Shown: one piece after another, positions 1 to 64,000 of the stretch
How the letters are laid out: each line of letters starts with the position of its first letter
How positions within the stretch are numbered: the first letter of the stretch is position 1
DNA from: Spirochaetia bacterium
GTDB taxonomy: Bacteria; Spirochaetota; Spirochaetia; SZUA-6; Bin103
Reading direction: 5' to 3'
NCBI GenBank assembly: GCA_965198005.1
Contig: CBDAOI010000003.1
Coordinates: 672,001 to 736,000 of the forward strand
DNA: 64,000 nucleotides
Notes under the pieces: generated by a model
The model's database searches: none
The model's input: the letters and a program-made list of their open reading frames with translations, nothing else
What the model was told of the DNA's origin: nothing
Program-made: the position numbers and the translations under genes

Positions 1-138
1 CTCGGATTTGGACTGCCTCCCGAAGTGCCGAGCTGGGGCGGCATGCTGAGCCGGGAAGGGCGCAAGTACATGGAGCAGGCGCCATGGCTGGCTCTCTGGC
101 CCGGCCTGTGCCTGACCATCGTCGTCTACAGTCTGAAC
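1..138 (+). pseudogene. OppC/DppC-type ABC permease, C-terminal fragment cut by fusion to IS4 transposase
   Basis: Frame 1 reads LGFGLPPEVPSWGGMLSREGRKYMEQAPWLALWPGLCLTIVVYSLN, matching the intact OppC paralogues, then switches to transposase. Confidence 0.85.
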
Positions 139-1340
139 TGGCCCGAATACCCGCTGTTCTGCCGGGCGGTGCGCGACTCTCGGACTATCTGAGCGTCGGC
201 GTCATCGCGCAGGTGTTTCCGTTGCCGGCCGTGCGGGCAGCGCTTGATGAGAGCGGTCGGCGCAGCCAGCGACAGCGGTCACTGCCGGCGGAGGTGATGG
301 TCTACTACGTCATCGCGATGGCGCTGTTTCGGTCGGTATCGGCGCGTGAAGTATTGCGCTGCCTGGTGGACGGGTTGCGCTGGATGGCGACCAGTATGCC
401 GGTCCGGGTATCGGGCAAGTCGTCGATTTCGCGGGCGCGGACGCGGCTGGGCACGGCGCCGTTCGAGGCGCTGTGCCGCGCGCAGGTGGAGGTAGTGGCG
501 GACTCCCAGACGCGCGGGGCATGGTACCGTGGACGGCGGCTGGTGGCGTTCGACGGATCGACGCTGGACGTGCCGGATGAGAGCGAGAATCGGGAGACCT
601 TCGGGTTGCCGGGCAGTGGCCGCGGGCAAGCGGCGTTTCCCCAGGTACGGCTGACCGCGATGGTGGAAGTGGGCACGCGGGCGGCCTTTGCCTGGCACCG
701 GGGGCCGTTGCGGGAATCGGAGGAGGAGCAAGCGGAAGCGTTACTCAGCCATTTGACGGCCGGGATGCTGGTGCTGGCGGATCGGGGCTACTTCGGGTTC
801 CCGCTGTGGCTACGAGCAACGCAGACCGGTGCCGACCTGCTATGGCGGGTGATGGCTCGGAACCACTTGCCGGTCCTGGAACGGCTTGCTGACGGGTCCT
901 TTCGCAGTATCGTCCGTGGCAGCGGCCAGGACCGTAGGCGCAGCCGGGGAGAGTGTCCGATCCGGGTCGTGGAGTATCGGATCGCAGGTGAAAGCGACGA
1001 AGTGTTCCGGCTCGCCACCACCCTGCTCGATCCCGAGCAAGCCCCGGCCACCGAATTGGCGGCCCTCTATCACGAACGCTGGGAGAGCGAGAACGCCTAT
1101 GACGAGGTCAAGACTCACCTGCTCGGACCCGGCGCAGTGCTGCGCAGCAAGACCCCGAACCTCGTGCGCCAGGAGGTGGACGGACTGATGCTGGCGTATT
1201 ACGCGGTGCGCCGTCTGATCCACGCTGCGGCCCGCCAAGCCGACGAGGACCCGGATCGACTATCGTTCGTGCATGCCGTCCAGGTCGTGCGCCGCCGGGT
1301 TCAGAACCCCGGCGCTTTTCCCCCCGGCGGATCAGGGTAA
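138..1340 (+). CDS. IS4 family transposase
   Basis: (M)ARIPAVLP N-terminus, RLVAFDGST, VLADRGY, YHERWESENAYDEVK DDE motifs; ORF-track residues before ~138 are out-of-frame oppC; no left IR seen. Confidence 0.85.
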   Translation: MARIPAVLPGGARLSDYLSVGVIAQVFPLPAVRAALDESGRRSQRQRSLPAEVMVYYVIAMALFRSVSAREVLRCLVDGLRWMATSMPVRVSGKSSISRARTRLGTAPFEALCRAQVEVVADSQTRGAWYRGRRLVAFDGSTLDVPDESENRETFGLPGSGRGQAAFPQVRLTAMVEVGTRAAFAWHRGPLRESEEEQAEALLSHLTAGMLVLADRGYFGFPLWLRATQTGADLLWRVMARNHLPVLERLADGSFRSIVRGSGQDRRRSRGECPIRVVEYRIAGESDEVFRLATTLLDPEQAPATELAALYHERWESENAYDEVKTHLLGPGAVLRSKTPNLVRQEVDGLMLAYYAVRRLIHAAARQADEDPDRLSFVHAVQVVRRRVQNPGAFPPGGSG

Positions 1341-1466
1341 ACGGCTTGGTACGATCTGGGTCTAAGATACCGGTACTTCCTTCCCGCCCTATGTCCATCA
1401 GCTGTTCGCGATGGTATCGATACGGGGATACGGGAAACTATCCTGTCCGGTCTTGGGGTTGCTTCC

Positions 1467-2033
1467 AGGCCGGACACCTGGGATAGGAGCCTGGCTGATT
1501 GGGAATGGATAATGGGCGTGAATTTCTGGGGTGTGCTCTACGGGGTACGCACATTCATCCCCATCATGATGAAACAGGAGACCGACTGTCACATCATTAA
1601 TGTCTCGTCAGGTGCTGGACTTGCACCGGGAGGACGGAATACGCTCTATGCTGTTTCAAAGCACGGTGTAGTCGTCCTTTCGGAAGCGCTCTACTTTCAA
1701 CTTGCCAAGCAAGCTCCTCATATCAAAGTGTCGGTCTATTGTCCTATGTGGGTCAGTAGCGAGCTAGATGATACTGTTGAGCGTAACCGCCCTAGTGACC
1801 AGCCGCCCCCTCCACTAACTCCAGAAGCGAAAGCAGAGTGGCGGAAGTCACTCGCCACGGGTATATCTATCGAGGAATCGGCAGATGTTCTCTTTAGGGG
1901 TATTGTGGAAGACAAGTTGTACATCGGGCCAAAAGGGTTCCCCGCCAGTGCCGACCCGGAATCGTTGATATCGGCGATACGAACAAGGGCGGAGAACATT
2001 ATCGACGAGCGCAACCCGGAACTGCCGTCCTGA
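1467..2033 (+). pseudogene. Short-chain dehydrogenase/reductase, 5'-truncated
   Basis: DWEWIMGVNFWG, IINVSS, YAVSK catalytic motif; no N-terminal GxxxGxG. Confidence 0.8.
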
Positions 2034-2115
2034 TGCGTAAGGACAATATTCAGGTCAACGCCATTCTGCCCAGTGGCGAACACCCAAAAAAACAGCCAAA
2101 CATGGAGGTAACACT

Positions 2116-3135
2116 ATGGCAAAGACAGTATCGACGCTTTCCGACGACCTTGCGTCGGCGATCGAATCGGCAGGACCCGGGGTCGTGCGTGTGGAGGCGA
2201 CACGTCGCCTGGGGGCATGCGGCCTGGCAACTGGCTTCGTCTGGTCGCCTGATGGGGTCATCGTCACTGCTCACCACGTCGTTGAACGAGACGACAACAT
2301 TAAGGTTGGCCTTGCCGACGACCCCGCCAGTTCGGTGCCCGCAACCCTTGTGGGGCGCGACCCGACTAGCGATATCGCGGTCCTGCGCACCGACGCCAGG
2401 GACCTCACGCCGCTATCATGGGCCGATCAGAGAGTCCCTGCCAACGATATTTCTATCGCCGGTTACACCGAATTCGCGGACAACATACGAGTCGGGCACG
2501 TGGTGTTTGCTCTGGGAAGACCCAGCAAGACCGTCCAGGCAAACCTGGGAATCGTCGGCGCGTTCGGGTTTGCGGGTCGCTACTTGGTGACCGATGTCGT
2601 GATGGACCCCGGGTTCCCCGGCGGGCCTCTGGTCGATGCCAACGGAAAGTTGTTGGGATTGAACACCACCGCTCGTCAGCGGTACGGATTCAACGTCGCA
2701 CTGGGGAAGCCTATGTTGAGCCCTGTCGTCGATGCGCTGCTATCCGAGGGGCACATCCGCAGGGGCCAGATCGGGGTTGGGACTCAGCCAGCCCGGTTGC
2801 CCGACGGGCTCGCAAAGGAGCTGGGTCAGGAGAGCGGACTGCTACTGGTCTCGGTGGAGCCGGGCAGTCCTGCCGATAAGGGCGGCCTGCTCCTGGGCGA
2901 CATCATCGTCGGCCTGCACGGGGTTCCTGTGGGGAGCCATTATGACACTGGTCACAAGCTGGACGACCTCCTCAGTCACCAGGGTGCCCCAACCGCTCGT
3001 TGGTTATGGGCGATGACTTACTTGATCCATTCACAGTTGCTGAGCGACGCGACGACTGGGAAAGAACTGTCAGTAGAGATAGTGCGTGGAGGCACAGTCC
3101 GGGCGCTTCGGGTGGTAATCGACGAGCAGAGCTAG
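2116..3135 (+). CDS. S1C (HtrA/DegP-like) trypsin protease + PDZ; catalytic Ser position is Pro
   Basis: VTAHHVV, DPTSDIAV, PGFPGGPL, PDZ-like SVEPGSPADKGGLLLGDII; GGAGG SD upstream. Confidence 0.85.
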   Translation: MAKTVSTLSDDLASAIESAGPGVVRVEATRRLGACGLATGFVWSPDGVIVTAHHVVERDDNIKVGLADDPASSVPATLVGRDPTSDIAVLRTDARDLTPLSWADQRVPANDISIAGYTEFADNIRVGHVVFALGRPSKTVQANLGIVGAFGFAGRYLVTDVVMDPGFPGGPLVDANGKLLGLNTTARQRYGFNVALGKPMLSPVVDALLSEGHIRRGQIGVGTQPARLPDGLAKELGQESGLLLVSVEPGSPADKGGLLLGDIIVGLHGVPVGSHYDTGHKLDDLLSHQGAPTARWLWAMTYLIHSQLLSDATTGKELSVEIVRGGTVRALRVVIDEQS

Positions 3136-3137
3136 GT

Positions 3138-4346
3138 GGGTCGACAGGCAAGCAATAACGGCCCCGCTCTCCACAGAAATCGCCGAAGTTGTGGAGTAAG
3201 TGTGCGGCAGCCTCGTGCAGATATAGTAGCGTAGCCAGGCTCAGGGATAGTGCGTTCTTGAGGCGCGCTTGGCTTGATATGGAAATCTCAGTTATGGAGG
3301 TAACAGATGTCAGGAGCACTCGAACAACGCCCCTTCGGAAACACCGGTGAGAAGGTCACCGTTATCGGTTTGGGAGGCGCTTTTCTCTACAAACACTCCT
3401 TTGAGCAAGGGGTAGAAACGGTCAAACATGCGTTGGAGCTAGGTGTCAACTATTTCGATACCTCTCCAGCGTACGGAAGACGGAGGGATGGCAAGTGGAT
3501 CAGCAGGGGTGAATCGCAGTTAATCATGGGTGAGGGTCTTGACGGGAGTACGAAACCGCATCTACTTGCGACCAAGCTACATAAGTGCCGCTCAGTAGAA
3601 GATTTCCGCGCCCAAATACAAGAGAACCTACATGCCCTGCGTCGTGATAGGGTCGATATACTCCAGGCGCACGACATCGAGCGGGCATACTTATGGAAGC
3701 CCGACCGCCAGAGTACTGACATGCTGAACCTTGATGAGGAGCTAGACTTCGAGAACGCCCCGGTGATACAGGCGATGCGTGAAGCAAAGAAGCAAGGGCT
3801 CTGCAGTTTCATTGGTATCAGCTCACAGTGGTCCGAAATGATAGTCCACGTCCTGAAGCATGTAAGGCTAGACATGTGTCTCTCTGCCATGGAGTATTCG
3901 CTGTATAACCGACGTTCCCCGCATGTGGTGTTGCCGTTCATTCGTGAGCAGGGGGTTGCTTATGTCGTAGGAGGGATATTCGCCATACATCGTAGACATT
4001 TGCAGCCTTCCGCAGAAGATATTTGTGGATCGGCATTCTCCGATGAGCGCCTGCTCAAGTTGGCGGAGACGACGGGCATGTCGATCGCGACGTTGACGGT
4101 TCGTTTCTTGATAGCGAATCAGGAGGTTTCGACCATTCTGGTGGGTGCGTCCACACCCGAGGAGATCGAGGAAAGCGTCGTGGCCGCGCAGGCAGGTCCG
4201 CTACCGCCCGACCTTCATCAGACCCTTGAGGAAGTGGGATCGAATACCGGCTTCTATGATATAGTCTCGTAGGATAATGATGAGAGATTATGTCAGGAAG
4301 AGGGTCGACATGCAAGCAATAACGGCACAGCTCCCCACAGAAATCG
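3138..4346. repeat. ~45-bp imperfect direct repeat (3138-3182 and 4302-4346) bracketing the aldo/keto reductase
   Basis: gggtcgacaggcaagcaataacggccccgctctccacagaaatcg vs gggtcgacatgcaagcaataacggcacagctccccacagaaatcg. Confidence 0.8.
3307..4272 (+). CDS. Aldo/keto reductase
   Basis: RPFGNTGEKVTVIGLGG, GVNYFDTSPAYG, LATK, DILQAH, TILVGA; GGAGG SD. Confidence 0.9.
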   Translation: MSGALEQRPFGNTGEKVTVIGLGGAFLYKHSFEQGVETVKHALELGVNYFDTSPAYGRRRDGKWISRGESQLIMGEGLDGSTKPHLLATKLHKCRSVEDFRAQIQENLHALRRDRVDILQAHDIERAYLWKPDRQSTDMLNLDEELDFENAPVIQAMREAKKQGLCSFIGISSQWSEMIVHVLKHVRLDMCLSAMEYSLYNRRSPHVVLPFIREQGVAYVVGGIFAIHRRHLQPSAEDICGSAFSDERLLKLAETTGMSIATLTVRFLIANQEVSTILVGASTPEEIEESVVAAQAGPLPPDLHQTLEEVGSNTGFYDIVS

Positions 4347-4420
4347 ATTAAGACGACCGCGGTGTCCACCGAACCGGGGGCGCTACAATTGGAACCGCTC
4401 AGCAAGGTATTGAATAGACG

Positions 4421-4470
4421 ATGAAGACCTATATAATAAGAAGATTATTGCTATTCATACCCACCCTTTT
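4421..4470 (+). pseudogene. OppB-type permease N-terminal stub
   Basis: MKTYIIRRLLLFIPTLL, then unrelated sequence. Confidence 0.75.
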
Positions 4471-4472
4471 AA

Positions 4473-4555
4473 CACCCCGGGCTCACGCCGCGCGTGCGTG
4501 CGGTTCTTTCAGTATCATGTTCACCTCCTTCTTGGGGCACAGAGTGCCCTGCCAG
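4473..4555 (-). repeat. Partial third copy of leader A (SD + MILKEPHARAA uORF at 4483-4518)
   Basis: Near-identical to 12994-13076 and 60291-60373. Confidence 0.85.
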
Positions 4556-4594
4556 CACCTCAGTTGGGGCCCCAAAAAGAGGGAGCAACTTGCG

Positions 4595-5008
4595 CGTGCT
4601 GTGTTGGAGATCCCCGGCACATCAATCACGAAGCGGCGCATCGCTGGTTCCGGGGCTGGCACCGGCGTGTCGCGCTGGGCGACCTGTTCAGTGACGGAGA
4701 ACGGCTGTGTGCGTATTCTCACCAACCCCGCCTACCCGACGGTCTCTGCCACACCCTCGGAGGTGCTGACGCGTTTGCAGCGGTTTTGCGATTCGGGGGG
4801 ACATTCTTTCTGGTCGGATGATGTCGCGCTGCGCACCGCCCTGGATGGCGCCGGCAAGGAGCGCCTCCACGGTTATCGACAGGTCACCGACTTTCACCTT
4901 GCAGCGCTGTCTGCTGCACGCGGCGGACAGCTGGCCACATTCGACGGCCGGCTGGAACGCTCCCTTGCCGGCACCGGCCTCGCGAACGCGGTGGCGCTGG
5001 TCCAGTAG
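4595..5008 (+). pseudogene. VapC/PIN toxin, 5'-truncated and frameshifted
   Basis: DPRHINHEAAHRWF / WATCSVTENGCVRILTNP...QVTDFHLAAL...LATFD. Confidence 0.75.
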
Positions 5009-5583
5009 TCATCCGGCCAGCGCGATGTCCCCAGTTTGGGCGGGCGAGATTCTCATTGACACCGCCGCCGGCAAGATCTGGCTGATGTGGCCGAGCCGAG
5101 GCTGCATCGAGACAGGGACAATGGCGGACGAGGGGGACTGGAGCCGGGCCACATTCGAGGGGATTCGTAGGCGCCACCGCGCTGTGAATCGGCAGGCAAA
5201 GTGACCCCAGGTCGGCATCCAAAGGGACCCCCCTTCCCGGCTGGTCGTTTAGGTTGTACTACCGGGCGAGTATTGAGTCAACCCTGACCTCTCGTTCGGG
5301 GACTGCGGTCTGTCGTCATTGGGAGATAAACAGCGATCGGCGATTGTCGTCTGGTAGCGTGCGTGTGTAGATCGAATCCAAGCAGTGCAGCACACGCCGG
5401 GGAATCCGCGCGGGACGAGCCCCTGCGTGGCGGCGGAGAGGGTAGCGCACGGCAGTGGAGGTGCGCGCATCGGAGCGAGCGCGGCAAGGTTGGTGTTGCG
5501 ACCGGGCAGAAGATACCCGGACCGGTGGGAGACGCCTGCGGGATCGAGGGTGAAACCCACGGTTTTGGGCGATTCTGCGTGGC

Positions 5584-5644
5584 GCGACAATCAGGATGAG
5601 AATCGGGCGACAATCACGATGAGAATCAATGTCGCAACGAGACA
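5584..5644 (-). mobile_element. Possible orphan transposon end (TGT terminus + tandem 21-bp sites)
   Basis: gcgacaatca(g/c)gatgagaatc twice at 23-bp period, then aatgtcgc and ...gagaca (TGT on - strand). Confidence 0.4.
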
Positions 5645-6067
5645 CCGGGTGGCGTAGGTCGGTTGGGTTGTGCAAGGGGGGTCGGGTCCGAGGCCGAGAT
5701 CGTCGGCGTAGCGGCGCGCGGTGCTGCCTGTCCGAGCAGCCTCGAACTCGACCGGCGAGCGGCTCGCGGTTGGACCTCCGGAGCGCCGCGCCGCGCCCCT
5801 CCTGTACGGATTTGGGAGGAGCGTAGCGGAGGGTCGGACCTGACCCCGTCCGGAAATCAGCCTCCAAGTGGCTTGTTCGCGCCAGACGGGTGGCTTTTTT
5901 TTCTGGACGGCTGGCTCTCTCAAATCGGAATCAGGGGCTTTGCACGGGAGAATCTGCACGTAGCGACCGTGAGGAGTCCCTGGCGGCACCGTAGCGGCCC
6001 CAGGGGCCGCCGGGGGCCGGCCAAGTCAGGACTTGAGGAACTAAAGCGGGCGTGCTGCGGGTTTCCC

Positions 6068-6305
6068 TCAGTCACGCCCGAACCCGCGCGGCGGTTCGAC
6101 GCTCTCCAGTTCGGCAAGCTCAAGGGCGCAAATCGCCTGCAGCTGGTGAGCGAGCGCGGACTCCCCGAGATTGTCGGGCAGGTTGTCGAGCCACGCCTGG
6201 TACTCACCCTGGAGGTCGAGCAGGGTGCGCACCGCCTCCTGCCAGCGCTGCGGTCGCGACCTGCGGTCCTGCGGCGTGCGGTAATGCAGGCGCGGCTGAG
6301 TGGGA
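6068..6305 (-). pseudogene. Small hypothetical protein, C-terminal part (ends PPRGFGRD)
   Basis: Coherent helical ORF RRSRPQRWQEAV...WLDNLPDNL; 5' end replaced by oppC sequence. Confidence 0.5.
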
Positions 6306-6956
6306 CGGGACTTCCTCAGCCGCAACATCTACGGTGCGCGCCTGTCGCTGCTGGTCGGCTTCGCGGCCACCGCGGTGGCGGTGCTGGTGGCCACCGCCGT
6401 CGGCGGCCTGTCGGGGTTCGTCGGCGGGCGACTCGACCTGCTGACGCAGAGATTCGTCGATGCCTGGATGGCGTTTCCGGGACTTCTCCTGCTCATGACC
6501 ATCATGTCGATCCTGGGTACCGGTGCGCCGCAAATCATCATCGTGCTGGGCCTGACCTACGGCATCGGCAGCTCGCGCGTCATCCGGGGCGCGGTGATCG
6601 CCGTCAAGGAGAACGCCTACTTCCAGGCCGCCAGGGCCGTCGGCAATCCTGGGTGGCGCACGATGCTGCGCCATGTGCTGCCGAACGTGTTCGCCCCCAT
6701 CATCATCACCGAGGCCAGCTTGAGCTTTCTCGGCTTCGGGCTGCCCTTGAGCGTTCCCAGCTGGGGCGGCCTGCTGAGCCGTGAGGGGCGCCGCTACATG
6801 CAGGTGGCGCCGTGGCTGGCCATGTGGCCCGGCATCTTCCTCACCATCGTGGTGTACAGCTTCAACATGTTCGGAGACGCGGTGCGCGACCTGCTCGACC
6901 CGAGGCTGCGGGGTGGTGGCGGGCGGCTGGGTGCCGATGCCGCCAGGGCGGTTTGA
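6305..6956 (+). pseudogene. OppC permease, 5'-truncated with internal deletion
   Basis: Close paralogue of 29771-30733; FAPIII-TEASL lacks about 11 residues between catcat repeats. Confidence 0.85.
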
Positions 6957-6980
6957 CAGCGCGCGCATGCGCTCCGCACC

Positions 6981-7200
6981 CGGTGTCACGCCGGATGCAC
7001 GCTGACCTGGACCCGTGGTTCTATCCGCTGCCCGCGGGTGGCATGGTTGTTGCTGTTCCGGAGGCGTGACCGGAACGCGGCCGACCAGGTCGACGAGCGC
7101 CGGGCTGTGCATGGGCGTGACCTGGCCGCTCAGCTCGAAGCAGCGCCTGGCATCGTAGTGTCGGCGCATCATCGGGCACCGTAGACCGAGTCGGCGAAGT
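6981..7200 (+). repeat. Dispersed repeat R, copy 1 (downstream of oppC)
   Basis: Reverse complement of 8320-8582; partial copy at 16252-16372. Confidence 0.8.
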
Positions 7201-7435
7201 AGGTGGTCCCGTAGAGCTGCTCCGACAAGCGCGCCAGGTACTCGCCCGAGCGACCGTTGGATAAGCCGTGTGACCAAGGACTGCGGGCGCTGCTGTCATG
7301 ACTTCCGTCGATACCCGAAATCCCCAATCCTATGTGTTGTGGACCGAGCGCTGAACGAGATCGTGTTCAGCGAAACACAGGGCAGACGGACGTCGTCATG
7401 CAGGCCGTTGAGGAGGTTCTTGAGCGAGCGTGAGC

Positions 7436-7870
7436 GTGCGTGTGGTGCTCGACACTGGGATCCTCATTGCCGCTCTGATCACACGGGACACACCGCCAGA
7501 CCAAATGTACCAGCTCTGGCGTAAGCGACGGTTTACACTGATCACGTCGGAACCGCAGCTGAGCGAGTTCCGGCGCGTCACCCGCTATCCGAAGTGTATC
7601 GTTTCTGAAGCCTCACGAAGCAGGAACGCTGCTAAGGCTAAGGGGGTTGCGCGCCAGAGCCGACATCGTCTCAGAGCTTCCACAGATCGACCTTGTCGAT
7701 GACGCCGGCGACAATCTCTTGCTCGCCACTGCGGTCGCCGGCGATGCTGATCATCTCGCCAACGGAGATCGGCGTCACCTCTTGCGCCTGAAGAAGGTGC
7801 AGCGGGCGAGGATCCTGACGGCACGCGAGTTTGGCAGCGCTGCTCGACTGACCGGTCCCGACGAACGGGC
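7436..7870 (+). pseudogene. PIN-family TA toxin, frameshifted; antitoxin remnant just upstream
   Basis: MRVVLDTGILIAALIT...RYPK / DDAGDNLLLATAVAGDADHLANGDRRHLL. Confidence 0.8.
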
Positions 7871-8319
7871 CGGCGCCGCCAGCGGGCCTTTTCCCCAAAG
7901 TCGCTGGTCGCGCCGCTTATGCCACAGTTTCGTGCGTGGCGGCCGATGAGAGGGATGGGCACGGTTGCAGGAGCGGTGGCGATTCCCCGAGGTCAGTGGT
8001 GTTGTTCCCCGAGCGGCCTGCCGACGGTCGGTGGGGAGCGGGTTCACGGCTCGTGTGTCGTGGCCTCCCAGCCGCCGGCTACTGCCGGGTGGTGGCCTCC
8101 GACCTTCGCCACGATGATGCACAGACCCTGCAATGCCAGTCGCCGCTTTCAGACTGACCGGTTCGGTCAGCGGGTTCCATGACCCGTCGCTGGTGAGCGT
8201 GATGGGTGGTGACTCCGGACGCGCGCAATCGCCCCGCCCTCCATGGCGCGGGAACGCCTGTGTTGGGCCCCATGGACGGGGCCCACGAAACGGACGACGC
8301 CTCAGTCGTGTGATGAGTC

Positions 8320-8582
8320 ACTTCGCCGACTCGGTCTGCGGTGCCTAATGACGCGCCGACACTACGATGCCTGGCGCTGCTTCGAGCTGACCGGCCAGGT
8401 CACGCCTATACACAGTGCGGCGCTCCGTCGACCTGGTCGGGCGCGTTCCGGGCGCGCCTCCGGAGTTGCCAACGGGCTCCCAGCCCACGACGTCCCTGTC
8501 GCGGTCCGCGAGCTACATGCCACCCGTGGCGGCAGGGAGGGCGCCATCGGGTGGAGGTCACCGTGCATCCGGCGTGACACCG
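8320..8582 (-). repeat. Dispersed repeat R, copy 2 (downstream of the convergent oppC)
   Basis: Inverted match to 6981-7200. Confidence 0.8.
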
Positions 8583-8773
8583 CGGGGCTGCCGGTCGGCC
8601 GCGCACGCACAGGTCGGTGCGGCGGCGGTGGCGAAGCCGAAGGATGCCCGCGCCGGGGTGATCGAGCGCGAAGACATCTGGGGCCGATCCGTCGCACCTC
8701 GCCTTGCTGACTGGGCTGGACGGGCACCCACGCGCAGGCGCGTGCTCACCTGCGCTGCCGCAGGTGGGCCTTC

Positions 8774-9706
8774 TTAGACCGACCTGGCGGCAGCGTCACC
8801 GACACGGCCCCCACCACCCCGCAGCCGCGGGTCGAGCAGGTCGCGCATGGCATCACCGAACATGTTCAGACTGTACACGACGAGGGTCAGGCAGAGACCT
8901 GGCCAGATTGCGAGCCAAGGCGCCTGCTCCATGTACCGCCGGCCCTCCCAGCTGAGCAGAGTACCCCAGCTAGGAACCTCGGGAGGCAGACCGAATCCGA
9001 GGAAGCTCAGAGAAGCCTCACTCATAATCGCCCCCCCGATGTTGATGCTGAAGATGATGATCAGCGGCGCCCCGATATTGGGCAGGACGTGGCGGGTAAA
9101 TGCTCTCCATTTTGCAGAGCCAATCGACGCTGCCGCCTGAAAATAGTCGTTCTCCTTTACGGTGATAACGGCGCCTCTGACTACTCTCGAGCCACCGATG
9201 CCTCCTGATATCCCCAGGACCAGGATCATCTGGGGCACACCCTGCCCCAACATGGACATGATGGTCAGCAGCAGGAGCAGTCCCGGAAAAGCCATCCAGG
9301 CATCGACAAATCTCTGCACACCCAGGTCCAGCTTACCACCGAGGAATCCGGAAATGCCGCCGATGAGGACGGCGACGACGACATTGAGCGTGGTCGCGGA
9401 CAGCCCGACAAGCATCGAAAGACGAGCCCCGTAGATGAGGCGGCTCAAGTAGTCTCGCCCCAACTGGTCGGTACCCAGCAGATACCGGGCCGATGCGCCC
9501 TGCAGCCTGTCTACCAGGTGCATTTCAGTGTAGCCATAGGGAGCCAGAACATCGGCGAAGACGGCCACCAGAATCAACAGCAATACGATAATCCCGCAGG
9601 CAGTACCCAGTGGCTTCTCTCTCCACAGACTGACAAAGAAATCGGCCAGCCCGGTAGCTCTCCTTGGCTCGCTTGCTACTGTGCGTATACCCGAGGCGTT
9701 ACTCAT
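8774..9706 (-). CDS. Peptide/nickel ABC permease OppC/DppC (cassette 1)
   Basis: LLGTDQLGRD, RHVLPN, EASLSFLGFG, NMFGDAMRDLLDPR. Confidence 0.95.
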   Translation of the reverse strand: MSNASGIRTVASEPRRATGLADFFVSLWREKPLGTACGIIVLLLILVAVFADVLAPYGYTEMHLVDRLQGASARYLLGTDQLGRDYLSRLIYGARLSMLVGLSATTLNVVVAVLIGGISGFLGGKLDLGVQRFVDAWMAFPGLLLLLTIMSMLGQGVPQMILVLGISGGIGGSRVVRGAVITVKENDYFQAAASIGSAKWRAFTRHVLPNIGAPLIIIFSINIGGAIMSEASLSFLGFGLPPEVPSWGTLLSWEGRRYMEQAPWLAIWPGLCLTLVVYSLNMFGDAMRDLLDPRLRGGGGRVGDAAARSV

Positions 9707-9721
9707 GATCGCTGCTTTCTC

Positions 9722-10687
9722 TCATTGATAGCGGACTCTAGGATCCAAGAAAGGGTAGATCAGGTCGATCAGGAGATTGAACAGCACCACCGCGGTGCCG
9801 AAAAACAGGTTTACTCCGGAGACCACCGGGTAGTCTCTCTGCTCGAGCGCAAGCACCATGAGACGACCGAGCCCCGGCAGATTGAATATGTTCTCCATGA
9901 TAACGGCGCCACCCACCAGGATCGGCAACTGCAGACCGATCAGCGTGACAACCGGGATGAGGGCATTCTTGATGGCGTGCCGCATGACGACGACCCGCTC
10001 CCTCAGTCCCTTGGACCAGGCGGTCCTGATAAAATCCTGCCGGAGCACCTCCAGCATCATGGTGCGCGTCATCCGCATGGTGGCTGCAGCCGAGGCAGTC
10101 CCCAGAATCAGGCTGGGAATGAGGAGCACCCCCAGGTTCCCCAGCGGGTCTTCGGCGAACGGAACCCACAGCACCGGTGGGGACCAGCCCCACCAGAGTG
10201 CCGGGAACAGCATGACCATGAGTCCCAGCCAGAAGTTCGGCGTAGCCAGGCCGACGATGGCGATGGAGCGCCCCAGGTAGTCGGCGGCCGTATCCTGTCG
10301 AATCGCCGAGTAGATGCCGACGGGGAGGGCGATCAACAGCCCGATTACGATTGCCATGACACCAAGCTGAATGGTCAACGGCAATCTGCCTACTATCCTC
10401 TCCTCCACCGTCCAACCGCCAAGCAGTGATTCGCCAAGAGTGCCGTGCAGTAACATATTTCCTATCCAGCGTCCATACTGCACGTAGACAGGCACGTCTA
10501 ATCCCAGCATACGCTCAAGAGCTTCACGGTCAATCTCCGCGCCCCCGGCACCTAGCAGTATCATCTCAGAAACCATTCTGTCTATTATATCGCCGGGGAT
10601 GAAGCGGATCGAGAGAAATACGAGGACGGTCAATATGAACAGGGTGGGGATTATCAGCATTAACCGCCTGATGATATAGGCTCTCAT
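9722..10687 (-). CDS. Peptide/nickel ABC permease OppB/DppB (cassette 1)
   Basis: MRAYIIRRL, QDFIRTAWSKGL, RHAIKNALIP, RDYPVV, LDPRVRY. Confidence 0.95.
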   Translation of the reverse strand: MRAYIIRRLMLIIPTLFILTVLVFLSIRFIPGDIIDRMVSEMILLGAGGAEIDREALERMLGLDVPVYVQYGRWIGNMLLHGTLGESLLGGWTVEERIVGRLPLTIQLGVMAIVIGLLIALPVGIYSAIRQDTAADYLGRSIAIVGLATPNFWLGLMVMLFPALWWGWSPPVLWVPFAEDPLGNLGVLLIPSLILGTASAAATMRMTRTMMLEVLRQDFIRTAWSKGLRERVVVMRHAIKNALIPVVTLIGLQLPILVGGAVIMENIFNLPGLGRLMVLALEQRDYPVVSGVNLFFGTAVVLFNLLIDLIYPFLDPRVRYQ

Positions 10688-10701
10688 GTCACACCCCTCC
10701 T

Positions 10702-10926
10702 TGTCATTGCGAGCCCCGATTTATCGGGGCGCGGCACTCTCTTAAGGTGCGAATGACCCCTGCCAAGAAACTCGCCTCTCACCGTTTTTGGGGAGTCCAG
10801 AGGGGTGAAACCCCTTTGAAACGGGGGTTCAAGGGGGTGTCCCCCTTGATTCCGCCGAAAGGCGGAATCAAGAGTAATTTCAAATGGTTGCGTTTTCCGG
10901 ATTCCAGGTCTCCGCCCGGAATGACA
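10702..10926. repeat. Cluster of REP-like palindromes between SBP and oppB
   Basis: tgtcattgcgagccccgatttatcggggc; aggggtgaaacccct; tcaagggggtgtcccccttga; gattccgccgaaaggcggaatc; ends ggaatgaca, inverted relative to tgtcatt. Confidence 0.7.
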
Positions 10927-10954
10927 AATTGACCTCTCATTATTCAACGAGTAT

Positions 10955-10985
10955 GGAAAAATTGGGGGGCTTGAGCCCCCCAGTT
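10955..10985 (-). terminator. Stem-loop + U-tract after SBP gene
   Basis: ggggggc-tcaa-gcccccc then aattttt on - strand. Confidence 0.6.
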
Positions 10986-11027
10986 CCCTTAGACGTTTCA
11001 GTTATCCCCGAGAGTAACCAGCAAATA

Positions 11028-12839
11028 CTAATGACCCATTGCCTCCTTCAGCTCACTATCAATCCAGAGGCGGGCGAAAAGTGGAATACTGTCCCCGGTT
11101 GGGTCATTTTCACCGTCATAACCTATGATCCACGGCTGGGACACATTAAAACTTGGAACTCTCGGACCCGCGAACCACCAGTGATTCTCTATGAGGTACA
11201 TATTTGCCTCGTTGACCAGCCTCTTCTGCTCCTCAATGGTGGTAGCGGCTTCGGCGGCTTCATACATGGCGTCATAAACCGTGTCGTTGACGTTGGGGGG
11301 GTTCCATCCTGAGGCCGAGTAAGCTCCCGTTAACGGCAGAAGCGCGGGCTGATAGTCGGCGTTTGAAACTTGAGTAACCAGACCTTGCTGCTTATGCTCT
11401 CGCACAAGAGCCGTATAAGCAGTTCCGTCAACTACCTGCACCTCTACAGCAATGCCAATGGCACGCAAGTATTCGATGACTATCTGGTAATAGTCTAAAT
11501 CGAATGGCCCGTAGTGGTCATAGACGGTGCGGAATCTTACGCCGTCCGCGCCGCGAGGTAATCCAGCCTCATCAAGCAACGCTTCTGCCCCTTCCGGGTC
11601 ATAGGTATAGTATCTCTTGAGCTCTTCGGGCCAGTCTTCAAATGGGGTGAAATACCCGATAAGACCTGTCCCTATCTGCCCTGCAGGCGTCGTATCTGCC
11701 CAACCGTGGAAGTAGGTATCGTTAATTGTCTCAAGGTCGACTGCCATCTGTATTGCGCGGCGCACCGTGACGTCGTTCCAGGGTGGCATCTGCACGTTAA
11801 AAGTCATAGCCGTATCCGCACGAAATGAAAATGGCCACAGGTTCAGTTCGGGGTTGGTCCGCTGGAGGCTTACCGCCGTATCGATGCTCCTTATTATTGT
11901 GCCGCCCGCCCGACCGATGTAATCAGCCTTACCTGTACGCATTAACGCCAGATTTGTCGCTTGTTCCGTCGATATCAGGGACCTTATCTCGTCAACATAG
12001 GGCAGGCGGTTCTCGGGGTACTTTTCGTCGTAGCCCCAGTAGTCAGGATTCTTGGTATAGGTGAGGGAACTGCCCTCGACATGGTCAGTCAGCTCAAAGG
12101 GCCCGGTGCCGACCACGTTCCTCCAATCCGTAACGTCGCCGTATTGCTCGACTACCTCGCGGGCCATTATCCATCCGAGACTTCCAAGGAGGATTTCCTT
12201 CAGCGCTTCGAGGCGTATCGACTTCAGCTTAAAGACAACCGTCCATTTGTCGGTGGCCGTTATCGATTCAACATTCATCTTTTCGAGGGGATGAGCGGCA
12301 GCGGCAACATCAAAGCTAGGTTCGGCTTCACTGAAGTCGCCCAGGCCCAATATACGCTGAAAGCTATATTCTATATCCTCGGCAGTTAGCTCCCGACCGT
12401 TCACGGGTGGCTTGTTGTGCCAGTGAACGTCCTGGCGGATGTTGAAGGTATAGGTGAGGCCGTCCGGGGAAATATCCCAGCTTTCAGCCAGCCTCCCTGT
12501 TACGGCAGACAGAGGGACGAAACCTGTCAAAAAGTCAAATACGTCCCTATCTAATGCCCAGTTCCAGTAGCCTAGCTTCTCATTAACACCCGAGATAGTG
12601 TTTGTCGCGGTGTACGAGAAATAGGGGTCAATATTCTTACCGATGTTAGACTGGACTTGGGTGAATGTCCCGCCGTACTCCGGCGCGGTCACCACCTTGC
12701 CGTTGGTGGGGTCGGTCACATACTTCTTGTCGGCGGCGGCTGCCGAGCCCTCCTCTGCGCCACCCGCCCAGAGGCCGGTTGCGGTCAACACGAGGACCAA
12801 CGCAACCGCGAAGGTCATTCTAATTCTTACAATATTCAT
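11028..12839 (-). CDS. ABC substrate-binding protein, family 5 (cassette 1)
   Basis: Signal peptide ...TGLWAGGAEE, LAESWDIS, VGTGPF, KNPDYWG, VRRAIQMAVD. Confidence 0.95.
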   Translation of the reverse strand: MNIVRIRMTFAVALVLVLTATGLWAGGAEEGSAAAADKKYVTDPTNGKVVTAPEYGGTFTQVQSNIGKNIDPYFSYTATNTISGVNEKLGYWNWALDRDVFDFLTGFVPLSAVTGRLAESWDISPDGLTYTFNIRQDVHWHNKPPVNGRELTAEDIEYSFQRILGLGDFSEAEPSFDVAAAAHPLEKMNVESITATDKWTVVFKLKSIRLEALKEILLGSLGWIMAREVVEQYGDVTDWRNVVGTGPFELTDHVEGSSLTYTKNPDYWGYDEKYPENRLPYVDEIRSLISTEQATNLALMRTGKADYIGRAGGTIIRSIDTAVSLQRTNPELNLWPFSFRADTAMTFNVQMPPWNDVTVRRAIQMAVDLETINDTYFHGWADTTPAGQIGTGLIGYFTPFEDWPEELKRYYTYDPEGAEALLDEAGLPRGADGVRFRTVYDHYGPFDLDYYQIVIEYLRAIGIAVEVQVVDGTAYTALVREHKQQGLVTQVSNADYQPALLPLTGAYSASGWNPPNVNDTVYDAMYEAAEAATTIEEQKRLVNEANMYLIENHWWFAGPRVPSFNVSQPWIIGYDGENDPTGDSIPLFARLWIDSELKEAMGH

Positions 12840-12877
12840 ACGTATCTCCGTATGTAGATGTTTCGAGAGTATTGCGT

Positions 12878-13400
12878 AGCGGATTGCCGCTCCCTGGCTA
12901 CTCTAACGCCCGCAACCGCGGGCGCGCCCGCAAACGCGGACGGCCAGTCAGAGTCAAATTCCTGAAAGCGCGCGGCGTGTGACTCAGCGGGTTCACCCCG
13001 GGCTCACGCCGCGCGCGCGTGCGGTTCTTTCAGTATCATCTTCACCTCCTTCTCGGGGCACAGGGTGCCGTGCCAGATGGCTGACGTAAGATGGGATCCG
13101 CGTGCGCGCCCCATCATGCAAACGCCCACCGCTCGGCGGAGGTCGGGACCTGCGTCACAACGCCACGCGGGGCGGTGGTCGGCCGAGCAACGCATGTGGT
13201 TGACCGGCGACGTGGGCGGTCGGTTCTGTGACGGTGAGTTGGGGGGCGGGGATCCAGGACCGCTGCGGTCGCAGCCGGCCGCTACCCCGGTGCTGAAGGC
13301 GACGGCGTGCGCGGGGGCACGTACGGGGCGATCAGCCGGAGCGGTTAGTTGTTTCTCGGTTCGAAAAAGTGTGTGTGTGTGTGTGGGGGGGGGGGGGTAG
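12878..13400 (-). promoter_or_regulatory. Leader A, copy 1: ~520-nt conserved 5' leader of SBP gene
   Basis: Colinear, highly similar copy at 60195-60740, also upstream of an SBP gene. Confidence 0.75.
13004..13039 (-). CDS. Putative leader peptide MILKEPHARAA
   Basis: SD AAGGAGGTGA; 3 copies in window; stop codon inside 12-bp GC stem. Confidence 0.55.
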   Translation of the reverse strand: MILKEPHARAA

Positions 13401-13461
13401 GAAGCATCGGTTGCGTCACCACCAACCGGTCACTGCGCTGACTGTCGTCGTGGCGCATCAT
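13345..13461 (-). CDS. Putative polyproline uORF MMRHDDSQRSDRLVVTQPMLPTPPPPHTHTHFFEPRNN
   Basis: Same frame and C-terminus as 60696-60803 across a different-length C tract. Confidence 0.5.
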   Translation of the reverse strand: MMRHDDSQRSDRLVVTQPMLPTPPPPHTHTHFFEPRNN

Positions 13462-14128
13462 CCTCATCCGTTCGATCCCCGAACTCCCTATCGTTTCACG
13501 GTCGCCCAATGATATCAAGCGCGGACTCCGGCGCTTCCGGCCGCCCGCCAGCGTCGCCGCCACCGGACACCGCCAACCCGTCACTGCGCTGCCTGTCGTC
13601 ATGGCGCTTCATCACCGATCCGTCGAACCCCAGGCGAGGCACGTTAGCATAGGGGCCGCGCGCCGTCAACGACTCGTCGGGGTCACCGAAGGTCACCGCC
13701 AACCGGTCACCGCGCTGACTGTCATCATGGCGTTTCATCACCGATCCGTTGAATCGTGAGCTCGAAGTATGGGGCCCAGCGCAAGAAACGTCAACAGCGA
13801 TTCTGGCCTCGTGCACCTTACCTCGCCCGGCTGTGCAAACGGTTGATGTTGCGCGCGTCACCAACCGGTCACTGCGCTCACTGTCGCCATCGCGCCTCAT
13901 GACCATCCGTTCGATCCCAAAACTCCCTATCGTCACAGGCTCGCCTGACCATGTCAAGCGCGGACTCCGGCCGTTCCGGCCGCCCGTCAGCGTCGCCGCC
14001 ACCGGAGGTTGTGACGTTGCGGGCACCGCCAACCGTCCACTGCGCTGACTGTCATCATGGCGCTTCATCATCGATCCGTCGAACCGCAGCCGAGGCAAGC
14101 TTGCTACTGGGCTGGGTCATGTCGTCAC
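13418..14128 (-). repeat. Tandem array of 5 promoter-containing units (periods 151/126/162/168 bp)
   Basis: Conserved ~60-bp core (ccaaccggtcactgcgctgactgtcatcatggcgcttcat); -35/-10 pairs TTGATA-17-AACGAT, TTGACG-17-TAACGT, TTGACG-17-CATACT, TTGACA-17-GACGAT, plus one degenerate. Confidence 0.85.
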
Positions 14129-14479
14129 CCATACACATGCGAGCATAGACCAGCGCGAGAGGCGTGGCAAGCGCTTTGGGCAGCGTGGGCAGCGTGCACC
14201 GCTTCTCGGTGAACGGCTGGTAGAGGGGCAGAGTGTCATAAGCTCAAGCCCTCCGAATGTGAAATGCGACCATACCCACCTGTTGGCCCACCGAGTGAAT
14301 GCACGGCCCAATACTATAACTTATTGTAGGTGATGTAGTTAGCACCGTCAAGCAGCCCGGTGCGATGGGGTGCATTCCGTCTGTGTGGTAGCGCACGGGA
14401 CCGACAAGAGCGGTGTCACCGAGATCGAGCATGGCGGCCAGCGCGGCCAGGGAACCGCCAACTCCGCCGGCGATGGGCG

Positions 14480-14509
14480 TTGACACCGAAGAAGCCGCGC
14501 GGATATGTT
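14480..14509 (+). promoter_or_regulatory. sigma70-like promoter of rpn gene
   Basis: TTGACA-18-TATGTT, 15 nt before ATG 14525. Confidence 0.5.
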
Positions 14510-14524
14510 CGCCATCGGGTCGTC

Positions 14525-15559
14525 ATGGCTGACGAGCGGGCAGCACAGCAACCGGACGGTGGCGCATCGGAGACGGCGGTCAGCCAGCCGCACGACAAGT
14601 ACTTCCAGCGCGTGTTCTCGAACGCGAAGGACGCGGCCAGTCTGCTGCGCACCTGTGTGCCGGGCGCGCTCGCCGACACCTTGAAGTGGTCGACGCTGAG
14701 CCTGCTGCGGGGTCGCTTCGTGGATGACGACTGGCGGCGCAACGAGACCGATATGCTGTATTCGGTGGAGCGGGAGGGTACGGAGCCGGCGGTGCTGGTG
14801 TACGTACTGCTGGAGCATCAGTCGACGCCGGACCCGTGGCTGCGGCTGCGGTTGCTCGGCTACTGCGTACAGGTGTGGCAGGAGTGGCGGCGGAAGCACC
14901 GGAACGAGGAACGATTGCCGCTGCTGGTGCCGCTGGTATTCTACCAGGGAGCGCGACGGTGGGAGTATACGCGGGAATTTGCGGACTTGGTAACGGAGGC
15001 GGCGCCGGAGTGGCGGTGGGTGCCGAGGTTCGAGCATCTGCTGATCGACCAGACGGAGAAGAGCGCGGAATCGGTGACGGGCGCGGTAGCGGCGCGGCTG
15101 TTGCAGATCGCGATGATGGCGGCGTTTCGGGAAGCGCCGGGGAAGTTGCTGGAACGGGCGACGCGGTTGATCGGGGAATTGTACCGCGCAGCGGGGTTTG
15201 AGGAAGTGACGCAGCACGTGGAGTACGTGCTGGCGACGCAGCCGGAAGCACAGCGGAAGCTGTTTGCGGAGGCGTTGCAGAGGAACGTGCCGGGCCGCGG
15301 AGGAGAGGTGATGAATTACGTGGAAGAAATGATCGAGCGAGGGCGCCGGGAAGGGCGTCAGGAAGGGCGCCGGGAAGGCCGCCAGGAAGGGCGCCGGGAA
15401 GGCCGCCGGGAAGGGCAGGTGCGAGCCATCGAGGGGTTCGTGGCACGAGATATATCGTGGTCCACCATCGAAGAGGCCACGGGCATCGACGAGGCCACAT
15501 ACCGGCGCCTCAGGCAGCGAATCGACGCGGAAGACAACGGGGCAGATTCCACCGTCTGA
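14525..15559 (+). CDS. Rpn/YhgA-like PD-(D/E)XK nuclease (putative transposase)
   Basis: QPHDKYFQ, ETDMLYSV, LLEHQSTPD, LVPLVFYQG, C-terminal (EGRR/EGRQ)n repeats. Confidence 0.9.
   Translation: MADERAAQQPDGGASETAVSQPHDKYFQRVFSNAKDAASLLRTCVPGALADTLKWSTLSLLRGRFVDDDWRRNETDMLYSVEREGTEPAVLVYVLLEHQSTPDPWLRLRLLGYCVQVWQEWRRKHRNEERLPLLVPLVFYQGARRWEYTREFADLVTEAAPEWRWVPRFEHLLIDQTEKSAESVTGAVAARLLQIAMMAAFREAPGKLLERATRLIGELYRAAGFEEVTQHVEYVLATQPEAQRKLFAEALQRNVPGRGGEVMNYVEEMIERGRREGRQEGRREGRQEGRREGRREGQVRAIEGFVARDISWSTIEEATGIDEATYRRLRQRIDAEDNGADSTV
15311..15559 (+). CDS. Putative intragenic RpnS antitoxin (in-frame internal start)
   Basis: GGAGGAGAGG immediately before in-frame GTG-ATG at 15308/15311. Confidence 0.6.
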   Translation: MNYVEEMIERGRREGRQEGRREGRQEGRREGRREGQVRAIEGFVARDISWSTIEEATGIDEATYRRLRQRIDAEDNGADSTV

Positions 15560-15634
15560 GGCCGCTGCAGCAACCTGCACGGCCGCCTGCGCGCCGCTCG
15601 CGGTCCGCAGTAACCGTAAAGCGCACGTCCGCGC

Positions 15635-15740
15635 CTCGGCTGCTTGAAGCCCGCCGCGGGCACAGCCGCAACGACTATCCGGTGCGCCCGATGTGGAACT
15701 CGCTCATCGCCGCCTTCGTCTTCCAGCATCCCAGCGTCGC
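15635..15740 (+). pseudogene. DDE transposase N-terminal fragment
   Basis: LEARRGHSRNDYPVRPMWNSLIAAFVFQHPSV. Confidence 0.55.
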
Positions 15741-15830
15741 GGCTCGGTGATCATGGAGAGCATCTTCAGCATACCGGGGCTCGGTCGCCTGATGCTCGAC
15801 GCCCTCACCGACCGCGACTACCCGGTGGTC
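15741..15830 (+). pseudogene. OppB fragment
   Basis: GSVIMESIFSIPGLGRLMLDALTDRDYPVV. Confidence 0.8.
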
Positions 15831-16080
15831 TTGGCCGTCTGCTGCGCCGTGTCCTGCACCAGTTGACTCAGCAGAACCCCATTCAGGCTCTGGCGCACCT
15901 CCCGGTTCGGATAGCCCAGCCGGTACAGCGCCATGCCCCCCAGCTCCTCCTCCCCCGTAATCGTCAGGTAGCCGGTCTGGAACAGCAGCGCCTCGGTACC
16001 GATCTTGCCTACGTCGAACGTCGACAGCAGCTCCGCCGTGCCCACCATCCGGTCCAGCCCCACCGACGCGGCGTGGAGAA
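15831..16080 (-). pseudogene. AAA-ATPase-like (PD-(D/E)XK-associated) protein fragment
   Basis: LLSTFDV...EALLFQTGYLTI...YRLGYPNREVRQSL. Confidence 0.7.
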
Positions 16081-16374
16081 TGTCCCAGATTATGGTGTCT
16101 GAACTGAAATCCTGCTCATGTGGCCACAAGATGGCATGGTGGGCAGGGCGAACCGAACGAGCATAGGACTCATCCTCGAGTTCGTTGACGCGGCAGCGAC
16201 TAGGACATGGTGAGTGACGTCGCGTTGTTCGAGTGCGGACGCCGGGGATTCGGCCTCCGACCTTCGCTACGATGATGCACAGACCCTGCGATGCCAGACT
16301 CGGCCTGCGGTGCCCGTTGATGCGCCGACACCACAATGCCAGGCGCTGCTTCGAGCTGACCGGCCAGGTCACGG

Positions 16375-17050
16375 CCAGCCAGGTTCGTCTCTTTGGCTCA
16401 CTTGCTGGTGGTGGTATCCCTGTGGCGTCACTCATACTCGTGATTTTCCCCCTTTATCTATAACGGACCCTGGGGTCCAAATAAGGATAGATCAGGTCGA
16501 TCATTAGATTGGCCCCCATAACCGCGGCGCCGAAAACCAGGTTTACTCCGGAGACCACCGGGTAGTCTCTGTCATCGAGGGCAGTCACCATGAGACGACG
16601 TCATCCGCATTGTGGCTGCGGACATGGCTGTCCCCAGAATCAGGCTGGGAATGATATCAAGAGCCCGATGATGATTGCTATGAAACCAAGCTCGATGGTT
16701 ACCGGCAATCCATCTATTATCCTCTCCTCTATCGTAAAAGCGCCCATCAGTGATTCGCCGAGGGTGCCCTGGAGGAGACCTCTAAAGTGGGACTCACCGG
16801 TAACCCAGTCAGGGGTCGGCAACACTCCTATCCAGCGTCCATACTGCACGTGGACAGGCACGTCCAATCCCAGCATATGCTCAAGAGCTTCACGGTCAAC
16901 CCCCCCCACGCTTGGGAGTATAGCCGTTGAGGTAGAAATCACCGTTAAACCCTATGACCCACGGCTGGGTTCCGCCAAATTGGGGAACTTTAGGACCCCA
17001 TATGTACCAATGCTGCTCTATGATGTACATATCTGCCTCTGCAACCAGCA
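16375..17050 (-). pseudogene. Collapsed SBP-oppB-oppC cassette: SBP C-terminal piece, oppB pieces with deletions, oppC stub
   Basis: EADMYIIEQHWYIWGP; VDREALEHMLGLDVP; RDYPVV...LDPRVRYR; MSDATGIPPPASEPKRRT. Confidence 0.75.
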
Positions 17051-17753
17051 TGCCGGCGCTGAATTGCGGGTCGCCGAGCTTGCCCATGAGGTTCCTCTCG
17101 AACATCGCACGCGTTACGGGGCTGCCGTCGCGGTCCATGTACTCCCGGAAGGCGGACACGATCCGCCGGGGATCGCACCGCTCATCGGCGATTCCGGTTG
17201 CCACGTCGAACAGATCCCGTGCCTTCTTGCGCTGGTACAGTGCTCTGAGCTTCGTCGCCATCAGCTCGTCGAGTTCAAACGTCTTGATATGGGCTACTCC
17301 GGAATACCACCGTGATTGCACCGAGAACGACCTCTTGGCAAAGCCGAAAACCGTAAAACGCTCGCGGGTATTGATCTCGATCTTGAGACGCAGACGCATT
17401 GGGGCGACGTCCTCCGACATGAAGCGGTACCGGAACGTCACGCGACCTCGCGACTGCTTCCACTGCGCTTCCCCAAGCCAGGGATCGAGGACGCTCCGCA
17501 TGGCATCCATAACCGGCCCGGCAGCTTCGGGCACGACCTGAATCAGATCGATTTCCTCAGAGTAGCGTGCGGGCGGCGTAAGGTAGAGCTTGTAGAGTGC
17601 TGTCCCGCCCCGAAAGGCCAGTGCCTCGGCCAGAACAGAGTTGGAGAACATTTCGACCAGGGCACGGCTGATGATCAGGTCCTGCTCCACCTGGAAATCC
17701 TCGATCCACGGTGCCCGCGTCCGCCATTCGGTGATGTAATCTCGAGGGATCAC
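17051..17753 (-). pseudogene. AbiEii-type nucleotidyltransferase toxin, 3'-truncated
   Basis: MIPRDYITEW, VEQDLIISRAL, AFRGGTAL, RYSEEIDL, KLRALYQRKKARDLFD; GTGA overlap with antitoxin stop. Confidence 0.85.
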
Positions 17754-18236
17754 GCGTCTGTCTGGATTTCTGCGTTGACGTACAACCGCCAATCGCTGGA
17801 TCGCTGCGCACCGATGGCATCTGCGGCTGGCACGAGCTTCGTGTAGTTTCGCACCGTTCTTCGCACGTGCTCCTTGAGGAGCGCGGTCTTGTCTCCCGCT
17901 CCGACATGCTCGAGAAGGTAGCCCAAACGCTGAGCCCAACGGATCGACGCCGATTTCGATGCCTCGACGAGGCGGTGCGGGTCCAGAGCCTCACCGAGCT
18001 CGGCAAGAAGGCTGGCCACCTGATCCACCCCGCCGGAGCGATGCATGTACCCGACAAGGTCCACCGCTGTCCCTTCGACCGTCGAAACCCGAACGGTTCC
18101 CCGCGGATTGTTGAAACCTTGGACCGGCACTGCACGCATGTTCCGGCGCGCAACGAAGGTGACCTTGACGGAACCACACGCGATCGCCGGCCGGTTCCGC
18201 TCCAGGACGACCTGGAACTCTTGCGGACGATGATGG
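17750..18236 (-). pseudogene. AbiEi-type antitoxin, 5'-truncated
   Basis: HHRPQEFQVV, VSTVEGTAVDLV, AQRLGYLLE, WRLYVN; coupled to abiEii. Confidence 0.8.
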
Positions 18237-18464
18237 TCCGCCGAAAGGTGGCTTGGCATACACCACCCACTCTTTGCTGCGCAGTTGATCAGCTAGCGAT
18301 CCGAAGCGACCCGGATCGATCCGCAAGGTCAGAGAGGGCGCCGTGGAATTGGAGACGATCGGCAACGAAGCTTTTCGTGAGTGCCGCGAGCAGCCCGGCA
18401 CGGAACCATTAGCCGTGGCCAGGTTACGGATGACGTCGGCCACCTCGAAGGGCGGCTGGTGCAC
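18237..18464 (-). pseudogene. IS91-family transposase remnant with large internal deletion
   Basis: FEVADVIR N-terminus joined to KEWVVYAKPPFGGP. Confidence 0.7.
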
Positions 18465-18470
18465 CGTCGC

Positions 18471-18815
18471 TCAGCGCAGCGGTGGCAACGACTCTAGTGG
18501 GCTCTCCACCCCCGCGATGAGCTTGTGCGTCACGTGGGTGTAGATCACGGTGCTCTTGATTGAGGCGTGTCCGAGCAGCGCCTGGACGGTGCGCAGATCG
18601 GTGCCAGCTTCCAGCAGATGGGTAGCGAAACAGTGGCGCATGGTATGCGGGGTCACCCGCTTGCCCACGACGGGGCGCACTGCGGTGATGGCGTGTGCCA
18701 CCCCCTCCACACTGACGTGTCGGTCGGGGAATTGCGGGCTGGGAAACAGCCAAGAGTGGGGCCGATAACGTCTGAAGTGGTAGCGCAAGTGTTGCAGCAG
18801 GACCGGCGACAAGCT
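18471..18815 (-). pseudogene. Tyrosine recombinase (IS91-associated type), C-terminal half
   Basis: [40 protein letters not shown]. Confidence 0.85.
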
Positions 18816-18867
18816 GCATGTAGAGACGGTCGCATAGGAGCACAGAAGCTGCGCTGTCGGCTTTCGA

Positions 18868-19050
18868 ATGGCGATCGAAGTGGAGGATATGGATGAGGCT
18901 GTGGAATATCTCACCGGCAAGGGAATAGAAGTAAACAGAGCGCACAAGGCTAATCCAGCCAGGTGGATCAAAGACCCGGACGGCAATATGCTCGTCTTGT
19001 TTCCCTCGATCGTGTATGAGAATTATAAGAGATTAGACAAATCGAATTAG
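18868..19050 (+). pseudogene. VOC/glyoxalase family C-terminal fragment
   Basis: [14 protein letters not shown]...GIEV...[10 protein letters not shown]. Confidence 0.65.
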
Positions 19051-19079
19051 AGCGCGACCCGGTTTGGGTTACCCGAGCG

Positions 19080-19520
19080 TCAGAGCAGCTGGAGCCACCC
19101 GGCGTCCAGCTCCTCGAAGCGACGGTGGAGCTCATCGACGACCTCGGCCGCGAGGGACAGGCCGTTTTCGACCACCTCGATGTTCGACCGCAGGTGCGAC
19201 AGGTTGTTGGTGCCGACCAGCGCCGCGTCCACCTCCAGATGGGCGAGGACGAAGCCCAACGACAACGCAATGGGGTCGTCGGGGGCCCCCCCCCGAGACC
19301 GGCCCGGCCCGCTCCATCGCCTGCACCCGCTCGACATAGGGGCCCAGGTTGGCGTACACGGCGCGGTCTTTTCCCCACATCCCGTTGGCCAGCGGCCGCT
19401 TGATGATAACCCCTATGTTTCTGGCCCTGGCCTCGGCGAACAGGCCGTGACGGGCGCGCTGGTCCACCAGGTTGAAGGTTGTCTGGAGCGTGTCGAAGAC
19501 GCCGCTTTCGACCGCCCAAC
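19080..19520 (-). pseudogene. Aldo/keto reductase C-terminal fragment, frameshifted
   Basis: NIGVIIKRPLANG; FVLAHLEVDAALVGTNNLSHLRSN. Confidence 0.7.
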
Positions 19521-19559
19521 GGGCAGCCTCGTTGTCCCCACTGAAGCCCAGGAACCTTC

Positions 19560-20189
19560 GACCGCGACGAGGTCCAGGCGTTGCTCGAGGCCCCCGCCAC
19601 CCACACGGTCACCGGCCTGCGGGATCGCGCCATGCTGTGCCTGGCCTACAATGCCGGCCTGCGCGTCTCGGAACTGGTCGGCCTGGCCCTGGACGACCTC
19701 CAGGCACCGGGACTCGACCGCATCCGGATCCTGGGCAAGGGCCGCCGCGGGCGCGCCCTGCCGCTGTGGAAGCAAACCCGCGGCGCGCTGCGCACCTGGC
19801 TCGGTGTCCGGCCGGACTGCCCCGACCGGCATCTGTTCCTGAACGCCTTCGGAACCGGCCTGACGCGACGCGGCTTCGCCAAGAGACTCGCCTTGCACGC
19901 CAAGGCCGCGGCACGCGCAGTACCTTCGATCGCGGGCAAGGCCATCACGCCACACGCCCTGCGCCACGCCTGCGCACTTCATACCCTCGAGGCTACCGGC
20001 GACATCCGGCAGGTTGCTCTTTGGCTCGGCCATGCCAGCCTGCGATCGACCGAACTGTACCTGCGGGTCGATCCAGCCAACAAGCTCGACATCCTGGCAG
20101 CGCAGCGGCCGCCGAACCTCCGCAAGGGCTCCTTCAAAGGCGCCCATGACGAGTTGCTCGCTCTGCTTGGAGACGTCGCAGTGCCCTAG
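19560..20189 (+). pseudogene. RIT-type tyrosine recombinase (third gene), 5'-truncated
   Basis: RDRAML...GLRVSEL, GKGRRGR, TPHALRH, WLGHASLRSTELY. Confidence 0.8.
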
Positions 20190-20192
20190 CGT

Positions 20193-20258
20193 TATGGGAA
20201 CCTGCTCAGCCCCTAACCGCTTGCCACGCAACGGCTCATGGCGCCCAGGTTCCCATAT
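20193..20258. mobile_element. Probable RIT right-end inverted repeat
   Basis: tatgggaacctg ... caggttcccata directly after the recombinase stop. Confidence 0.55.
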
Positions 20259-20274
20259 TGGCGGGGGGCCCATG

Positions 20275-20865
20275 ATGGCTGAAGGCCGGGGTATCGGAAG
20301 ACAACCAGTGGTCGAGCACAGTGGTCGGGATACCACAAGGGGCGACGATTTCGCCGCTGCTGGCGAACGTCTACCTGCACTATGTGCTGGATCTATGGGT
20401 GGAAGCGTGGCGCAAGCGCCATGCCCGCGGCGAGGTCTATATCGTGCGCTACGCCGACGATTACATAACGGCGTTTCAGTACCGGTTTCACCCACATCTG
20501 CGCGCGCCGTCGCACGGACGGGCGCTATACCGTTCTGAGGAAAACCCTCGCCAAGCGGCTCAGGACGAAAGTCCTTGCAGTCACCAGGGAGCTGAAGCGG
20601 AGACGACACGCCCCCGTGCCTCAGCAGGGCAGGTGGATCCGAAGTGTCGTGCGTGGGTACTTCAACTACCACGCAGTGCCAGGCAACTTTCGAGCGCTGT
20701 ACCGGTTTCGTCAGCTGGTAGCGTGCGCATGGCTGCGCGCGCTCCGGCGACGGAGTCAGAAAGGCAGGCGCTTGACCTGGTCTCGGATGCAAAAGCACCT
20801 CGACACGTGGCTGCCGCCGGCCCGAATTCTGCACCCCTATCCCAATGAGCGCCTTCGCGTTGACG
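20275..20865 (+). pseudogene. Group II intron reverse transcriptase/maturase fragment
   Basis: PQGATISPLLANVYLHY, RYADD, maturase GYFNYHAVPGN, WLRALRRRSQK, ILHPYP; internal deletion after FQYR. Confidence 0.85.
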
Positions 20866-20867
20866 GC

Positions 20868-21410
20868 GCGCGCGGTGCTGTTTGCCGGCAGCCGCCGCGG
20901 GCAGGTGGAGCCGCCGGTCTGCCGTGCGCTGGTCGAGCGGTTCCGCCGCCACGGGTTCGGGTTCTTCGTGGGCTGCGCGACCGGCGTCGATGCGGCGTTC
21001 CGCGCGGCGCTGGCCCACTCAGCGTGCGGCCCCGACGAGGTGTTCGTCGGCTGCGCGTTCGGCAAGCGCGCACGGCGCTGCCGGGCCGAGGGGCGGTTCG
21101 CCTCGGCGGTGGTGCCCGAGGGCATCCCGCCCAACGCAGCGCTGGCGCGGCGCACCCGGTGGCTGGTCAAGCGCAGCTCGCTGGTGGTGCTGTTCCCCGA
21201 GCGCCCTGCCGACCGGCAGTGGGGGCCGGCTCGCGGCACGTGTTTCGATCGAGTCTCTACCATCTTAAGCCGACCTTCGTGGTGGCCTCACGGCCGCCTG
21301 TCGCTCCGGCGTTCTGTCGGGTGGCGGCCGCCGACCTGTTCGCCACGGTCGACGGCTACTGGGTGGTGCCGCACACCTTCCGCGACGGCCTCTGCGACGA
21401 CGAGTACTGA
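20868..21410 (+). pseudogene. SLOG/DprA-like Rossmann-fold protein, frameshifted; short paralogue fragment at ~7995-8080
   Basis: LFAGSR, VGCATGVD, ALARRTRWLV, VVLFP...WGPGS. Confidence 0.5.
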
Positions 21411-21557
21411 GGGTCGAGATCGGAGCATCGGCTTCCCGCTGACCGGCAAGGCCACCCTCGTCGGCGAATGGGTACTATCGCGCTCCACCCCAGCACCGGC
21501 AGCCGAACGCGCCGAAGCGCTTGCTACATCTCTCGCGCTGGTCTAAGCTGCAGGTGT

Positions 21558-21680
21558 ATGGGTAACGACATGCCCCCCCCCAGCCACCGCGTAGCGCGGA
21601 GGCACCCGACTACCGACTACCGCGCGCCGCTAGCCGCTCAGCCAACCACCCAGCGGCCGACCGCTCGGCGCCAGTGCTGA
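21558..21680 (+). CDS. Putative leaderless uORF MGNDMPPPSHRVARRHPTTDYRAPLAAQPTTQRPTARRQC
   Basis: ATG 8 nt after -10; frame kept in copy 2 via 9-nt indel; four synonymous third-position changes. Confidence 0.55.
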   Translation: MGNDMPPPSHRVARRHPTTDYRAPLAAQPTTQRPTARRQC

Positions 21681-21898
21681 GCGCGGCACCATCGATCCGC
21701 GTGGCGCACAGCCGCCACGCATCCGTGCGTCCACCGGCCGACCCCGTCGGCCGCCACTTCCACCAGTCCACACCAACATGCGTAGCGACCCTTGCCGGCC
21801 GCCACCACGCGTGGCGTGCGCAGGCTTGCCCTTCGGCGCGGCGCGCGCGCGTCAACAAAAGGAGGCATGGGATGAAACACCCGACCGGGTACGACTAA
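21674..21898 (+). CDS. Putative second uORF (74 aa, GTG overlapping uORF1 stop) or 8-aa MKHPTGYD from ATG 21872
   Basis: AAGGAGG SD before ATG 21872; TAA/TAG stop conserved; upstream frame open in both copies. Confidence 0.5.
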   Translation: MLSAAPSIRVAHSRHASVRPPADPVGRHFHQSTPTCVATLAGRHHAWRAQACPSARRARVNKRRHGMKHPTGYD

Positions 21899-22014
21899 CT
21901 CGGACCCCAGGATGTCGCCCTTCGCTCGACTATGAGAGCGCGCTCGCGGGAGCGAGCGTTGCGAGGGGCCGGCAGTGGAATCAGTGCTCTCGAAACTATT
22001 GTAAGGAGATCTCA

Positions 22015-23811
22015 ATGAGATTTTTCAAAACAGGCCTCGCGATACTGTGCGGCCTGGTTCTGACCGCGACCGGCCTCTGGGCCGCTGGCGCAGAAGAGGC
22101 ACCGGCAGCCGCCGCCGACAAGAGGTATGTGACGGACCCCAGCACAGGGGAGCTAGTGGTCGCGCCAGAGTACGGCGGGACATTGACCTTCCCCACTACT
22201 AAGGAGTTTGAGATTGCCGACGCCTGGTTCATTAGTGGCAACGCCAGTTCGTTCGTCTCCGGCGTTCTAGAGAAGCTAGTTATAGGAGACTGGGCAGTAG
22301 ATAGGGACGAATGGGACTGGCAAGGTCCAAACGTACCTCCAGAATACTTGATAGGGCAACTGGCGGAAAGCTGGGAACAGCCCGACGACACAACTTATGT
22401 GTTCAATATCCGTAAAGGCGTTCACTGGCATGATAAGGCGCCGATGAACGGGCGGGAGCTAACTGCCAAGGATGTCGAATATAACTATCACCGCATATTG
22501 GGTGTGGGCAGCGGCTTCACCGAACCTAGCCCATCATTACATGATATGAGGTCTGTGCAATTCGAATCGATAACGGCCACCGACGACTATACCGTTGTTT
22601 TCAAGCTGAAGCGGCCACACATCAATCCGCTCCCGCTTATCACGGACTGGTGGACAAATTACATATACCCCCCCGAGGTAATCGAGCAATACGGCGACGC
22701 CAAGGATTGGAGGAACCTGGTCGGCACCGGGCCCTGGATGCTGACTGATTGGGTCGAGGCCAGTTCCTATAACTTCATCAAGAATCCTGACTACTGGGGG
22801 TTCGACGAAAAATACCCGGAGAACCGCTTGCCCTATGCTGACGAGTTAAAGGCCCTCGTTATGCCAGACGAGGCAACACGTCTGGCAGCAATCCGCTCGG
22901 GTCGGGTTGATCTGGGAAGTTCGGTGGGCACTATCTCCACTGACATCAAGTCTATCGACCAGGTCGAGAGCCTCCAGCGGAGCAATCCCGAAATCGAGCT
23001 GCACAAGGTTTCCATCCGCTCGAACCATGCTTTTAGTATGAACCTGAATAACCCGCTTTTTAGCGACATTCGAGTGCGTATTGCATTGCAGAAGGCACTG
23101 GACCTCGAGACAATTGCCAATACCTTCTTCAAGGGATATGCAAACTGGGAACCTCGCGGGGTAGTAGGGACTTCTCTCAAGGGCTATTACGAACCATATG
23201 AGGAGTGGCCCGAGGAGATCAAGGAACGCTATACCTATGACCCGGCAGCGGCAGAAGCGTTACTCGATGAGGCCGGATTTCCTCGTGGTGCCGACGGCAT
23301 TAGATTCGAGACTACCAGCCTTGCCTGGGGGCACGCACCCACAGGCTATCAAGAATTGGCCTCTGCATACTGGCGTGAGATTGGCGTTGCTGTAGAGATC
23401 GAGGCAATGGAGTCCGCTCAGTTAGCCAAAATAGCGAGCTCCTCAATGCATGAAGATATGCGCAGCGGGGAGATGAGCCATCATTATCTCGCTGAGCACC
23501 TTGTGGGTCGCTGGTCCGGCAACGTGTGGAACCCCGCCGGCCAATTTTCGGACCCGACTTTTGACGCCAAGCTTGAGACCATGCGAGCTACTACTGACCT
23601 CGAGGAGTACAAGAGGCTGTTTAGAGAGCTGGATATGTACGCGACTGAGAAGCACTGGTATATATGGGGGCCCGAGTCCCCACAGTTTAACTGGAATCAG
23701 CCGTGGGTCATAGGTTATAATGGTGAAACCACGCTGGGTTATGGTCAAGCTTATCAGATGTTGGCCCGCCTCTGGATTGATAGTGAGCTGAAGAGCGCAA
23801 TGGGTCAATAG
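22015..23811 (+). CDS. ABC substrate-binding protein, family 5 (cassette 2)
   Basis: AAGGAG SD, signal MRFFKTGLAIL...WAAGAEE, LAESWEQ, GTGPW, KNPDYWG. Confidence 0.95.
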   Translation: MRFFKTGLAILCGLVLTATGLWAAGAEEAPAAAADKRYVTDPSTGELVVAPEYGGTLTFPTTKEFEIADAWFISGNASSFVSGVLEKLVIGDWAVDRDEWDWQGPNVPPEYLIGQLAESWEQPDDTTYVFNIRKGVHWHDKAPMNGRELTAKDVEYNYHRILGVGSGFTEPSPSLHDMRSVQFESITATDDYTVVFKLKRPHINPLPLITDWWTNYIYPPEVIEQYGDAKDWRNLVGTGPWMLTDWVEASSYNFIKNPDYWGFDEKYPENRLPYADELKALVMPDEATRLAAIRSGRVDLGSSVGTISTDIKSIDQVESLQRSNPEIELHKVSIRSNHAFSMNLNNPLFSDIRVRIALQKALDLETIANTFFKGYANWEPRGVVGTSLKGYYEPYEEWPEEIKERYTYDPAAAEALLDEAGFPRGADGIRFETTSLAWGHAPTGYQELASAYWREIGVAVEIEAMESAQLAKIASSSMHEDMRSGEMSHHYLAEHLVGRWSGNVWNPAGQFSDPTFDAKLETMRATTDLEEYKRLFRELDMYATEKHWYIWGPESPQFNWNQPWVIGYNGETTLGYGQAYQMLARLWIDSELKSAMGQ

Positions 23812-23847
23812 GGGTTAAAGCCCCTTGCTACTGACCTTAGGGAAAGA

Positions 23848-23880
23848 GGGAGCCGGGGAGGTGCAAACCTACCGGCTCCC
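23848..23880 (+). terminator. Intergenic stem-loop SBP/oppB
   Basis: gggagccgg...ccggctccc with inner aggt-gcaa-acct; no U-tract. Confidence 0.5.
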
Positions 23881-23953
23881 GATACTCCTTGAGAGGGCGA
23901 CGACATTGCCACGCTTTCAGTAGAAGGGCTCCAGTAACAGGGAGAAGTATCAC

Positions 23954-24907
23954 ATGAAGGCCTATATCATCAGGCGTTTATTGTTGATGGTCCCTAGCTT
24001 GCTCATATTGACCGTACTGGTCTTTCTCTCGGTCCGCTTCATCCCCGGCGATGCAATAGACCTAATGACTATGGAGTACGGGGCTGGCCAGGTAGACCGT
24101 GAAGCCCTGGAGCGTGAGCTGGGATTGGACGTGCCTTTCTACGTGCAGTATGGACGCTGGATGGAAGGCATTGTCCTGCACGGCACCCTTGGCAAATCAC
24201 TGTTTGGCGGCGCTTTTTCGGTGGAGGAAAAGATTCTGGATAGATTGCCGGTAACCATTGAGCTCGGTGTCCTGGCGATCGCGATTGGGCTGGTGATAGC
24301 CCTGCCCGTCGGCATCTACTCCGCGATTCGTCAGGATACGGCCGCCGATTACCTGGGGCGCTCGGTTGCCATCATCGGCCTGGCAACGCCTAACTTCTGG
24401 CTGGCCCTGATGGTCATGCTCTACCCGGCAATCTGGTGGGGCTGGTCGCCACCGATGCAGTGGGTTCCTCTCACGGAAGACCCGCTGGGAAGTCTCGGGG
24501 TGTTCATCATTCCCAGCTTGATTCTTGGGACCTACCTTTCTGCAGCCACCATGCGGATGATCCGCACCATGATGCTGGAGGTGCTCAGGCAGGACTATAT
24601 CAGGACGGCCTGGTCCAAGGGGCTGAAGGAGAGGGTCGTTATTATCAGACACGCCGTCAAGAATGCCCTCATCCCGGTAGTTACCCTGATAGGCCTGCAG
24701 ATGCCTATCCTGGTAGGCGGCTCCGTTATCATGGAGAACATATTTAACCTGCCGGGGCTGGGTCGTCTCATGGTGGCGGCACTCGAAGACAGAGACTACC
24801 CGGTGGTCTCCGGAGTAAACCTGTTTTTCGCCACCATGGTTATGGGGATCAATCTATTGATCGACCTGATATATCCTATTTTGGATCCCAGGGTCCGTTA
24901 TAAATAG
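23954..24907 (+). CDS. OppB permease (cassette 2)
   Basis: Same motifs as 9722-10687. Confidence 0.95.
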   Translation: MKAYIIRRLLLMVPSLLILTVLVFLSVRFIPGDAIDLMTMEYGAGQVDREALERELGLDVPFYVQYGRWMEGIVLHGTLGKSLFGGAFSVEEKILDRLPVTIELGVLAIAIGLVIALPVGIYSAIRQDTAADYLGRSVAIIGLATPNFWLALMVMLYPAIWWGWSPPMQWVPLTEDPLGSLGVFIIPSLILGTYLSAATMRMIRTMMLEVLRQDYIRTAWSKGLKERVVIIRHAVKNALIPVVTLIGLQMPILVGGSVIMENIFNLPGLGRLMVAALEDRDYPVVSGVNLFFATMVMGINLLIDLIYPILDPRVRYK

Positions 24908-24917
24908 AAGAGCGAGT

Positions 24918-25817
24918 ATGAGTAGCGACATAGGGATACCATCAACAGCAAGCGATCCAAAGAGACGTACCGGGCTGGCTGATTTCTTCATCAGGCTGTG
25001 GAAGGAGAAGCCGATGGGTACTGCCAGCGGGATTGTCGTATTGTTATTGATTTTTGTGGCTATCTTTGCCGATTTCCTGGCTCCTTATCCATATTGGGAA
25101 CAACACGTAGTAGACAGGCTTCAGGGCTCATCGGCCCAGTATCTCCTGGGTACCGACCACTTGGGGCGAGATTTTTTGAGCCGCCTTATCTACGGAGCTC
25201 GCATTTCGTTACTTGTCGGTCTGGCGGCGACCGCTCTCAATGTTGTGGTCGCTGTCCTGATAGGCGGCATTTCGGGATTCTTTGGTGGTAAATTGGACCT
25301 GGTGGTGCAGAGATTTGTCGATGCCTGGATGGCTTTCCCGGGACTGCTCCTGTTGTTGACCGTAATGTCCATAGTGGGGCGGGGTATGCCACAGATGATA
25401 GTGGTCCTGGGGATAACAGGAGGCATCGTCAGCTCAAGAACAGTCAGAGGCGCGGTTATTGGTGTCAAAGAGAATGTCTATTTTCAGGCAGCGGCGGCGA
25501 TTGGCAGCTCGAAAGGGAGGACACTCATCCGACATGTCCTGCCCAATATTATGCCTATCGTAATCATTACATTTAGCATCAGCATCGGGGGCGTAATCCT
25601 GAGTGTGGCCGCTCTGAGCTTCCTCGGATTCGGTCTGCCATTGGAGATTCCTGAGTGGGGCGGGCTGCTTAGCAGGGAAGGGCGCAGATACATGGAACAG
25701 GGGCCATGGCTGGCTCTTTGGCCTGGTCTTTGCCTGACTATTACCGTTTACAGTCTCAACATGTTCGGCGACGCCCTGCGCGACCTGCTCGACCCGCGGT
25801 TGCGCGGCGCGACCTAG
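24918..25817 (+). CDS. OppC permease (cassette 2)
   Basis: LLGTDHLGRD, RHVLPN, GDALRDLLDPR. Confidence 0.95.
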   Translation: MSSDIGIPSTASDPKRRTGLADFFIRLWKEKPMGTASGIVVLLLIFVAIFADFLAPYPYWEQHVVDRLQGSSAQYLLGTDHLGRDFLSRLIYGARISLLVGLAATALNVVVAVLIGGISGFFGGKLDLVVQRFVDAWMAFPGLLLLLTVMSIVGRGMPQMIVVLGITGGIVSSRTVRGAVIGVKENVYFQAAAAIGSSKGRTLIRHVLPNIMPIVIITFSISIGGVILSVAALSFLGFGLPLEIPEWGGLLSREGRRYMEQGPWLALWPGLCLTITVYSLNMFGDALRDLLDPRLRGAT

Positions 25818-25828
25818 CCGGGCAACGA

Positions 25829-25995
25829 ATGGCTAGCGCCGAGATCGGCAGCACCGGATTGTCGGTGACGCGCCTCGGGCTGGGCGGGCAGGTCCACCCG
25901 GCGGCAGCTTCCACGGCACCACGGCGGCGGCGGCTCATGCCACGCTGGAGCGAGCCTATGAGCTAGGGGTGCGCTATTTCGACACTGCGCCTACC
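25829..25995 (+). pseudogene. Aldo/keto reductase N-terminal fragment
   Basis: IGSTGLSVTRLGLGG / ERAYELGVRYFDTAP. Confidence 0.7.
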
Positions 25996-26420
25996 GACGA
26001 TCGTGGCAGGAGCGAGATCTGCTCGGCCTCCGCCAACAGACGGTCGAGTGGGGCCGGGGGCCCCGAATCCTCTTCGTCGGCTGCCCGGGCGCCTTCGAGC
26101 GCGTGCAGCAGACCGAAGTCTGGCTCCAGCGGTGGCGCCGAGTGATGGGTCCAGGCGCCGCGACCCGCACGGCCAGGGAGCTGGGCGAGGTAGGCGATGG
26201 TTGAGAACTCACCCGGCCAGTCTACCCGGCTGTCGATCGCCGTCGAATCACGCGACCACCCAAACGTTGTTTTTGTTGGGGCCCCAACTGAAGTGCACCC
26301 GATCCACCATGGGCACGTGCGCGGGCTTGCGGGACCAGACGACCGTGCTGTCGGTGCTTCCAGAGAAGTGTTTGCCATAACCCGGGCGGCCGGCTATAGT
26401 AGTCCGCGTATGGGGACCCA

Positions 26421-26959
26421 CGCGCTCCACCCCAGCACCGGCAGCCGAACGCGCCGAAGCGCTTGCTACATCTCTCGCGCTGGTCTAAGCTGCAGGTGTA
26501 TGGGTAACGACATGACCCAGCCCAGCCGCCGCGTAGCGCGGAGGCACCCGACTACCCGACTACCCGACTACCGCGCACCGCTAGCCGCTCAGCCGACCAC
26601 ACAGCGGCCTACCGCTCGGCGCCGGTGCTGAGCGCAGCATCGATCCATGTGGCGCACAGTCGCCACGCCTCCGTGCGTCCAGCGGCCGACCCCGTCGGCC
26701 GCCACTTCCACCAGTCCACACCAACATGCGTAGCGACGCTTGCCGGCCGCCACCACGCGTGGCGTGCGCAGGCATGCCCTTTCGGCGCGGCGCGCGCGCG
26801 TCAAAGGAGGCATGGGATGAAACACCCGACCGGGTACGACTAGCTCGGACCCCAGGATGTCGCCCTTCGCTCGACTATGAGAGCGCGCTCGCGGGAGCGA
26901 GCGTTGCGAAGGGCCGGCAGTGGAATCAGTGCTCTCGAAACTATTGTAAGGAGATCTCG
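26421..26959 (+). promoter_or_regulatory. Leader B, copy 2 (promoter 26463-26491; uORFs 26500-26631 and 26625/26817-26843)
   Basis: Direct repeat of 21480-22014. Confidence 0.8.
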
Positions 26960-28753
26960 ATGAGATTTTTCAAAACAGGCCTCGCGATACTGTGCGGCCT
27001 GGTTCTGACCGCAACCGGCCTGTGGGCCGCCGGCGCAGATGAAGAGGGGTCGGCTGCTGCTGCCGAGAAGGAGTACGTGACCGATCCGTCCACCGGCAAG
27101 CAGGTGCTCAAGCCGGCGTACGGCGGGACCATTACCGTTGCGCAGCGACCCCTTGGGTTTGACCACGCCGACACGTGGATCAGTCACGCCGGCGGAGTGT
27201 ACGCGGGAGCGGCTCTGGACAAGTTGGGCCAAGCCGACTGGGCAGTCGACCGCAGCGTCAACAAAATGGTGACCTACTATCCGGAGAGCGTCGTCACCGA
27301 CCACCTGGCCGAGAGCTGGGAGAACCCGGATCCGTTGACCTACATCTACAAGATCCGCGACAACGTCTTCTTTCACGACAAGCCGCCGGTGAACGGTCGC
27401 CAGTTTACCGCTGACGATATGGCCGCGAACTACGAGCGCCTGTTCGGCATCGGCAGGTTTGCCGGCCAGGAGCCCGCGGTGCATACGTGGGGGACAAAAG
27501 CCCTGCCTTTCGAGTCGGTAACGGCCACCGACAAGCTGACATTGGTGATCAAGCTGTCGCGGCCAGCCGCGGACACCCATCGGCAACTGTTCGACGACTG
27601 CCACGTCCGGGCATATCCGCCCGAGACCTTCGACATGCTCGGCAACGTCAACAACCTGATCGGCACCGGGCCCTTCATGGTGAACGAGTACGTCAGTGGC
27701 ACCTCGATCACATGGGACAGGAACCCCAACTACTGGAAGGACGACGAGAAGTACCCGGGGAACCGCCTGCCCTACGCCGACAAGCTCGTGATGCTGTTCA
27801 TGAGCGACGAGGCGACCATACTTGCGGCACTGCGGTCGGGCCAGATCGATATCGCCGGGGCGACCGGTAACGTGCTGATCAAGTCGATCGCCAACGCGGT
27901 GCAGCTGCAGAAAGATGTCCCGGGCACGCAGCTCTTCCCGATCGCGCGCCGATCGGAGACGTCGTTGGGGATGAGAATGGATAAGCCTCCCCTTAACGAC
28001 ATCAGGGTGCGCCACGCGCTGCAGATGGCGCTCGACCTGGAGACCGTCAGGGATAACTATTTCTTGGGCTTCGGCGAGTGGCAGCCGATGGGGTCAATCG
28101 GGCCTGCGGTGATCGGTTACAACAACCCCTTCGATACTTGGCCCGAGGAGCTCAAGAAGTTCTGGTCCTACGACCCGGCGGGTGCCGAGCGACTGCTCGA
28201 TGAGGCCGGATACCCACGCGGCGCGGACGGCGTCCGCTTCCAGACCTCGATCTTGATCAGAGGCGACCGGAGCGACGTGGGCTATATGGAGCTGGTAGCC
28301 GGCTACTGGAAGGAGATCGGCGTGGAGGCCGAGATCGAGGCGGTGGACACCGCCACGTACGAGAGACGGCGCCAGGCGTTAGATTTCGACGGATTGAAAG
28401 ACTTCTGGGCCGTCGGCGCCGACTACGGGGATCTCAACAGTACCCTCGGCCAGTTTCGCGACGACTCAACTTTCAGGGCCGGCACCTTTAGTGACCCGGT
28501 GTTCGAGGCCAAATATGACGAGTTACAGGCTGCCGCTGGTGACGCGGAGGAGCACCGACGGCTGGCGAAGGCGCTCGACATGTACGTCATCGAGCAGCAC
28601 CCCTACATCTATGGTCCGCGGGTTGCAACGTTCAACGTTGCGCAGCCATGGATCGTCGGCTACAACGGCGAGATGGCGATCGGCAACTGCGCCTGGAACG
28701 GGCCGTACGCGCGCATGTGGAACGATAGTCAGCTCAAGGCCGAGTTGAACTAA
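26960..28753 (+). CDS. ABC substrate-binding protein, family 5 (cassette 3)
   Basis: Signal peptide identical to cassette 2; LAESWEN, GTGPF, VRHALQMALD. Confidence 0.95.
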   Translation: MRFFKTGLAILCGLVLTATGLWAAGADEEGSAAAAEKEYVTDPSTGKQVLKPAYGGTITVAQRPLGFDHADTWISHAGGVYAGAALDKLGQADWAVDRSVNKMVTYYPESVVTDHLAESWENPDPLTYIYKIRDNVFFHDKPPVNGRQFTADDMAANYERLFGIGRFAGQEPAVHTWGTKALPFESVTATDKLTLVIKLSRPAADTHRQLFDDCHVRAYPPETFDMLGNVNNLIGTGPFMVNEYVSGTSITWDRNPNYWKDDEKYPGNRLPYADKLVMLFMSDEATILAALRSGQIDIAGATGNVLIKSIANAVQLQKDVPGTQLFPIARRSETSLGMRMDKPPLNDIRVRHALQMALDLETVRDNYFLGFGEWQPMGSIGPAVIGYNNPFDTWPEELKKFWSYDPAGAERLLDEAGYPRGADGVRFQTSILIRGDRSDVGYMELVAGYWKEIGVEAEIEAVDTATYERRRQALDFDGLKDFWAVGADYGDLNSTLGQFRDDSTFRAGTFSDPVFEAKYDELQAAAGDAEEHRRLAKALDMYVIEQHPYIYGPRVATFNVAQPWIVGYNGEMAIGNCAWNGPYARMWNDSQLKAELN

Positions 28754-28771
28754 GCTCGTTTTGGCTTTTGG

Positions 28772-28809
28772 GGTCTGGGGCCCGCATCCGCGGGCCCCAG
28801 ACCTTTCTT
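28772..28809 (+). terminator. Rho-independent-type hairpin between SBP and oppB
   Basis: ggtctggggcccgc-atcc-gcgggccccagacc-tttctt. Confidence 0.7.
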
Positions 28810-28814
28810 AGACC

Positions 28815-29774
28815 GTGCGCACCTACCTCATCCGGCGGCTACTGCTGTTCATCCCGACGCTGTTCATCCTGAGCGCGCTGGTGTTCTTCTCGGTGCGCCT
28901 GCTCCCCGGCGACTACATCGACGTCCTGCTGAGCGACTACCAGTTCTTCGGGCCCGGGGTCGACCGGGAGCGGCTGAGCGAGATGCTGGGACTGAACGTG
29001 CCAACCCACATCGCGTACGTGCGCTGGGTGTCGGGGATCCTATTGCGCGGTACGCTCGGTCAGTCTCTACAACGGGACTTGGCGCCCGTGGAGGCGAAGA
29101 TCCTCGCCAGAGTGCCCGTCACCCTGGAGTTGGGGGCGGTGGCGCTGCTCATCGGCCTGGTGATCGCGCTGCCGGTGGGCATCTACTCGGCGGTGCGCCA
29201 GGACAGCGTAGGCGATTACGCGGGCCGCAGCGTCGCCATCTTCGGGCTGGCCACGCCCAACTTCTGGCTGGCCCTCATGGTCCTCATCTTTCCCGGCATC
29301 TGGTGGGGATGGGCGCCACCGCTGCGACTGTATCCCTTCAACGAGGATCCGCTGGCCCATATCGGCGCGTTCCTCATCCCCGGCCTGATCCTGGGCACTG
29401 GCCTATCTGCCGCCACCATGCGGATGACGCGCACCATGATGCTGGAGGTGCTGCGGCAGGACTACGTGCGGACGGCGTGGGCCAAGGGCCTGCGCGAGCG
29501 GCTGGTGGTCGTCCGTCACGCGATGAAGAACGCGCTCATCCCGGTGGTGACGCTCATCGGGCTGCAGCTGCCGATCCTGGTGGGTGGCTCGGTCATCATC
29601 GAGACGCTGTTCAACCTCCCCGGCCTAGGGTCGCTGTTCGTCCAGTCGCTGTCGATCCGTGACTACCCGATGGTATCGGGCATCAACCTGTTCTTTGCGA
29701 CCTTCATCCTGTTCAACAACCTGCTGATCGACCTGCTGTACGGTTACCTCGACCCGAGGATTCGCTACCAGTGA
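28815..29774 (+). CDS. OppB permease (cassette 3)
   Basis: Family motifs, GTG start. Confidence 0.95.
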   Translation: MRTYLIRRLLLFIPTLFILSALVFFSVRLLPGDYIDVLLSDYQFFGPGVDRERLSEMLGLNVPTHIAYVRWVSGILLRGTLGQSLQRDLAPVEAKILARVPVTLELGAVALLIGLVIALPVGIYSAVRQDSVGDYAGRSVAIFGLATPNFWLALMVLIFPGIWWGWAPPLRLYPFNEDPLAHIGAFLIPGLILGTGLSAATMRMTRTMMLEVLRQDYVRTAWAKGLRERLVVVRHAMKNALIPVVTLIGLQLPILVGGSVIIETLFNLPGLGSLFVQSLSIRDYPMVSGINLFFATFILFNNLLIDLLYGYLDPRIRYQ

Positions 29775-30733
29775 GCAACATCGCTGATCCCGTCGGCGCC
29801 GAGGAGCGACGCCGGCGCGGCCCTCTTGCGGACTTCTTTTACCGCCTGGTCAGGGAGAAGCCGTTGGGCCTGCTCGGCGCGGTGATCATTGTGCTGTTCG
29901 TGCTGGTGAGCATCTTCGCCGACGTGGTGGCGCCCGACCCCGACCTGCGCCAGGACGTGACCCGGAGCCTGCAGGGCTCCTCCGCCCAGCATCTGCTGGG
30001 AACCGATCATATCGGGCGCGACTTCCTGAGCCGCAACATCTACGGCGGTCGCCTGTCGCTGTTGGTCGGCTTCGCGGCGACCACGGTGGCGGTGGTGGTG
30101 GCCACCGCCGTCGGCGGGCTGTCGGGGTTCGTCGGTGGCCGACTGGACATGGTGACGCAGAGATTCGTCGATGCCTGGATGGCCTTTCCGGGACTTCTCC
30201 TGCTCATGACCATCATGTCGATCCTGGGTACCGGTGCACCGCAGATCATCATCGTGCTGGGCCTGACCTACGGCGTCGGCAGCTCGCGCGTGGTCCGGGG
30301 CGCGGTGATCGGAGTGAAGGAGAACGCCTACTTTCAGGCCGCGCAGGCCGTTGGCAGCCCGCCCTGGCGCACGGTGCTGCGCCACGTGCTGCCGAACGTG
30401 CTGGCGCCCATCATCGTCATCTTCAGCATCACCATCGGCGCGGTCATCATCACCGAGGCTTCGCTGAGCTTTCTCGGCTTTGGGTTGCCGCTGAGTGTGC
30501 CCAGCTGGGGCGGCCTGCTCAGCCGCGAGGGGCGCAAGTACATGCGGGTGGCGCCGTGGCTGGCCATGTGGCCCGGCATCTTCCTGACCATCGTGGTGTA
30601 CAGCTTCAACATGTTCGGCGACGCGGTGCGCGACCTGCTCGACCCGCGCCTGCGCGGCGGCGTGGGCCGCATGGGTGCCCACGGCGGCAAGGCGCTGCGG
30701 CGTGCGGTGCAGACGCGCTCGTCGCGCAACTGA
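29771..30733 (+). CDS. OppC permease (cassette 3)
   Basis: Family motifs; GTGA overlap with oppB. Confidence 0.95.
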   Translation: MSNIADPVGAEERRRRGPLADFFYRLVREKPLGLLGAVIIVLFVLVSIFADVVAPDPDLRQDVTRSLQGSSAQHLLGTDHIGRDFLSRNIYGGRLSLLVGFAATTVAVVVATAVGGLSGFVGGRLDMVTQRFVDAWMAFPGLLLLMTIMSILGTGAPQIIIVLGLTYGVGSSRVVRGAVIGVKENAYFQAAQAVGSPPWRTVLRHVLPNVLAPIIVIFSITIGAVIITEASLSFLGFGLPLSVPSWGGLLSREGRKYMRVAPWLAMWPGIFLTIVVYSFNMFGDAVRDLLDPRLRGGVGRMGAHGGKALRRAVQTRSSRN

Positions 30734-30747
30734 CCGAAGCTGGAACC

Positions 30748-30890
30748 GAGGCTGCGAAATGCCCTCTCGATCAGTGACAGGCGTTTGTAGGCGCCGACCA
30801 CCTCGTCACTAGCGAACTGCTCTTCAGAGACGTTGGTACGGATGATGTAGAACCCGTCGAGCGCCGCCTCCTGTGAGAGTTTTTTAACCA
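30748..30890 (-). pseudogene. IS1634-family transposase fragment
   Basis: EAALDGFYIIRTNV...VGAYKRLSLIERAFRSL. Confidence 0.75.
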
Positions 30891-30897
30891 TATCTGG

Positions 30898-31977
30898 TCA
30901 GAATCGGATTACCCCACGGGCAACCTTGCCGTTGAGCATGTCTTCAAACGCCTCATTCACCGCTTCCAACGGATAGGTCCGGGTGATAAGTTCATCCAGC
31001 TTGAGTTTCCCGGCTCGATAGAGCGAGAGGAGGCGAGGTACGTCATAGCGCATCCGCGTCGTGCCGAGGGCGCTGCCCATGATGATCCGTTCACCCCCCA
31101 TGAGTAGGCGAGGCTCCAGACAAATCGGTTCGGACTGCGGTAAACCAATCAAGATCGCTTTGCCCCGCGGTCGGATGGCCCGTATCGCCTGTTCATACGT
31201 CACATTTGTGCCAATCGCTTCAATCGCATAATCGGCGCCAAGACCCTCGGTCAAGTTGTGGATTTCGGGTATCGGGTCACCGTTGGTGGCGTTGATGGTA
31301 TGGGTGGCCCCAAACTGGCGGGCCAGTTCGAGCTTCGCCTCCACCAAATCAACCGCGATGATCTGGGCCGCCCCGGACAGAGCGGCCCCTTGAATCGCAT
31401 TCAACCCGATGCCACCGGCCCCAAAAACCACGACGCTGCTCCCTAGCTTCACCTCCGCTGTGTTGGCCACGCTACCCACGCCGGTGATGACGCTACAACC
31501 ACATAGGGCTGCCTTTTCGAGCGGGAAATCCTGGTCAATTGGGACCGCGGCTTCTTGGGGGACCACCGTATATTCGGCAAAGGAAGCGACGGTGAATTGG
31601 TAGATGCCCTTTCCATTTTTGCTATAGCGCGGGGGGCGCTCTTTCATCTGGGCTGCCTTGCGGCAAAGGCTGGCATAGCCACGCACACAGTAGATACAGT
31701 GACCACAGGCAGGCGAGATCGAAAGCACCACCGGATCACCTGGTTTGACCAGGCTGACACCCGACCCGACCGCCTCGACAACCCCGGCTCCTTCATCGCC
31801 CAACACGACGGGAAGCGGCCACTTCTCCTTACCCGTAATGACGGCATAGCAGCTATGGCAGACACCCGTCGCGGCGATCTTGACCAGGACTTCGCCCGCT
31901 TTGGGACCGTCCACATCAACCTCTTCAACCACAATTGGCTGGTTCTCTTCGTACAAGACAGCGGCTTTCACTTTCAT
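30898..31977 (-). CDS. Zn-dependent alcohol dehydrogenase (MDR family)
   Basis: GVCHS, CGHCIYC...C structural Zn site, GAGGIG, LDELITRTYPL. Confidence 0.9.
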   Translation of the reverse strand: MKVKAAVLYEENQPIVVEEVDVDGPKAGEVLVKIAATGVCHSCYAVITGKEKWPLPVVLGDEGAGVVEAVGSGVSLVKPGDPVVLSISPACGHCIYCVRGYASLCRKAAQMKERPPRYSKNGKGIYQFTVASFAEYTVVPQEAAVPIDQDFPLEKAALCGCSVITGVGSVANTAEVKLGSSVVVFGAGGIGLNAIQGAALSGAAQIIAVDLVEAKLELARQFGATHTINATNGDPIPEIHNLTEGLGADYAIEAIGTNVTYEQAIRAIRPRGKAILIGLPQSEPICLEPRLLMGGERIIMGSALGTTRMRYDVPRLLSLYRAGKLKLDELITRTYPLEAVNEAFEDMLNGKVARGVIRF

Positions 31978-32182
31978 AGATAATTCCTTTCTATACTCAG
32001 GTTTAAATGAAAACAGAACTTTTTTTTAAAAAAAAACCCCATGTCATGCCCGCAAGTAGTATGGGGTGGCCCCGGTTCGTTGGACAGCCCGGGGGGTAAG
32101 TTAAGGTGTATTCCGTTGGTTGTCAACCTACCCCTCCCTCTCAAGAACAGGTGGCGGTAACAGGGGGTGGGGGTCTGGGGGA

Positions 32183-33055
32183 GTGCAGCGAGGCTAGCTG
32201 TTGAACTTGCGGGTGAAGGTCCCGCCGGCGCAAATCCCAGTGTGGCGCCGTAGTTATATCCGGCAGCCGACAGGGGCGACTCTGACGGCTGAAAGCCCGG
32301 AAGTAAACGTACTTAGGGAAGGGCGCGAGCCCGACCGACCAACCTAGGAGGCTAACAACCAGAAGGGCCGTAGCGAGAGCGAACGGACGAATCGCCGAAA
32401 TCCCCCCCAGCGGGAAGTTGGTTGCTGGATATTGGAGTGCCAAGGGTTTCCTCCCCTTACCCGATGGCCAGTGCTGCTGCGGAAGATACTGGGAAGTGCA
32501 CGCAGCAGGCTCCCGGCGGAAGTTGAAGGCGGCAATTCTGGATAGTTCAACAGTGAAAGCCCGGAAGGTGTGCTGCTCAGGCAGGATGATCCTTGAATGC
32601 CAAGGACCGGACCTATAACCGTCGGATGGCGGGAAGTGGAACGGAGAGTAGCAGACTGGCGGATGAGGCCGGCAAGCGAAGATGGCCGCGACAACATAAC
32701 GCGGCTGGAGCGAGGGCCTCAGGGCTCAGGAGGAGCCGGTGGAAATGCACCGCCCGGACACTGAGCCGGGGAACGGTGGATACAGCCGTTGGCTCGAAGC
32801 GATGGTCAAACCGGGGACAGCGCCCACGTAGCAAGGGATCAGGCTGAGCGTGGTTGCTATCGTACCGGGAAGGGCAGTCGTGAGCTTAAGGGCACCTGAG
32901 CTTTGAGCCGTACCGTGGGAAAACCCGACGTACGGCATCTCAGGGGGGGCGCTGGAAACGTGACCTATGGTGGAATTGTGAACCCATCTCGCTACCGAAA
33001 GGGCGGGACTGGAAACCCTCCACCTACGGGTGCGCGCGCCAGCGCTCTACCCGAC
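32183..33055 (+). ncRNA. ORF-less group II intron, copy 1
   Basis: 5' GTGCAG; domain V gagccgtac...gtacggcatctc with AGC triad; long domain VI ending ctctacccgac; tccccc (32401) complementary to 5' exon ggggga. Confidence 0.8.
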
Positions 33056-33163
33056 GGGGGGCTTGATCCTGTGGACATTGTGGATAACTCCCCGCACCTG
33101 GATCGCACACCCGCTCGCCCTCTGACCTCGGAACCCGCAATTGCCACCTGCTCCCCATGTCCG

Positions 33164-33841
33164 TTACGCCACCTCCCGTCCGGGCGCCGCGACGCCGCGG
33201 TAGGCCTCGGACGGCGTCCGGCCACCGAGTGCCGAGTGCGGTCGTACCTCGTTGTAGAACTCGATCCACTCGTCGATCACCCGCTGCGCCACGAAGCCGT
33301 CCGCCAACTCGTGCAGGTAGACCGCTTCGTACTTCAGGGACCGCCACAGCCGCTCGATGAACACATTGTCCAGGCAACGACCGCGACCGTCCATCGAACA
33401 GCGTATCCCCGCCGCCACCAGCAGCTCCGTGAACGCGATGCTGGTGAACTGGCTCCCCTGATCGGTGTTGAAGATCTCCGGGTTGCCGTACATCTCCAGC
33501 GCTTCCTCCAGTGCCTCGACGCAGAACCGGGTGTCCAACGTGTTGGACAGCCGCCACGCCAGCACCCGCCGGCTGGCCCAGTCCATGATCGCCACCAAGT
33601 ACAGGAACCCGCCCTGCACCGGGATGTAGGTGATATCCGCGCACCACACCTGATTCGCGCGCTCGATCGTCAGCCCCCGCAGCAGATAGGGATACACCCG
33701 ATGCTCCGGGTTCGCGACGCTGAGCCGCGGCTTGCGGTAGATCGCCTCCAAGCCCAGCAGCCGCATCAGCCGCCGCACCCGGTGCCGACCGACGGTCACC
33801 CCCTCACGCGCCAGATGGCGTACCATCTGCCGAGTGCGCAT
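33164..33841 (-). pseudogene. IS3-family transposase OrfB, 5'-truncated
   Basis: NQVWCADITYIP, IFNTDQGSQFTS, NVFIERLWRSLKYE, RPHSAL. Confidence 0.9.
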
Positions 33842-33885
33842 TCCGGTGAACCTTTCCAGTGAATCCGGTGGAACGTTACCACCGC
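33835..33885 (+). mobile_element. IS21-like terminal repeat interrupting the IS3 gene
   Basis: TGcgcattccggtgaac...gaatccggtggaac tandem sub-repeats; istB fragments nearby. Confidence 0.5.
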
Positions 33886-33924
33886 CGACGCGTGAGGCGT
33901 CATCTCGATGCTGGTTAGAAGTGG

Positions 33925-35043
33925 TAAGTTTGGTCCTCCCCCGGAGGGTAGGTCAAGGTGTATTCGGGTGATTGTCAGAGCACTGCTCCCTCTTAAAAAC
34001 AGGTGGCGGTAAAAGGGGGTGGGGGTCCGGGGGAGTGCAGCGAGGCTAGCTGTTGAACTTGCGGGTGAAGGTCCCGCCGGCGCAAATCCCAGTGTGGCGC
34101 CGTAGTTATATCCGGCAGCCGACAGGGGCGACTCTGACGGCTGAAAGCCCGGAAGTAAACGTACTTAGGGAAGGGCGCGAGCCCGACCGACCAACCTAGG
34201 AGGCTAACAACCAGAAGGGCCGTAGCGAGAGCGAACGGACGAATCGCCGAAATCCCCCCCAGCGGGAAGTTGGTTGCTGGATATTGGAGTGCCAAGGGTT
34301 TCCTCCCCTTACCCGATGGCCAGTGCTGCTGCGGAAGATACTGGGAAGTGCGCGCAGCAGGCTCCCGGCGGAAGTTGAAGGCGGCAATTCTGGATAGTTC
34401 AACAGTGAAAGCCCGGAAGGTGTGCTGCTCAGGCAGGATGATCCTTGAATGCCAAGGACCGGACCTATAACCGTCGGATGGCGGGAAGTGGAACGGAGAG
34501 CAGCAGACTGGCGGATGAGGCCACCAAGCGACGATGGCCGCGACAACATAACGCGGCTGGAGCGAGGGCCTCAGGGCTCAGGAGGAGCCAGTGGAAATGC
34601 ACCGCCCGGACACTGAGCCGGGGAACGGTGGATACAGCCGTTGGCTCGAAGCGATGGTCAAACCGGGGACAGCGCCCACGTAGCCAAGGATCAGGCTGAG
34701 CGTGGTTGCTATCGTACCGGGAAGGGCCGCCGTGAGCTTGCGGGCACCTGAGCTTCGAGCCGTACTGTGGGAAAACCCGACGTACGGAATCTCAGGGGGG
34801 GCGCTGGAAACGTGGCCTACGGGCGCGCGCGCCAGCGCTCTACCCGACGGGGGCGCTTGATCCTGTGGACATTGTGGATAACTTCCCTCACCGGATTGTG
34901 CTCCCGCTTGTGCTCTGCCCTCGGAACCCGCAATTGCGACGTGCTCCCCATGCCCGCTACGCCATCTGCGGTCCGGTCGCCGCGACCCCGCCGCAGGCCG
35001 GCGCCGGCGTCCGACCATCCAGTGCCGAGTGCGGTCGTACCTC
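33925..35043 (-). mobile_element. Second, diverged IS3 3' remnant with the same intron
   Basis: Flanks homologous to copy 1 (aggtggcggtaa...; tcctgtggacattgtggataac; EVRPHSAL stub at ~35020-35043). Confidence 0.7.
34035..34848 (+). ncRNA. ORF-less group II intron, copy 2 (shorter domain VI)
   Basis: Near-identical to 32183-33055; ~59 nt missing in the DVI loop. Confidence 0.8.
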
Positions 35044-35323
35044 TGGACTGGAAGGAGAAGTCGAACTCCTCGACGGTGTTCAGGAACGGGAAGCGAGCCT
35101 GTCTGACCGAGCGCTGGATGCGGGTCTGTTGGCGATGGGAGATCTCCTCGATGATCCGCACGCCGAGGAACGCCCGGCACGACCAGCCATGAATCTCCGC
35201 GCGATCGAGCAACTGCCGCCAGCGGCGGCGGGTGTTGGCCACCGGGTTGAGCCGGCGCAGCAACGGATCGAACTCCACGGTGGCCGGATCGTAGGGCAGC
35301 GAGTGCGAGGTGGCGGTGCTCAT
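35044..35323 (-). pseudogene. istB: IS21 helper ATPase IstB, N-terminal fragment
   Basis: RIQRSVRQARFPFLNTVEEFDFSFQ. Confidence 0.75.
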
Positions 35324-35574
35324 CGCCAAGGCAGCTCCTGAGAAACTACCTGTTTCTGCCATGCCTGCACCGGCCCCGGGCCGGTGGGTAGCTCCTGAGA
35401 TGGTGCGGATGCGCGCTCGACAGGCCCCGTGAGCGCCCGCTGCACGCGAATCAGGTAGGTCACGGAGAAAAAATCGTCCATAGCGGCCCTGTGCGGCGTT
35501 TTCTGAGGGGAGGTGGTGTTGCAACACCCCCTGGAAATGCCGGGACAACCGCCGATTCAGGAGAGGCCAGACTC

Positions 35575-35823
35575 TCATCGCACCTCCTCGGCAGCCTGCG
35601 GCTTGTGCAGCGACTCCCCCTGGAGATCGATCCTGACCGAGTGGTGGATCAGGCGATCGCAGATAGCATCGGCGATGGTAGCATCGCCGATGACCTGGAA
35701 CCAGCTAGCCACGGGCAGTTGGGAAGCGAAGACGGTGGAATGGCGCCCGACCCGATCTTCCAAGACCTCCAGCAGGGTGAGCCGGGCCGGGCCATCAAGG
35801 TGCTGGAGACCAAAATCATCGAG
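35575..35823 (-). pseudogene. istB: IS21 helper ATPase IstB, C-terminal fragment
   Basis: LDDFGL...LLEVLEDR...SQLPVASW...ADAICDRLIH. Confidence 0.85.
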
Positions 35824-35995
35824 TAATGTGCAGCTGCACATTACTCGATTAATGTTGAGCACCTATTAATGTGGAGTTGAGCCCGTAGGTCCTTGCTAAC
35901 GCGAGATTTAGTGGGTACCAACTCAACATAAATCGGTCGAGTAAGCTGGCGATCGGCGCCACTGCTGGCGCCTACCAACCAATCCGGAGGTCGCG

Positions 35996-37225
35996 ATGCT
36001 TATCGATCTATTTCCGCGGGCACATGCCCGCTTTGCCGCTCTGCCACTACTCGGTCCCCAGCTTGATAGATTTGTCCGCTGGCTTGACGCACTGGGGTTT
36101 GCGAGGATTCCGATTCGCCAGCGCATTCGCAAGACGCCCCGTCTCGACAACCTGCTGCACTGCGGTGGCATCCGCGAGTTGAGCAAGCTCTCCAGGGCGA
36201 AGCTGCTGACTTTCGCGCCACGCCGTTGCTATGACGACGTCTACCTATCCGCTCTCGTTCGTTCCCTGACGGCCTATCTGGAGGAGCGAGGGACGCTCGC
36301 TGCCCCCAGTGCCACGCCCAGCGAACGCTTGGTCGGTGCCTATCGAGACTACCTCGACCATGTGAGGGGACTGACCGCATTGACGGTGCAGCAGCACGCC
36401 ACCAGTGCGTCGGAATTCCTTGGCTTCTTGCACTTCGACGACGATCCGACGGTGCTGCCGAAGCTCACCGCATCACAGCTTGAGCGATTCGTGAAATCGG
36501 TCGCGGCACGGCTGAGTCGAGCCACTCTCCAGCACAAGGCGGCACATCTGAGGTCGTTCTTGCGATTCCTGGCGGGCCGAGGCGAGGCCGCTCCCGGTCT
36601 GGACGCCGCAATTGAGCAGCCACGGGTGTACCGCGGCGAGCGGTTGCCACGGGCACTGCCTTGGGAAAGCGTGCAGACGTTGCTTGCCTCCGTCGACCGG
36701 ACAACGGCAATGGGACGCCGCGACTACGCCATACTCCTGCTGATCGCCACCTACGGCCTGCGCGCCAGTGAAGTGGCCGCTCTGCGCCTGGACCACATCG
36801 CTTGGCGAGCCGGACGGTTTCAGGTTCCGCGTCCGAAAATCCGGACGCCGATCGCCCTGCCGCTAACGCTGGAGGTTGGCGCGGCCCTGCTGGACTACCT
36901 GCGACATGCCCGCCCTGCATCTGCGCATCGTGAAGTGTTCCTGCGCGTCCGCAAGCCTGGAGGGCCGTTGGTAGCCGCCAGCGTCGGTGATGCGTTCCGC
37001 GTTTGGGGCAGCCGTAGCGCACTGAACATTCGATCCGGGGGAGCGCACTGTCTGCGCCACTCTCTGGCCCTGCATCTGCTGCGCCAGGGAACCTCTCTCA
37101 AGGCCATCGGTGATCTGCTCGGCCATCACAGTATGGAGAGCACCTGCGTATACCTACGGCTGCACGTGGACGATCTTCGAGCCGCCGCGCTCGACCTGCC
37201 GGCACAGACGGAGGCCCAACGATGA
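35996..37225 (+). CDS. RIT tyrosine recombinase A
   Basis: RDYAILLLIATYGLRASEV, HCLRHS, LLGH...TCVY. Confidence 0.9.
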   Translation: MLIDLFPRAHARFAALPLLGPQLDRFVRWLDALGFARIPIRQRIRKTPRLDNLLHCGGIRELSKLSRAKLLTFAPRRCYDDVYLSALVRSLTAYLEERGTLAAPSATPSERLVGAYRDYLDHVRGLTALTVQQHATSASEFLGFLHFDDDPTVLPKLTASQLERFVKSVAARLSRATLQHKAAHLRSFLRFLAGRGEAAPGLDAAIEQPRVYRGERLPRALPWESVQTLLASVDRTTAMGRRDYAILLLIATYGLRASEVAALRLDHIAWRAGRFQVPRPKIRTPIALPLTLEVGAALLDYLRHARPASAHREVFLRVRKPGGPLVAASVGDAFRVWGSRSALNIRSGGAHCLRHSLALHLLRQGTSLKAIGDLLGHHSMESTCVYLRLHVDDLRAAALDLPAQTEAQR

Positions 37226-38208
37226 ACGCGTGCTCCACGTTCCACTCAGCTCTCGGCCCGTCTATCGCCGCCTATCTCCAACTCAAACAGGCTCTCGGTC
37301 GTGAATACCGGAACGAGACTGTCGTCCTGGCTGACCTCGACCGCTTTCTGGTCGCGCAACGTGCGCCCACGCTGACCGCCCCCAGCTTCGCCGCCTGGAC
37401 GCTTACCCTGACCCACCTCACGCCGACGGTGCGGCGAGCGCGCATGCGCATCGTGCGCAATCTGTGTCTCTACCTGCAACGGACCGATCGACACTGCTTC
37501 GTGCCCGAAGTGAGCGGGTTTCCGGCACCGAGCGCGCCGCGCCGGCCATTCATCTTCTCCAAAGAGCAAATCGCTGCGCTCATGCGTGCGACCGCGAAGC
37601 TCCCCACCACCGTTGTTTCCCCGCTCTGCGCCGAGGTCTACCGGGTGGCGATCGTGCTGCTGTATACGGCCGGTCTGCGCCGCGGCGAACTCATCCGGCT
37701 GATGATCAGCGACTACAGCCCAACACAGCGGACCCTCCTGGTGCACGCATCGAAGTTCCACAAGTCCCGCGTCGTCGCACTCTCCCAGGATGCCACGCGG
37801 GAAGTAGATCTCTATCTTGCCGCACGGCGCCAACTGCCGCTTGCGGTCGACGGACCCCTGCTGGTCAATAGCCTCGGCCAACAGCAGGCCTATACCGGAG
37901 CGGGCCTTGCCCAAGGACTCCGTCGTCTGTTTCGTGCCGCCGAGGTCCGCACCGCGGCGGGAGAGCTGCCTCGGGTCCACGATCTGCGCCATACCCATGC
38001 CGTCCACGTCCTGCTGCGCTGGTACCACGCCGGGATCGATGTGCAATCCCAACTACCGACGCTGGCAACCGCCATGGGACACGTCTCGGTGGTCTCTACC
38101 GCCTACTACCTGAGCTGGCTCGAACCCGTCGCCGAAGCGGCCAACGAACGCTTCTTGCGCCATGTACAGTCCATCTTCGGTCCGGCCGGGGGAGCTGACC
38201 ATGAGTAA
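37222..38208 (+). CDS. RIT tyrosine recombinase B
   Basis: AGLRRGE, SKFHKSR, RVHDLRHT, MGH...TAYY; ATGA overlap. Confidence 0.9.
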   Translation: MNACSTFHSALGPSIAAYLQLKQALGREYRNETVVLADLDRFLVAQRAPTLTAPSFAAWTLTLTHLTPTVRRARMRIVRNLCLYLQRTDRHCFVPEVSGFPAPSAPRRPFIFSKEQIAALMRATAKLPTTVVSPLCAEVYRVAIVLLYTAGLRRGELIRLMISDYSPTQRTLLVHASKFHKSRVVALSQDATREVDLYLAARRQLPLAVDGPLLVNSLGQQQAYTGAGLAQGLRRLFRAAEVRTAAGELPRVHDLRHTHAVHVLLRWYHAGIDVQSQLPTLATAMGHVSVVSTAYYLSWLEPVAEAANERFLRHVQSIFGPAGGADHE

Positions 38209-39058
38209 TATCCGTCCCAATGCGCTCGGTCGAGCCCTCCGTGGCTTCTTCACTGATGATCTACCCCAGGTCCGTGGCGTCAGCCGCCATACCCTGCTCA
38301 GCTACCGCGATGCGATCACGTTGCTGTTGCGATTCCTGGCGGCACGTCATCAGCGGCCGGTGGCGGCACTCGATTTTCCCCACCTCGCGCCCGCGCATCT
38401 GCTGCCGTTCCTCGCGCACCTCGAGACCGAGCGGGGCAACAGTATCGCAACCCGCAACGTACGACTGGCGGCGGTGCATGCCTTCGTCCGCTACGCAGCG
38501 CAGCACCACCCCGAGCACCTCGAGCTGTGTCAGCAGATCCTTGCGGTACCGTTCAAGCGCGCGCCGCAGAACGTCGTGGAGTATCTCGAAGCGGACGAAT
38601 TGCAAGCCCTGCTGGAGGCCCCGGACTGCACTACCCGGGACGGCCGGCGAGACCGCACCCTGCTACTTACCATGTTCAACACCGGCGCACGAGTGCAGGA
38701 GATCCTCGACCTGCGTCCCTGCGACCTGCAGCTCGAACGGCCTCCCCAAGTCCGCCTCCGCGGGAAGGGGCGCAAGGAGCGTATCTGCCCCTTGTGGCCG
38801 CAGACGGTGCAGGCACTGGACGCCCTGCTGCAAGAGCAAGGCGACCAGCCCGCCGCCACGGCACGCATGTTCCGCAACCGTCGTGGGCAACCGTTGACCC
38901 GTTTCGGCGTGGGCTACCTGCTGCAAAAACATGCGCGCACGGCATCCGCATCGGCGAAGACCCTCCGCAGCAAACGGGTTCACCCACACCTGCTGCGGCA
39001 CACCACCGCCACCCACCTGCTCCAAGCTGGCGTCGATCTGGTCACCATCAGCCATTGA
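38201..39058 (+). pseudogene. RIT tyrosine recombinase C, 3'-truncated before LGH/catalytic Tyr
   Basis: TGARVQE, GKGRKER, HPHLLRHT, ends DLVTISH. Confidence 0.85.
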
Positions 39059-39184
39059 GCGCTACCCGGACAGCGGCTGCGGCGGCGAGTTCATCCGCAC
39101 CAGCACCTGGTCCCACGACGGGAACAGGAATAGCCGGAACGTGGCGCGGACCGCGCCCCAGAACTCCCGGCGCGGGGTTGCCGT

Positions 39185-40048
39185 TCAGCGGCACCCCGGT
39201 AACCCACGTCGATGGTGGAGCGGTGGTCCAGCAGCCGACCGCGGCGCAGCCCGTCGATATCCTGGTACAGGCTTGGTGTGATCCTCCGGCTTGGCCACCA
39301 GCAGAAACGAGAAGCGGGCGGCGCGCACCTGTTCGATGAACGGTTGCTTGGAGTACGGACTATCGGCGACGATCACCGCAGCCAGCCGGGGATGGTCGTT
39401 ACGGATGCGCTGCACGGCACGGTAGCCGGCTTTTGGTTCACAGTCCTGCTTGCGGCGTTTGGCGCTCTTGGCGCCAGAGTCATCGGCGTTGTGAATGAAC
39501 ACGGGAGCCAACGGCAGCACCTGCCGCTTGTCGGGGTGGACGATGGCGGTCTGCAGGATGTCGTGGTGGTAGCGTACGGTGCCGTTGTTGGTGGCGGTCA
39601 GACAGCACTCACAGTTCACCTGGTACGAGCTGAAGTACTGGGAGCCGTCCATGGTGATGAGGTAGCGACCGTCGAGGAACTGGTAGTGCTGCAGCCATTT
39701 GGTGTACTGCATGCGCCCTATCCAGTCGCCGAAGCAGCCGAGCAGCGGTTCATAGTCATGGCTGTCGAGCAGATCGCGGAACTGGGAGTCGGCAGGGATC
39801 CGAGCGACGCCAAACGTAGCGTTGAGGTTGTTGGTGCGGAGTTGGTCCTGGAAGCGGCGTTGGAACTCCAGCACGGAAGGGTCTTGGAGGTAGAACAAGG
39901 CGAAACCACACACGTAGCAATCCTGCAGGGAGTACCGGACCTTGCTGGCTTGGCGGGTATCGACGACCTTGGCGGCGTGCAGGTTCAAGGAGACCAGGAG
40001 CGCACGAAAACGAAGTAATAATGGACCTCTGCGGCGACCTCTTGCCAT
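39185..40048 (-). pseudogene. ISNCY-type DDE transposase, 3'-truncated; probable left end near 40207
   Basis: YLITMDGSQYFSS, CECC, VHPD, KQDCE, VADSPYS; cagcaattctcggtgaa upstream. Confidence 0.75.
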
Positions 40049-40252
40049 AGGAGACAGCATGACAACCCTGGGATCGAGTGTCCAGCCGGTAGGCAACTTA
40101 TTACATACTCATGACCTATACGACCACTTACGTGCCGTCCCGTGCCGTCCCGCCCGCCATTGCCCCCTACGCCGACCCTCTCAATTTTTGTTCACCGAGA
40201 ATTGCTGTTCGGTGGCTTCGGTGGTAGCGACGCGGGGACGAGTGGTCACGGA

Positions 40253-40850
40253 TCACCGTGCCCATGAGAACGCAGTCTGCCACCCACGCGGCATGCGCTC
40301 AAGCGCTGATCCACTCTCGTCACTCTCGATGAGCGACTGTGCGAAGCGGGCGATCGCCCGGTCGATATCGCCCGGGTCTTCGATCGGCTCCCCGCGGGCG
40401 GCTCGGAGGTAGAGATTCAGCGGGTACTCGCAGCAGGAGGCCACGTAATCGATGAATTGCGCCGGGTCTTCGGTCCGGTCGACTCGTTCCAGCTCCTCCA
40501 GGTAGCGGTCCCGCGCTTCGCGTTGGACGATGGCCACGGTGTAGCCGTGCCTGAGCAGGATCAGGTTCATCAGCAGTCGGGCCATGCGGCCGTTGCCGTC
40601 GTCGAACGGGTGGATGCGGACCAGGCGGTAGTGGAAGATCGCGGCGATGATCACCGGATGCTCGCCGTTCGCTTCCTGCGCGCGGCACCAGTCGATCAGG
40701 TCGCCCATCTCCTGCTTCACCTGCTCCGGGGGCGTAAAGTAGTAGGTCTCGCCGGTCGAGGTAACCACGTTGTTCGGAGTGGTCTTGTACTGGCCGATGG
40801 TGATGCGGCGGCTCGTGCGCTCACCGTCCGGGGTAGTCGCCGCAATCGAC
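40253..40850 (-). pseudogene. Fic-domain protein fragment
   Basis: IHPFDDGNGRMAR. Confidence 0.85.
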
Positions 40851-40928
40851 GTGCCCGTGTACGTGCAGTATGCACGCTGGATCGGGACCATCTGCGGGAT
40901 CTGTATCGTGACCTGAAGTGGAATCCGA

Positions 40929-41100
40929 TTATCTAACGGTTACGGAATCAGCCACAACGGTGGTGGGCTCCGGGATTGGATCCCCGGTTTCACGCATGAA
41001 CTGCAGGTGTGCCACAATGGCGTCAGTCATGTTGCGCTTGGTTTCCTCAATGGTCATACCCGTGGCGATGCATCCCGGCAAGTCAGGAGCGTATCTCATA
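40929..41100 (-). pseudogene. HicB-like antitoxin, 5'-truncated
   Basis: YAPDLPGCIATGMTIEETKRNM...GDPIPEP. Confidence 0.8.
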
Positions 41101-41254
41101 CCGGTAATATAGTCCAAAGACTACAGCAATCGACGGATTGAGCGCCAACCGCGACGAACTCTCCACCACGCTGGCGATGGGCGTCACCATCGATCACGTC
41201 TTCTCAATGACGGTGCCCGTTGCACCACGCACTGAAGGCAAACAGTCTGATCGG

Positions 41255-41530
41255 CGGCGTGGCCAGCCCGAAGATGGCGACGCTGCGTCCGACATAATCG
41301 CCCAGGGTGCCCTGGCGCACCGCCGAGTAGATGCCGACCGGCAGCGCGATTACCAGGCCGATGAGCAGCGCCGCCGCCCCCAGCTCCAGCGTGACCGGCA
41401 CTCTGGCGAGGATCTCGGTCCTGAAACGGACGCCGTCCGCGCCGCGTGGGTATCCGGCCTCGTCGAGCAGTCGCTCGGCACCTTCAGGGTCGTAGACCCA
41501 GTACTGCTTGATCTCCTCAATGTAGTAAGC
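41255..41530 (-). pseudogene. Chimeric SBP/OppB fragment
   Basis: YDPEGAERLL...FRTEIL joined to ARVPVTLELG via agatcct microhomology. Confidence 0.8.
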
Positions 41531-41708
41531 CACGTGGTTTACTCACGGCTATACGATACCTGACAACAACAGCTCTCGTCGTCCCCGGTTGGAAGAAGCT
41601 GACGCACCGCCTTGGCGGGGGTGATCAAGGGGCCGGCATCGCTTATGACACGAGCCACGGAGAGATACCGCCGGTTTCGTTGCTCGTGGTTTGGCGCCCC
41701 CGTGTCGG

Positions 41709-42671
41709 TCAGTTGCGCGACGAGCGCGCCCGCACCGCTCGCCTGAGCGCCTTGCCCCCCTGGGCACCCATGCGTCCCACCCCGCCGCGCAGGCGGGGGT
41801 CGAGCAGGTCGCGCACCGCGTCGCCGAACATGTTGTAGCTGTACACCACGATGGTCAGGAAGATGCCGGGCCACATGGCCAGCCACGGCGCCACCAGCAT
41901 GTACTGGCGCCCCTCGCGGCTCAGCAGCCCTCCCCAGCTCGGAACGCTCACCGGCAGCCCGAAGCCCAGAAAGCTCAAGCTGGCTTCGGTGATGATGACC
42001 GTACCGATGGTGATGCTGAAGATGATGATGATGGGCGCCATCACGTTGGGCAGCACGTGGCGCAGCACCGTGTGCCAAAGCGAGCTGCCCACCGCCTGTG
42101 CGGCCTGGAAGTAGGCGTTCTCCTTCACCCCGATCACCGCGCCCCGGACCACACGCGAGTTGCCGATCCCGAAGGCCAGACCCAGCACGATGATGACCTG
42201 CAGCGCACCGGTACCCAGAATCGACATGACCGTCATGAGTAGAAGCAGTCCCGGAAAGGCCATCCAGGCATCGACGAATCTCTGCGTCACCAGGTCGAGC
42301 CGGCCACCGACGAACCCCGACAGCCCGCCGACGACGGTGGCCACCACCACCGCCACCGCGGTTGCCGCGAAGCCGACCAGCAGCGACACTCGCGCGCCGT
42401 AGATGTTGCGGCTCAGGAAGTCGCGTCCCACATGATCGGTGCCCAACAAATGCTCGGCCGAGGAGCCCTGCAGTCGCCGGGTCACCTCCTGGCGCTGCTC
42501 GGGGTCCGGTGCCAGAAACTCGGCGAAGATGCCCACCAGCACGAACAGCACGATGATGACGGCGCCGAGCAGGCCCAACGGCTTCTCCCGTACCAGGCGG
42601 TAAAAGAAGTCCGCAAGAGGGCCGCGCCGGCGTCCCGCTTCTGTGCCGACGGGATCAGCGATTTTGCTCAC
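41709..42671 (-). CDS. OppC permease (cassette 4)
   Basis: Close paralogue of 29771-30733. Confidence 0.95.
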   Translation of the reverse strand: MSKIADPVGTEAGRRRGPLADFFYRLVREKPLGLLGAVIIVLFVLVGIFAEFLAPDPEQRQEVTRRLQGSSAEHLLGTDHVGRDFLSRNIYGARVSLLVGFAATAVAVVVATVVGGLSGFVGGRLDLVTQRFVDAWMAFPGLLLLMTVMSILGTGALQVIIVLGLAFGIGNSRVVRGAVIGVKENAYFQAAQAVGSSLWHTVLRHVLPNVMAPIIIIFSITIGTVIITEASLSFLGFGLPVSVPSWGGLLSREGRQYMLVAPWLAMWPGIFLTIVVYSYNMFGDAVRDLLDPRLRGGVGRMGAQGGKALRRAVRARSSRN

Positions 42672-43395
42672 TGGTAGCGAATCCTCGGGTCCGGATAGGC
42701 ATACAGCAGGTCGATCAGCAGGTTGTTGAACAGGACGTCCGCACGTAGTCCTGCCGCAGCACCTCCAGCATCATGGTACGCGTCATCCGCATGGTGACGG
42801 CGGACAGGTAGGTGCCGAGGATGAGGCCGGGGATGATGAACATGCCGATGTGGGCCAGCGCATCCTCGCTGACGGGAAGCAGTCGGAGCGGTGGCGCCCA
42901 GCCCCACCAGGCGCCGGGAAAGATGAGGACCATGAGAGCCAGCCAGAAGTTGGGAGTGGCCAGCCCGAAGATGGCAACGCTGCGCCCGAGATAATCGCCC
43001 AGGGTGTCCTGGCGCAACGCCGAGCAGATGCCGACCGGCAGCGCGATCAGCAGGCCGATGCTCAGCGCCGCCGCTCCCAGCTCCAGGGTGACAGGCACTC
43101 TGCCAAGGATCTTCTCCTCCACGGGTGTGTGGCCGCGGAGCAGGGACTGACCCAGCGTTCCGCGCAGCAGGATGCCCGACATCCAGCGCACGTACTGGAT
43201 GTGCGCTGGCACGTCCAGCCCCATGATCTCGCGCAGCCGCTCCATGTCGATCTCGACCGCGGCGAACTCTTGGCGATGCGCCAGGAGGTCGGCGGCGTCG
43301 CCGGGCAGCAGGCGCACGGAAAAGAACACCAGCATGCTCAGGATGAACAGCGAGGGGATGAACAGCAGCAGGCGTCGAATGACGTACGTACGCAT
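42668..43395 (-). pseudogene. OppB permease with internal deletion (cassette 4)
   Basis: QDYVRT jumps to LFNNLLIDLL at ~42737. Confidence 0.85.
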
Positions 43396-43401
43396 GGAAA
43401 C

Positions 43402-43436
43402 AGAAAGGTCTGGGGCCGCTCAGGCGGCCCCAGACC
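43402..43436 (-). terminator. Hairpin + U between SBP and oppB
   Basis: ggtctggggccgc-ctga-gcggccccagacc-tttc; homologous to 28772. Confidence 0.65.
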
Positions 43437-43449
43437 CAAAGGCAGGGAG

Positions 43450-44850
43450 CTAGTTGTATTCGGCCTTGGTCTGACTATCGATCCACAGTCGCGACCAGGC
43501 CTGGGTCCATCCGCAGTTACCGACACCCTGCTCACCGTTGTAGCCGACGACCCACGGCTGGCTAACGACGAAAGAGGGTACCCGCGGACCCCAGATGTAG
43601 GAGTGCTGCTCGATCGCGTACATATCGAGCGCCTTGGCGATGCGTCGCTGCTCGTCACCAGTGGCAGCGTTCAACTCATCGAACATGGCGTGATACTTCG
43701 GATCGACGATACCGCCGGGGAAGGCAGAGTTCTGGCGTAGACTCTGGAACACGTCGAAGAGAGACGAGTGATCAGCGCCAGCGGTTTGTGGCCACAATCC
43801 TTCGTATCCTTCTGAGATCCGCGCGTTGTAGGCCGCTGCGTCGACCGTTTTGATCTCGGCCTCCACGCCGATCTCCTTCCAGTAGCCGGCGATGAGCTCC
43901 CGGTAGCCGACGTCATGCGAGGGTCTGAGCAGGATCTCGGTCCTGAAACGGACTCCGTCCGCGCCGCGAGCGTATCCGGCTTCATCGAGCAACCGCTCGG
44001 CACCTTCGCGGTCGTAGGACCAGAGCTTCTGCAGCTCCCGAGGCCAGGTATCGAACGGGTTGGAGACGCCAAAGGGGGCCCACGCCGGCCCTGCCAGCCC
44101 CCACGGCTGCCACTCGCCGAAGCCGGAGAAGTAGCTGTCGTTGACCTCCTCCAGGTCGATCGCCATCTGCAGCGCGTGACGCACCCGAACATCGTCCCAC
44201 GGCGCCAGATCCTGTTTCATCGCAAAAACCTGCGTGGATCGAGCCACGAGCGGCCATAGTGCCAACTCTGGGTTGCGCTCCTTGAGATCCTTCAGGGTGT
44301 CGATCCCGTTGATCTGCGCAACACCAATCTGTGTGATATCACCCTGACGCGAGCGCAGCGCCGCGACCCTGGTGGCCTCATCGGCCGTCATCAGCAACAC
44401 GAGCCGGTCGACGTAGGGTTGGCGGTTCCCCGGGAACTTCTCGTCGTCCTTCCAGTAATCAGGGTTCTTGTCCAACGTCATCGAGACGCCGCTGACGTAC
44501 TCGTCGATGATGAAGGGCCCGGTGCCGATGACGTTACCGGGGTCGTCGAGCATGTCGAAGGTCTCCGGCGGGTACGCCCGGACCAGGCAGTCCTGAAACA
44601 TCGTAAAATGGGTGGTCGGAAACGGCTCCGACAGCTTGATCTCCATCGTCAGCTTGTCGGTGGCCGTTACCGACTCGAAAGGAATAGCGCCGGTCGTAAA
44701 CGTGAGCGCCGAGGGCCCCTTGTCGGCAAACTCACCGAGGCTTTTCAGTCGCCGGTAGTTCGCGGCCATGTCTTCGGCGGTGAACTGGCGACCGTTCACC
44801 GGCGGCTTGTCGTGGAAGAACACGTCGTCGCGGAAGTGGTAGATGTAGTA
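43450..44850 (-). pseudogene. Family-5 SBP, 5'-truncated (cassette 4)
   Basis: Begins at YIYHFRDDVFFHDKPP; no signal peptide. Confidence 0.85.
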
Positions 44851-44950
44851 CGGTATGCGGATATCGAGAGAGAGCTGCGAGCGTTGGACTCGCATCCGCT
44901 GCCACCGGCGAAGCTTTTCTCGACGCTACCAAGCACCCTGCGCAGTGGTC

Positions 44951-45006
44951 AACGAACTGAACGAACTGAACGAACTGCGCCTTCCGCGCCGGGTCTGTGC
45001 TACTAT
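44951..45006 (+). promoter_or_regulatory. (aacgaactg)x3 repeats and extended -10 TGcTACTAT before ATG 45016
   Basis: Direct reading; -10 ends 9 nt before ATG, no SD. Confidence 0.45.
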
Positions 45007-45015
45007 GCTGCGCTG

Positions 45016-47838
45016 ATGCAGATCGCCGTGGCCGCATCACGTCCCTTTCTCGCCAGCGTCGCCGCTAAACGCCGCGTCGTCGGCGTCGTCCTGCTGCTCG
45101 TCATCCTCGTGCCATTCGCGGCGCTGAACCGGCTCCCCAAGCTGGATACGGTACGCGAGGACCTCGGCGCCGCGCTCGCCCCCACCGCGCAGTGTTTTCA
45201 GGGGTTCTGCATCGAGGACCCCGACAGCGCGAGCGAACGGACCGGTTTCTTCGGCCGTTGGTGGCGATTCTCGGTGACCTACCTGCAGCTGGTTGCCATC
45301 GGGATGTTGTTTGCCTTTGCGGCCGCCGCCATTGCCGAGGCGTTCCTGGTCGCCGACGTGTCGGTGGGTGCAGGCCTCGCTACCGCCGACGTTCGCCCCG
45401 GGCGCTGGCGGCGCATCCTGAAGGGCATCGGTCTGGGCCCGGTGCTCAACTTGTGTTCGGCATGCATCGCTCCGGTGTCCAGCACGCTCCGGCGCGGCGG
45501 AATGGGAGTCGAGGGCGCCCTCGCGCTGGTGCACGGATCGGCCACGCTCAACGTGCCCTCACTGCTGATGATCGCCGTGGTCTTCACCCCCCTCCTCGGT
45601 GCGAGCCGGCTCACTCTGGGGCTGTTCGCGGCGCTTTCGCTGGGGCCCCTGGTCGCCTGGGCGACCCGCCGACGAGGCGAGGGTGGCGCGGGTGGCGCGA
45701 GTGTCGACGACGGCGCGAGCACCGAGGTCGCGTGCGAGGTACCGGTCGCGGTAACGGTAGCGGCGACTGCGACGTGGTCGGAGGTGCTGCGGACCGGCGG
45801 CGCGAAATGGCTGCGCTCGTTCGCGCGCCTGGTGCGGCGCATGTTACCGCTCATGATCGTGGCCGGCTTCGCCAGCGGCGCGGCCATCCAGGCGCTGCAG
45901 CCCGAGACCGTTACCGCCTACCTCGGCGACACCGTCCTAGGGGTCGTCATCGCCTCGACGCTCGGCGTTCTGATCAACGTACCGTTGCTGTTCGAGATCC
46001 CGCTGGTCGCGCTCCTGTTGCTGCTCGGCGCCGGCACCGCGCCGGCTGCAGCCCTGCTGTTCGCCGCCGCCGCCGGGGGGCCGGTTACCTTCCTCACGCT
46101 TGCCAAGGCGCTCGGTCGTCGCGGCGTCGCCGTCTACGCGGGCGGCACCTGGGCTATCGCCGTACTCGGCGGTGGCGCGGTGCTGCTGGTGGGGGCACTG
46201 CTTGGGCCCCAGCGGACGGCGCTGCGACTCGACGGTGGTGCAGCTACCGACCGCGCCAGCGTTGGCGCCGTGCCCAACTCCATCGTGCGCCACGTGTGCC
46301 AGCGAGCGGCGCTCTGCCCCGACCGGAGCGGCCTTCGTTGGCCGCACACCCCGACCGTCCATGGGCACTCCGTGGTGAGTGCCGGTGGCGCGGTCGGCGA
46401 CTTCGACCGCGACGGTTGGCAAGACCTGTTCGTGCCGTCGGGCGGCACCACGCCCGACCGGCTGTACATGAACAACGGCGACGGCACCTTCACCGATCGC
46501 GCCGCCGAGGCCGGAATTGCGGCCCGACATCACGGCTACGGGGCGGCCGTGGGCGACGTGGACAGCGACGGCTGGCTCGATATCTTCGTCATCAGCTATG
46601 GCACCGTAGACCAGCGCTTCACCATGCCCGGCAACCACCGGCTCTACCGCAACAACGGCGACGGCACGTTCACCGACATCGCCGCCCGGGCGGGGGTGGC
46701 TACCACCAGCCTCAAGCAGCCGACCGGCACCGGGGCCAGCTTTGGCGACTACGACCTCGACGGCGACCTGGACCTGGCCATTGCCTCGTGGTTCTACGGC
46801 GAGGGCGGCAACGCGCTGTTCCGCAACAACGGTGACGGGACGTTCGAGAACGTGACGTCACTGCTGCCATTCCAGGGCAACCGCGCCCCGATGGGGTATA
46901 CGCCGCTGTTCGCCGACATGGATGGCGACCGCTATCCCGAGCTGCTGTGGGCCGGCGACTACTTCACCAGCCGCTACCTGCGCAACGATGGTGGTCGCGG
47001 CTTCACCGACATCACCGCGCAATCCCAGACCGGGCTGGACGCCAACGGCATGGGCGCAACGGCAGCCGATCTCGACAACGACGGCAGGCTCGACTGGTTC
47101 GTCACCTCGGTGAGCACGCGGTTTGCGATCGAGAAAGCGCCGGGTACCGGGAACTTCCTGTATCGCAACCAGGGCGACCATCTCTACGAGTCGGTCGGCG
47201 CCAGCGCGGGGGTCGAGGAGGGCGGCTGGGGATGGGGTGCCGTGGCGGTGGATCTGGACCACGACGGCTGGCTCGACCTGGTGCAGACCAACGGCTGGGA
47301 GGGGCACAACAGCCGGGGCGATGCAGAGTGGCAGTCCGAGACCACCAGGGTGTTCCGCAACCTCACTGCCGCCTCAGCGGCGCTGGCCTTCGCCGACGTC
47401 GCCGAACAAGCGGGCCTGGTCCACCGCGAGCAGGGCCGAGGGCTGGTCCATCTCGACTATGACAACGACGGCGACCAGGACCTCGTCATCTTCAACAACG
47501 GCGGGCTACCCACGTTGGTGCGCAACGAGCTAAACCCCGGCAGCGACGGCAGCGACGGCAGCGAGCGCTGGCTGCGCGTGTTTCTGGATACGGCAGCGCG
47601 TGCGGACTTGGCGCCTGACGGTTTCGGCACATTGGTGGCCGTGCGCACCGGCGATACGCGTCAGGTGCGCTACATCGGCGCAGCGGCCGGCTACCTCGGT
47701 CCGTCGGAGCTGTCCGCCCACTTCGGTCTGGGCGCCGCGCCGGTAGTGGACGAGTTGCAGGTGCACTGGGCCGACGGCAGCACCTCCACCTTCCACCAGG
47801 TGCCCACCAACCGCACCCTCACGATCACAGCGCGCTAG
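45016..47838 (+). CDS. DUF318/ArsP-like permease fused to FG-GAP/CRTAC1 beta-propeller + ASPIC/UnbV domain
   Basis: Multi-TM N-half with LCSACIAP and PLLFEIP; repeated DxDxDGxxD and NNGDGTF; C-terminal SELSAHFGLG...VHWADG. Confidence 0.85.
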   Translation: MQIAVAASRPFLASVAAKRRVVGVVLLLVILVPFAALNRLPKLDTVREDLGAALAPTAQCFQGFCIEDPDSASERTGFFGRWWRFSVTYLQLVAIGMLFAFAAAAIAEAFLVADVSVGAGLATADVRPGRWRRILKGIGLGPVLNLCSACIAPVSSTLRRGGMGVEGALALVHGSATLNVPSLLMIAVVFTPLLGASRLTLGLFAALSLGPLVAWATRRRGEGGAGGASVDDGASTEVACEVPVAVTVAATATWSEVLRTGGAKWLRSFARLVRRMLPLMIVAGFASGAAIQALQPETVTAYLGDTVLGVVIASTLGVLINVPLLFEIPLVALLLLLGAGTAPAAALLFAAAAGGPVTFLTLAKALGRRGVAVYAGGTWAIAVLGGGAVLLVGALLGPQRTALRLDGGAATDRASVGAVPNSIVRHVCQRAALCPDRSGLRWPHTPTVHGHSVVSAGGAVGDFDRDGWQDLFVPSGGTTPDRLYMNNGDGTFTDRAAEAGIAARHHGYGAAVGDVDSDGWLDIFVISYGTVDQRFTMPGNHRLYRNNGDGTFTDIAARAGVATTSLKQPTGTGASFGDYDLDGDLDLAIASWFYGEGGNALFRNNGDGTFENVTSLLPFQGNRAPMGYTPLFADMDGDRYPELLWAGDYFTSRYLRNDGGRGFTDITAQSQTGLDANGMGATAADLDNDGRLDWFVTSVSTRFAIEKAPGTGNFLYRNQGDHLYESVGASAGVEEGGWGWGAVAVDLDHDGWLDLVQTNGWEGHNSRGDAEWQSETTRVFRNLTAASAALAFADVAEQAGLVHREQGRGLVHLDYDNDGDQDLVIFNNGGLPTLVRNELNPGSDGSDGSERWLRVFLDTAARADLAPDGFGTLVAVRTGDTRQVRYIGAAAGYLGPSELSAHFGLGAAPVVDELQVHWADGSTSTFHQVPTNRTLTITAR

Positions 47839-47918
47839 GCTAGACCCGATCACGCTGCAGAACTTCTCCATCGTCGCAAGCCGGTGCCAGACTTATGAGT
47901 TATTGGTAAAATGGCTAC

Positions 47919-48125
47919 ATGAAGACCACGCTGGAGCTACCCGACGAGCTGATGCGCGAGCTGAAGGTTCGTGCCGCCATCGAGGGAAAGAAGCTGAGGG
48001 AAGTGGTGGCAGAGGCTCTCAGAGTGCGGCTGCTTTCGACGAGCCACGTGCATCCGGAATCGAGACGCGTCAGTGTGAAGACAGATCCCACAACCACACT
48101 TCCGGTGGTGGCTGCGGTTACAGAT
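47919..48125 (+). pseudogene. RHH/CopG-like VapB antitoxin, 3' end lost
   Basis: MKTTLELPDELMRELKVRAA...LREVVAEALR. Confidence 0.7.
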
Positions 48126-48147
48126 TCGCTAGCTGGGCGAAGCCGAG

Positions 48148-49078
48148 CTACGCCTGCTTCTTCACCGGCTCGCGGCCGAGGCGCCCCCCGCCACCCCGCA
48201 GCCGCGGGTCGAGCAGGTCCCTGATCGCATCGCCGAACATGTTCAGGCTAGTAGACCAGCACGGTAAGGAAGATGCCGGGCCAGAACGCCAGCCACGGCG
48301 CCTGCTCCATGTACTCGCGCCCTTCGCGGCTCAGCATCCCACCCCAGCTGGGAACCTCCAGTGGCAGACCGAAGCCGAGAAAGCTCAGCGAGGCCTCACT
48401 GATGATTACCGCACCGATGTTGATACTGAAGACGATGATCACCGGCGCGACGATGTTGGGCACGACGTGGCGAATCAACGTCATCCCCCTCGATGACCCA
48501 ATCGCCTCGGCCGCCTGAAAGTAGACATTCTCCTTGATGGCGATGACGGCGCTGCGGACCACCCTCGAGCCGCCGATGCCGCCGGTTACGCCGAGGACCA
48601 CGATGGTCTGCACCAGCCCCTGCCCGACGATGGACATGATGGTCAACAGGATCAGCAGTCCGGGTATCGACACCCAGGCATCGACGAATCGTTGGGTCGC
48701 CAGGTCGACCTTACCGCCAACGAATCCGGAGGCACCGCCGATCACCAGGGCGACCACGACGTTGAGGGCGGTCGCGGCCAGGCCAACGGTCAGCGAAACA
48801 CGCGCGCCGTAAATCAGGCGGGTCAGCAGGTCGCGTCCGACATGATCGGTGCCGAGCAGAAAGCGCGCCGAGGGGCCGCTGAGCCGATCGGCCAGGCTCA
48901 TCTCCAGCATTCCGTAGGGAGCCAGCACGTCGGCGAAGATGGCGGTCAGAACGAACAGCACGATGATGATCCCACTGGCGGTTCCCAGGGGTTTCTCCTT
49001 CCACAGCCGAGCGAAGAAGTAGGCGGCGCCGGTGCGGGTCTTCGGCTCGCTCACCGCGGTGGTCTGTCTGTCACTCAT
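48148..49078 (-). pseudogene. OppC permease (cassette 5) with 1-nt insertion near 3' end
   Basis: Nearly identical to 61644-62573; aggctagtag vs aggcagtac. Confidence 0.85.
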
Positions 49079-50027
49079 AGCGGATTCTCGGATCGAGGAA
49101 CCCGTACGTCAGGTCGATGAGCACGTTCCCCACCACGACGAAGCTGCCAAACAGCAGGTTGATTCCCGAGACCACTGTGTAGTCTCGGTCTTCGAGAGCA
49201 TTCAGCATCAGACGACCCAGCCCAGGCAGATTGAAGATGTTCTCCATGATGACCGAGCCGCCCACCAGGATGGGCAGCTGCAAGCCCACCAGCGTAATCA
49301 CCGGGATGATGGCGTTCTTGACCGCGTGCCGCACGACCACCGCCCGCTCCTTCAGACCCTTGGACCAGGCGGTGCGGACATAGTCCTGCCGCAGCACCTC
49401 CAGCATCATGGTGCGTGTCATCCGCATGGTGGCCGCGGCCATCGCCGTTCCCAGGATGGCGCCGGGAATGATGAACATCCCCAGGTTCCCCAGCGGGTCG
49501 GCGCTGAACCGGATGAGGCGCATCGGTGGTGACCAGCCCCACCAGATTGCCGGGTAGAGCATGACCATCACCGCCAGCCAGAAGTTGGGCGTTGCCAGGC
49601 CGATGACGGCAACCGAGCGTCCCACGTAGTCGGCGGCGGTATCCTGGCGGATCGCCGAGTAGATGCCCACCGGCAGGGCGATCAGCAGCCCGATCACCAG
49701 CGCCGTCACGCCGAGCTGAATCGTCACCGGCAACCTACCCGCTATCTTCTCGTTTACGGAGAAGCGGCCGAGCAGGGATTGACCCAGGCTCCCGTGCAGC
49801 ACGATGTCGCCCAGCCAGCGCGCGTACTGCACGGGAATGGGCTGGTCCAAGCCGAGCTTGCGCTCGAGAGCTTCGCGGTCGATCTCGCCGGCGGTGAAGG
49901 CGTACTCTTCCTGCATGGCGTCGATGACATCGCCGGGGATGAACCGGACCAGCAGAAAGACGATCATGCTCAGGATCAGGAGCGTGGGGACGATCAGCAG
50001 CACCCTTCTGATGACGTACGCTCTCAT
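49071..50027 (-). CDS. OppB permease (cassette 5)
   Basis: Family motifs; one residue differs from 62566-63522. Confidence 0.95.
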   Translation of the reverse strand: MRAYVIRRVLLIVPTLLILSMIVFLLVRFIPGDVIDAMQEEYAFTAGEIDREALERKLGLDQPIPVQYARWLGDIVLHGSLGQSLLGRFSVNEKIAGRLPVTIQLGVTALVIGLLIALPVGIYSAIRQDTAADYVGRSVAVIGLATPNFWLAVMVMLYPAIWWGWSPPMRLIRFSADPLGNLGMFIIPGAILGTAMAAATMRMTRTMMLEVLRQDYVRTAWSKGLKERAVVVRHAVKNAIIPVITLVGLQLPILVGGSVIMENIFNLPGLGRLMLNALEDRDYTVVSGINLLFGSFVVVGNVLIDLTYGFLDPRIRYE

Positions 50028-50131
50028 GGCAGATACCTGGCTGTTATCACGCGGCGTGCGGAGATGAGAGGGGAGCCGGGATAGCGCCCGACTCCCCTCT
50101 AGGAGGTCACGATTGACTAGCGATAGCTGAG

Positions 50132-51904
50132 CTAGCCGCCCATTTCCCTCTTCAGCGCCTGATCGATCCAGAGACGGGCGTAGACGGCGTTCTTGTTCCA
50201 GACCCCCATGTAGAAGTCACCGTCGAAGCCCTGCAGCCACGGCTGGGTGACGTTGAACCATGGATTCAGGCCTCCCCACATGAAGATGTGGTTCTTGACG
50301 AGCCAGTAATCGGCCTCTCTCGCGAGCCGCTGATGTTCCTCCGCGGTGGCAGCCACTTTCAGTTGCTCGATCAGTGCGTCGTACTCCGGGTCACTGAGTC
50401 CTGGGACGTTGTTCGGGTGGCCCGACGACGTGGCGTTCAGAATTACCAGAGGGCGATACGGAGTGCCCTGACTCCAGTTGCCGATGCCGTCATACTCGCC
50501 CTTGCCACCCCCGAAGCTGGCCTGGAACGTAGGCCAATCCTGTTGCCGGATCTCGACCTGGACCCCGATCTCGGCAAGGTAGCCCTGGACGATCTCACGA
50601 TGCCCGATGCTCTGGGGGTTGGTGATCATGTCGCTGATCGTGAATCGGATGCCGTCGGCGCCGCGCGGATACCCGGCCTCGTCGAGGAGCTTCTCGGCAG
50701 CTTCCGGGTCGTACCGGTAGTACTGCCTGACCTCCTCGGGCCACTCAGCAAACGGAATCGCAAATCCGGTGGCGGGATTTATCGTCCCCATGGGTTCGGG
50801 CCGCATCCAACCCTTGTAGTAGGTAGTGTTGATGGTTTCGAGGTCGACCGCCATCTGTATTGCGTGGCGCACGCGGATGTCGTCGAAGGGTGGCTTGGTC
50901 ACGTTGAAGGCAGCGCTCTCCCCCGCCCGAAAATAGTACGGGTTCACCCTCAGCTCGGGGTTGCTCCGCTGCAGGCTGTCGATCGGGTCCACCGTCTGAA
51001 AGTGTCCCCGGCCGTTGTGAGCAAGGTAGTCGATCTGGCCGGTACGCATGGCCGAGATGCGTGTCGCTTGGTCTGGCATGATCAGTCTGACCAGCTCGTC
51101 GATGTAGGGCAGGCGGTTCTCGGGGTACTTCTCGTCGTGGCCCCAGTAGTCGGGATTCTTGACCCAGGTGATGGCGCTGCCGTCGACCCAGTCCGTCAAC
51201 ATGAAGGGACCGGTACCGACCAAGTTCCTCCAGTCGGCGACGTCGCCGTGCTGCTCGATCACCTCGGGCGCGTTTACGAACCCCATACTGTCCTCGATCA
51301 GCACCAACAGCGCATCGAGGGGTGGATCGACCAGCTTGACCTCGACCGTGTATCTGTCGGTGGCGGTGACCGATTCCCATGACATCCCGGGGTATCGGGT
51401 GTTCTTGTCGCTGGTGCGCCAGCGCGCGATGTTGTACACCACGTCGTCGGCCGTCAGCTCGCGACCGTTCATCGGTGCCTTGTCGTGCCAGCGAACGCCC
51501 TGCCGGATGTGGAAGATATAGGTCGAAGGGTCGGGGATGTCCCAGCTTTCGGCCAGAGCGCCGATAAACTGGTCCTCGAGCAGGTACTCGTTGGCGAGAT
51601 TGTTCACGCTCCGATCGATGCCCCAGTTGGCGATGCTGAGCTTCTCGACCACGCCGCTGGCGGCAGCTCCTGCCCCGATATCACCGACCATCGCGTCGGA
51701 GTTCGGAGGCTCCGACGAGGAGCCGTACGTCAGCGTCCCACCATACTCCGGTGCCGTGTACACCTTGCCGTTGGTGGGGTCGGTGACGTACTTCTTGTCG
51801 GCCGCGGCTGCCGCGCCGGCGCTATCGCTTTCGCCGGCGGCGAACGAAACGGTGGCCGCCAGCGCGAACGCCAGTGCCATCGATACGAATCTGGAAAAAA
51901 CCAT
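50132..51904 (-). CDS. Family-5 SBP (cassette 5)
   Basis: GGAGG SD, signal MVFSRF...SFAAGESD, KYVTDPTNG, GTGPF. Confidence 0.95.
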   Translation of the reverse strand: MVFSRFVSMALAFALAATVSFAAGESDSAGAAAAADKKYVTDPTNGKVYTAPEYGGTLTYGSSSEPPNSDAMVGDIGAGAAASGVVEKLSIANWGIDRSVNNLANEYLLEDQFIGALAESWDIPDPSTYIFHIRQGVRWHDKAPMNGRELTADDVVYNIARWRTSDKNTRYPGMSWESVTATDRYTVEVKLVDPPLDALLVLIEDSMGFVNAPEVIEQHGDVADWRNLVGTGPFMLTDWVDGSAITWVKNPDYWGHDEKYPENRLPYIDELVRLIMPDQATRISAMRTGQIDYLAHNGRGHFQTVDPIDSLQRSNPELRVNPYYFRAGESAAFNVTKPPFDDIRVRHAIQMAVDLETINTTYYKGWMRPEPMGTINPATGFAIPFAEWPEEVRQYYRYDPEAAEKLLDEAGYPRGADGIRFTISDMITNPQSIGHREIVQGYLAEIGVQVEIRQQDWPTFQASFGGGKGEYDGIGNWSQGTPYRPLVILNATSSGHPNNVPGLSDPEYDALIEQLKVAATAEEHQRLAREADYWLVKNHIFMWGGLNPWFNVTQPWLQGFDGDFYMGVWNKNAVYARLWIDQALKREMGG

Positions 51905-52347
51905 ACTGGTTCCTCCGCTCGGGTCGCCACGGGGCGACCCACTTGTGCGCTTGTTGCCGGCAACGCCGGCCGGTGTGGCTGGTGGATGGGGGAGATGCGG
52001 GGGGCTGGCCGAGGTGCTCGACCGGTGGATGTACGGACGCGTGTCCGCTGCCGTCCCGCGGATCGATGGTGCCGCGGTCAGCATCGCTGCCGAGCTGTCG
52101 GAACGGCGGGGCTAGGGGGGCTAGGGTGAGCGGTGAGCGGTGCTGGTCCCGCGACGCATCATGTCATCATACTCTCATACTCGCCACGATTGTGCAAGAG
52201 GAGAGGCAGTAATTCTACGACCCGATTACTCCAGGGCGGGTAGCGGTACCGGGGCGCCGGTGTCGAGGCTGCGATAGATCGCCGCCGCCGCTATCGGCCC
52301 CCGGCTGTCCGCCGCACCGTCGCACCGCCACCAACCGGCGCAGCATT

Positions 52348-52391
52348 TGGCGCAAGATTGGCGCAAGCCGTGGCGCAAGATTGGCACAAGC
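52348..52391. repeat. Four tandem 11-12-bp tggc(g/a)caag units
   Basis: tggcgcaagat-tggcgcaagccg-tggcgcaagat-tggcacaagc. Confidence 0.75.
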
Positions 52392-53438
52392 CTACACACC
52401 GGCAACGGACGGGCGGTACTCCAAGCGGCTCGTGCGCCCCGAGCGCAAGAGCAGGCCCTTGTCGACCAGGACCTTGAGGTCACGCTGCAGGGTCCTGCGC
52501 GGAGTTCCCGCACACAGCCCCTCGAGTTCGACGATGGTGGTCCGGCCGCCGTCAAGCACATGCCCCAGGATAAGTCCCTGGCGAGCCGTCAGGCCGTGCC
52601 GGCTGGCGAGCAGGTCGCGCCGGATGGCCAGTTCTCCTCGTCGCTTCACCTCCGTGAGCTGGGTAGCGAGTCCCTCGGTGAAGAATTCGATCCAGCCGGT
52701 CATGTCCATGTTCGCTTGACGTACGCCCTGAAGCGCTCCGTAGAAAGCCAACCGGTCGCGGTCGTAGTACTCGCTGATGGTAAAGAGTCGCTTGAAGTCG
52801 TAGCCGGCGCGGTAGAGACACAGCGTCGACAGAAGTCGGGAGGTGCGTCCGTTGCCATCGAGGAACGGATGGATGTGCACGAGCTGGAACTGGGCAATGG
52901 CACTTACGATGACGGGATGGATATCGCGATGACCGTTCAGCCAGGCCACCAGGGCGCGCATGAGATCCGGCACCTCGCCGGGCGGTGGAGGCGTGTAGAT
53001 CGTCTCACCGGTGGCCGAATTCACTACGTAGTTCTGCACTCGCCGGTATTCCCCCGGCGCAGCCGCACCGCCTCGAACGCCGTCTACCAGTTGCCGGTGG
53101 ATCTCGCGGATGAGCCGCTCCCTGATCGGTGTTCCTGCATTGAAATGAGTGCTCACGAACTCGAACGCACGGCGATAGTTCAACAACTCGCGCGCGTCGT
53201 CCGGATCGGCACCGGGAACCTCCTCTCCTCCCAGTACCCGCGCAGCTTCGTCGAGCGTGAGTCGAGTGCCCTCGATATGTGTCGTGTGATGCGCTTCGAG
53301 CAGGAAGGCTCGCGAGCGCATCGCACCGATCCAGTCCTCCGAAAGCGTGGCCGCCTCCAGGAATCCGCGAGCCCGCTCGATCTGCGTGAGAGCTGAGGCA
53401 ACGGCGTTCGTGATGGAGAATCGCGGAGTGAATGTCAC
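52392..53438 (-). CDS. Fic protein with N-terminal inhibitory motif and C-terminal wHTH
   Basis: TTHIEG (S/TxxxEG), [27 protein letters not shown]. Confidence 0.9.
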
Positions 53439-53685
53439 GTCATCCTACATCGACATCCAAGCTCGGTTCCGAGGGACCTCGGCGGGTTGACGGTTCGACT
53501 CCCGGTCCACCGGCGCGCCTCGAATGCAGGCGCAGTTTCGCCACGGGCTGCTATACCAATGTGGATACGCTTGCAGAGGGGCAGTCGACTGTCAACCGCG
53601 CCGGCACCGAACCACCCGCCACAACCCGCCACCCGGAGCCTGACCACCAAGCGAGGATCCGCCGGCGGGCCTTGCATGCGGTCCC

Positions 53686-54050
53686 TTACTCAGGGCTTAC
53701 CAACTCCGTGGCGGCGGGACCTGAGCCCCCGTAGCGGCCGGAGGTGCCGCGCAGCCGCGGGTCGAGCAGGTCGCGGACCGCGTCGCCCACCATGTTGAGG
53801 CAGTACACCGTCACCGTGAGGAACAGACCGGGCCACAGCGCCAGCCGCGGCGCCAGCTCCATGTACCTTCGCCCCTCGCGGCTCAGCATGCCGCCCCAGT
53901 TCGGCACGTTCACCGGCAGGCCGAAACCGAGGAAGCTCAAGCTGGCCTCGGCGATGATCACGCTGCCGAGGCGCAACATATACGTTCGTCCCTCGAGGCT
54001 GAGCATGCCGCCCCAGCTCGGCGGTGGCGGCGGTATGCCGAAGCCACTTC
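53686..54050 (-). pseudogene. OppC C-terminal fragments (two concatenated)
   Basis: FGIPPPPPSWGGMLSLEGR then IIAEASLSFLG...DLLDPR. Confidence 0.8.
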
Positions 54051-54479
54051 TCCGGTAAGAGGTTAGCCGATCCCGTCCGTGCTCTCCGGGGCGGCTGGTG
54101 ATGGGCCGGCCAGCGCGGTGCGGGCCGCCTGCAGCAGTTCGATCAGCACCGGACGCGCCTGGTCGGGGCCGGTGAGCGGCGCGGGAAACGGCAGCCGGGC
54201 CAGCCGCGGTCCGGGCGGGGTGTGGATGCGCAAGTCACGCCGTAGCGGTCCTGCGGCCGCTGAGGTCGTCAACTATCGAGCAGCCAAGCCAGCAGCGCTA
54301 CCGGAATGGCTGCAACCTCGGGATCGTCGAGGTTCAACTCGGAGCGCGTGGCCACAATGCCGCGCCATCCGGTGTCCTGGGCGGGCCGATCGCCATCCAT
54401 CTCCTCGCCGCACTCCGGTCGCTGATCTATCCGCCCCGCAAATACCATCGCCAACAGGGGAGCAATGGCTGACGCACAA

Positions 54480-54760
54480 ATGGACTACCTCGATGACGAG
54501 GAACGAGAGCTCATAGAGAGTATCGAGGGAGCACCCCACTCCGGCGAGCGGCTCGATCCAGAGAACGACAACAGATTCCGGGAGTTGCTGAAGGTCGCCG
54601 CGCGCAGGAAGCCGAAGGACACCAAGATCACCCTGCGGATAGCGTCCGCGATCTGGTGGCTATCAAGGCACTGGCGCGTCGGCTCGGCGTCGAATACCAA
54701 CCGCTCATCGTAGAGGTGATTCACCAATATGCGCGCGGCCAGCTCAAACGCTCCGGCTGA
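54480..54760 (+). pseudogene. CopG/BrnA-like antitoxin, frameshifted
   Basis: MDYLDDEERELIESIE...KDTKITLRI / IKALARRLGVEYQPLI. Confidence 0.7.
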
Positions 54761-55143
54761 CGCCGACGAGTCTTGATGTCAGCGTGGCGTAACGGCGCCC
54801 TGCAGCGTTAACCGCACGCGCCCGTTCGCACGCTATCAGTACCAGCTCCCCCGGTTGGACGAGTTCCGAACCTACTGCTACAGCCATCACTTGGCTGAGG
54901 TGCCGGCAGCGTCGCGCGCGACGTAGAGCGAGCACGAGCTGAACTGTGCGCCAAGGCCCCTTGAGAGGAAAGGAGGTCGTCGAGGGCGAGGTGGGGAAGG
55001 GTATGTCGTAACGACCCGCGAGGGCTATCAAGTCCTTCCGAGAACGCGCACACTGTCCGCAAATCGGTGTCGTCACGTCGAGTTGCTGCAATTGCAGAAG
55101 CGGCGCGATAGGTCCAGCGGTGTAATCTGCAGAGAAGATTGTG

Positions 55144-55421
55144 GTGCTAACGTTCGAGTGGGATGACGGGAAAGCGGACGCCAACGCGCGGAAGCACGGC
55201 GTACGCTTCGAGGAGGCGGCGCCGGCTTTGGCGACGCGCTGTCGGTGACGGTTGCTGACCCGGACCAGTCGCTTGATGAGGATCGGTTCATTCTATTGGG
55301 TGTCACCGAGCGAGACCGGCTGGTAGTTGTCGCTCACACGTTGCGTGGCGACACTATCCGCATGATCAACGCTCGACTGGCGACAGCCGGAGAACGGCGA
55401 GACTATGAAGAAGGAAGCTGA
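55144..55421 (+). pseudogene. BrnT-family toxin, frameshifted
   Basis: FEWDDGKADANARKHGVRFEEA / DEDRFILLG...IRMINARLAT. Confidence 0.85.
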
Positions 55422-55616
55422 CAAAGCCGGTGCCGACGAGCTGCGCGAGGAGTACGACTTCTCGCGTGGAGTCCGTGGCAAATATGCCCTTCCGAGGGCA
55501 CCAACATCATCATCCTCGATGCGGACGTCGCCAAGGTGTTTCGTGACTCGGAGTCGGTAAACAAAGCACTGCGCGCACTGGTGGAGGTGGCGAACAAGAC
55601 GGCAGCTGGTAGCTGA
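55405..55616 (+). pseudogene. Cognate BrnA-like antitoxin, frameshifted
   Basis: ELREEYDFSRGVRGKY / ILDADVAKVFRDSESVNKALRAL. Confidence 0.75.
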
Positions 55617-55799
55617 CTATCGCTGGCCGCCGGCCGTCGGGAAGAAACGGGCCTGCCGCCAGACCGTTACCAACTCCCTGGTCGCGCCGCTCAGCGACGG
55701 CAGTCCGGGCTTCGCGGTATCTCTGCCCTCACATCACAAGCGGCTACGGGGCTCCGATACCAAGGCCCACGTGCGCCGCTTTGAGCTGACTGGTGAGCT

Positions 55800-56625
55800 C
55801 GTTGGCTGCCAGCCGGTGCCCTGTCGATAGAACACGTAATCCGGCAGCGCGAAGTCGTTGCCCGACACGATGTCGAGGAGACCGTCGCCGTTCAGGTCGA
55901 TAATCGTAACCGCCAGTGCTTGCGACGCGCCACTCAGCCGCAGCGGCAACAGGGCCGAACCGTTGTTCTCGTAGACGAACAGCCCGCCGTGCGCCGGCAG
56001 CTCGCGTTGACCGCCGGTGGCTGTGTACGGCTCGCGGGCGAGCAGCTCGCTGTTGTACGACGCGCCGACCATGTCGAGGTCTTGGTCGCCGTCCAGGTCG
56101 GCCCAGGCCATGGCGTAGATGGGAAAGCGCCCCGCGAAGTCCGTCTCGTCGACGCGCGCGAACATCCGCGCGCCACCCCCACCGCGCCACCAGGATGGAG
56201 CGGCACTCGCGCGGGTGAACACCAGATCGACGGCGTCGTCGGCGTCGACATCGACCGCAGCGACGGCGCGGGTGGCCGTCTCCTCCAGCACGGCACGCTC
56301 GAAGGCGAGCCCACCGCTGCCACCGCGGTTCCACAGCAGCGTCACCGGCGTGCGCAACCCGGCCAGGGCGATGTCGATGCGACCGTCGCCGTCGAGGTCG
56401 GCGAGCGCCACCGGCGCCCCGTTGCTGTCGAAGAAACGAGCCGGCTGATCGGTAGCCTGCGTCGTGTGGAGCAAAAGGTGGCGGACGAAGCGCCCGGTGC
56501 ATTCGCCGGGATCGGCTAGCGGCGAGTGCTCCACCGTAACCTGCCCCCCACCCACCGAGCGGGAGCGCCCAGCCCCCTACCAGCAGGAGAGCGATCAACA
56601 GGATACGCCGGCCGGCGCTACCCAC
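55800..56625 (-). pseudogene. Secreted CRTAC1/FG-GAP repeat protein, frameshifted and 3'-truncated
   Basis: GTG start overlapping oppC stop, signal RRILLIALLLV, DLDGDGRID, DLDGDQDLD, DLNGDGLLD. Confidence 0.75.
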
Positions 56626-57514
56626 CCCTGAGCCGCGGGTCGAGTAGATCGCGCAGCGCATCGCCAAACATGTTGAGGCTGTAGATGACGATGGTGAGGC
56701 ACAGCCCCGGCCACAGCGCCAGCCAGGGCGCCGACTCCATATACTGCATTCCCTCTCGGCTGAGCATCGTGCCCCAGTCCGGCGTGCTCGGCGGCAGGCC
56801 GTAGCCGAGAAAGCCCAGCGATGCAGCCGACAGGATGTTGCCGCCAATGCCCACCGAGAACACGATGAGCATCGGCGCCATGATGTTCGGCAGGACGTGT
56901 CGGAACAACGTCACCCTTAGCGGGGTGCCGATGGCGCGCGCCGCCTGGAAGTAGTCGTTCTCTTTGATCGCGACCACGGCTCCCCGCGGCACACGCGAGC
57001 CGCTGATGCCACCCGAGACGCCGAGCACGACAATGATCTGCACCAGGCCGGGGCCGGTCAGCGACACGATCGTCAGCAGCAGGAGCAGGCCCGGGAAGGC
57101 CATCCACGCGTCGACGAACCGCTGCACCGCCAGGTCAATCCTGCCGCCGACGAAGCCCGACGTGCCGCCAACCAGAATCGCGACGACGATGTTGAGCGTA
57201 GTCGCCGCCAGACCGACGAACAGCGAGATGCGACCGCCGTTGATGAGCCGACTCAACAGATCGCGGCCGACCTGGTCAGTGCCGAGCAGGTACTTCGCCG
57301 ATGGGCCCTGTAGCCTGTCGATCACGTGCAGCTCGTTGTGCGGATACGGCGCGACGGCGTCGGCAAAGATGGCAACGAAGATCAAGATCAGAACGACCAC
57401 GGCTCCCGCCGTTCCCAGTGGCTTGGTCTTGAGCAGCCGAGTCGAGAAGTCGATCAGACCGGTGCGCCGCCTTGCCCTGCGCGTCGTGACAGAGGTCGTT
57501 GTCGAGTCACTCAT
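56618..57514 (-). CDS. OppC permease (cassette 6)
   Basis: Family motifs. Confidence 0.95.
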   Translation of the reverse strand: MSDSTTTSVTTRRARRRTGLIDFSTRLLKTKPLGTAGAVVVLILIFVAIFADAVAPYPHNELHVIDRLQGPSAKYLLGTDQVGRDLLSRLINGGRISLFVGLAATTLNIVVAILVGGTSGFVGGRIDLAVQRFVDAWMAFPGLLLLLTIVSLTGPGLVQIIVVLGVSGGISGSRVPRGAVVAIKENDYFQAARAIGTPLRVTLFRHVLPNIMAPMLIVFSVGIGGNILSAASLGFLGYGLPPSTPDWGTMLSREGMQYMESAPWLALWPGLCLTIVIYSLNMFGDALRDLLDPRLRGG

Positions 57515-57526
57515 CGGTCGCCGTCC

Positions 57527-58489
57527 TCACCGGTACCTGACTCTCGGGTCCAGGAACGCGTAGACCACATCGATGAAGATGTTGTTCAAAACCACGACGG
57601 TCCCGAACACCAGATTCACCCCTGATACGACGGTGTAGTCGCGGTCCTGCAACGCGAGCAAGATCAGCCGACCCAGTCCCGGAAGATTGAAGATGTTCTC
57701 CATGATCACCGAGCCACCTACCAGGATTGGCAGCTGGAGGCCGATGAGTGTCACGACGGGAATCAGCGCGTTCTTGATGGCGTGTCTCACGACCACCACG
57801 CGCTCGCGCGCCCCTTTGGCCCACACGGTGCGAATGTAGTCCTGCCTCAGCACCTCGAGCATCATCGTGCGCGTCATGCGCATGACGGCGGCGGCGCCTG
57901 CGGTGCCGAGGATCAGACTGGGAATGAAGAAGCCCGAGAGGTTCCGTAACGGGTTCTCGAAGAACGAGACCAAACGGAGCGGAGGCGACCACCCCCACCA
58001 GATCGCCGGGTAGATCATCACCATGACGCCCAGCCAGAAGTTGGGCGTGGCCAGGCCAAGGATCGCCACCGATCGTCCGATGTAGTCGCCCACCTTGTCC
58101 TGCCTGATAGCGGAGTAGATGCCGACCGGCAGCGCGATGATCAGACCGATCAAGATCGCCAGGAAACCCAGCTCGAACGTGACCGGCACCCGTCCGAGAA
58201 TCCGCTCGCCGACCTCCCAGCCGTGCAGTAGGGATTTGCCGAGGCTGCCGCGCAGAATGATGTCGCCAACCCAGCGCCCATACTGGACGTAGATGGGCTG
58301 GTCGAGCCCGAACGCCTTCTCGACCGCCGCGCGATCCGCATCGAGAATGCCGCCGGTCCGCATCATCTGCTCCATCATCACATCGACGATGTCGCCGGGG
58401 ATGAAGCGGACCGACAGGAACACCAGCATCGACAGGATGACCAGGGTCGGAATCGCAAGCAACAGACGGCGGATTAGGTACGCTCTCAT
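57527..58489 (-). CDS. OppB permease (cassette 6)
   Basis: Family motifs. Confidence 0.95.
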   Translation of the reverse strand: MRAYLIRRLLLAIPTLVILSMLVFLSVRFIPGDIVDVMMEQMMRTGGILDADRAAVEKAFGLDQPIYVQYGRWVGDIILRGSLGKSLLHGWEVGERILGRVPVTFELGFLAILIGLIIALPVGIYSAIRQDKVGDYIGRSVAILGLATPNFWLGVMVMIYPAIWWGWSPPLRLVSFFENPLRNLSGFFIPSLILGTAGAAAVMRMTRTMMLEVLRQDYIRTVWAKGARERVVVVRHAIKNALIPVVTLIGLQLPILVGGSVIMENIFNLPGLGRLILLALQDRDYTVVSGVNLVFGTVVVLNNIFIDVVYAFLDPRVRYR

Positions 58490-58709
58490 CTCACCTGGCA
58501 GCCGTAGATGTTGTGTGGCACGCGGATCCCACTGCTATCTCTCACGGCGAGCCCACATGGCTTGCTTCATTAGAACGGATCGCACCGTCTGTGAGAAATC
58601 CGCGGAAGCGTGATCTTACCGGAGACCACGCTCCCGCCATACCGGTCCTTGGGAAATTGCAGAGTCCGCCCTGATGCGGGTCCACTGCAGACCGCCAAAG
58701 GCGGTTTGC

Positions 58710-60194
58710 TCAGAATCCCATTTCCCGCTTCAGATCCTGATCGATCCAGAGGCGCGAGTAGATCAGGGAACGGTCCATGTCGCCGGGGTCGGCCTCGCCG
58801 TTGTAGCCCTTCACCCATGGCCAGAACACGTTGAACTGCGGCACGCGCGCGCCCCAGATCGCAACGTGCTGACGGTTGAGATAATCTGAGGCCTCCCTCG
58901 AGAGCCTCTGGCGCTCCTCCAACGTGGTGGCCGCCTGCACGCGGCTGACCATCTCGTCGTAGACCGGATCGTTGAGGAATGTATGGCTCAATCCCGCGTA
59001 GCTGACGTGACTCAGGAGCTGACCCGTGGGATTCCATTCGTATCCAGAAACCAACATGCGGAGGTCGTAGTCCTTCGCGGCGCGCCGAGCGTTCACTACA
59101 GCCCCCTCGAGATAGGAGATCGTCACATCAATGCCGATCTCTCGCCAGCCCGCCGCCAGGAGCTCATTCCAGCCTTGGTCGCCCCACGTTGGTGTAGAGA
59201 TCATCTCCATCTCGAAGCGGGTCCCGTCGGCGCCGCGCGATAAGCCGGCTTCGTCGAGCAGCCTCTCGGCCTCGGCCGGATTGTAGGAATACGCCGCCTT
59301 GAGGTCCGCCGGCCAGTCCTCGTAGCGAGTCATGTAGGGATACAGGGCACGCCCCATCCACCCCTGTGGCTGGGTGACTGCATAGCCCTTGAAGTAGGTC
59401 TCGCCCCAGCCCTCGATGTCGAGGGCCAACTGCAGGGCGCGGCGCACGCGGACGTCGTCCAAGGGGGGCTTGCTCGTGTTGACTAGGGGGGACGTCTCAG
59501 ATCGGTACGAGTAGGCCTCCACGACGATGTCGGGGTTGGTGCGCTGCAGGCTCTCCATCTGGTCGATTGACGTGATCTGCGCATTGCCATGGAAGCCGAG
59601 GAAATCGACCCTTCCGGAGCGCAAAGCCGCCAGACGCGTCTGCGACTCCGGCATCACCTGCATGTTGATCGTATCGATGTAGGGCAGCCGGTTCTGTGGG
59701 AACTTCTCGTCGAAGCCCCAGTAGTCAGGGGCCTTGTCCCAGGTGATGGAGCTGCCTTCCACCCAGTCGGTAAGCTCATAGGGTCCGGTGCCTACCAGGT
59801 TTTGCCAATCGCCGATATCGACTCCGGTCCCCGCCTGAATCACCTCTGGCGGATAGATGAACAGCACGTTTTGCGTCAGGAGCGTCTTCAGCGCGTCGAG
59901 GTTCTGCTCCGCCAGCTTGAAGACGACGGTGTTGCCCTGGGCCGTTACGGAGGTGATGCCGAGGTCGTCCACGGACGCCACGGCGGCGACGCCTTCCGGT
60001 ACCTCGGTGAAGCCGCTGCCGAGCCCGAGGTAGCGGTGGAAGTTGAACTCCACATCCTTCGCGGTCAGCGCGCGGCCGTTCATCGGCGCCTTGTCGTGCC
60101 AGTTCACGCCCTGACGGATGTGAAAGACGATGGTGGTCGGGTCGGGCTGCTCCCAGCGCTCGGCCAGGCGGCCGACGATGATGTCGTCGGGCGA
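58710..60194 (-). pseudogene. Family-5 SBP lacking start and signal peptide (cassette 6)
   Basis: PDDIIVGRLAERWEQ fused directly to leader A at ~60195. Confidence 0.85.
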
Positions 60195-60740
60195 AGCGGA
60201 TTGCCGCTCCCTGGCTACTCTCACGCGCGCAACGCTTGCTGCCAGTCTGAGTCAAATTCTCAGCAGCGCGCGGCGTGTGACTCACCGGGTTCACCCGGGC
60301 TCACGTCGCGCGCGCGTGCGGTTCTTTCAGTATCATCTTCACCTCCTTCTTGGGGCACAGGGTGCCCTGCCAGATGCCTGACGTAAGATGGGATACGCGT
60401 GCGCGGCCCATCATGCAAACGCCCACCGCTCGGCGGGCGTCGGGACCTGCGTCACAACGCCACGCGGGGCGGTGGTCGACGAAGGAGCGAGTCTGAATGG
60501 CCGGCAACGCCGGCGGTGGGTTTTGCTGGCAGTCGGTCGCGGGCGGGGATCCGCGACGGTTGCGGTCGCCGGGAAGGGCGCGCGCGGTCTGCATGCCGGT
60601 TCGGCGATGGACGGAGCCGGTGCCACCGACAGCTACGGCGGTGGTGAAGGCGACGGCGTGCGCGGGGTCGCGTAGGGGGCGATCAGCCCGAGCGGTTAGT
60701 TGTTTCTCGGTTTGAAAAAGTGGGGGGGGGGGGGGGGGGT
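60195..60740 (-). promoter_or_regulatory. Leader A, copy 2 (uORF MILKEPHARAT 60301-60336; G18 tract 60722-60739 on +)
   Basis: Homologous to 12878-13400. Confidence 0.75.
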
Positions 60741-60803
60741 ATGATGCAACTGTCGCGTCACAGCGAACCGATCACTGCGCTGCCTGTCATCGTGACGCTT
60801 CAT
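60696..60803 (-). CDS. Putative polyproline uORF MKRHDDRQRSDRFAVTRQLHHTPPPPPHFFKPRNN
   Basis: Manual translation; same termini as 13345-13461. Confidence 0.5.
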   Translation of the reverse strand: MKRHDDRQRSDRFAVTRQLHHTPPPPPHFFKPRNN

Positions 60804-61245
60804 GACCATCCGTCAAACCCCAGGTGAGGCACGCTAGCATAGGCGCGGCGCGCCGTCAACGACTCGTGGGGGTCACCGGGGTGAGCGAAGGTCACCGGCA
60901 ACCCGTCACTGCGCTGACTGTCATCATGGCGCTTCATCGGCATCCGTCGACCCCAAGCCAAGCATGATAGCGTGGGCGCGGCGCACTGTCAACGACTCGG
61001 AGCTCACCAAACGTGACCGCCAACCGGCCACTGCGCTGACTGTCATCATGGCGTTTCATCACCGTTCCATCGGACCCCAAGCGAAGCAAGCTTCGCTCTG
61101 GACGCGGCCACCCTGTCAACGACTCGGACGTCACCGACCGTGACCGCCAACCGGTCACTGCGCTGACTGTCGTCATGGCGCGTCATCATCGATCGGTCGA
61201 ACCCCAAGCGAGGCAAGCATGCTATGGACGCGACCACCCTGTCAA
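60759..61245 (-). repeat. Tandem array of 4 promoter-containing units (periods 134/122/127 bp)
   Basis: Same core as 13418-14128; TTGACG-17-TAGCGT, TTGACA-17-TATCAT, TTGACA-19-GAAGCT, TTGACA-18-CATGCT. Confidence 0.85.
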
Positions 61246-61614
61246 CAGCGCCGACCCGTGCAGCCCCGCCGCCTCGAACCGGGCGACCATGGTGTCGGCC
61301 TCCGCCAGGCTGGCAGCCATCGGCTTCTCGCACACGACATGCGCGCCATGATCGGCGGCCAACAGCGACAGTGCTGCGTGGCTCGACGCATGCGTCGCGA
61401 TGGCGACGATGTCGAGATCCTCCGTGCGGAACATCTGCGCCGCGTCGGCGTAGCTCGTGACGCCCGGCCAATCCTGCTCGGCCCGTGCGCGCGCCTCCGC
61501 TACCTCATCGGCGACCGCGACCAGGCGGATGCGCTCCAGCCCAGCCATCACCTCCGCGTGGCGGGCCCCGAGGTTGCCGTAGCCGACCCCGGCGCCGCGA
61601 TACCTGCTTTCCAT
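61246..61614 (-). pseudogene. Gfo/Idh/MocA oxidoreductase, N-terminal half
   Basis: GVGYGNLG, LVAVAD, HVVCEKPMA. Confidence 0.85.
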
Positions 61615-61643
61615 TCGGCGAGCGGTAGCTGGGCGAAGCCGAG

Positions 61644-62573
61644 CTACGCCTGCTTCTTCACCGGCTCGCGGCCGAGGCGCCCCCCGCCACCCCGCAGCCG
61701 CGGGTCGAGCAGGTCTCTGACCGCGTCGCCGAACATGTTCAGGCAGTACACCAGCACGGTCAGGAAGATGCCGGGCCAGAACGCCAGCCACGGCGCCTGC
61801 TCCATGTACTCGCGCCCTTCGCGGCTCAGCATCCCACCCCAGCTGGGAACCTCCAGTGGCAGACCGAAGCCGAGAAAGCTCAGCGAGGCCTCACTGATGA
61901 TTACCGCACCGATGTTGATACTGAAGACGATGATCACCGGCGCGACGATGTTGGGCACGACGTGGCGAATCAACGTCATTCCCCTCGATGACCCAATCGC
62001 CTCGGCCGCCTGAAAGTAGACATTCTCCTTGATGGCGATGACGGCGCTGCGGACCACCCTCGAGCCGCCGATGCCGCCGGTTACGCCGAGGACCACGATG
62101 GTCTGCACCAGCCCCTGCCCGACGATGGACATGATGGTCAACAGGATCAGCAGTCCGGGTATCGATACCCAGGCATCGACGAATCGTTGGGTCGCCAGGT
62201 CCACCTTACCGCCAACGAAGCCGGAGGCACCGCCGATCACCAGGGCGACCACGACGTTGAGGGCGGTCGCGGCCAGGCCAACGGTCAGCGAAACCCGCGC
62301 GCCGTAAATCAGGCGGGTCAGCAGGTCGCGTCCGATATGATCGGTGCCGAGCAGAAAGCGCGCCGAGGGCCCGCTGAGCCGATCGGCCAGGCTCATCTCC
62401 AGCATTCCGTAGGGAGCCAGCGCGTCGGCGAAGATGGCGGTCAGCGCGAACAGCACGATGATGATCCCACTGGCGGTTCCCAGGGGTTTCTCCTTCCACA
62501 GCCGAGCGAAGAAGTAGGCGGCGCCGGTGCGGGTCTTCGGCTCGCTCACCGCGGTGGTCTGTCTGTCACTCAT
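61644..62573 (-). CDS. OppC permease (cassette 7)
   Basis: Family motifs. Confidence 0.95.
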   Translation of the reverse strand: MSDRQTTAVSEPKTRTGAAYFFARLWKEKPLGTASGIIIVLFALTAIFADALAPYGMLEMSLADRLSGPSARFLLGTDHIGRDLLTRLIYGARVSLTVGLAATALNVVVALVIGGASGFVGGKVDLATQRFVDAWVSIPGLLILLTIMSIVGQGLVQTIVVLGVTGGIGGSRVVRSAVIAIKENVYFQAAEAIGSSRGMTLIRHVVPNIVAPVIIVFSINIGAVIISEASLSFLGFGLPLEVPSWGGMLSREGREYMEQAPWLAFWPGIFLTVLVYCLNMFGDAVRDLLDPRLRGGGGRLGREPVKKQA

Positions 62574-63522
62574 AGCGGATTCTCGGATCGAGGAACCCGT
62601 ACGTCAGGTCGATGAGCACGTTCCCCACCACGACGAAGCTGCCAAACAGCAGGTTGATTCCCGAGACCACTGTGTAGTCTCGGTCTTCGAGAGCATTCAG
62701 CATCAGACGACCCAGCCCAGGCAGATTGAAGATGTTCTCCATGATGACCGAGCCGCCCACCAGGATGGGCAGCTGCAAGCCCACCAGCGTAATCACCGGG
62801 ATGATGGCGTTCTTGACCGCGTGCCGCACGACCACCGCCCGCTCCTTCAGACCCTTGGACCAGGCGGTACGGACATAGTCCTGCCGCAGCACCTCCAACA
62901 TCATGGTGCGTGTCATCCGCATGGTGGCCGCGGCCATCGCCGTTCCCAGGATGGCGCCGGGAATGATGAACATCCCCAGGTTCCCCAGCGGGTCGGCGCT
63001 GAACCGGATGAGGCGCATCGGTGGTGACCAGCCCCACCAGATTGCCGGGTAGAGCATGACCATCACCGCCAGCCAGAAGTTGGGCGTTGCCAGGCCGATG
63101 ACGGCAACCGAGCGTCCCACGTAGTCGGCGGCGGTATCCTGGCGGATCGCCGAGTAGATGCCCACCGGCAGGGCGATCAGCAGCCCGATCACCAGCGCCG
63201 TCACGCCGAGCTGAATCGTCACCGGCAACCTACCCGCTATCTTCTCGTTTACGGAGAAGCGGCCGAGCAGGGATTGACCCAGGCTCCCGTGCAGCACGAT
63301 GTCGCCCAGCCAGCGCGCGTACTGCACGGGAATGGGCTGGTCCAAGCCGAGCTTGCGCTCGAGAGCTTCGCGGTCGATCTCGCCGGCGGTGAAGGCGTAC
63401 TCTTCCTGCATGGCGTCGATGACATCGCCGGGGATGAACCGGACCAGCAGAAAGACGATCATGCTCAGGATCAGGAGCGTAGGGACGACCAGCAGCACCC
63501 TTCTGATGACGTACGCTCTCAT
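62566..63522 (-). CDS. OppB permease (cassette 7)
   Basis: Family motifs. Confidence 0.95.
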   Translation of the reverse strand: MRAYVIRRVLLVVPTLLILSMIVFLLVRFIPGDVIDAMQEEYAFTAGEIDREALERKLGLDQPIPVQYARWLGDIVLHGSLGQSLLGRFSVNEKIAGRLPVTIQLGVTALVIGLLIALPVGIYSAIRQDTAADYVGRSVAVIGLATPNFWLAVMVMLYPAIWWGWSPPMRLIRFSADPLGNLGMFIIPGAILGTAMAAATMRMTRTMMLEVLRQDYVRTAWSKGLKERAVVVRHAVKNAIIPVITLVGLQLPILVGGSVIMENIFNLPGLGRLMLNALEDRDYTVVSGINLLFGSFVVVGNVLIDLTYGFLDPRIRYE

Positions 63523-63622
63523 GGCAGATACCTGGCTGTTATCACGCGGCGTGCGGAGATGAGAGGGGAGCCGGGAAACGCTCCCGACTCCCCTAGGTCA
63601 CGATTGACTAGCGATACCTGAG

Positions 63623-64000
63623 CTAGCCGCCCATTTCCCTCTTCAGCGCCTGATCGATCCAGAGGCGGGCGAAGACGGCGTTCTTGTTCCAGACCCCCAT
63701 GTAGAAGTCACCGTCGAAGCCCTGCAGCCACGGCTGGGTGACGTTGAACCATGGATTCAGGCCTCCCCACATGACGATGTGGTTCTTGACGAGCCAGAAA
63801 TCTGCCTCTCTCCCGAGCCGCTGATGTTCCTCCGCGGTGGCAGCCACTTTCAGTCCCTCGATCAGTGCGTCGTACTCCGGGTCACTGAGTCCGGCGATGT
63901 TATTGGCGGCGCCGGACGCCGTGTGGTGCAGCATAATGAGAGGGCGATATGGGGTCCCCTGACTCCAGGTGCTGATGCCGTCATAGTCGCCCTTGCCACC
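63623..64000 (-). CDS. Family-5 SBP C-terminus (cassette 7; runs off window)
   Basis: Paralogue of 50132-51904. Confidence 0.9.
   Translation of the reverse strand, partial: GGKGDYDGISTWSQGTPYRPLIMLHHTASGAANNIAGLSDPEYDALIEGLKVAATAEEHQRLGREADFWLVKNHIVMWGGLNPWFNVTQPWLQGFDGDFYMGVWNKNAVFARLWIDQALKREMGG

Follow-up and report, generated by a model that had tools for sequence, protein, structure and literature searches.

The window analysed here, a 64-kb stretch of DNA, derives from a spirochaete genome of 4.9 Mb and 66% GC, and several RNA runs in which the stretch is found are labelled sponge metagenome. Two copies of a long leader lie on its minus strand ahead of SBP_bac_5 sequences (copy A, 12840..14128; copy B, 60195-61245). 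In both, the order and coordinates given in the original prediction hold: tandem promoter units, a poly-Pro upstream ORF (uORF), and a uORF of 11 codons that is preceded by a strong SD and overlaps a hairpin. That prediction described the uORF anatomy correctly for both copies and missed a frame switch and a pseudoknot. The features of copy A are as follows.

14323..14351, minus strand: upstream putative promoter of sigma70 type, TTGACG-17-TACAAT (10/12 consensus matches)
13420..14170, minus strand: putative promoter array of five promoter and core units (-35 boxes at 14170, 13957, 13794, 13669 and 13518)
13345..13467, minus strand: head of the leader ORF in its short, predicted OFF form (40 aa), spanning the C tract and stopping at the conserved box
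13369..13397, minus strand: C13 tract (13397-13385) with an (AC)n run behind it; the repeat that sets the frame, and the junction between modules
13339..13348, minus strand: conserved box 3' of the tract, where two frames stop, there or ~13 nt further on
13004..13366, minus strand: long open frame spanning the C-rich leader and in phase with the 11-codon uORF
13004..13050, minus strand: strong SD (13050-13043) and mini-ORF MILKEPHARAA* (13039-13004), with an NTG start and synonymous bias
12950..13018, minus strand: GC hairpin H1 (13018-12968), overlapping the mini-ORF; z -3.4 for 12830-13055, nearly invariant with little covariation
12860..12952, minus strand: P1/P2/P3 structured RNA, a covariance-model match homologous to the Leader-B-type pseudoknot
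12837..12854, minus strand: 6-bp hairpin that covers both the SD and the start codon of the SBP, present in about half of the class A copies
8774..12839, minus strand: predicted regulated cassette of SBP_bac_5 (12839-11028), OppB-type (10687-9722) and OppC-type (9706-8774) genes, with no ATPase

Every core in the copy A array carries a GGA-led ATG that opens a frame of the MKRHDD type, and the first promoter is of the same type as that of Leader B. The ATG frame of the first unit stays open for 190 codons through four units (13496-14068, minus strand) and stops just upstream of the start in the last unit. The H1 loop (12986-12980) is complementary to 12956-12950, with which it could form an H-type pseudoknot. 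A gene for an Rpn/YhgA-like transposase (PF04754; 14360-15559, plus strand) lies divergent from copy A.

Copy B repeats this arrangement with a damaged 3' end.

60740..61245, minus strand: putative promoter array of four units (-35 boxes at 61245, 61119, 60992 and 60859)
60696..60803, minus strand: head of the leader ORF, short form of 35 aa, through a C18 tract (60739-60722)
60301..60699, minus strand: long open frame, in frame with the mini-ORF MILKEPHARAT* (60336-60301)
60195..60315, minus strand: H1 and the 5' part of the P1/P3 RNA, at a junction that cuts into the middle of an SBP gene
58710..60224, minus strand: 5'-truncated SBP_bac_5 frame without a signal peptide (profile match and inspection)

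The claimed succession of leader and SBP stands here as an order of elements, but the SBP is truncated, and the fusion has lost the signal peptide, the RBS hairpin and the P3 3' strand. The truncated SBP core groups with SBPs that carry other leader classes, and from its sequence copy B looks like an aberrant product of shuffling. Its promoter array cuts the 3' end of a Gfo/Idh/MocA oxidoreductase fragment (61222-61791, minus strand). Two near-identical oppB/oppC pairs (48248-50027 and 61644-63522, minus strand) share 99-100% identity over 300-nt blocks.

Leader B is found on the plus strand in two copies.

21872..21996, plus strand: Leader B copy 1, with mini-ORF MKHPTGYD* (21872-21898) and P1/P3 RNA (21907-21996)
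26852..26941, plus strand: P1/P3 RNA of Leader B copy 2 (covariance-model match)

Elsewhere in the window, group II intron D1-D4-4 matches occur at 32207-32378 and 34059-34230 (plus strand), ~1.85 kb apart, and a Fic/DOC family ORF (52392-53438, minus strand) lies upstream of an SBP cassette.

A whole-genome count returned 81 mini-ORF/hairpin blocks, 75 tails, 54 boxes and 143 promoter units across 107 loci, numbers that place the leader far beyond chance. At 88 of the 107 leader loci an SBP_bac_5 gene follows within 900 nt. The genome holds 145 near-full SBP_bac_5 genes, 70 of them with the leader class of copies A and B, as against 8 oligo_HPY ATPase matches; the transporter cassettes within the window lack ATPases. 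Among 40 relatives searched, leader DNA was found in 7/10 genomes of the same genus and 0/13 of the sister genus, with a single 25-nt leader match outside the family (E 5e-4). Promoter units were found in 6/10 same-genus genomes, so that the search in relatives proposed with the original prediction places the module in 6-7 of the ten. Exact motif matches among GTDB genomes number 17, all of them in MAGs titled Spirochaetia bacterium, and the named SBP homologues come from Spirochaetaceae. Two same-genus genomes (L110/G009 and L111/G010) have one close SBP each, preceded by a single promoter and a short leader from which the motif is absent; the promoter of these orthologous single-copy SBPs has the same consensus as the promoter units. 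From these sequence comparisons, the long leader appears to accompany the expansion of the SBPs. A literature search, which took in few subscription papers and main texts rather than supplements, returned no paper on the leader or the lineage.

The promoter units were examined in 141 anchored instances, 117 of which have a TTGA-type -35 box. A -10 box with A2 and T6 is present at 17-18 nt in 111 of these 117 units (59/65 distinct variants), compared to a background of 931/7,006 (13%), and this signature is kept though the spacers are of several unrelated types. The proposal of tandem promoter units is borne out by these figures, and the units are predicted to function as promoters. Further promoter modules are also tandemly amplified (C1:76700-77000 and C4:2270600-2270900), indicating that promoter stacking arose more than once. 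The unit core shows a weak codon-position signal. The spacing from unit start to anchor, counted over 106 matches minus six that are not units, is 21 nt (86), 33 nt (11), 51 nt (2) or 20 nt (1), so that indels are of +12 or +30 with one exception of -1. The units were also considered as small structured RNAs, for which the consensus fold reaches only -1.1 kcal, and as a repeat protein, for which spacings are not confined to multiples of 3 and no Pfam match was found; both readings were rejected.

The proline run of the first uORF is encoded by a homopolymer of 0-28 C that may be read in any frame and gives poly-Pro whichever frame is used. Of 102 tracts, 95 are entered by an open frame that begins with ATG (60% in shuffled sequence), and on this count an initial reading of the poly-Pro uORF as not conserved was dropped. 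An SD-like word accompanies 61 of these frames (26% when shuffled), although the SD of the head is weak. Of 95 runs of C10 or longer, 69 precede an SBP by no more than 900 nt on its sense strand and none on the antisense strand, while 59/143 SBP starts have no run of C7 or longer within that distance. Tract lengths differ between paralogues whose 25-nt flanks are identical (28/16; 7/7/10; 7/10). The C/G ratio is ~1.5 across the 200 nt that follow the tract.

Downstream of the tract, a stop closes two of the frames within 60 nt, and the remaining one is open for 200-450 nt. This layout of two short frames and one long, where long means covering at least half the distance from tract to SBP, is present in 69/83 leaders of the genome and 24/27 leaders of relatives, compared to 8% of shuffles. 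Among the 37 distinct class A leaders, 33 have a long frame that stays open as far as the mini-ORF, as opposed to 0 and 3 for the other frames and 17% in shuffles, and the three frames hold 5, 76 and 56 stops in ~3,350 codons each. The frame also runs in phase with MILKEP in 25/37 leaders and 16/28 distinct lengths. The class A leaders of relatives behave alike: 11/11 are open, 10/11 (7/8 distinct leader lengths) are in frame with the mini-ORF, and the stops number 0, 23 and 21. Among 35 leaders, 22 long frames end exactly at the mini-ORF stop, 12 no more than 20 nt before the mini-ORF start or beyond it, and one 74 nt short. In a homology-anchored test of ten tracts the homologous frame was open in 10/10 and each other frame in 0/10. 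Since copies share ancestry, all of these leader counts overstate independence.

The layout extends across leader classes. In class C the long frame ends mostly at or near the mini-ORF. Class B is of unrelated sequence and has no mini-ORF; there the long frame overlaps the SBP ATG in 6/7 leaders examined and otherwise runs into the SBP frame. Only the openness of the long frame seems to be kept, as its peptide has a pN/pS of 0.96 (25 leaders) and no Pfam match. Addition of one base to the copy A tract yields an ORF of 154 aa in all, in place of 40 aa as assembled, and one further C in copy B gives 167 aa in place of 35 aa. Both window copies thus have the head in a short frame. As assembled, the head is in the long frame in 20/37 leaders of the genome, with 32 further leaders ambiguous, and in 8/17 leaders of relatives, with 7 more ambiguous; the excess over one third is not significant in the latter (p 0.17). 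A single SD-led head frame is lacking in 32/69 leaders of the genome, and single ON/OFF calls are uncertain because homopolymer lengths in assemblies can be wrong.

We consider it reasonably probable that the leader is a phase-variable leader-ORF attenuator. The anatomy, frame conservation, covariation and shuffling on which this model draws are features of the sequences themselves; translation of the leader, tract slippage in living cells, the part played by Rho and the assignment of phases to ON and OFF are inferred. A leader of 0.5-1.3 kb would start from at least one sigma70 promoter, and on it ribosomes would initiate at the weak SD in the last promoter unit and proceed into the poly-C tract, whose length would be altered by replication slippage. 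In two of the three phases they would meet a stop within ~60 nt and leave 200-450 nt of C-rich RNA bare, allowing Rho to load and to terminate the transcript ahead of the SBP-oppB-oppC cassette (OFF). The remaining phase would let ribosomes that stay coupled to RNA polymerase translate the whole leader (ON), as far as the mini-ORF stop within H1 in classes A and C, or directly to the start of the SBP in class B. The mini-ORF and pseudoknot could add a second, downstream layer of control, and the modules are reshuffled by recombination among ~140 paralogous cassettes. Deployed genome-wide, such an attenuator would probably depend on Rho, and each operon would probably be switched on and off at random.

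Rho is present in the genome and the leader is C-rich, two features of a mechanism of the tnaC type. The structure z of the C-rich leader behind the tract is -0.5; the RNA is therefore not unusually unstructured and not ideal for Rho loading, which counts against the model. RNA contigs from four runs in three studies cover leader and SBP, although contigs do not resolve strand, ends or level; the bin 14316-14549 is empty in two of the four runs. Other mechanisms were set aside on gene content in the 90% complete genome: CsrA-type GGA hairpins or a CsrA sponge (no PF02599 match) and ribosome shielding against RNase J (RNase J not found). RfaH-type antitermination was likewise rejected, the genome having a single NusG.

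The C tract might instead be a recoding or proline sensor, on which ribosomes stall and slip along the CCC run according to the supply of Pro-tRNA or EF-P and so set a graded share of the long frame. We regard this as unlikely. In its favour, tRNA-Pro slips on CCC-C, the tract reads poly-Pro in every frame, and the genome encodes EF-P. Sensing of Pro codons has been shown for mgtP (PMC3641672). On the other hand, neither tract length (0-28) nor entry frame is conserved, which also leaves the earlier suggestion that the first uORF senses Pro codons unsupported; a pure C run would be needless since proline has four codons; and some copies without a tract retain the long frame.

The phase-variable attenuator has to be set against the structured RNA near the SBP start as well. 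By covariance modelling, the hairpin region ends in a covarying RNA with the predicted shape of a pseudoknot, in which, for the Leader B type, P1 and P3 are predicted crossed helices and P2 is inserted. Leader B had been described as following the same logic with unrelated sequence. The sequences are in fact related: a covariance model built solely from Leader-B-type sequences matches copy A at 12860-12952 (32.6 bits, E 2.9e-7). Double changes are seen at 9 of 26 pairs, and 0-1 of 500 shuffles reached four of five covariation measures, the fifth (further pair types) not rising above shuffles. P3 lies outside the model; its strands give 219/245 Watson-Crick cells in 35 held-out matches in relatives (195 +/- 4 when shuffled) and 158/168 in the spirochaete genome (137 +/- 4), figures that are inflated by the relatedness of the sequences. 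In an all-column covariation scan of class A the copies were nearly invariant. The P3 3' strand is anti-SD-like and sits just upstream of the SBP SD.

The P1/P3 model matches 63 sites in the spirochaete genome and 6/10 same-genus genomes; it gave two weak matches among 13 sister-genus genomes and had no match among 37 further genomes from the order. In the sister genus (L087 and L088) only the 3' half of the motif is found, placed immediately after a promoter and ahead of a distant SBP; from its sequence this could be an ancestral form or a weak match. All 47 P1/P3 loci that were checked contain an SBP match, and three metagenome matches also precede SBP-like starts. A strong SD is present in 49/58 Leader-B-type leaders (11.5% background), the peptides differ, and 18 leaders have no ATG or GTG at the usual distance. 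In Rfam 15 no match was found for the leader or for nine Leader-B-type motifs, at gathering and E-value thresholds, and resemblances to SAM-I, THF, glycine, ZTP and TPP elements and to ops/JUMPstart found no support. The covarying RNA is thus a candidate for a new motif as modelled here, which motif catalogues in supplements could already hold. It resembles riboswitch classes in being a covarying structure in the mRNA leaders of one gene family.

These properties, namely the pairs with double changes, the covariation of P3 in held-out relatives, the anti-SD-like strand adjoining the SD and the lack of an Rfam match, would also suit a scheme in which the pseudoknot by the SBP RBS is the real regulator, sensing a ligand or protein, while the long ORF only covers the leader and the short-frame copies are decayed or mis-assembled. 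To this we assign a rather small probability. Class B leaders lack the P1/P3 motif and have the same layout of tract and frames, the stops of both other frames right behind the tract are conserved, in two data sets roughly half of the heads read in a short frame, and the motif is confined to one genus bar two partial matches. The cargo SBPs are only ~50% identical, which makes a single ligand unlikely.

Recombination exchanges promoter modules, leaders and SBP cores between cassettes. Upstream regions are mosaics of promoter modules, one of which (20 copies) joins 11 downstream clusters at the C tract and spans all proximal classes (9 A, 3 B, 7 C and 1 unclassed). Near-identical SBP cores carry different leader classes. 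A FastTree phylogeny of SBP cores without their N-termini (143/145 cores, two being too short), in which long-branch joins are unreliable, requires 38 changes of leader class versus 47.9 +/- 3.2 for shuffled labels, and 2/300 label shuffles were as low. Third-position GC has a median of 0.65 in SBP cores, a mean of 0.77 in their first 50 codons and a median of 0.74 in long ORFs, a hint that foreign cores may have been fitted behind native 5' blocks. A broader interpretation, which we hold only tentatively and with the odds somewhat against it, is a combinatorial system in which ~140 SBP cores, leader classes and promoter modules would be reshuffled, with the poly-C junction and the conserved SBP N-terminal block as joints, and each cassette would bear a random frame switch, its poly-C leader ORF gating Rho, and a regulatory pseudoknot RNA not described before. 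If so, sibling cells in the sponge would display different transporter repertoires served by a small shared set of ATPase pairs.

Duplication also raises the idea that the leaders are passenger DNA, co-duplicated with their cassettes, with C runs arising as slippage or assembly artefacts and open frames from GC-rich, stop-poor sequence. The 66% GC of the genome, the tandem cassette duplications, the pN/pS near 1 and the service of copy B to a broken gene are all in keeping with it. We nevertheless judge it very improbable, as the frame is kept over many indels (16/28 distinct lengths here and 7/8 in relatives), three leader classes show one and the same layout, the -10 signature persists although the spacers are unrelated, and compensatory base changes are found.

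The attenuator model places the decision upstream of the mini-ORF, and the properties of the mini-ORF itself bear on this. An NTG start is found in 81/81 copies, and codons 2-6 have 54 synonymous versus 14 non-synonymous variant copies, a bias confined to those codons; in 14/81 copies the ORF already ends at codon 7. From one leader class to another the small-uORF peptides are unrelated (M*, MQN*, MKSPYD*, MILKEP*). H1 has a median energy of -35 kcal. In the 59 of 64 copies that fit the search pattern, the H1 loop is complementary to a 7-mer located 8-11 nt further on, with little covariation. The hairpin of the original prediction is present and overlaps the 11-aa uORF, but it has no canonical U-tract: at least four T in the 8 nt behind H1 are found in 19/67 copies, and a terminator scan returned no intrinsic terminator on the minus strand. 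In a nested-fold model without pseudoknots, a ribosome on the mini-ORF shifts the opening energy of the SBP RBS by more than 1 kcal in 7/64 copies. Occlusion of the mini-ORF's own RBS amounts to 8.4 kcal versus 9.3 in shuffled controls; it is not specially occluded, so the switch must act upstream of it. A programmed frameshift from mini-ORF to SBP was rejected on inspection, as no frame leads there.

The two-uORF scheme originally put forward after Salmonella mgtCBR, a poly-Pro sensor followed by an 11-aa uORF that unfolds a terminator or RBS hairpin, is the least probable of the alternatives, for while both uORFs exist, the mini-ORF has synonymous bias and overlaps an arm of the -35 kcal hairpin, and Leader-B-type leaders favour a strong SD (49/58 versus 11.5%), the ORFs are linked by frame, a U-tract terminator is absent, the RBS is unchanged by a ribosome footprint in 57/64 copies (nested-fold model, without pseudoknots), and the peptides are unrelated across classes. 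The two uORFs are not independent, as the alternative frame of the first runs on into the second. Of the portable translation-sensing module that had been proposed, what survives is an element that is portable, linked to translation and tied to SBPs; the pair of independent uORF sensors does not.

Several known systems share parts of the proposed attenuator. H-type pseudoknot riboswitches (SAM-II, SAH, preQ1 and others) place crossed helices next to the SD; unlike these, the P1/P3 RNA has no Rfam 15 match, is restricted to a genus and has no ligand-linked gene context. In Escherichia coli tnaC, the leader ribosome decides the access of Rho to C-rich RNA, and some spirochaete copies similarly end in Pro-stop. 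The spirochaete leader differs from tnaC in having no conserved arrest peptide (pN/pS 0.96, unrelated mini-peptides), and its input would be a DNA repeat.

In Campylobacter jejuni, poly-G homopolymers give ON/OFF frameshifts with the tract inside the gene (bioRxiv 10.1101/2022.11.09.515450); here the tract lies in an upstream ORF and the SBP frame is intact. The mgtCBR leader (mgtM/mgtP; PMC3641672) likewise is long, contains short ORFs and Pro codons, and has its downstream RBS covered by a hairpin. In mgtP the Pro codons are fixed in both position and frame and there are two independent signals, whereas the spirochaete tract is a variable homopolymer (0-28 nt, variable entry frame) and the ORFs are joined by frame.

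The closest parallel is the pil1/pil3 system of Streptococcus gallolyticus, in which GCAGA pentamers, one promoter and a U-tract terminator ~40-50 nt away occur at two loci (PMC3894217). In both organisms a simple repeat within the leader ORF (in 95/102 tracts here) sets the stop of translation, the long forms extend up to or into a hairpin that closely precedes the genes under control, and the peptide sequence is immaterial; repeat length toggles a short ORF against one that reaches the structure (40/154 and 35/167 aa in copies A and B). The spirochaete leader differs in its C homopolymer, in having one long frame of three with 200-450 nt between short and long stops, in a second, SD-led mini-ORF and pseudoknot, in its tandem promoters, and in its some 70-80 loci per genome. 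It also has no canonical terminator with a U tract for the long ORF to open, and Rho would take that role. Repeat-switched leader peptides have been described for two pilus loci of one Streptococcus (PMC3894217), and the same logic would here operate on some 70-80 transporter operons per genome, through a homopolymer, a longer relay frame and probably Rho. If this is true, an uncultured symbiont would hedge its nutrient uptake or surface display on a large scale with its transporter genes unbroken, and the switch suggests how 145 binding proteins could be handled by a cell that has about four ATPase pairs.

Follow-up and report, generated by a model that had tools for sequence, protein, structure and literature searches.

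The tandem array lying upstream of a substrate-binding protein (SBP) operon in a Spirochaetia bacterium is a real stack of promoter-plus-mini-gene modules, placed before a nutrient-uptake operon and most likely piled up by a jumping gene that inserts right ahead of promoters and can have a module of this kind in its end. It is located in a stretch of 64,000 nucleotides, which was analysed as a whole and is called the window below (assembly GCA_965198005.1, contig CBDAOI010000003.1, positions 672,001 to 736,000). Judging from its sequence, the repeated unit is a "head" consisting of a housekeeping sigma70 promoter, a ribosome start and a short ORF. According to our preferred reading, to which we assign a probability of roughly 0.58, nested homing of an insertion sequence (IS) deposits heads, recombination reshuffles them, and the upstream promoters add read-through.

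Organization of the Array and Its Leader

A preliminary description of this DNA had claimed five units and four promoters, and both counts stand. Five cores of ~85 nt each were found at 13413, 13564, 13690, 13852 and 14020, and the four promoters lie exactly where they had been placed, on the minus strand, with a 17-nt spacer in 4/4 and a TG in 3/4. Their boxes are TTGATA/AACGAT (13518–13490), TTGACG/TAACGT (13669–13641), TTGACG/CATACT (13794–13766) and TTGACA/GACGAT (13957–13929). The claim that every unit carries its own promoter was wrong, as the description's own text already implied: unit 1 has lost its -35 box. The features, in window coordinates and in the direction of the array, are as follows.

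14323..14351, minus strand: outward promoter TTGACG-17-TACAAT of a relic IS right end (scan score 10/12)
14244..14273, minus strand: nine-codon ORF of the IS right end; a matching block precedes intact inverted repeats
14197..14214, minus strand: decayed right terminal inverted repeat of the promoter-homing IS (15/18 letters, compared by eye)
14177..14196, no strand: 9-bp tandem duplication (TRF period 9)
14142..14170, minus strand: promoter P0, TTGCCA-17-TATGCT (scan score 9/12)
14055..14132, minus strand: short diverged head ORF of 25 codons behind P0, fused into unit 1
14020..14104, minus strand: unit 1, type-A core, -35 lost; ORF from 14071, open through units 2–4 to 13496
13965..13982, minus strand: 9-bp duplication in the IS target register, ending 8 bp short of the unit 2 -35 box
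13852..13957, minus strand: unit 2, type-F promoter 13957–13929 and head, ATG at 13906
13690..13794, minus strand: unit 3, type-M promoter 13794–13766 and head, start at 13741
13564..13669, minus strand: unit 4, type-B promoter 13669–13641 and head, start at 13615
13345..13518, minus strand: unit 5, F-related promoter 13518–13490 (-35 TTGATA) and leader ORF
13467–13345, minus strand: leader ORF of unit 5, 40 codons, crossing the C tract
13369..13397, minus strand: C13 tract (13385–13397) followed by a CA repeat, within the last leader ORF
13347..13360, minus strand: conserved block following the C tract; has ACCGAGAA in common with the IS inverted repeat, at a similar register
13040..13346, minus strand: C-rich body of the shared leader (C 0.40, G 0.28), with a frame open for 126 codons
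13004..13039, minus strand: 11-codon mini-ORF with a strong Shine-Dalgarno sequence
12968..13016, no strand: 12-bp perfect inverted repeat after the mini-ORF
11028..12839, minus strand: SBP_bac_5 substrate-binding protein gene (Pfam E 6e-67)
60758..61249, minus strand: second array of the unit family, four units (AABB), same leader

All four promoters orient toward the SBP operon, in which the SBP_bac_5 gene is followed by two permease-like ORFs, the first matching BPD_transp_1 (Pfam). A scan with the E. coli promoter consensus found five sites vs. 0.6 expected; it recovered only 1/4 of the array promoters and added two minus-strand promoters missed by the preliminary description, namely P0 (14170–14142) and the outward promoter of the relic IS end (14351–14323). 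TRF reported only the second array (60894–61246) and left the window array at 13413–14104 undetected because its units are too divergent (core identity to the reference copy 64–86%; unit spacing 151, 126, 162 and 168 nt). The 5′ edge of the second array cuts off a Gfo/Idh/MocA oxidoreductase gene (61222–61791).

The window array begins at the decayed IS end (14197–14214), 17 + 9 bp before P0. The 9-bp duplication at 14177–14196, which is probably the footprint of a target duplication, increases the distance between this IS end and the following -35 box from 17 to 26 bp; in a sister copy on C4, without the duplication, the IS end stands at 17 bp. Further upstream, the block 14234–14367 recurs with ~80% identity at many loci, and its promoter type is also found inside IS right ends. 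The head ORF behind P0 (14055–14132) resembles, by eye, the short heads of other loci.

The Unit Family in the Genome and Its Relatives

A unit profile search of the genome containing the window (G000; other G and L numbers denote further genomes and loci compared) returned 166 hits, a few of them halves of one unit, at 70 loci, of which 37 hold a single unit and 33 hold arrays of 2–7 units. These loci lie upstream of same-strand SBP5 genes, within 1 kb at 51/70 and within 1.5 kb at 53/70, vs. 2.3 loci expected within 1.5 kb under random placement; most are 240–900 bp from the SBP gene. The 4.9-Mb genome possesses 172 SBP_bac_5-like loci (profile search, score >150), and a C run of at least 7 is located within 1.1 kb upstream of 84 of the 143 full-length ones.

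DNA matches to the family were obtained in 7/10 same-genus genomes and in 0/30 other genomes searched. Spirochaetia MAGs account for 14 of the 15 named matches, and the RNA libraries matching the family best are sponge metagenomes. A near-identical three-unit array (L060) was also found on a 4.1-kb contig labelled Chloroflexota, which is probably mis-binned.

As the idea of an expandable array had implied, unit number varies between relatives: it differs at 11/12 distinct near-orthologous SBP loci, whose SBP genes are 94–98% identical between genomes, with the caveat that the relatives' windows are short and a count of none may hide an intervening IS or another head type. From their sequences, the units of the window array are not copies of one another. 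The closest relative of an array unit is a unit at another locus in 111/117 cases, and the window array is a mosaic of unit types, ?FMBe. Other arrays have the type orders DGABB, DAAAACB and GBAE, which imply exchange within the core.

Promoter Form and Possible Selection on the Stack

Promoters of the host were surveyed upstream of non-SBP genes and away from the repeat element (n = 182 TTGAC cases). The motif xAxxxT follows TTGAC after 17 or 18 nt in 39 + 36 of the 182, vs. 5–16 at each of the other spacings, and T is present at -12 in 64% of the promoters of this form. TTGAC-17/18-xAxxxT, being enriched upstream of non-SBP genes, is therefore the ordinary promoter form of the lineage. The four array promoters, which are more than chance would give, match it, with -35 and -10 boxes at 17 ± 1 nt, in support of their preliminary assignment to the sigma70 type. 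Among the unit promoters (n = 111 distinct) the pattern occurs with a spacing of 17 nt in 39 cases, of 18 nt in 60 and of 19 nt in 28. In relatives, lone SBP promoters have the same look as the host form, and six sigma70-region-2 proteins are encoded in the genome.

The preliminary description had read the divergent spacers between conserved boxes as a sign of selection on promoter function. As an argument for selection on the stack this is not supported, because the units descend from different promoter types that are found singly elsewhere. Box changes were counted within promoter types, to which 195/246 units could be assigned. Last units show 1 box change vs. 42 flanking changes (p = 0.0008), one artefact among their alleles having been replaced by the true TTGATA of window unit 5. 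Upstream units show 12 vs. 62 changes in the raw data and 7 vs. 62 (p = 0.02) after 5/12 alleles were dropped as artefacts (truncated unit, shifted -10). Relative to the flanking rate, boxes mutate at ~0.45 in upstream units and at ~0.1 in last units. Proximal promoters and ORFs are constrained and upstream ones less so, with a difference in the boxes that is not significant (p = 0.12). T at -12 or a TG is present in 50/61 last, 32/79 middle and 9/61 first units.

Selection for promoter dosage is possible. In its full form, this explanation holds that the stack, whatever its origin, is a selected amplifier in which each promoter adds SBP-operon transcription and unit number works as a rheostat. 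The differing unit numbers at near-orthologous loci, the retention of TTGAC in 61/65 scorable middle units and the reduced change in upstream boxes would all fit. However, type A, which is the most frequent among internal units, has the weakest -10 box and lacks TG, 20/61 first units have no promoter, and one unit suffices at 37/70 loci. The head frame is open across the next promoter at 99/128 junctions (30/51 classes vs. 21 expected, p = 0.005, with classes that are not independent), which would keep long transcripts covered by ribosomes; yet the open junction classes share ancestry, and 9-bp footprints preserve the frame unaided. RNA-library contigs that bridge internal promoters, described below, are also in line with an amplifier. 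On balance we consider this explanation unlikely.

Several observations on the promoters count against our preferred reading. The upstream boxes are still somewhat protected, most scorable middle units (61/65) retain TTGAC, and the last promoter of the window array is not its strongest, the highest score (ad hoc, with penalties chosen by the analyst) belonging to unit 4 rather than to unit 5. Since the last -35 box (TTGATA) is imperfect at this locus, units 2 and 4 may matter here.

Coding Content and Transcription of the Units

The conserved core of the unit is a frame open from an ATG. Over 97 sites, pN/pS equals 0.56 in the head frame vs. 0.89–1.03 in the other five frames. In the 70 terminal cores, relatives included, the weighted ratio of non-synonymous to synonymous change is 0.38, without stops (column-shuffle p = 0.0045); in the 77 upstream cores, relatives included, it is 0.65 (p = 0.21). 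The ORFs entering the 128 junctions read through in 45 cases, stop on the next ATG in 46, stop early in 30 and end elsewhere in 7.

The preliminary description had also offered an array of individually transcribed small RNAs or peptides; we considered such products as acting in trans. The peptide idea was half right, as a short ORF head is present in every unit. In favour of a trans-acting product are the promoter and start codon that each unit possesses and the excess of synonymous change in terminal ORFs, but the ends of the ORFs vary freely and the units are associated in cis with SBP genes at 51/70 loci. For small RNAs, the Rfam search matched no family and gave chance hits only, folding z-scores of units range from -0.5 to +1.1, and the consensus fold of 13 units (-3.0 kcal/mol, covariation -0.08) contains no conserved structure. 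No minus-strand terminator-like site was found in 12500–15500 by a scan for intrinsic terminators. We regard the trans-acting reading as very improbable. The preliminary interpretation is thus partly supported, keeping its promoters, their orientation and the unit-number differences, and losing its small RNAs and its spacer argument.

RNA-library contigs 13603–13707 and 13714–13933 (two runs, one study) bridge internal promoters. They give a weak hint of read-through between units, because the libraries may contain DNA and paralogues match. Low RNA depth at 14342–14475 comes from other samples and strains and is no sign of silence.

Several other identities were considered and rejected. RNAs of the CsrB/RsmZ type act as protein sponges in hosts that encode CsrA; such a sponge was suggested by GGA-loop variants, but CsrA was not found in the 6 genomes searched (0/1 + 0/5, controls positive), which also speaks against small RNAs. 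A structured small RNA or riboswitch array lacks an Rfam match, a covarying fold and a terminator after the units. In CRISPR and TIGR guide arrays, constant repeats surround unique spacers, whereas the variable parts here recur at other loci as promoter types. A repeat polyprotein, proposed from the 200-codon ORF at 13496–14098, has no Pfam hit and no frame bias, and only 22/66 junction clusters keep the frame (p = 0.55), unlike in a tandem-repeat protein gene. No tRNA or tmRNA identity was found, and a viral origin received 0 pattern hits. A series of transcription-factor operators, suggested by conservation with a ~9-bp period, is more simply explained by the codon-frame signal.

A Promoter-Homing IS as the Proposed Source of Heads

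The insertion site of a DDE-type IS in this lineage lies 17 bp ahead of -35 boxes. Counting distinct flanks outside G000, TTG is found 17 bp from the IS end in 23/30 (16/18 in relatives, 7/12 in metagenomes); in G000, it is found at 17–18 bp in 15/42. The transposase (L101) matches DDE_Tnp_1 with 27.4 bits, above the cut-off, and weakly DDE_Tnp_1_assoc (Pfam) and IS701 (NCBIfam), while Pfam and NCBIfam gave no Mutator-family match. The same homing register is seen in copies of the family (L101 251–2397; L104–L144) from relatives as well as from unrelated metagenome contigs.

Some variants of this IS carry an outward-facing head just inside the right inverted repeat. In G000, 5/25 transposase 3′ ends possess an outward promoter and a family head, the ORF of which runs through the inverted repeat. 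Two of these head-bearing IS are complete and flanked by matching 8-bp sequences; one of the two splits an array. In another genome, a transposase of 69% identity (L115) is accompanied by the same head/inverted-repeat junction in the same register. The IS-end head scores weakly against the unit profile (E = 0.001). Right ends in G000 measure 350–675 bp, some with two inverted repeats; in 26/30 foreign copies the right end measures 206–292 bp and is headless. A head therefore does not belong to the IS in general, and host leaders may be where it was captured. The IS right ends of G000 carry four or more mutually unrelated promoter-plus-mini-ORF modules.

Intermediates of nesting are also present. 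Six junctions of the form head, inverted repeat, 17/18 bp and TTG were found, four of which then continue into a second head. At one locus of a relative (L057), three tandem heads with inverted repeats between them are followed by a C tract, the standard leader and an SBP gene; no transposase was found within 6 kb. Duplications of 8–10 bp ending 8 bp before the -35 box occur in 29/187 distinct units, vs. at most 3 at any within-unit position, as expected of target duplications left by IS visits. At 14/70 unit loci, among them the window locus, an IS right end is located no more than 130 bp upstream. A breakpoint census peaks at 17–19 bp (124/383 pairs), and we do not use it as evidence because its pairs lack independence and the IS itself takes part in many of them.

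We propose the following course of events. An IS with a head in its right end would land 17 bp before the promoter of another head, producing the order head, inverted repeat, 17 bp, head, of which natural copies exist. If the IS body and the inner inverted repeats were then lost, bare head stacks would remain; we infer this removal, as the junctions inside G000 arrays hold no inverted repeats. Recombination in the core may then swap, add and drop heads among the ~70 loci, as the mosaic type orders suggest. With no terminator found between units, all promoters would feed nested transcripts into one long leader and the SBP operon. Genome-wide, most of the work would fall to the proximal head, whose promoter is the best, whose ORF is constrained and which has the C tract. 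The heads upstream of it would be weaker and partly in decay, supplying additional read-through, starts and ribosome entry sites, and deletions could bring them forward.

Alternatively, heads could be leader modules of the host that form arrays by unequal recombination or slippage, with IS visits and the captured head being secondary. The mosaic type orders and the headless foreign IS copies suit this account, as do arrays in G003, with 1 transposase match, and in G006, with none, and G007, which has single heads, one with a C tract, and no transposase match. In the same genome, G007, an 11-codon mini-ORF stands directly behind a lone promoter. Host leaders multiplying by recombination leave unexplained, however, the first tandem of unlike heads, the L057 triple separated by inverted repeats, the similar register from head tail to ACCGAGAA in IS ends and in leaders, and the same head/inverted-repeat junction in two diverged IS lineages. 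We judge this alternative quite unlikely, and retain nested homing.

The C Tract and the Leader

As assembled, the ORF of the last head has 40 codons; another frame past the C13 tract runs for 126 codons over the C-rich body (13040–13346) and ends at the stop of the mini-ORF. A simple repeat is thus located inside a leader ORF and sets its length. The leader body continues the frame of the terminal head in no more than 10/22 cases (~7 expected). No intrinsic terminator was found in the leader by the scan of 12500–15500, the hairpin at 12968–13016 being without a U tail, and Rho is encoded in the genome. A translation-coupled, tract-dependent switch is plausible, in which the C tract would determine whether translation covers the C-rich leader, with control of the Rho type; the low share of terminal heads that match the body frame weakens the case for it. 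The mini-ORF at 13004–13039 (also at L036), with its strong Shine-Dalgarno sequence and hairpin before the SBP gene, is conserved with synonymous changes.

Behind the last head, the C tract and the block after it (13347–13360), which includes ACCGAGAA, occupy about the same register as in the IS end. That this block is a fossil IS end is suggestive only, because it concerns one 8-mer and a single event inherited by many copies. Combining these elements, we speculate that the right end of a promoter-homing IS was domesticated to control a family of ~170 genes for surface binding proteins. The leader head would derive from the outward promoter and ORF of this IS end and the frameshifting C tract from its C-rich subterminal repeat, and nested homing with recombination would maintain a library of exchangeable promoter cassettes before each operon. 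As a whole, this scenario is tentative and rather unlikely. If true, a symbiont population could retune each uptake system by gaining, losing and advancing heads.

Comparison with Known Systems

The closest parallel in insertion is offered by TnGBS/ISLre2 and ISKra4-group elements (p-MULT3/4), which have a Mutator-like transposase and insert in one orientation 15–17 bp upstream of -35 boxes (PMC3942029). The present IS shares this register, at 17 bp in 23/30 flanks, and differs in its DDE_Tnp_1 transposase without a Mutator-family hit; the passages on p-MULT3/4 make no mention of outward promoter-ORF heads or of stacks built by nesting (PMC3942029). Mycobacterial MIRUs are short interspersed repeats with an internal ORF and possible coupling through a -4 overlap (PMC12548453). 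ORF coupling is similar here: of the 128 junction ORFs, 46 terminate on the following ATG, while 45 read through. Start codons are the insertion sites of MIRUs, and the passages on MIRUs describe no promoters (PMC12548453); the units described here bear promoters and lie hundreds of bases upstream of the gene, away from its start codon.

The pil1 operon of Streptococcus gallolyticus, which encodes surface proteins, contains a simple repeat in a leader-peptide ORF that alters the extent of translation (PMC3894217). The layout of a repeat in a leader upstream of an operon is the same; pil1 has GCAGA repeats and a stem-loop terminator, with no promoter stack described in the passages on it (PMC3894217), whereas a C tract is found here and no intrinsic terminator was detected. 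Pneumococcal BOX repeats (PMC3049150) and Neisseria Correia elements (PMC2649163) are genus-restricted, probably parasitic and can form ORFs or supply promoters. The present units are likewise genus-restricted, probably parasitic repeats bearing promoters or ORFs. As described in those sources, BOX and Correia elements are structured or bounded by inverted repeats and scattered genome-wide; the present units are unstructured, oriented and concentrated before one gene family. In E. coli K1, the serial promoters PR1-1/2/3 contribute unequally to one operon (PMC13656800), and several promoters in series before one operon are common to both cases. Homology among the PR1 promoters as repeated modules, a mobile origin and a number that varies among strains are not part of their description in the passages on PR1 (PMC13656800). 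The window stack belongs to none of these systems, and a literature search by titles and abstract openings found no report of such arrays or of stacks produced by nested homing.

Promoter-homing transposons and promoter-donating IS ends are already known separately. Their combination predicts self-nesting and stacked promoters, and in this lineage intermediates and end products occur side by side, offering a concrete route by which mobile DNA may build control regions with multiple promoters and leader peptides. The 0–7 heads before near-identical genes form a natural series, suited to learning if promoters in a stack add up, interfere with one another or make no difference. The analysis also advises caution, in that diverged spacers between conserved repeat boxes do not alone show selection on a repeat.

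Neighbouring Genes

Divergently from the window array, a gene at 14528–15559 encodes an Rpn/YhgA protein with a 12-bp C-terminal repeat, and the block 14148–14559 upstream of it has a 97.8% copy on C4. An AbiEii/AbiEi type IV toxin-antitoxin pair is located at 16896–18259 of the window. Beside four arrays on C4 of G000 (near 358536, 380075, 409980 and 418540) lie antisense ORFs, which we take, by eye, to be group II intron reverse transcriptases.

Follow-up and report, generated by a model that had tools for sequence, protein, structure and literature searches.

Why would a tandem array of promoter-like repeats keep a start codon and a reading frame in every unit? The question is raised by an array at 60755-61249 on the minus strand of the window (the whole stretch of 64,000 nucleotides of Spirochaetia bacterium DNA that was analysed), for which an earlier note, made from the sequence alone, had proposed units consisting of a promoter, a constant N-terminus and a variable tail, forming either a peptide library or an amplified 5' end of a poly-Pro upstream ORF. 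The host of these arrays is a sponge-associated spirochaete, and the arrays precede nutrient-uptake (peptide-ABC binding-protein) genes.

The arrays of the window and their surroundings

Four minus-strand units of about 126 bp do make up the array at 60755-61249; their ATGs stand at 61186, 61059, 60937 and 60803, with periods of 127, 122 and 134. Unit 1 (61046-61245) has a -35 box TTGACA at 61245-61240, a spacer of 18 bp and a -10 box CATGCT at 61221-61216, and its frame runs from the ATG at 61186 over 46 codons to a stop 11 nt beyond the ATG of unit 2 (period 127), a hand-over that is not clean. In unit 2 (60934-61119; TTGACA at 61119, 19 bp, GAAGCT, ATG 61059) the frame of 41 codons ends in a TGA (60936-60934) overlapping the ATG of unit 3 as ATGA; the same overlap is found where the 45 codons of unit 3 (60800-60992; TTGACA-17-TATCAT, 11 of 12 consensus bases, ATG 60937) end in a TGA (60802-60800) at the ATG of unit 4, and ATGA overlaps thus make up two of the three junctions. 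The terminal unit 4 (60696-60859) shows TTGACG-17-TAGCGT with a TG extension and the ATG at 60803, from which the frame traverses a poly-C tract. The ATG and the frame described in the earlier note are present in all nine units of the two arrays in the window, and the distance between -10 and ATG, given there as 27-30 nt, was measured as 26-29 nt past the end of the best -10. The six differences from consensus in unit 60759-60803 do all lie at third codon positions; read from the sequence, four of them are silent and two change a residue (S to R, L to F). This unit is the extreme case among 68: such a pattern occurs in only two of 43 distinct cores with at least four differences, namely in this unit and in a near-identical sister type. 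Periods that are not multiples of 3 are a property of this array, but the statement fails genome-wide, where the period at 39 of the 91 junctions is divisible by 3 and 36 junctions read through in frame. A single long repeat protein was rejected as well: the 126-bp type fuses in frame, but 52 of the 91 periods are not multiples of 3, and no Pfam match was obtained.

Downstream of unit 4, a tract of 18 C (60722-60739, minus strand) determines the frame of the leader ORF, and the leader body (60337-60721, minus strand) is open in one frame without stops from the tract to a mini-ORF (60301-60348, minus strand), which has a strong Shine-Dalgarno sequence from 60348 and 11 codons (60336-60301). As assembled, the 18-C tract sets the head out of frame with this open body, and the frame of unit 4 stops after 35 codons. 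In a sister copy that was folded, the mini-ORF ends, stop codon included, within one of the arms of a long hairpin (251-nt region, z -3.1); the U-tract expected of an intrinsic terminator was not found after the stem, and no terminator-like site was detected on the minus strand within 60100-61700. The family-5 solute-binding protein gene that follows (58710-60194, minus strand) has neither a start of its own nor a signal peptide, and its N-terminal part is missing too: the leader ends (60211-60195) directly against sequence from inside the gene, which is about 90% identical to G000:C1:190973. At the other end, a truncated 5' fragment of a Gfo/Idh/MocA oxidoreductase gene (61222-61611, minus strand; 98% identical to G000:C3:920766-921154) runs into unit 1 and is cut at the first promoter of the array; about 11 bases at the cut agree with the flank normally seen upstream of other arrays. 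The locus also includes permease genes that share 97% identity with those at 48-50 kb. It is a patchwork of duplications and truncated genes, and this copy of the array may be decaying, with its binding-protein gene being truncated, though permease genes follow. A permease pair and its adjoining DNA exist in three copies of 97-98% identity (48.1-50.5 kb, 61.6-64 kb and G000:C3:737932-738893).

The other array of the window (13345-14125, minus strand) has five units, with ATGs at 14068, 13900, 13738, 13612 and 13461; units 1-4 are fused in a single frame, and the unit with the ATG at 14068 has no good -35 (ACGACA). A 13-C tract is present at 13397-13385, and the binding-protein gene behind it starts at 12838 and has its N-terminus. 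The ORF directly upstream of this array (14360-15559, plus strand), with a C-terminal EGRRE/EGRQE repeat, presumably resembles Rpn/YhgA-like nucleases. The window also contains two matches to group II intron D1-D4 (RF02003; 32207-32378 and 34059-34230) and a Fic-domain gene (52392-53438, minus strand; PF02661, PF13784).

Promoter motifs, start codons and junctions across the family

A profile search of the genome with nhmmer returned 155 matches, among them 145 copies at E<=1e-5, which fall into 50 clusters of 1-7 units, each unit being 115-177 bp long. A match to a family-5 binding protein starts at most 1.5 kb downstream in 36 of the 50 clusters, the units mostly lying several hundred bases upstream of the gene, and the genome holds about 164 family-5 binding-protein loci. 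Among 40 relatives searched, units were found in five (DNA search) or seven (profile) of the 10 from the same genus, three of these 10 genomes being less than 90% complete, and in none of the 30 others. The database records that bear the core are Spirochaetia bacterium MAGs, and the RNA runs containing part of the window include sponge metatranscriptomes. Arrays with a shared upstream flank differ in unit number (3/5/5, 5/4, 6/7 and 1/1/7); these are paralogous arrays, not alleles, and a search of the genus with the upstream flank gave permease genes but no orthologous array alleles. Linkage decays with distance inside the unit, which indicates recombination between units. The core itself as a recombination hotspot was rejected, since the conserved block shows no drop in linkage (0.11 vs. 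0.084 elsewhere).

The proposal that each unit joins a promoter to a start codon is supported by both the promoter motifs and the kept ATG. The units display the marks of sigma-70 promoters, i.e., a TTGACA-like -35, a -10 with A(-11) and T(-7), and 16-18 bp between them: of 143 units scored (two others had no recognisable head), 130 match the -35 at five or more of six positions, 128 have A(-11) and T(-7) as well, and 127 have a spacer of 17 or 18. Within units, 107 of 114 occurrences of TTGAC[AG] are followed 17-18 bp on by a -10 of this kind, vs. 468 of 3392 elsewhere in the genome, the copies being non-independent, and the signature persists across unit types with unrelated spacers. The arrays are ordered by type, the GAGAGT type standing mostly first, CAAGCT mostly in the middle and TTGACG-17-TAGCGT last in 17 of 32. 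Poor -10 boxes are common (CAAGCT in at least 40 units), and units that carry them may be silent. Four RNA runs yielded contigs over the array, the leader and the gene, with depth summed over paralogues, so that no level or start can be read from them. RNA/DNA contig depth was compared at a sister locus, the upstream flank of which likewise occurs in several copies. In run X5 it climbs from 0.03-0.11 ahead of the first promoter to 0.3-0.5 on the promoter and 1.0-2.8 beyond, remaining high over the internal promoter, and in run X2, from a separate study, it was 0 upstream and 0.08-0.17 after the predicted first start, which is expected some 7 nt past the -10; these depths are relative to two runs without a library record, and contigs show neither starts nor levels. 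The step in depth hints, if weakly, that transcription begins at the first promoter and continues across the array.

The ATG is kept in 137 of 145 copies of this genome and in 105 of 124 copies of its relatives (those at fetched loci, part of their total). It is followed by A (position +4) in 229 of 241 cases although the second codon may encode K, T, M or R, so that ATGA is kept. The Shine-Dalgarno sequence in front of the ATG is weak (median -3.3 kcal/mol vs. -2.7 for random ATGs); the figure of -5.9 kcal/mol for the best of several in-frame starts is biased. The claim that the core behaves like a coding start holds in a weak form: in codon models omega is lowest of six frames in the ATG frame (0.42-0.49 vs. 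0.69-3.0 in the other five), yet the signal is weaker than that of a true coding control. When columns were swapped among positions with the same base, the permutation p was 0.030 for the genome's own cores (71), 0.029 for relatives alone (75) and 0.008 for the pooled set (138), with family-wise values of 0.15, 0.12 and 0.047, respectively; a looser core set gave 0.021, or 0.068 without codons 4-5, and neither half of the core was significant alone. Cores bearing indels (39 of 145 in this genome) were excluded from these tests. With a z of about 2 the core ranks below binding-protein coding sequence (3.84) and the mini-ORF (2.54), and above the promoter part (best 1.17) and the leader body (-0.95). 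Changes that create stops are depleted (1 vs. 7.1 expected, p 0.025). Internal and terminal units have about equal coding signals (z 1.86 vs. 2.31), and 75 of 82 distinct internal cores retain the ATG. The tree-based figures are weakened by the recombination among units, and coding gives no explanation for the third positions of codons 6, 8, 10 and 12, which are nearly invariant. CpG hypermutation as a source of the two most frequent silent changes is disfavoured, CpG not being depleted (observed/expected 1.17). On the opposite strand, a CxxCH-like word was attributed to chance, because variation falls on the His codons and there is no synonymous excess in its frame (omega 0.78-1.05, p 0.47).

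Successive units are joined in a characteristic manner. Of the 91 junctions in the genome, 36 are fused in frame, 26 show the ATGA overlap (-4), seven a one-base overlap (-1) and one abuts, whereas 19 frames stop early and two later; a hand-over (fused, overlapping or abutting) is thus present at 70 of 91. Against a null in which the frame is shifted at the seam, hand-over occurs in 66 of 87 distinct junctions (27.7 expected) and, in relatives, in 26 of 51 (14.3 expected), the remaining 25 having none. After clustering, the excess amounts to 37.4 of 77 vs. 20.7 at 90% and to 18.3 of 49 vs. 12.8 at 80% (p 0.016). Distinct period lengths are spread evenly over the three frames (12/10/13), suggesting that much of the excess derives from a few amplified junction types.

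The leader frame behind the last unit

The part of the earlier note that saw in the units an amplified 5' end of the poly-Pro upstream ORF is supported, since the ATG of the last unit opens a frame across the poly-C tract. We counted leaders in which a mini-ORF lies no more than 700 bp from a unit head; the tracts, whose homopolymer lengths are possibly assembly errors, stand in mixed phases. In this genome, 13 of 26 leaders read from the head to the stop of the mini-ORF as assembled, and 17 bodies are open in that frame (null 3.9), the corresponding numbers for 37 leaders of relatives being nine and 22 (null 6.4). Among leaders whose tract has at least seven C, eight of 13 here have a body that stays open into the frame of the mini-ORF (null 2.1) and five read through as assembled; in relatives the numbers are 15 of 18 (null 3.0) and seven. 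A rough scan from the first ATG after a promoter-like site, which may pick out-of-frame ATGs and is superseded by these counts, had given read-through in 17 of 50 here and eight of 42 in relatives. The bodies range from 158 to 428 bases; 28 of 41 keep the frame here, or 17 of 30 when each length is counted once (p 0.007), as do 18 of 26 in relatives. Lengths vary yet the frame is kept, which suggests that the frame is conserved and not a protein; no amino-acid selection on the leader frame was detected in the family (z -0.95). The leader ORF thus contains a simple repeat, with frames that end at different distances from a hairpin.

The leaders of the arrays at G000:C4:358489 and 380060 are interrupted by longer insertions, possibly of the group II intron kind. 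Genome-wide, at least six unrelated types of promoter-plus-ATG head, together with other simple repeats (e.g., of 7-8-mers), precede the same mini-ORF leader.

A proposed ribosome relay and its alternatives

We regard it as rather probable that the unit is a promoter-plus-start module, and that the arrays amplify the 5' end of the leader and relay ribosomes into a leader switched by the poly-C tract. Most likely, this 5' end (promoter, short untranslated stretch, start codon and first 16 codons) was amplified and shuffled. Several promoters would be active with additive effect, so that the type and number of units would serve as a volume control. Initiation at the unit ATGs, passed on at the coupled junctions, would give the longer transcripts from upstream promoters a cover of ribosomes that protects them against Rho. 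Such cover would matter because Rho loads on untranslated RNA (PMC12548453) and is encoded in this genome. Ribosomes from every unit would end at the last ATG, where the tract sets their fate: slippage may decide whether they arrive at the hairpin of the mini-ORF and thereby change the output of the operon. Judged from the sequence, the frames of the units would be translated and the poly-C tract would switch the leader, while the start codon and frame are what is kept and the peptide looks unimportant, the unit peptides probably being by-products under weak constraint. More tentatively, the system might be a contingency device with two dials, in which recombining arrays set the strength of dozens of uptake operons, coupling serves as the relay, the poly-C tract turns operons on or off, and a putative factor binds the invariant core.

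The conserved core might, however, be read without translation, as a non-coding binding site among stacked promoters, either a repressor operator past the start or a site with CAG/GAY repeats for an RNA-binding protein, common to the uptake regulon and with the internal ATG and frame incidental. Near-invariant third positions in the block of codons 6-10, imperfect palindromes with repeated GTGAC/GTCAC words, the weak Shine-Dalgarno sequence and the weak coding statistics are what such a site would lead us to expect; it does not predict that omega is lowest in the ATG frame, nor the depletion of stop changes, the hand-over at junctions or the open frame to the mini-ORF, and we therefore think it rather unlikely as the whole explanation, although it is compatible with a promoter-plus-start module, in which the invariant bases of codons 6-10 leave room for it. 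Still less likely is a neutral or selfish tandem expansion, with the last unit alone functional (as promoter and leader start) and the upstream copies being gene-converted by-products of slippage or recombination. Recombination among units would fit this explanation, as would the dominance of few junction types among the copies with distinct periods even by frame, the patchwork nature of the 60755-61249 locus and the confinement to part of one genus. It is difficult to reconcile with internal units that keep their ATG and a coding signal near the terminal size, with promoter motifs that persist in unrelated spacers, with arrays ordered by type and with a hand-over excess that survives clustering.

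We consider a peptide library, in which the products of the units would share a constant N-terminus and differ in a functional tail, very improbable. The kept ATG, an omega of about 0.45 and the 123 distinct products predicted from 136 ATGs (83 of at most 60 aa) may seem to recommend it, but the tails are the next promoter read in whichever frame, 338 of 520 inferred changes are non-synonymous, and the indels in the 145 cores are frameshifting in 18 and in frame in another 18, three more cores being truncated. Product lengths range from 8 to 479 aa, with stop, length and frame not conserved; no Pfam family was found for the unit products, no hydrophobic stretch in 75 short products and no named homologue for 30 candidates (lengths of 44-140 only), the 21 hits being to unnamed clusters of 1-8 sequences, and the ribosome-binding site is weak. 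The library proposed in the earlier note is thus unsupported. Nor do we give much credence to a tandem structured RNA (a riboswitch or small RNA array), which is largely refuted: the conserved core does lie in the transcribed part and is found in RNA libraries, but Rfam gave no match at gathering score (two chance-level matches had E 1.2 and 3), the consensus fold of 50 units has four pairs, none with two-sided change (covariation term 0.05), and the top mutual-information pairs of the core include no covarying complementary pairs, without a consensus structure on either strand.

The relay of ribosomes from promoter-plus-start modules has partial counterparts elsewhere. In the pil1/pil3 leader of Streptococcus gallolyticus, a repeat in the leader ORF shifts the point at which the ribosome stops with respect to a hairpin in front of the operon (PMC3894217); both systems have the simple repeat and would share the importance of translation rather than of the peptide. 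As described there, however, pil1/pil3 has one promoter and two loci, whereas here promoter-start modules are stacked before dozens of uptake operons, the repeat is a homopolymer, a mini-ORF with its own strong Shine-Dalgarno sequence is added and the folded hairpin lacks a U-tract. Promoter tandem repeats at dop, lpdA and cysG of Mycobacterium tuberculosis vary in copy number and have been proposed to tune expression (PMC12817950). They are likewise tandem copies of a promoter segment, but according to that account are near-identical repeats of 54-58 bp at single loci that change in copy number within populations, while our units are diverged, 115-177 bp long, of ordered types at 50 loci and equipped with a start codon each, and differ in number among paralogous arrays. 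The mycobacterial MIRU is a dispersed repeat whose short ORF couples to the following start at -4 (ATGA), delivering ribosomes and not protein (PMC12548453). The same overlap on the next start is found at 26 of the 91 junctions here, which therefore work alike without the units being members of that family; MIRUs, as portrayed in the same source, are a mycobacterial sequence family inserted at the start codons of genes inside operons. Unlike MIRUs, our units carry promoter motifs, couple mutually and feed a leader ORF several hundred bases before the gene. Correia elements of Neisseria are lineage-restricted dispersed repeats that bring a promoter to many genes and are bounded by terminal inverted repeats; the units described here are direct tandem repeats, their ends having been checked by the repeat scan of the window alone.

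The array system works like the pil1 leader, the M. tuberculosis repeats and the MIRU coupling and is a member of none of them. In the open-access literature, with most subscription papers outside its coverage, we found neither this three-way combination before dozens of paralogous uptake operons nor any description from this lineage, while promoter tandem repeats, coupled repeat ORFs and repeat-switched leaders are each known. If the relay exists, a symbiont with about 164 binding-protein loci might try out different importers at different strengths of expression without one regulator per operon, and the arrays would be a natural case of selection on the reading frame and the start-stop overlap rather than on the peptide.

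A second non-annotated repeat of about 300 bp (L110:150-460, G000:C4:2023449-2023759) has 23 matches of at least 200 bp in the genome, eight of which adjoin arrays, and is almost missing from RNA contigs. In the same region (L110:720-812), the promoter and first ATG of a unit run directly into an ORF of six codons, together with the ribosome-binding site of a gene that is not a transporter and possibly encodes an NAD-dependent epimerase. A search with ARAGORN found no tmRNA gene in the 90%-complete assembly. Finally, the same 12-bp internal duplication occurs in 12 unit cores, along with derivatives of 21 and 30 bp, all of them in frame.
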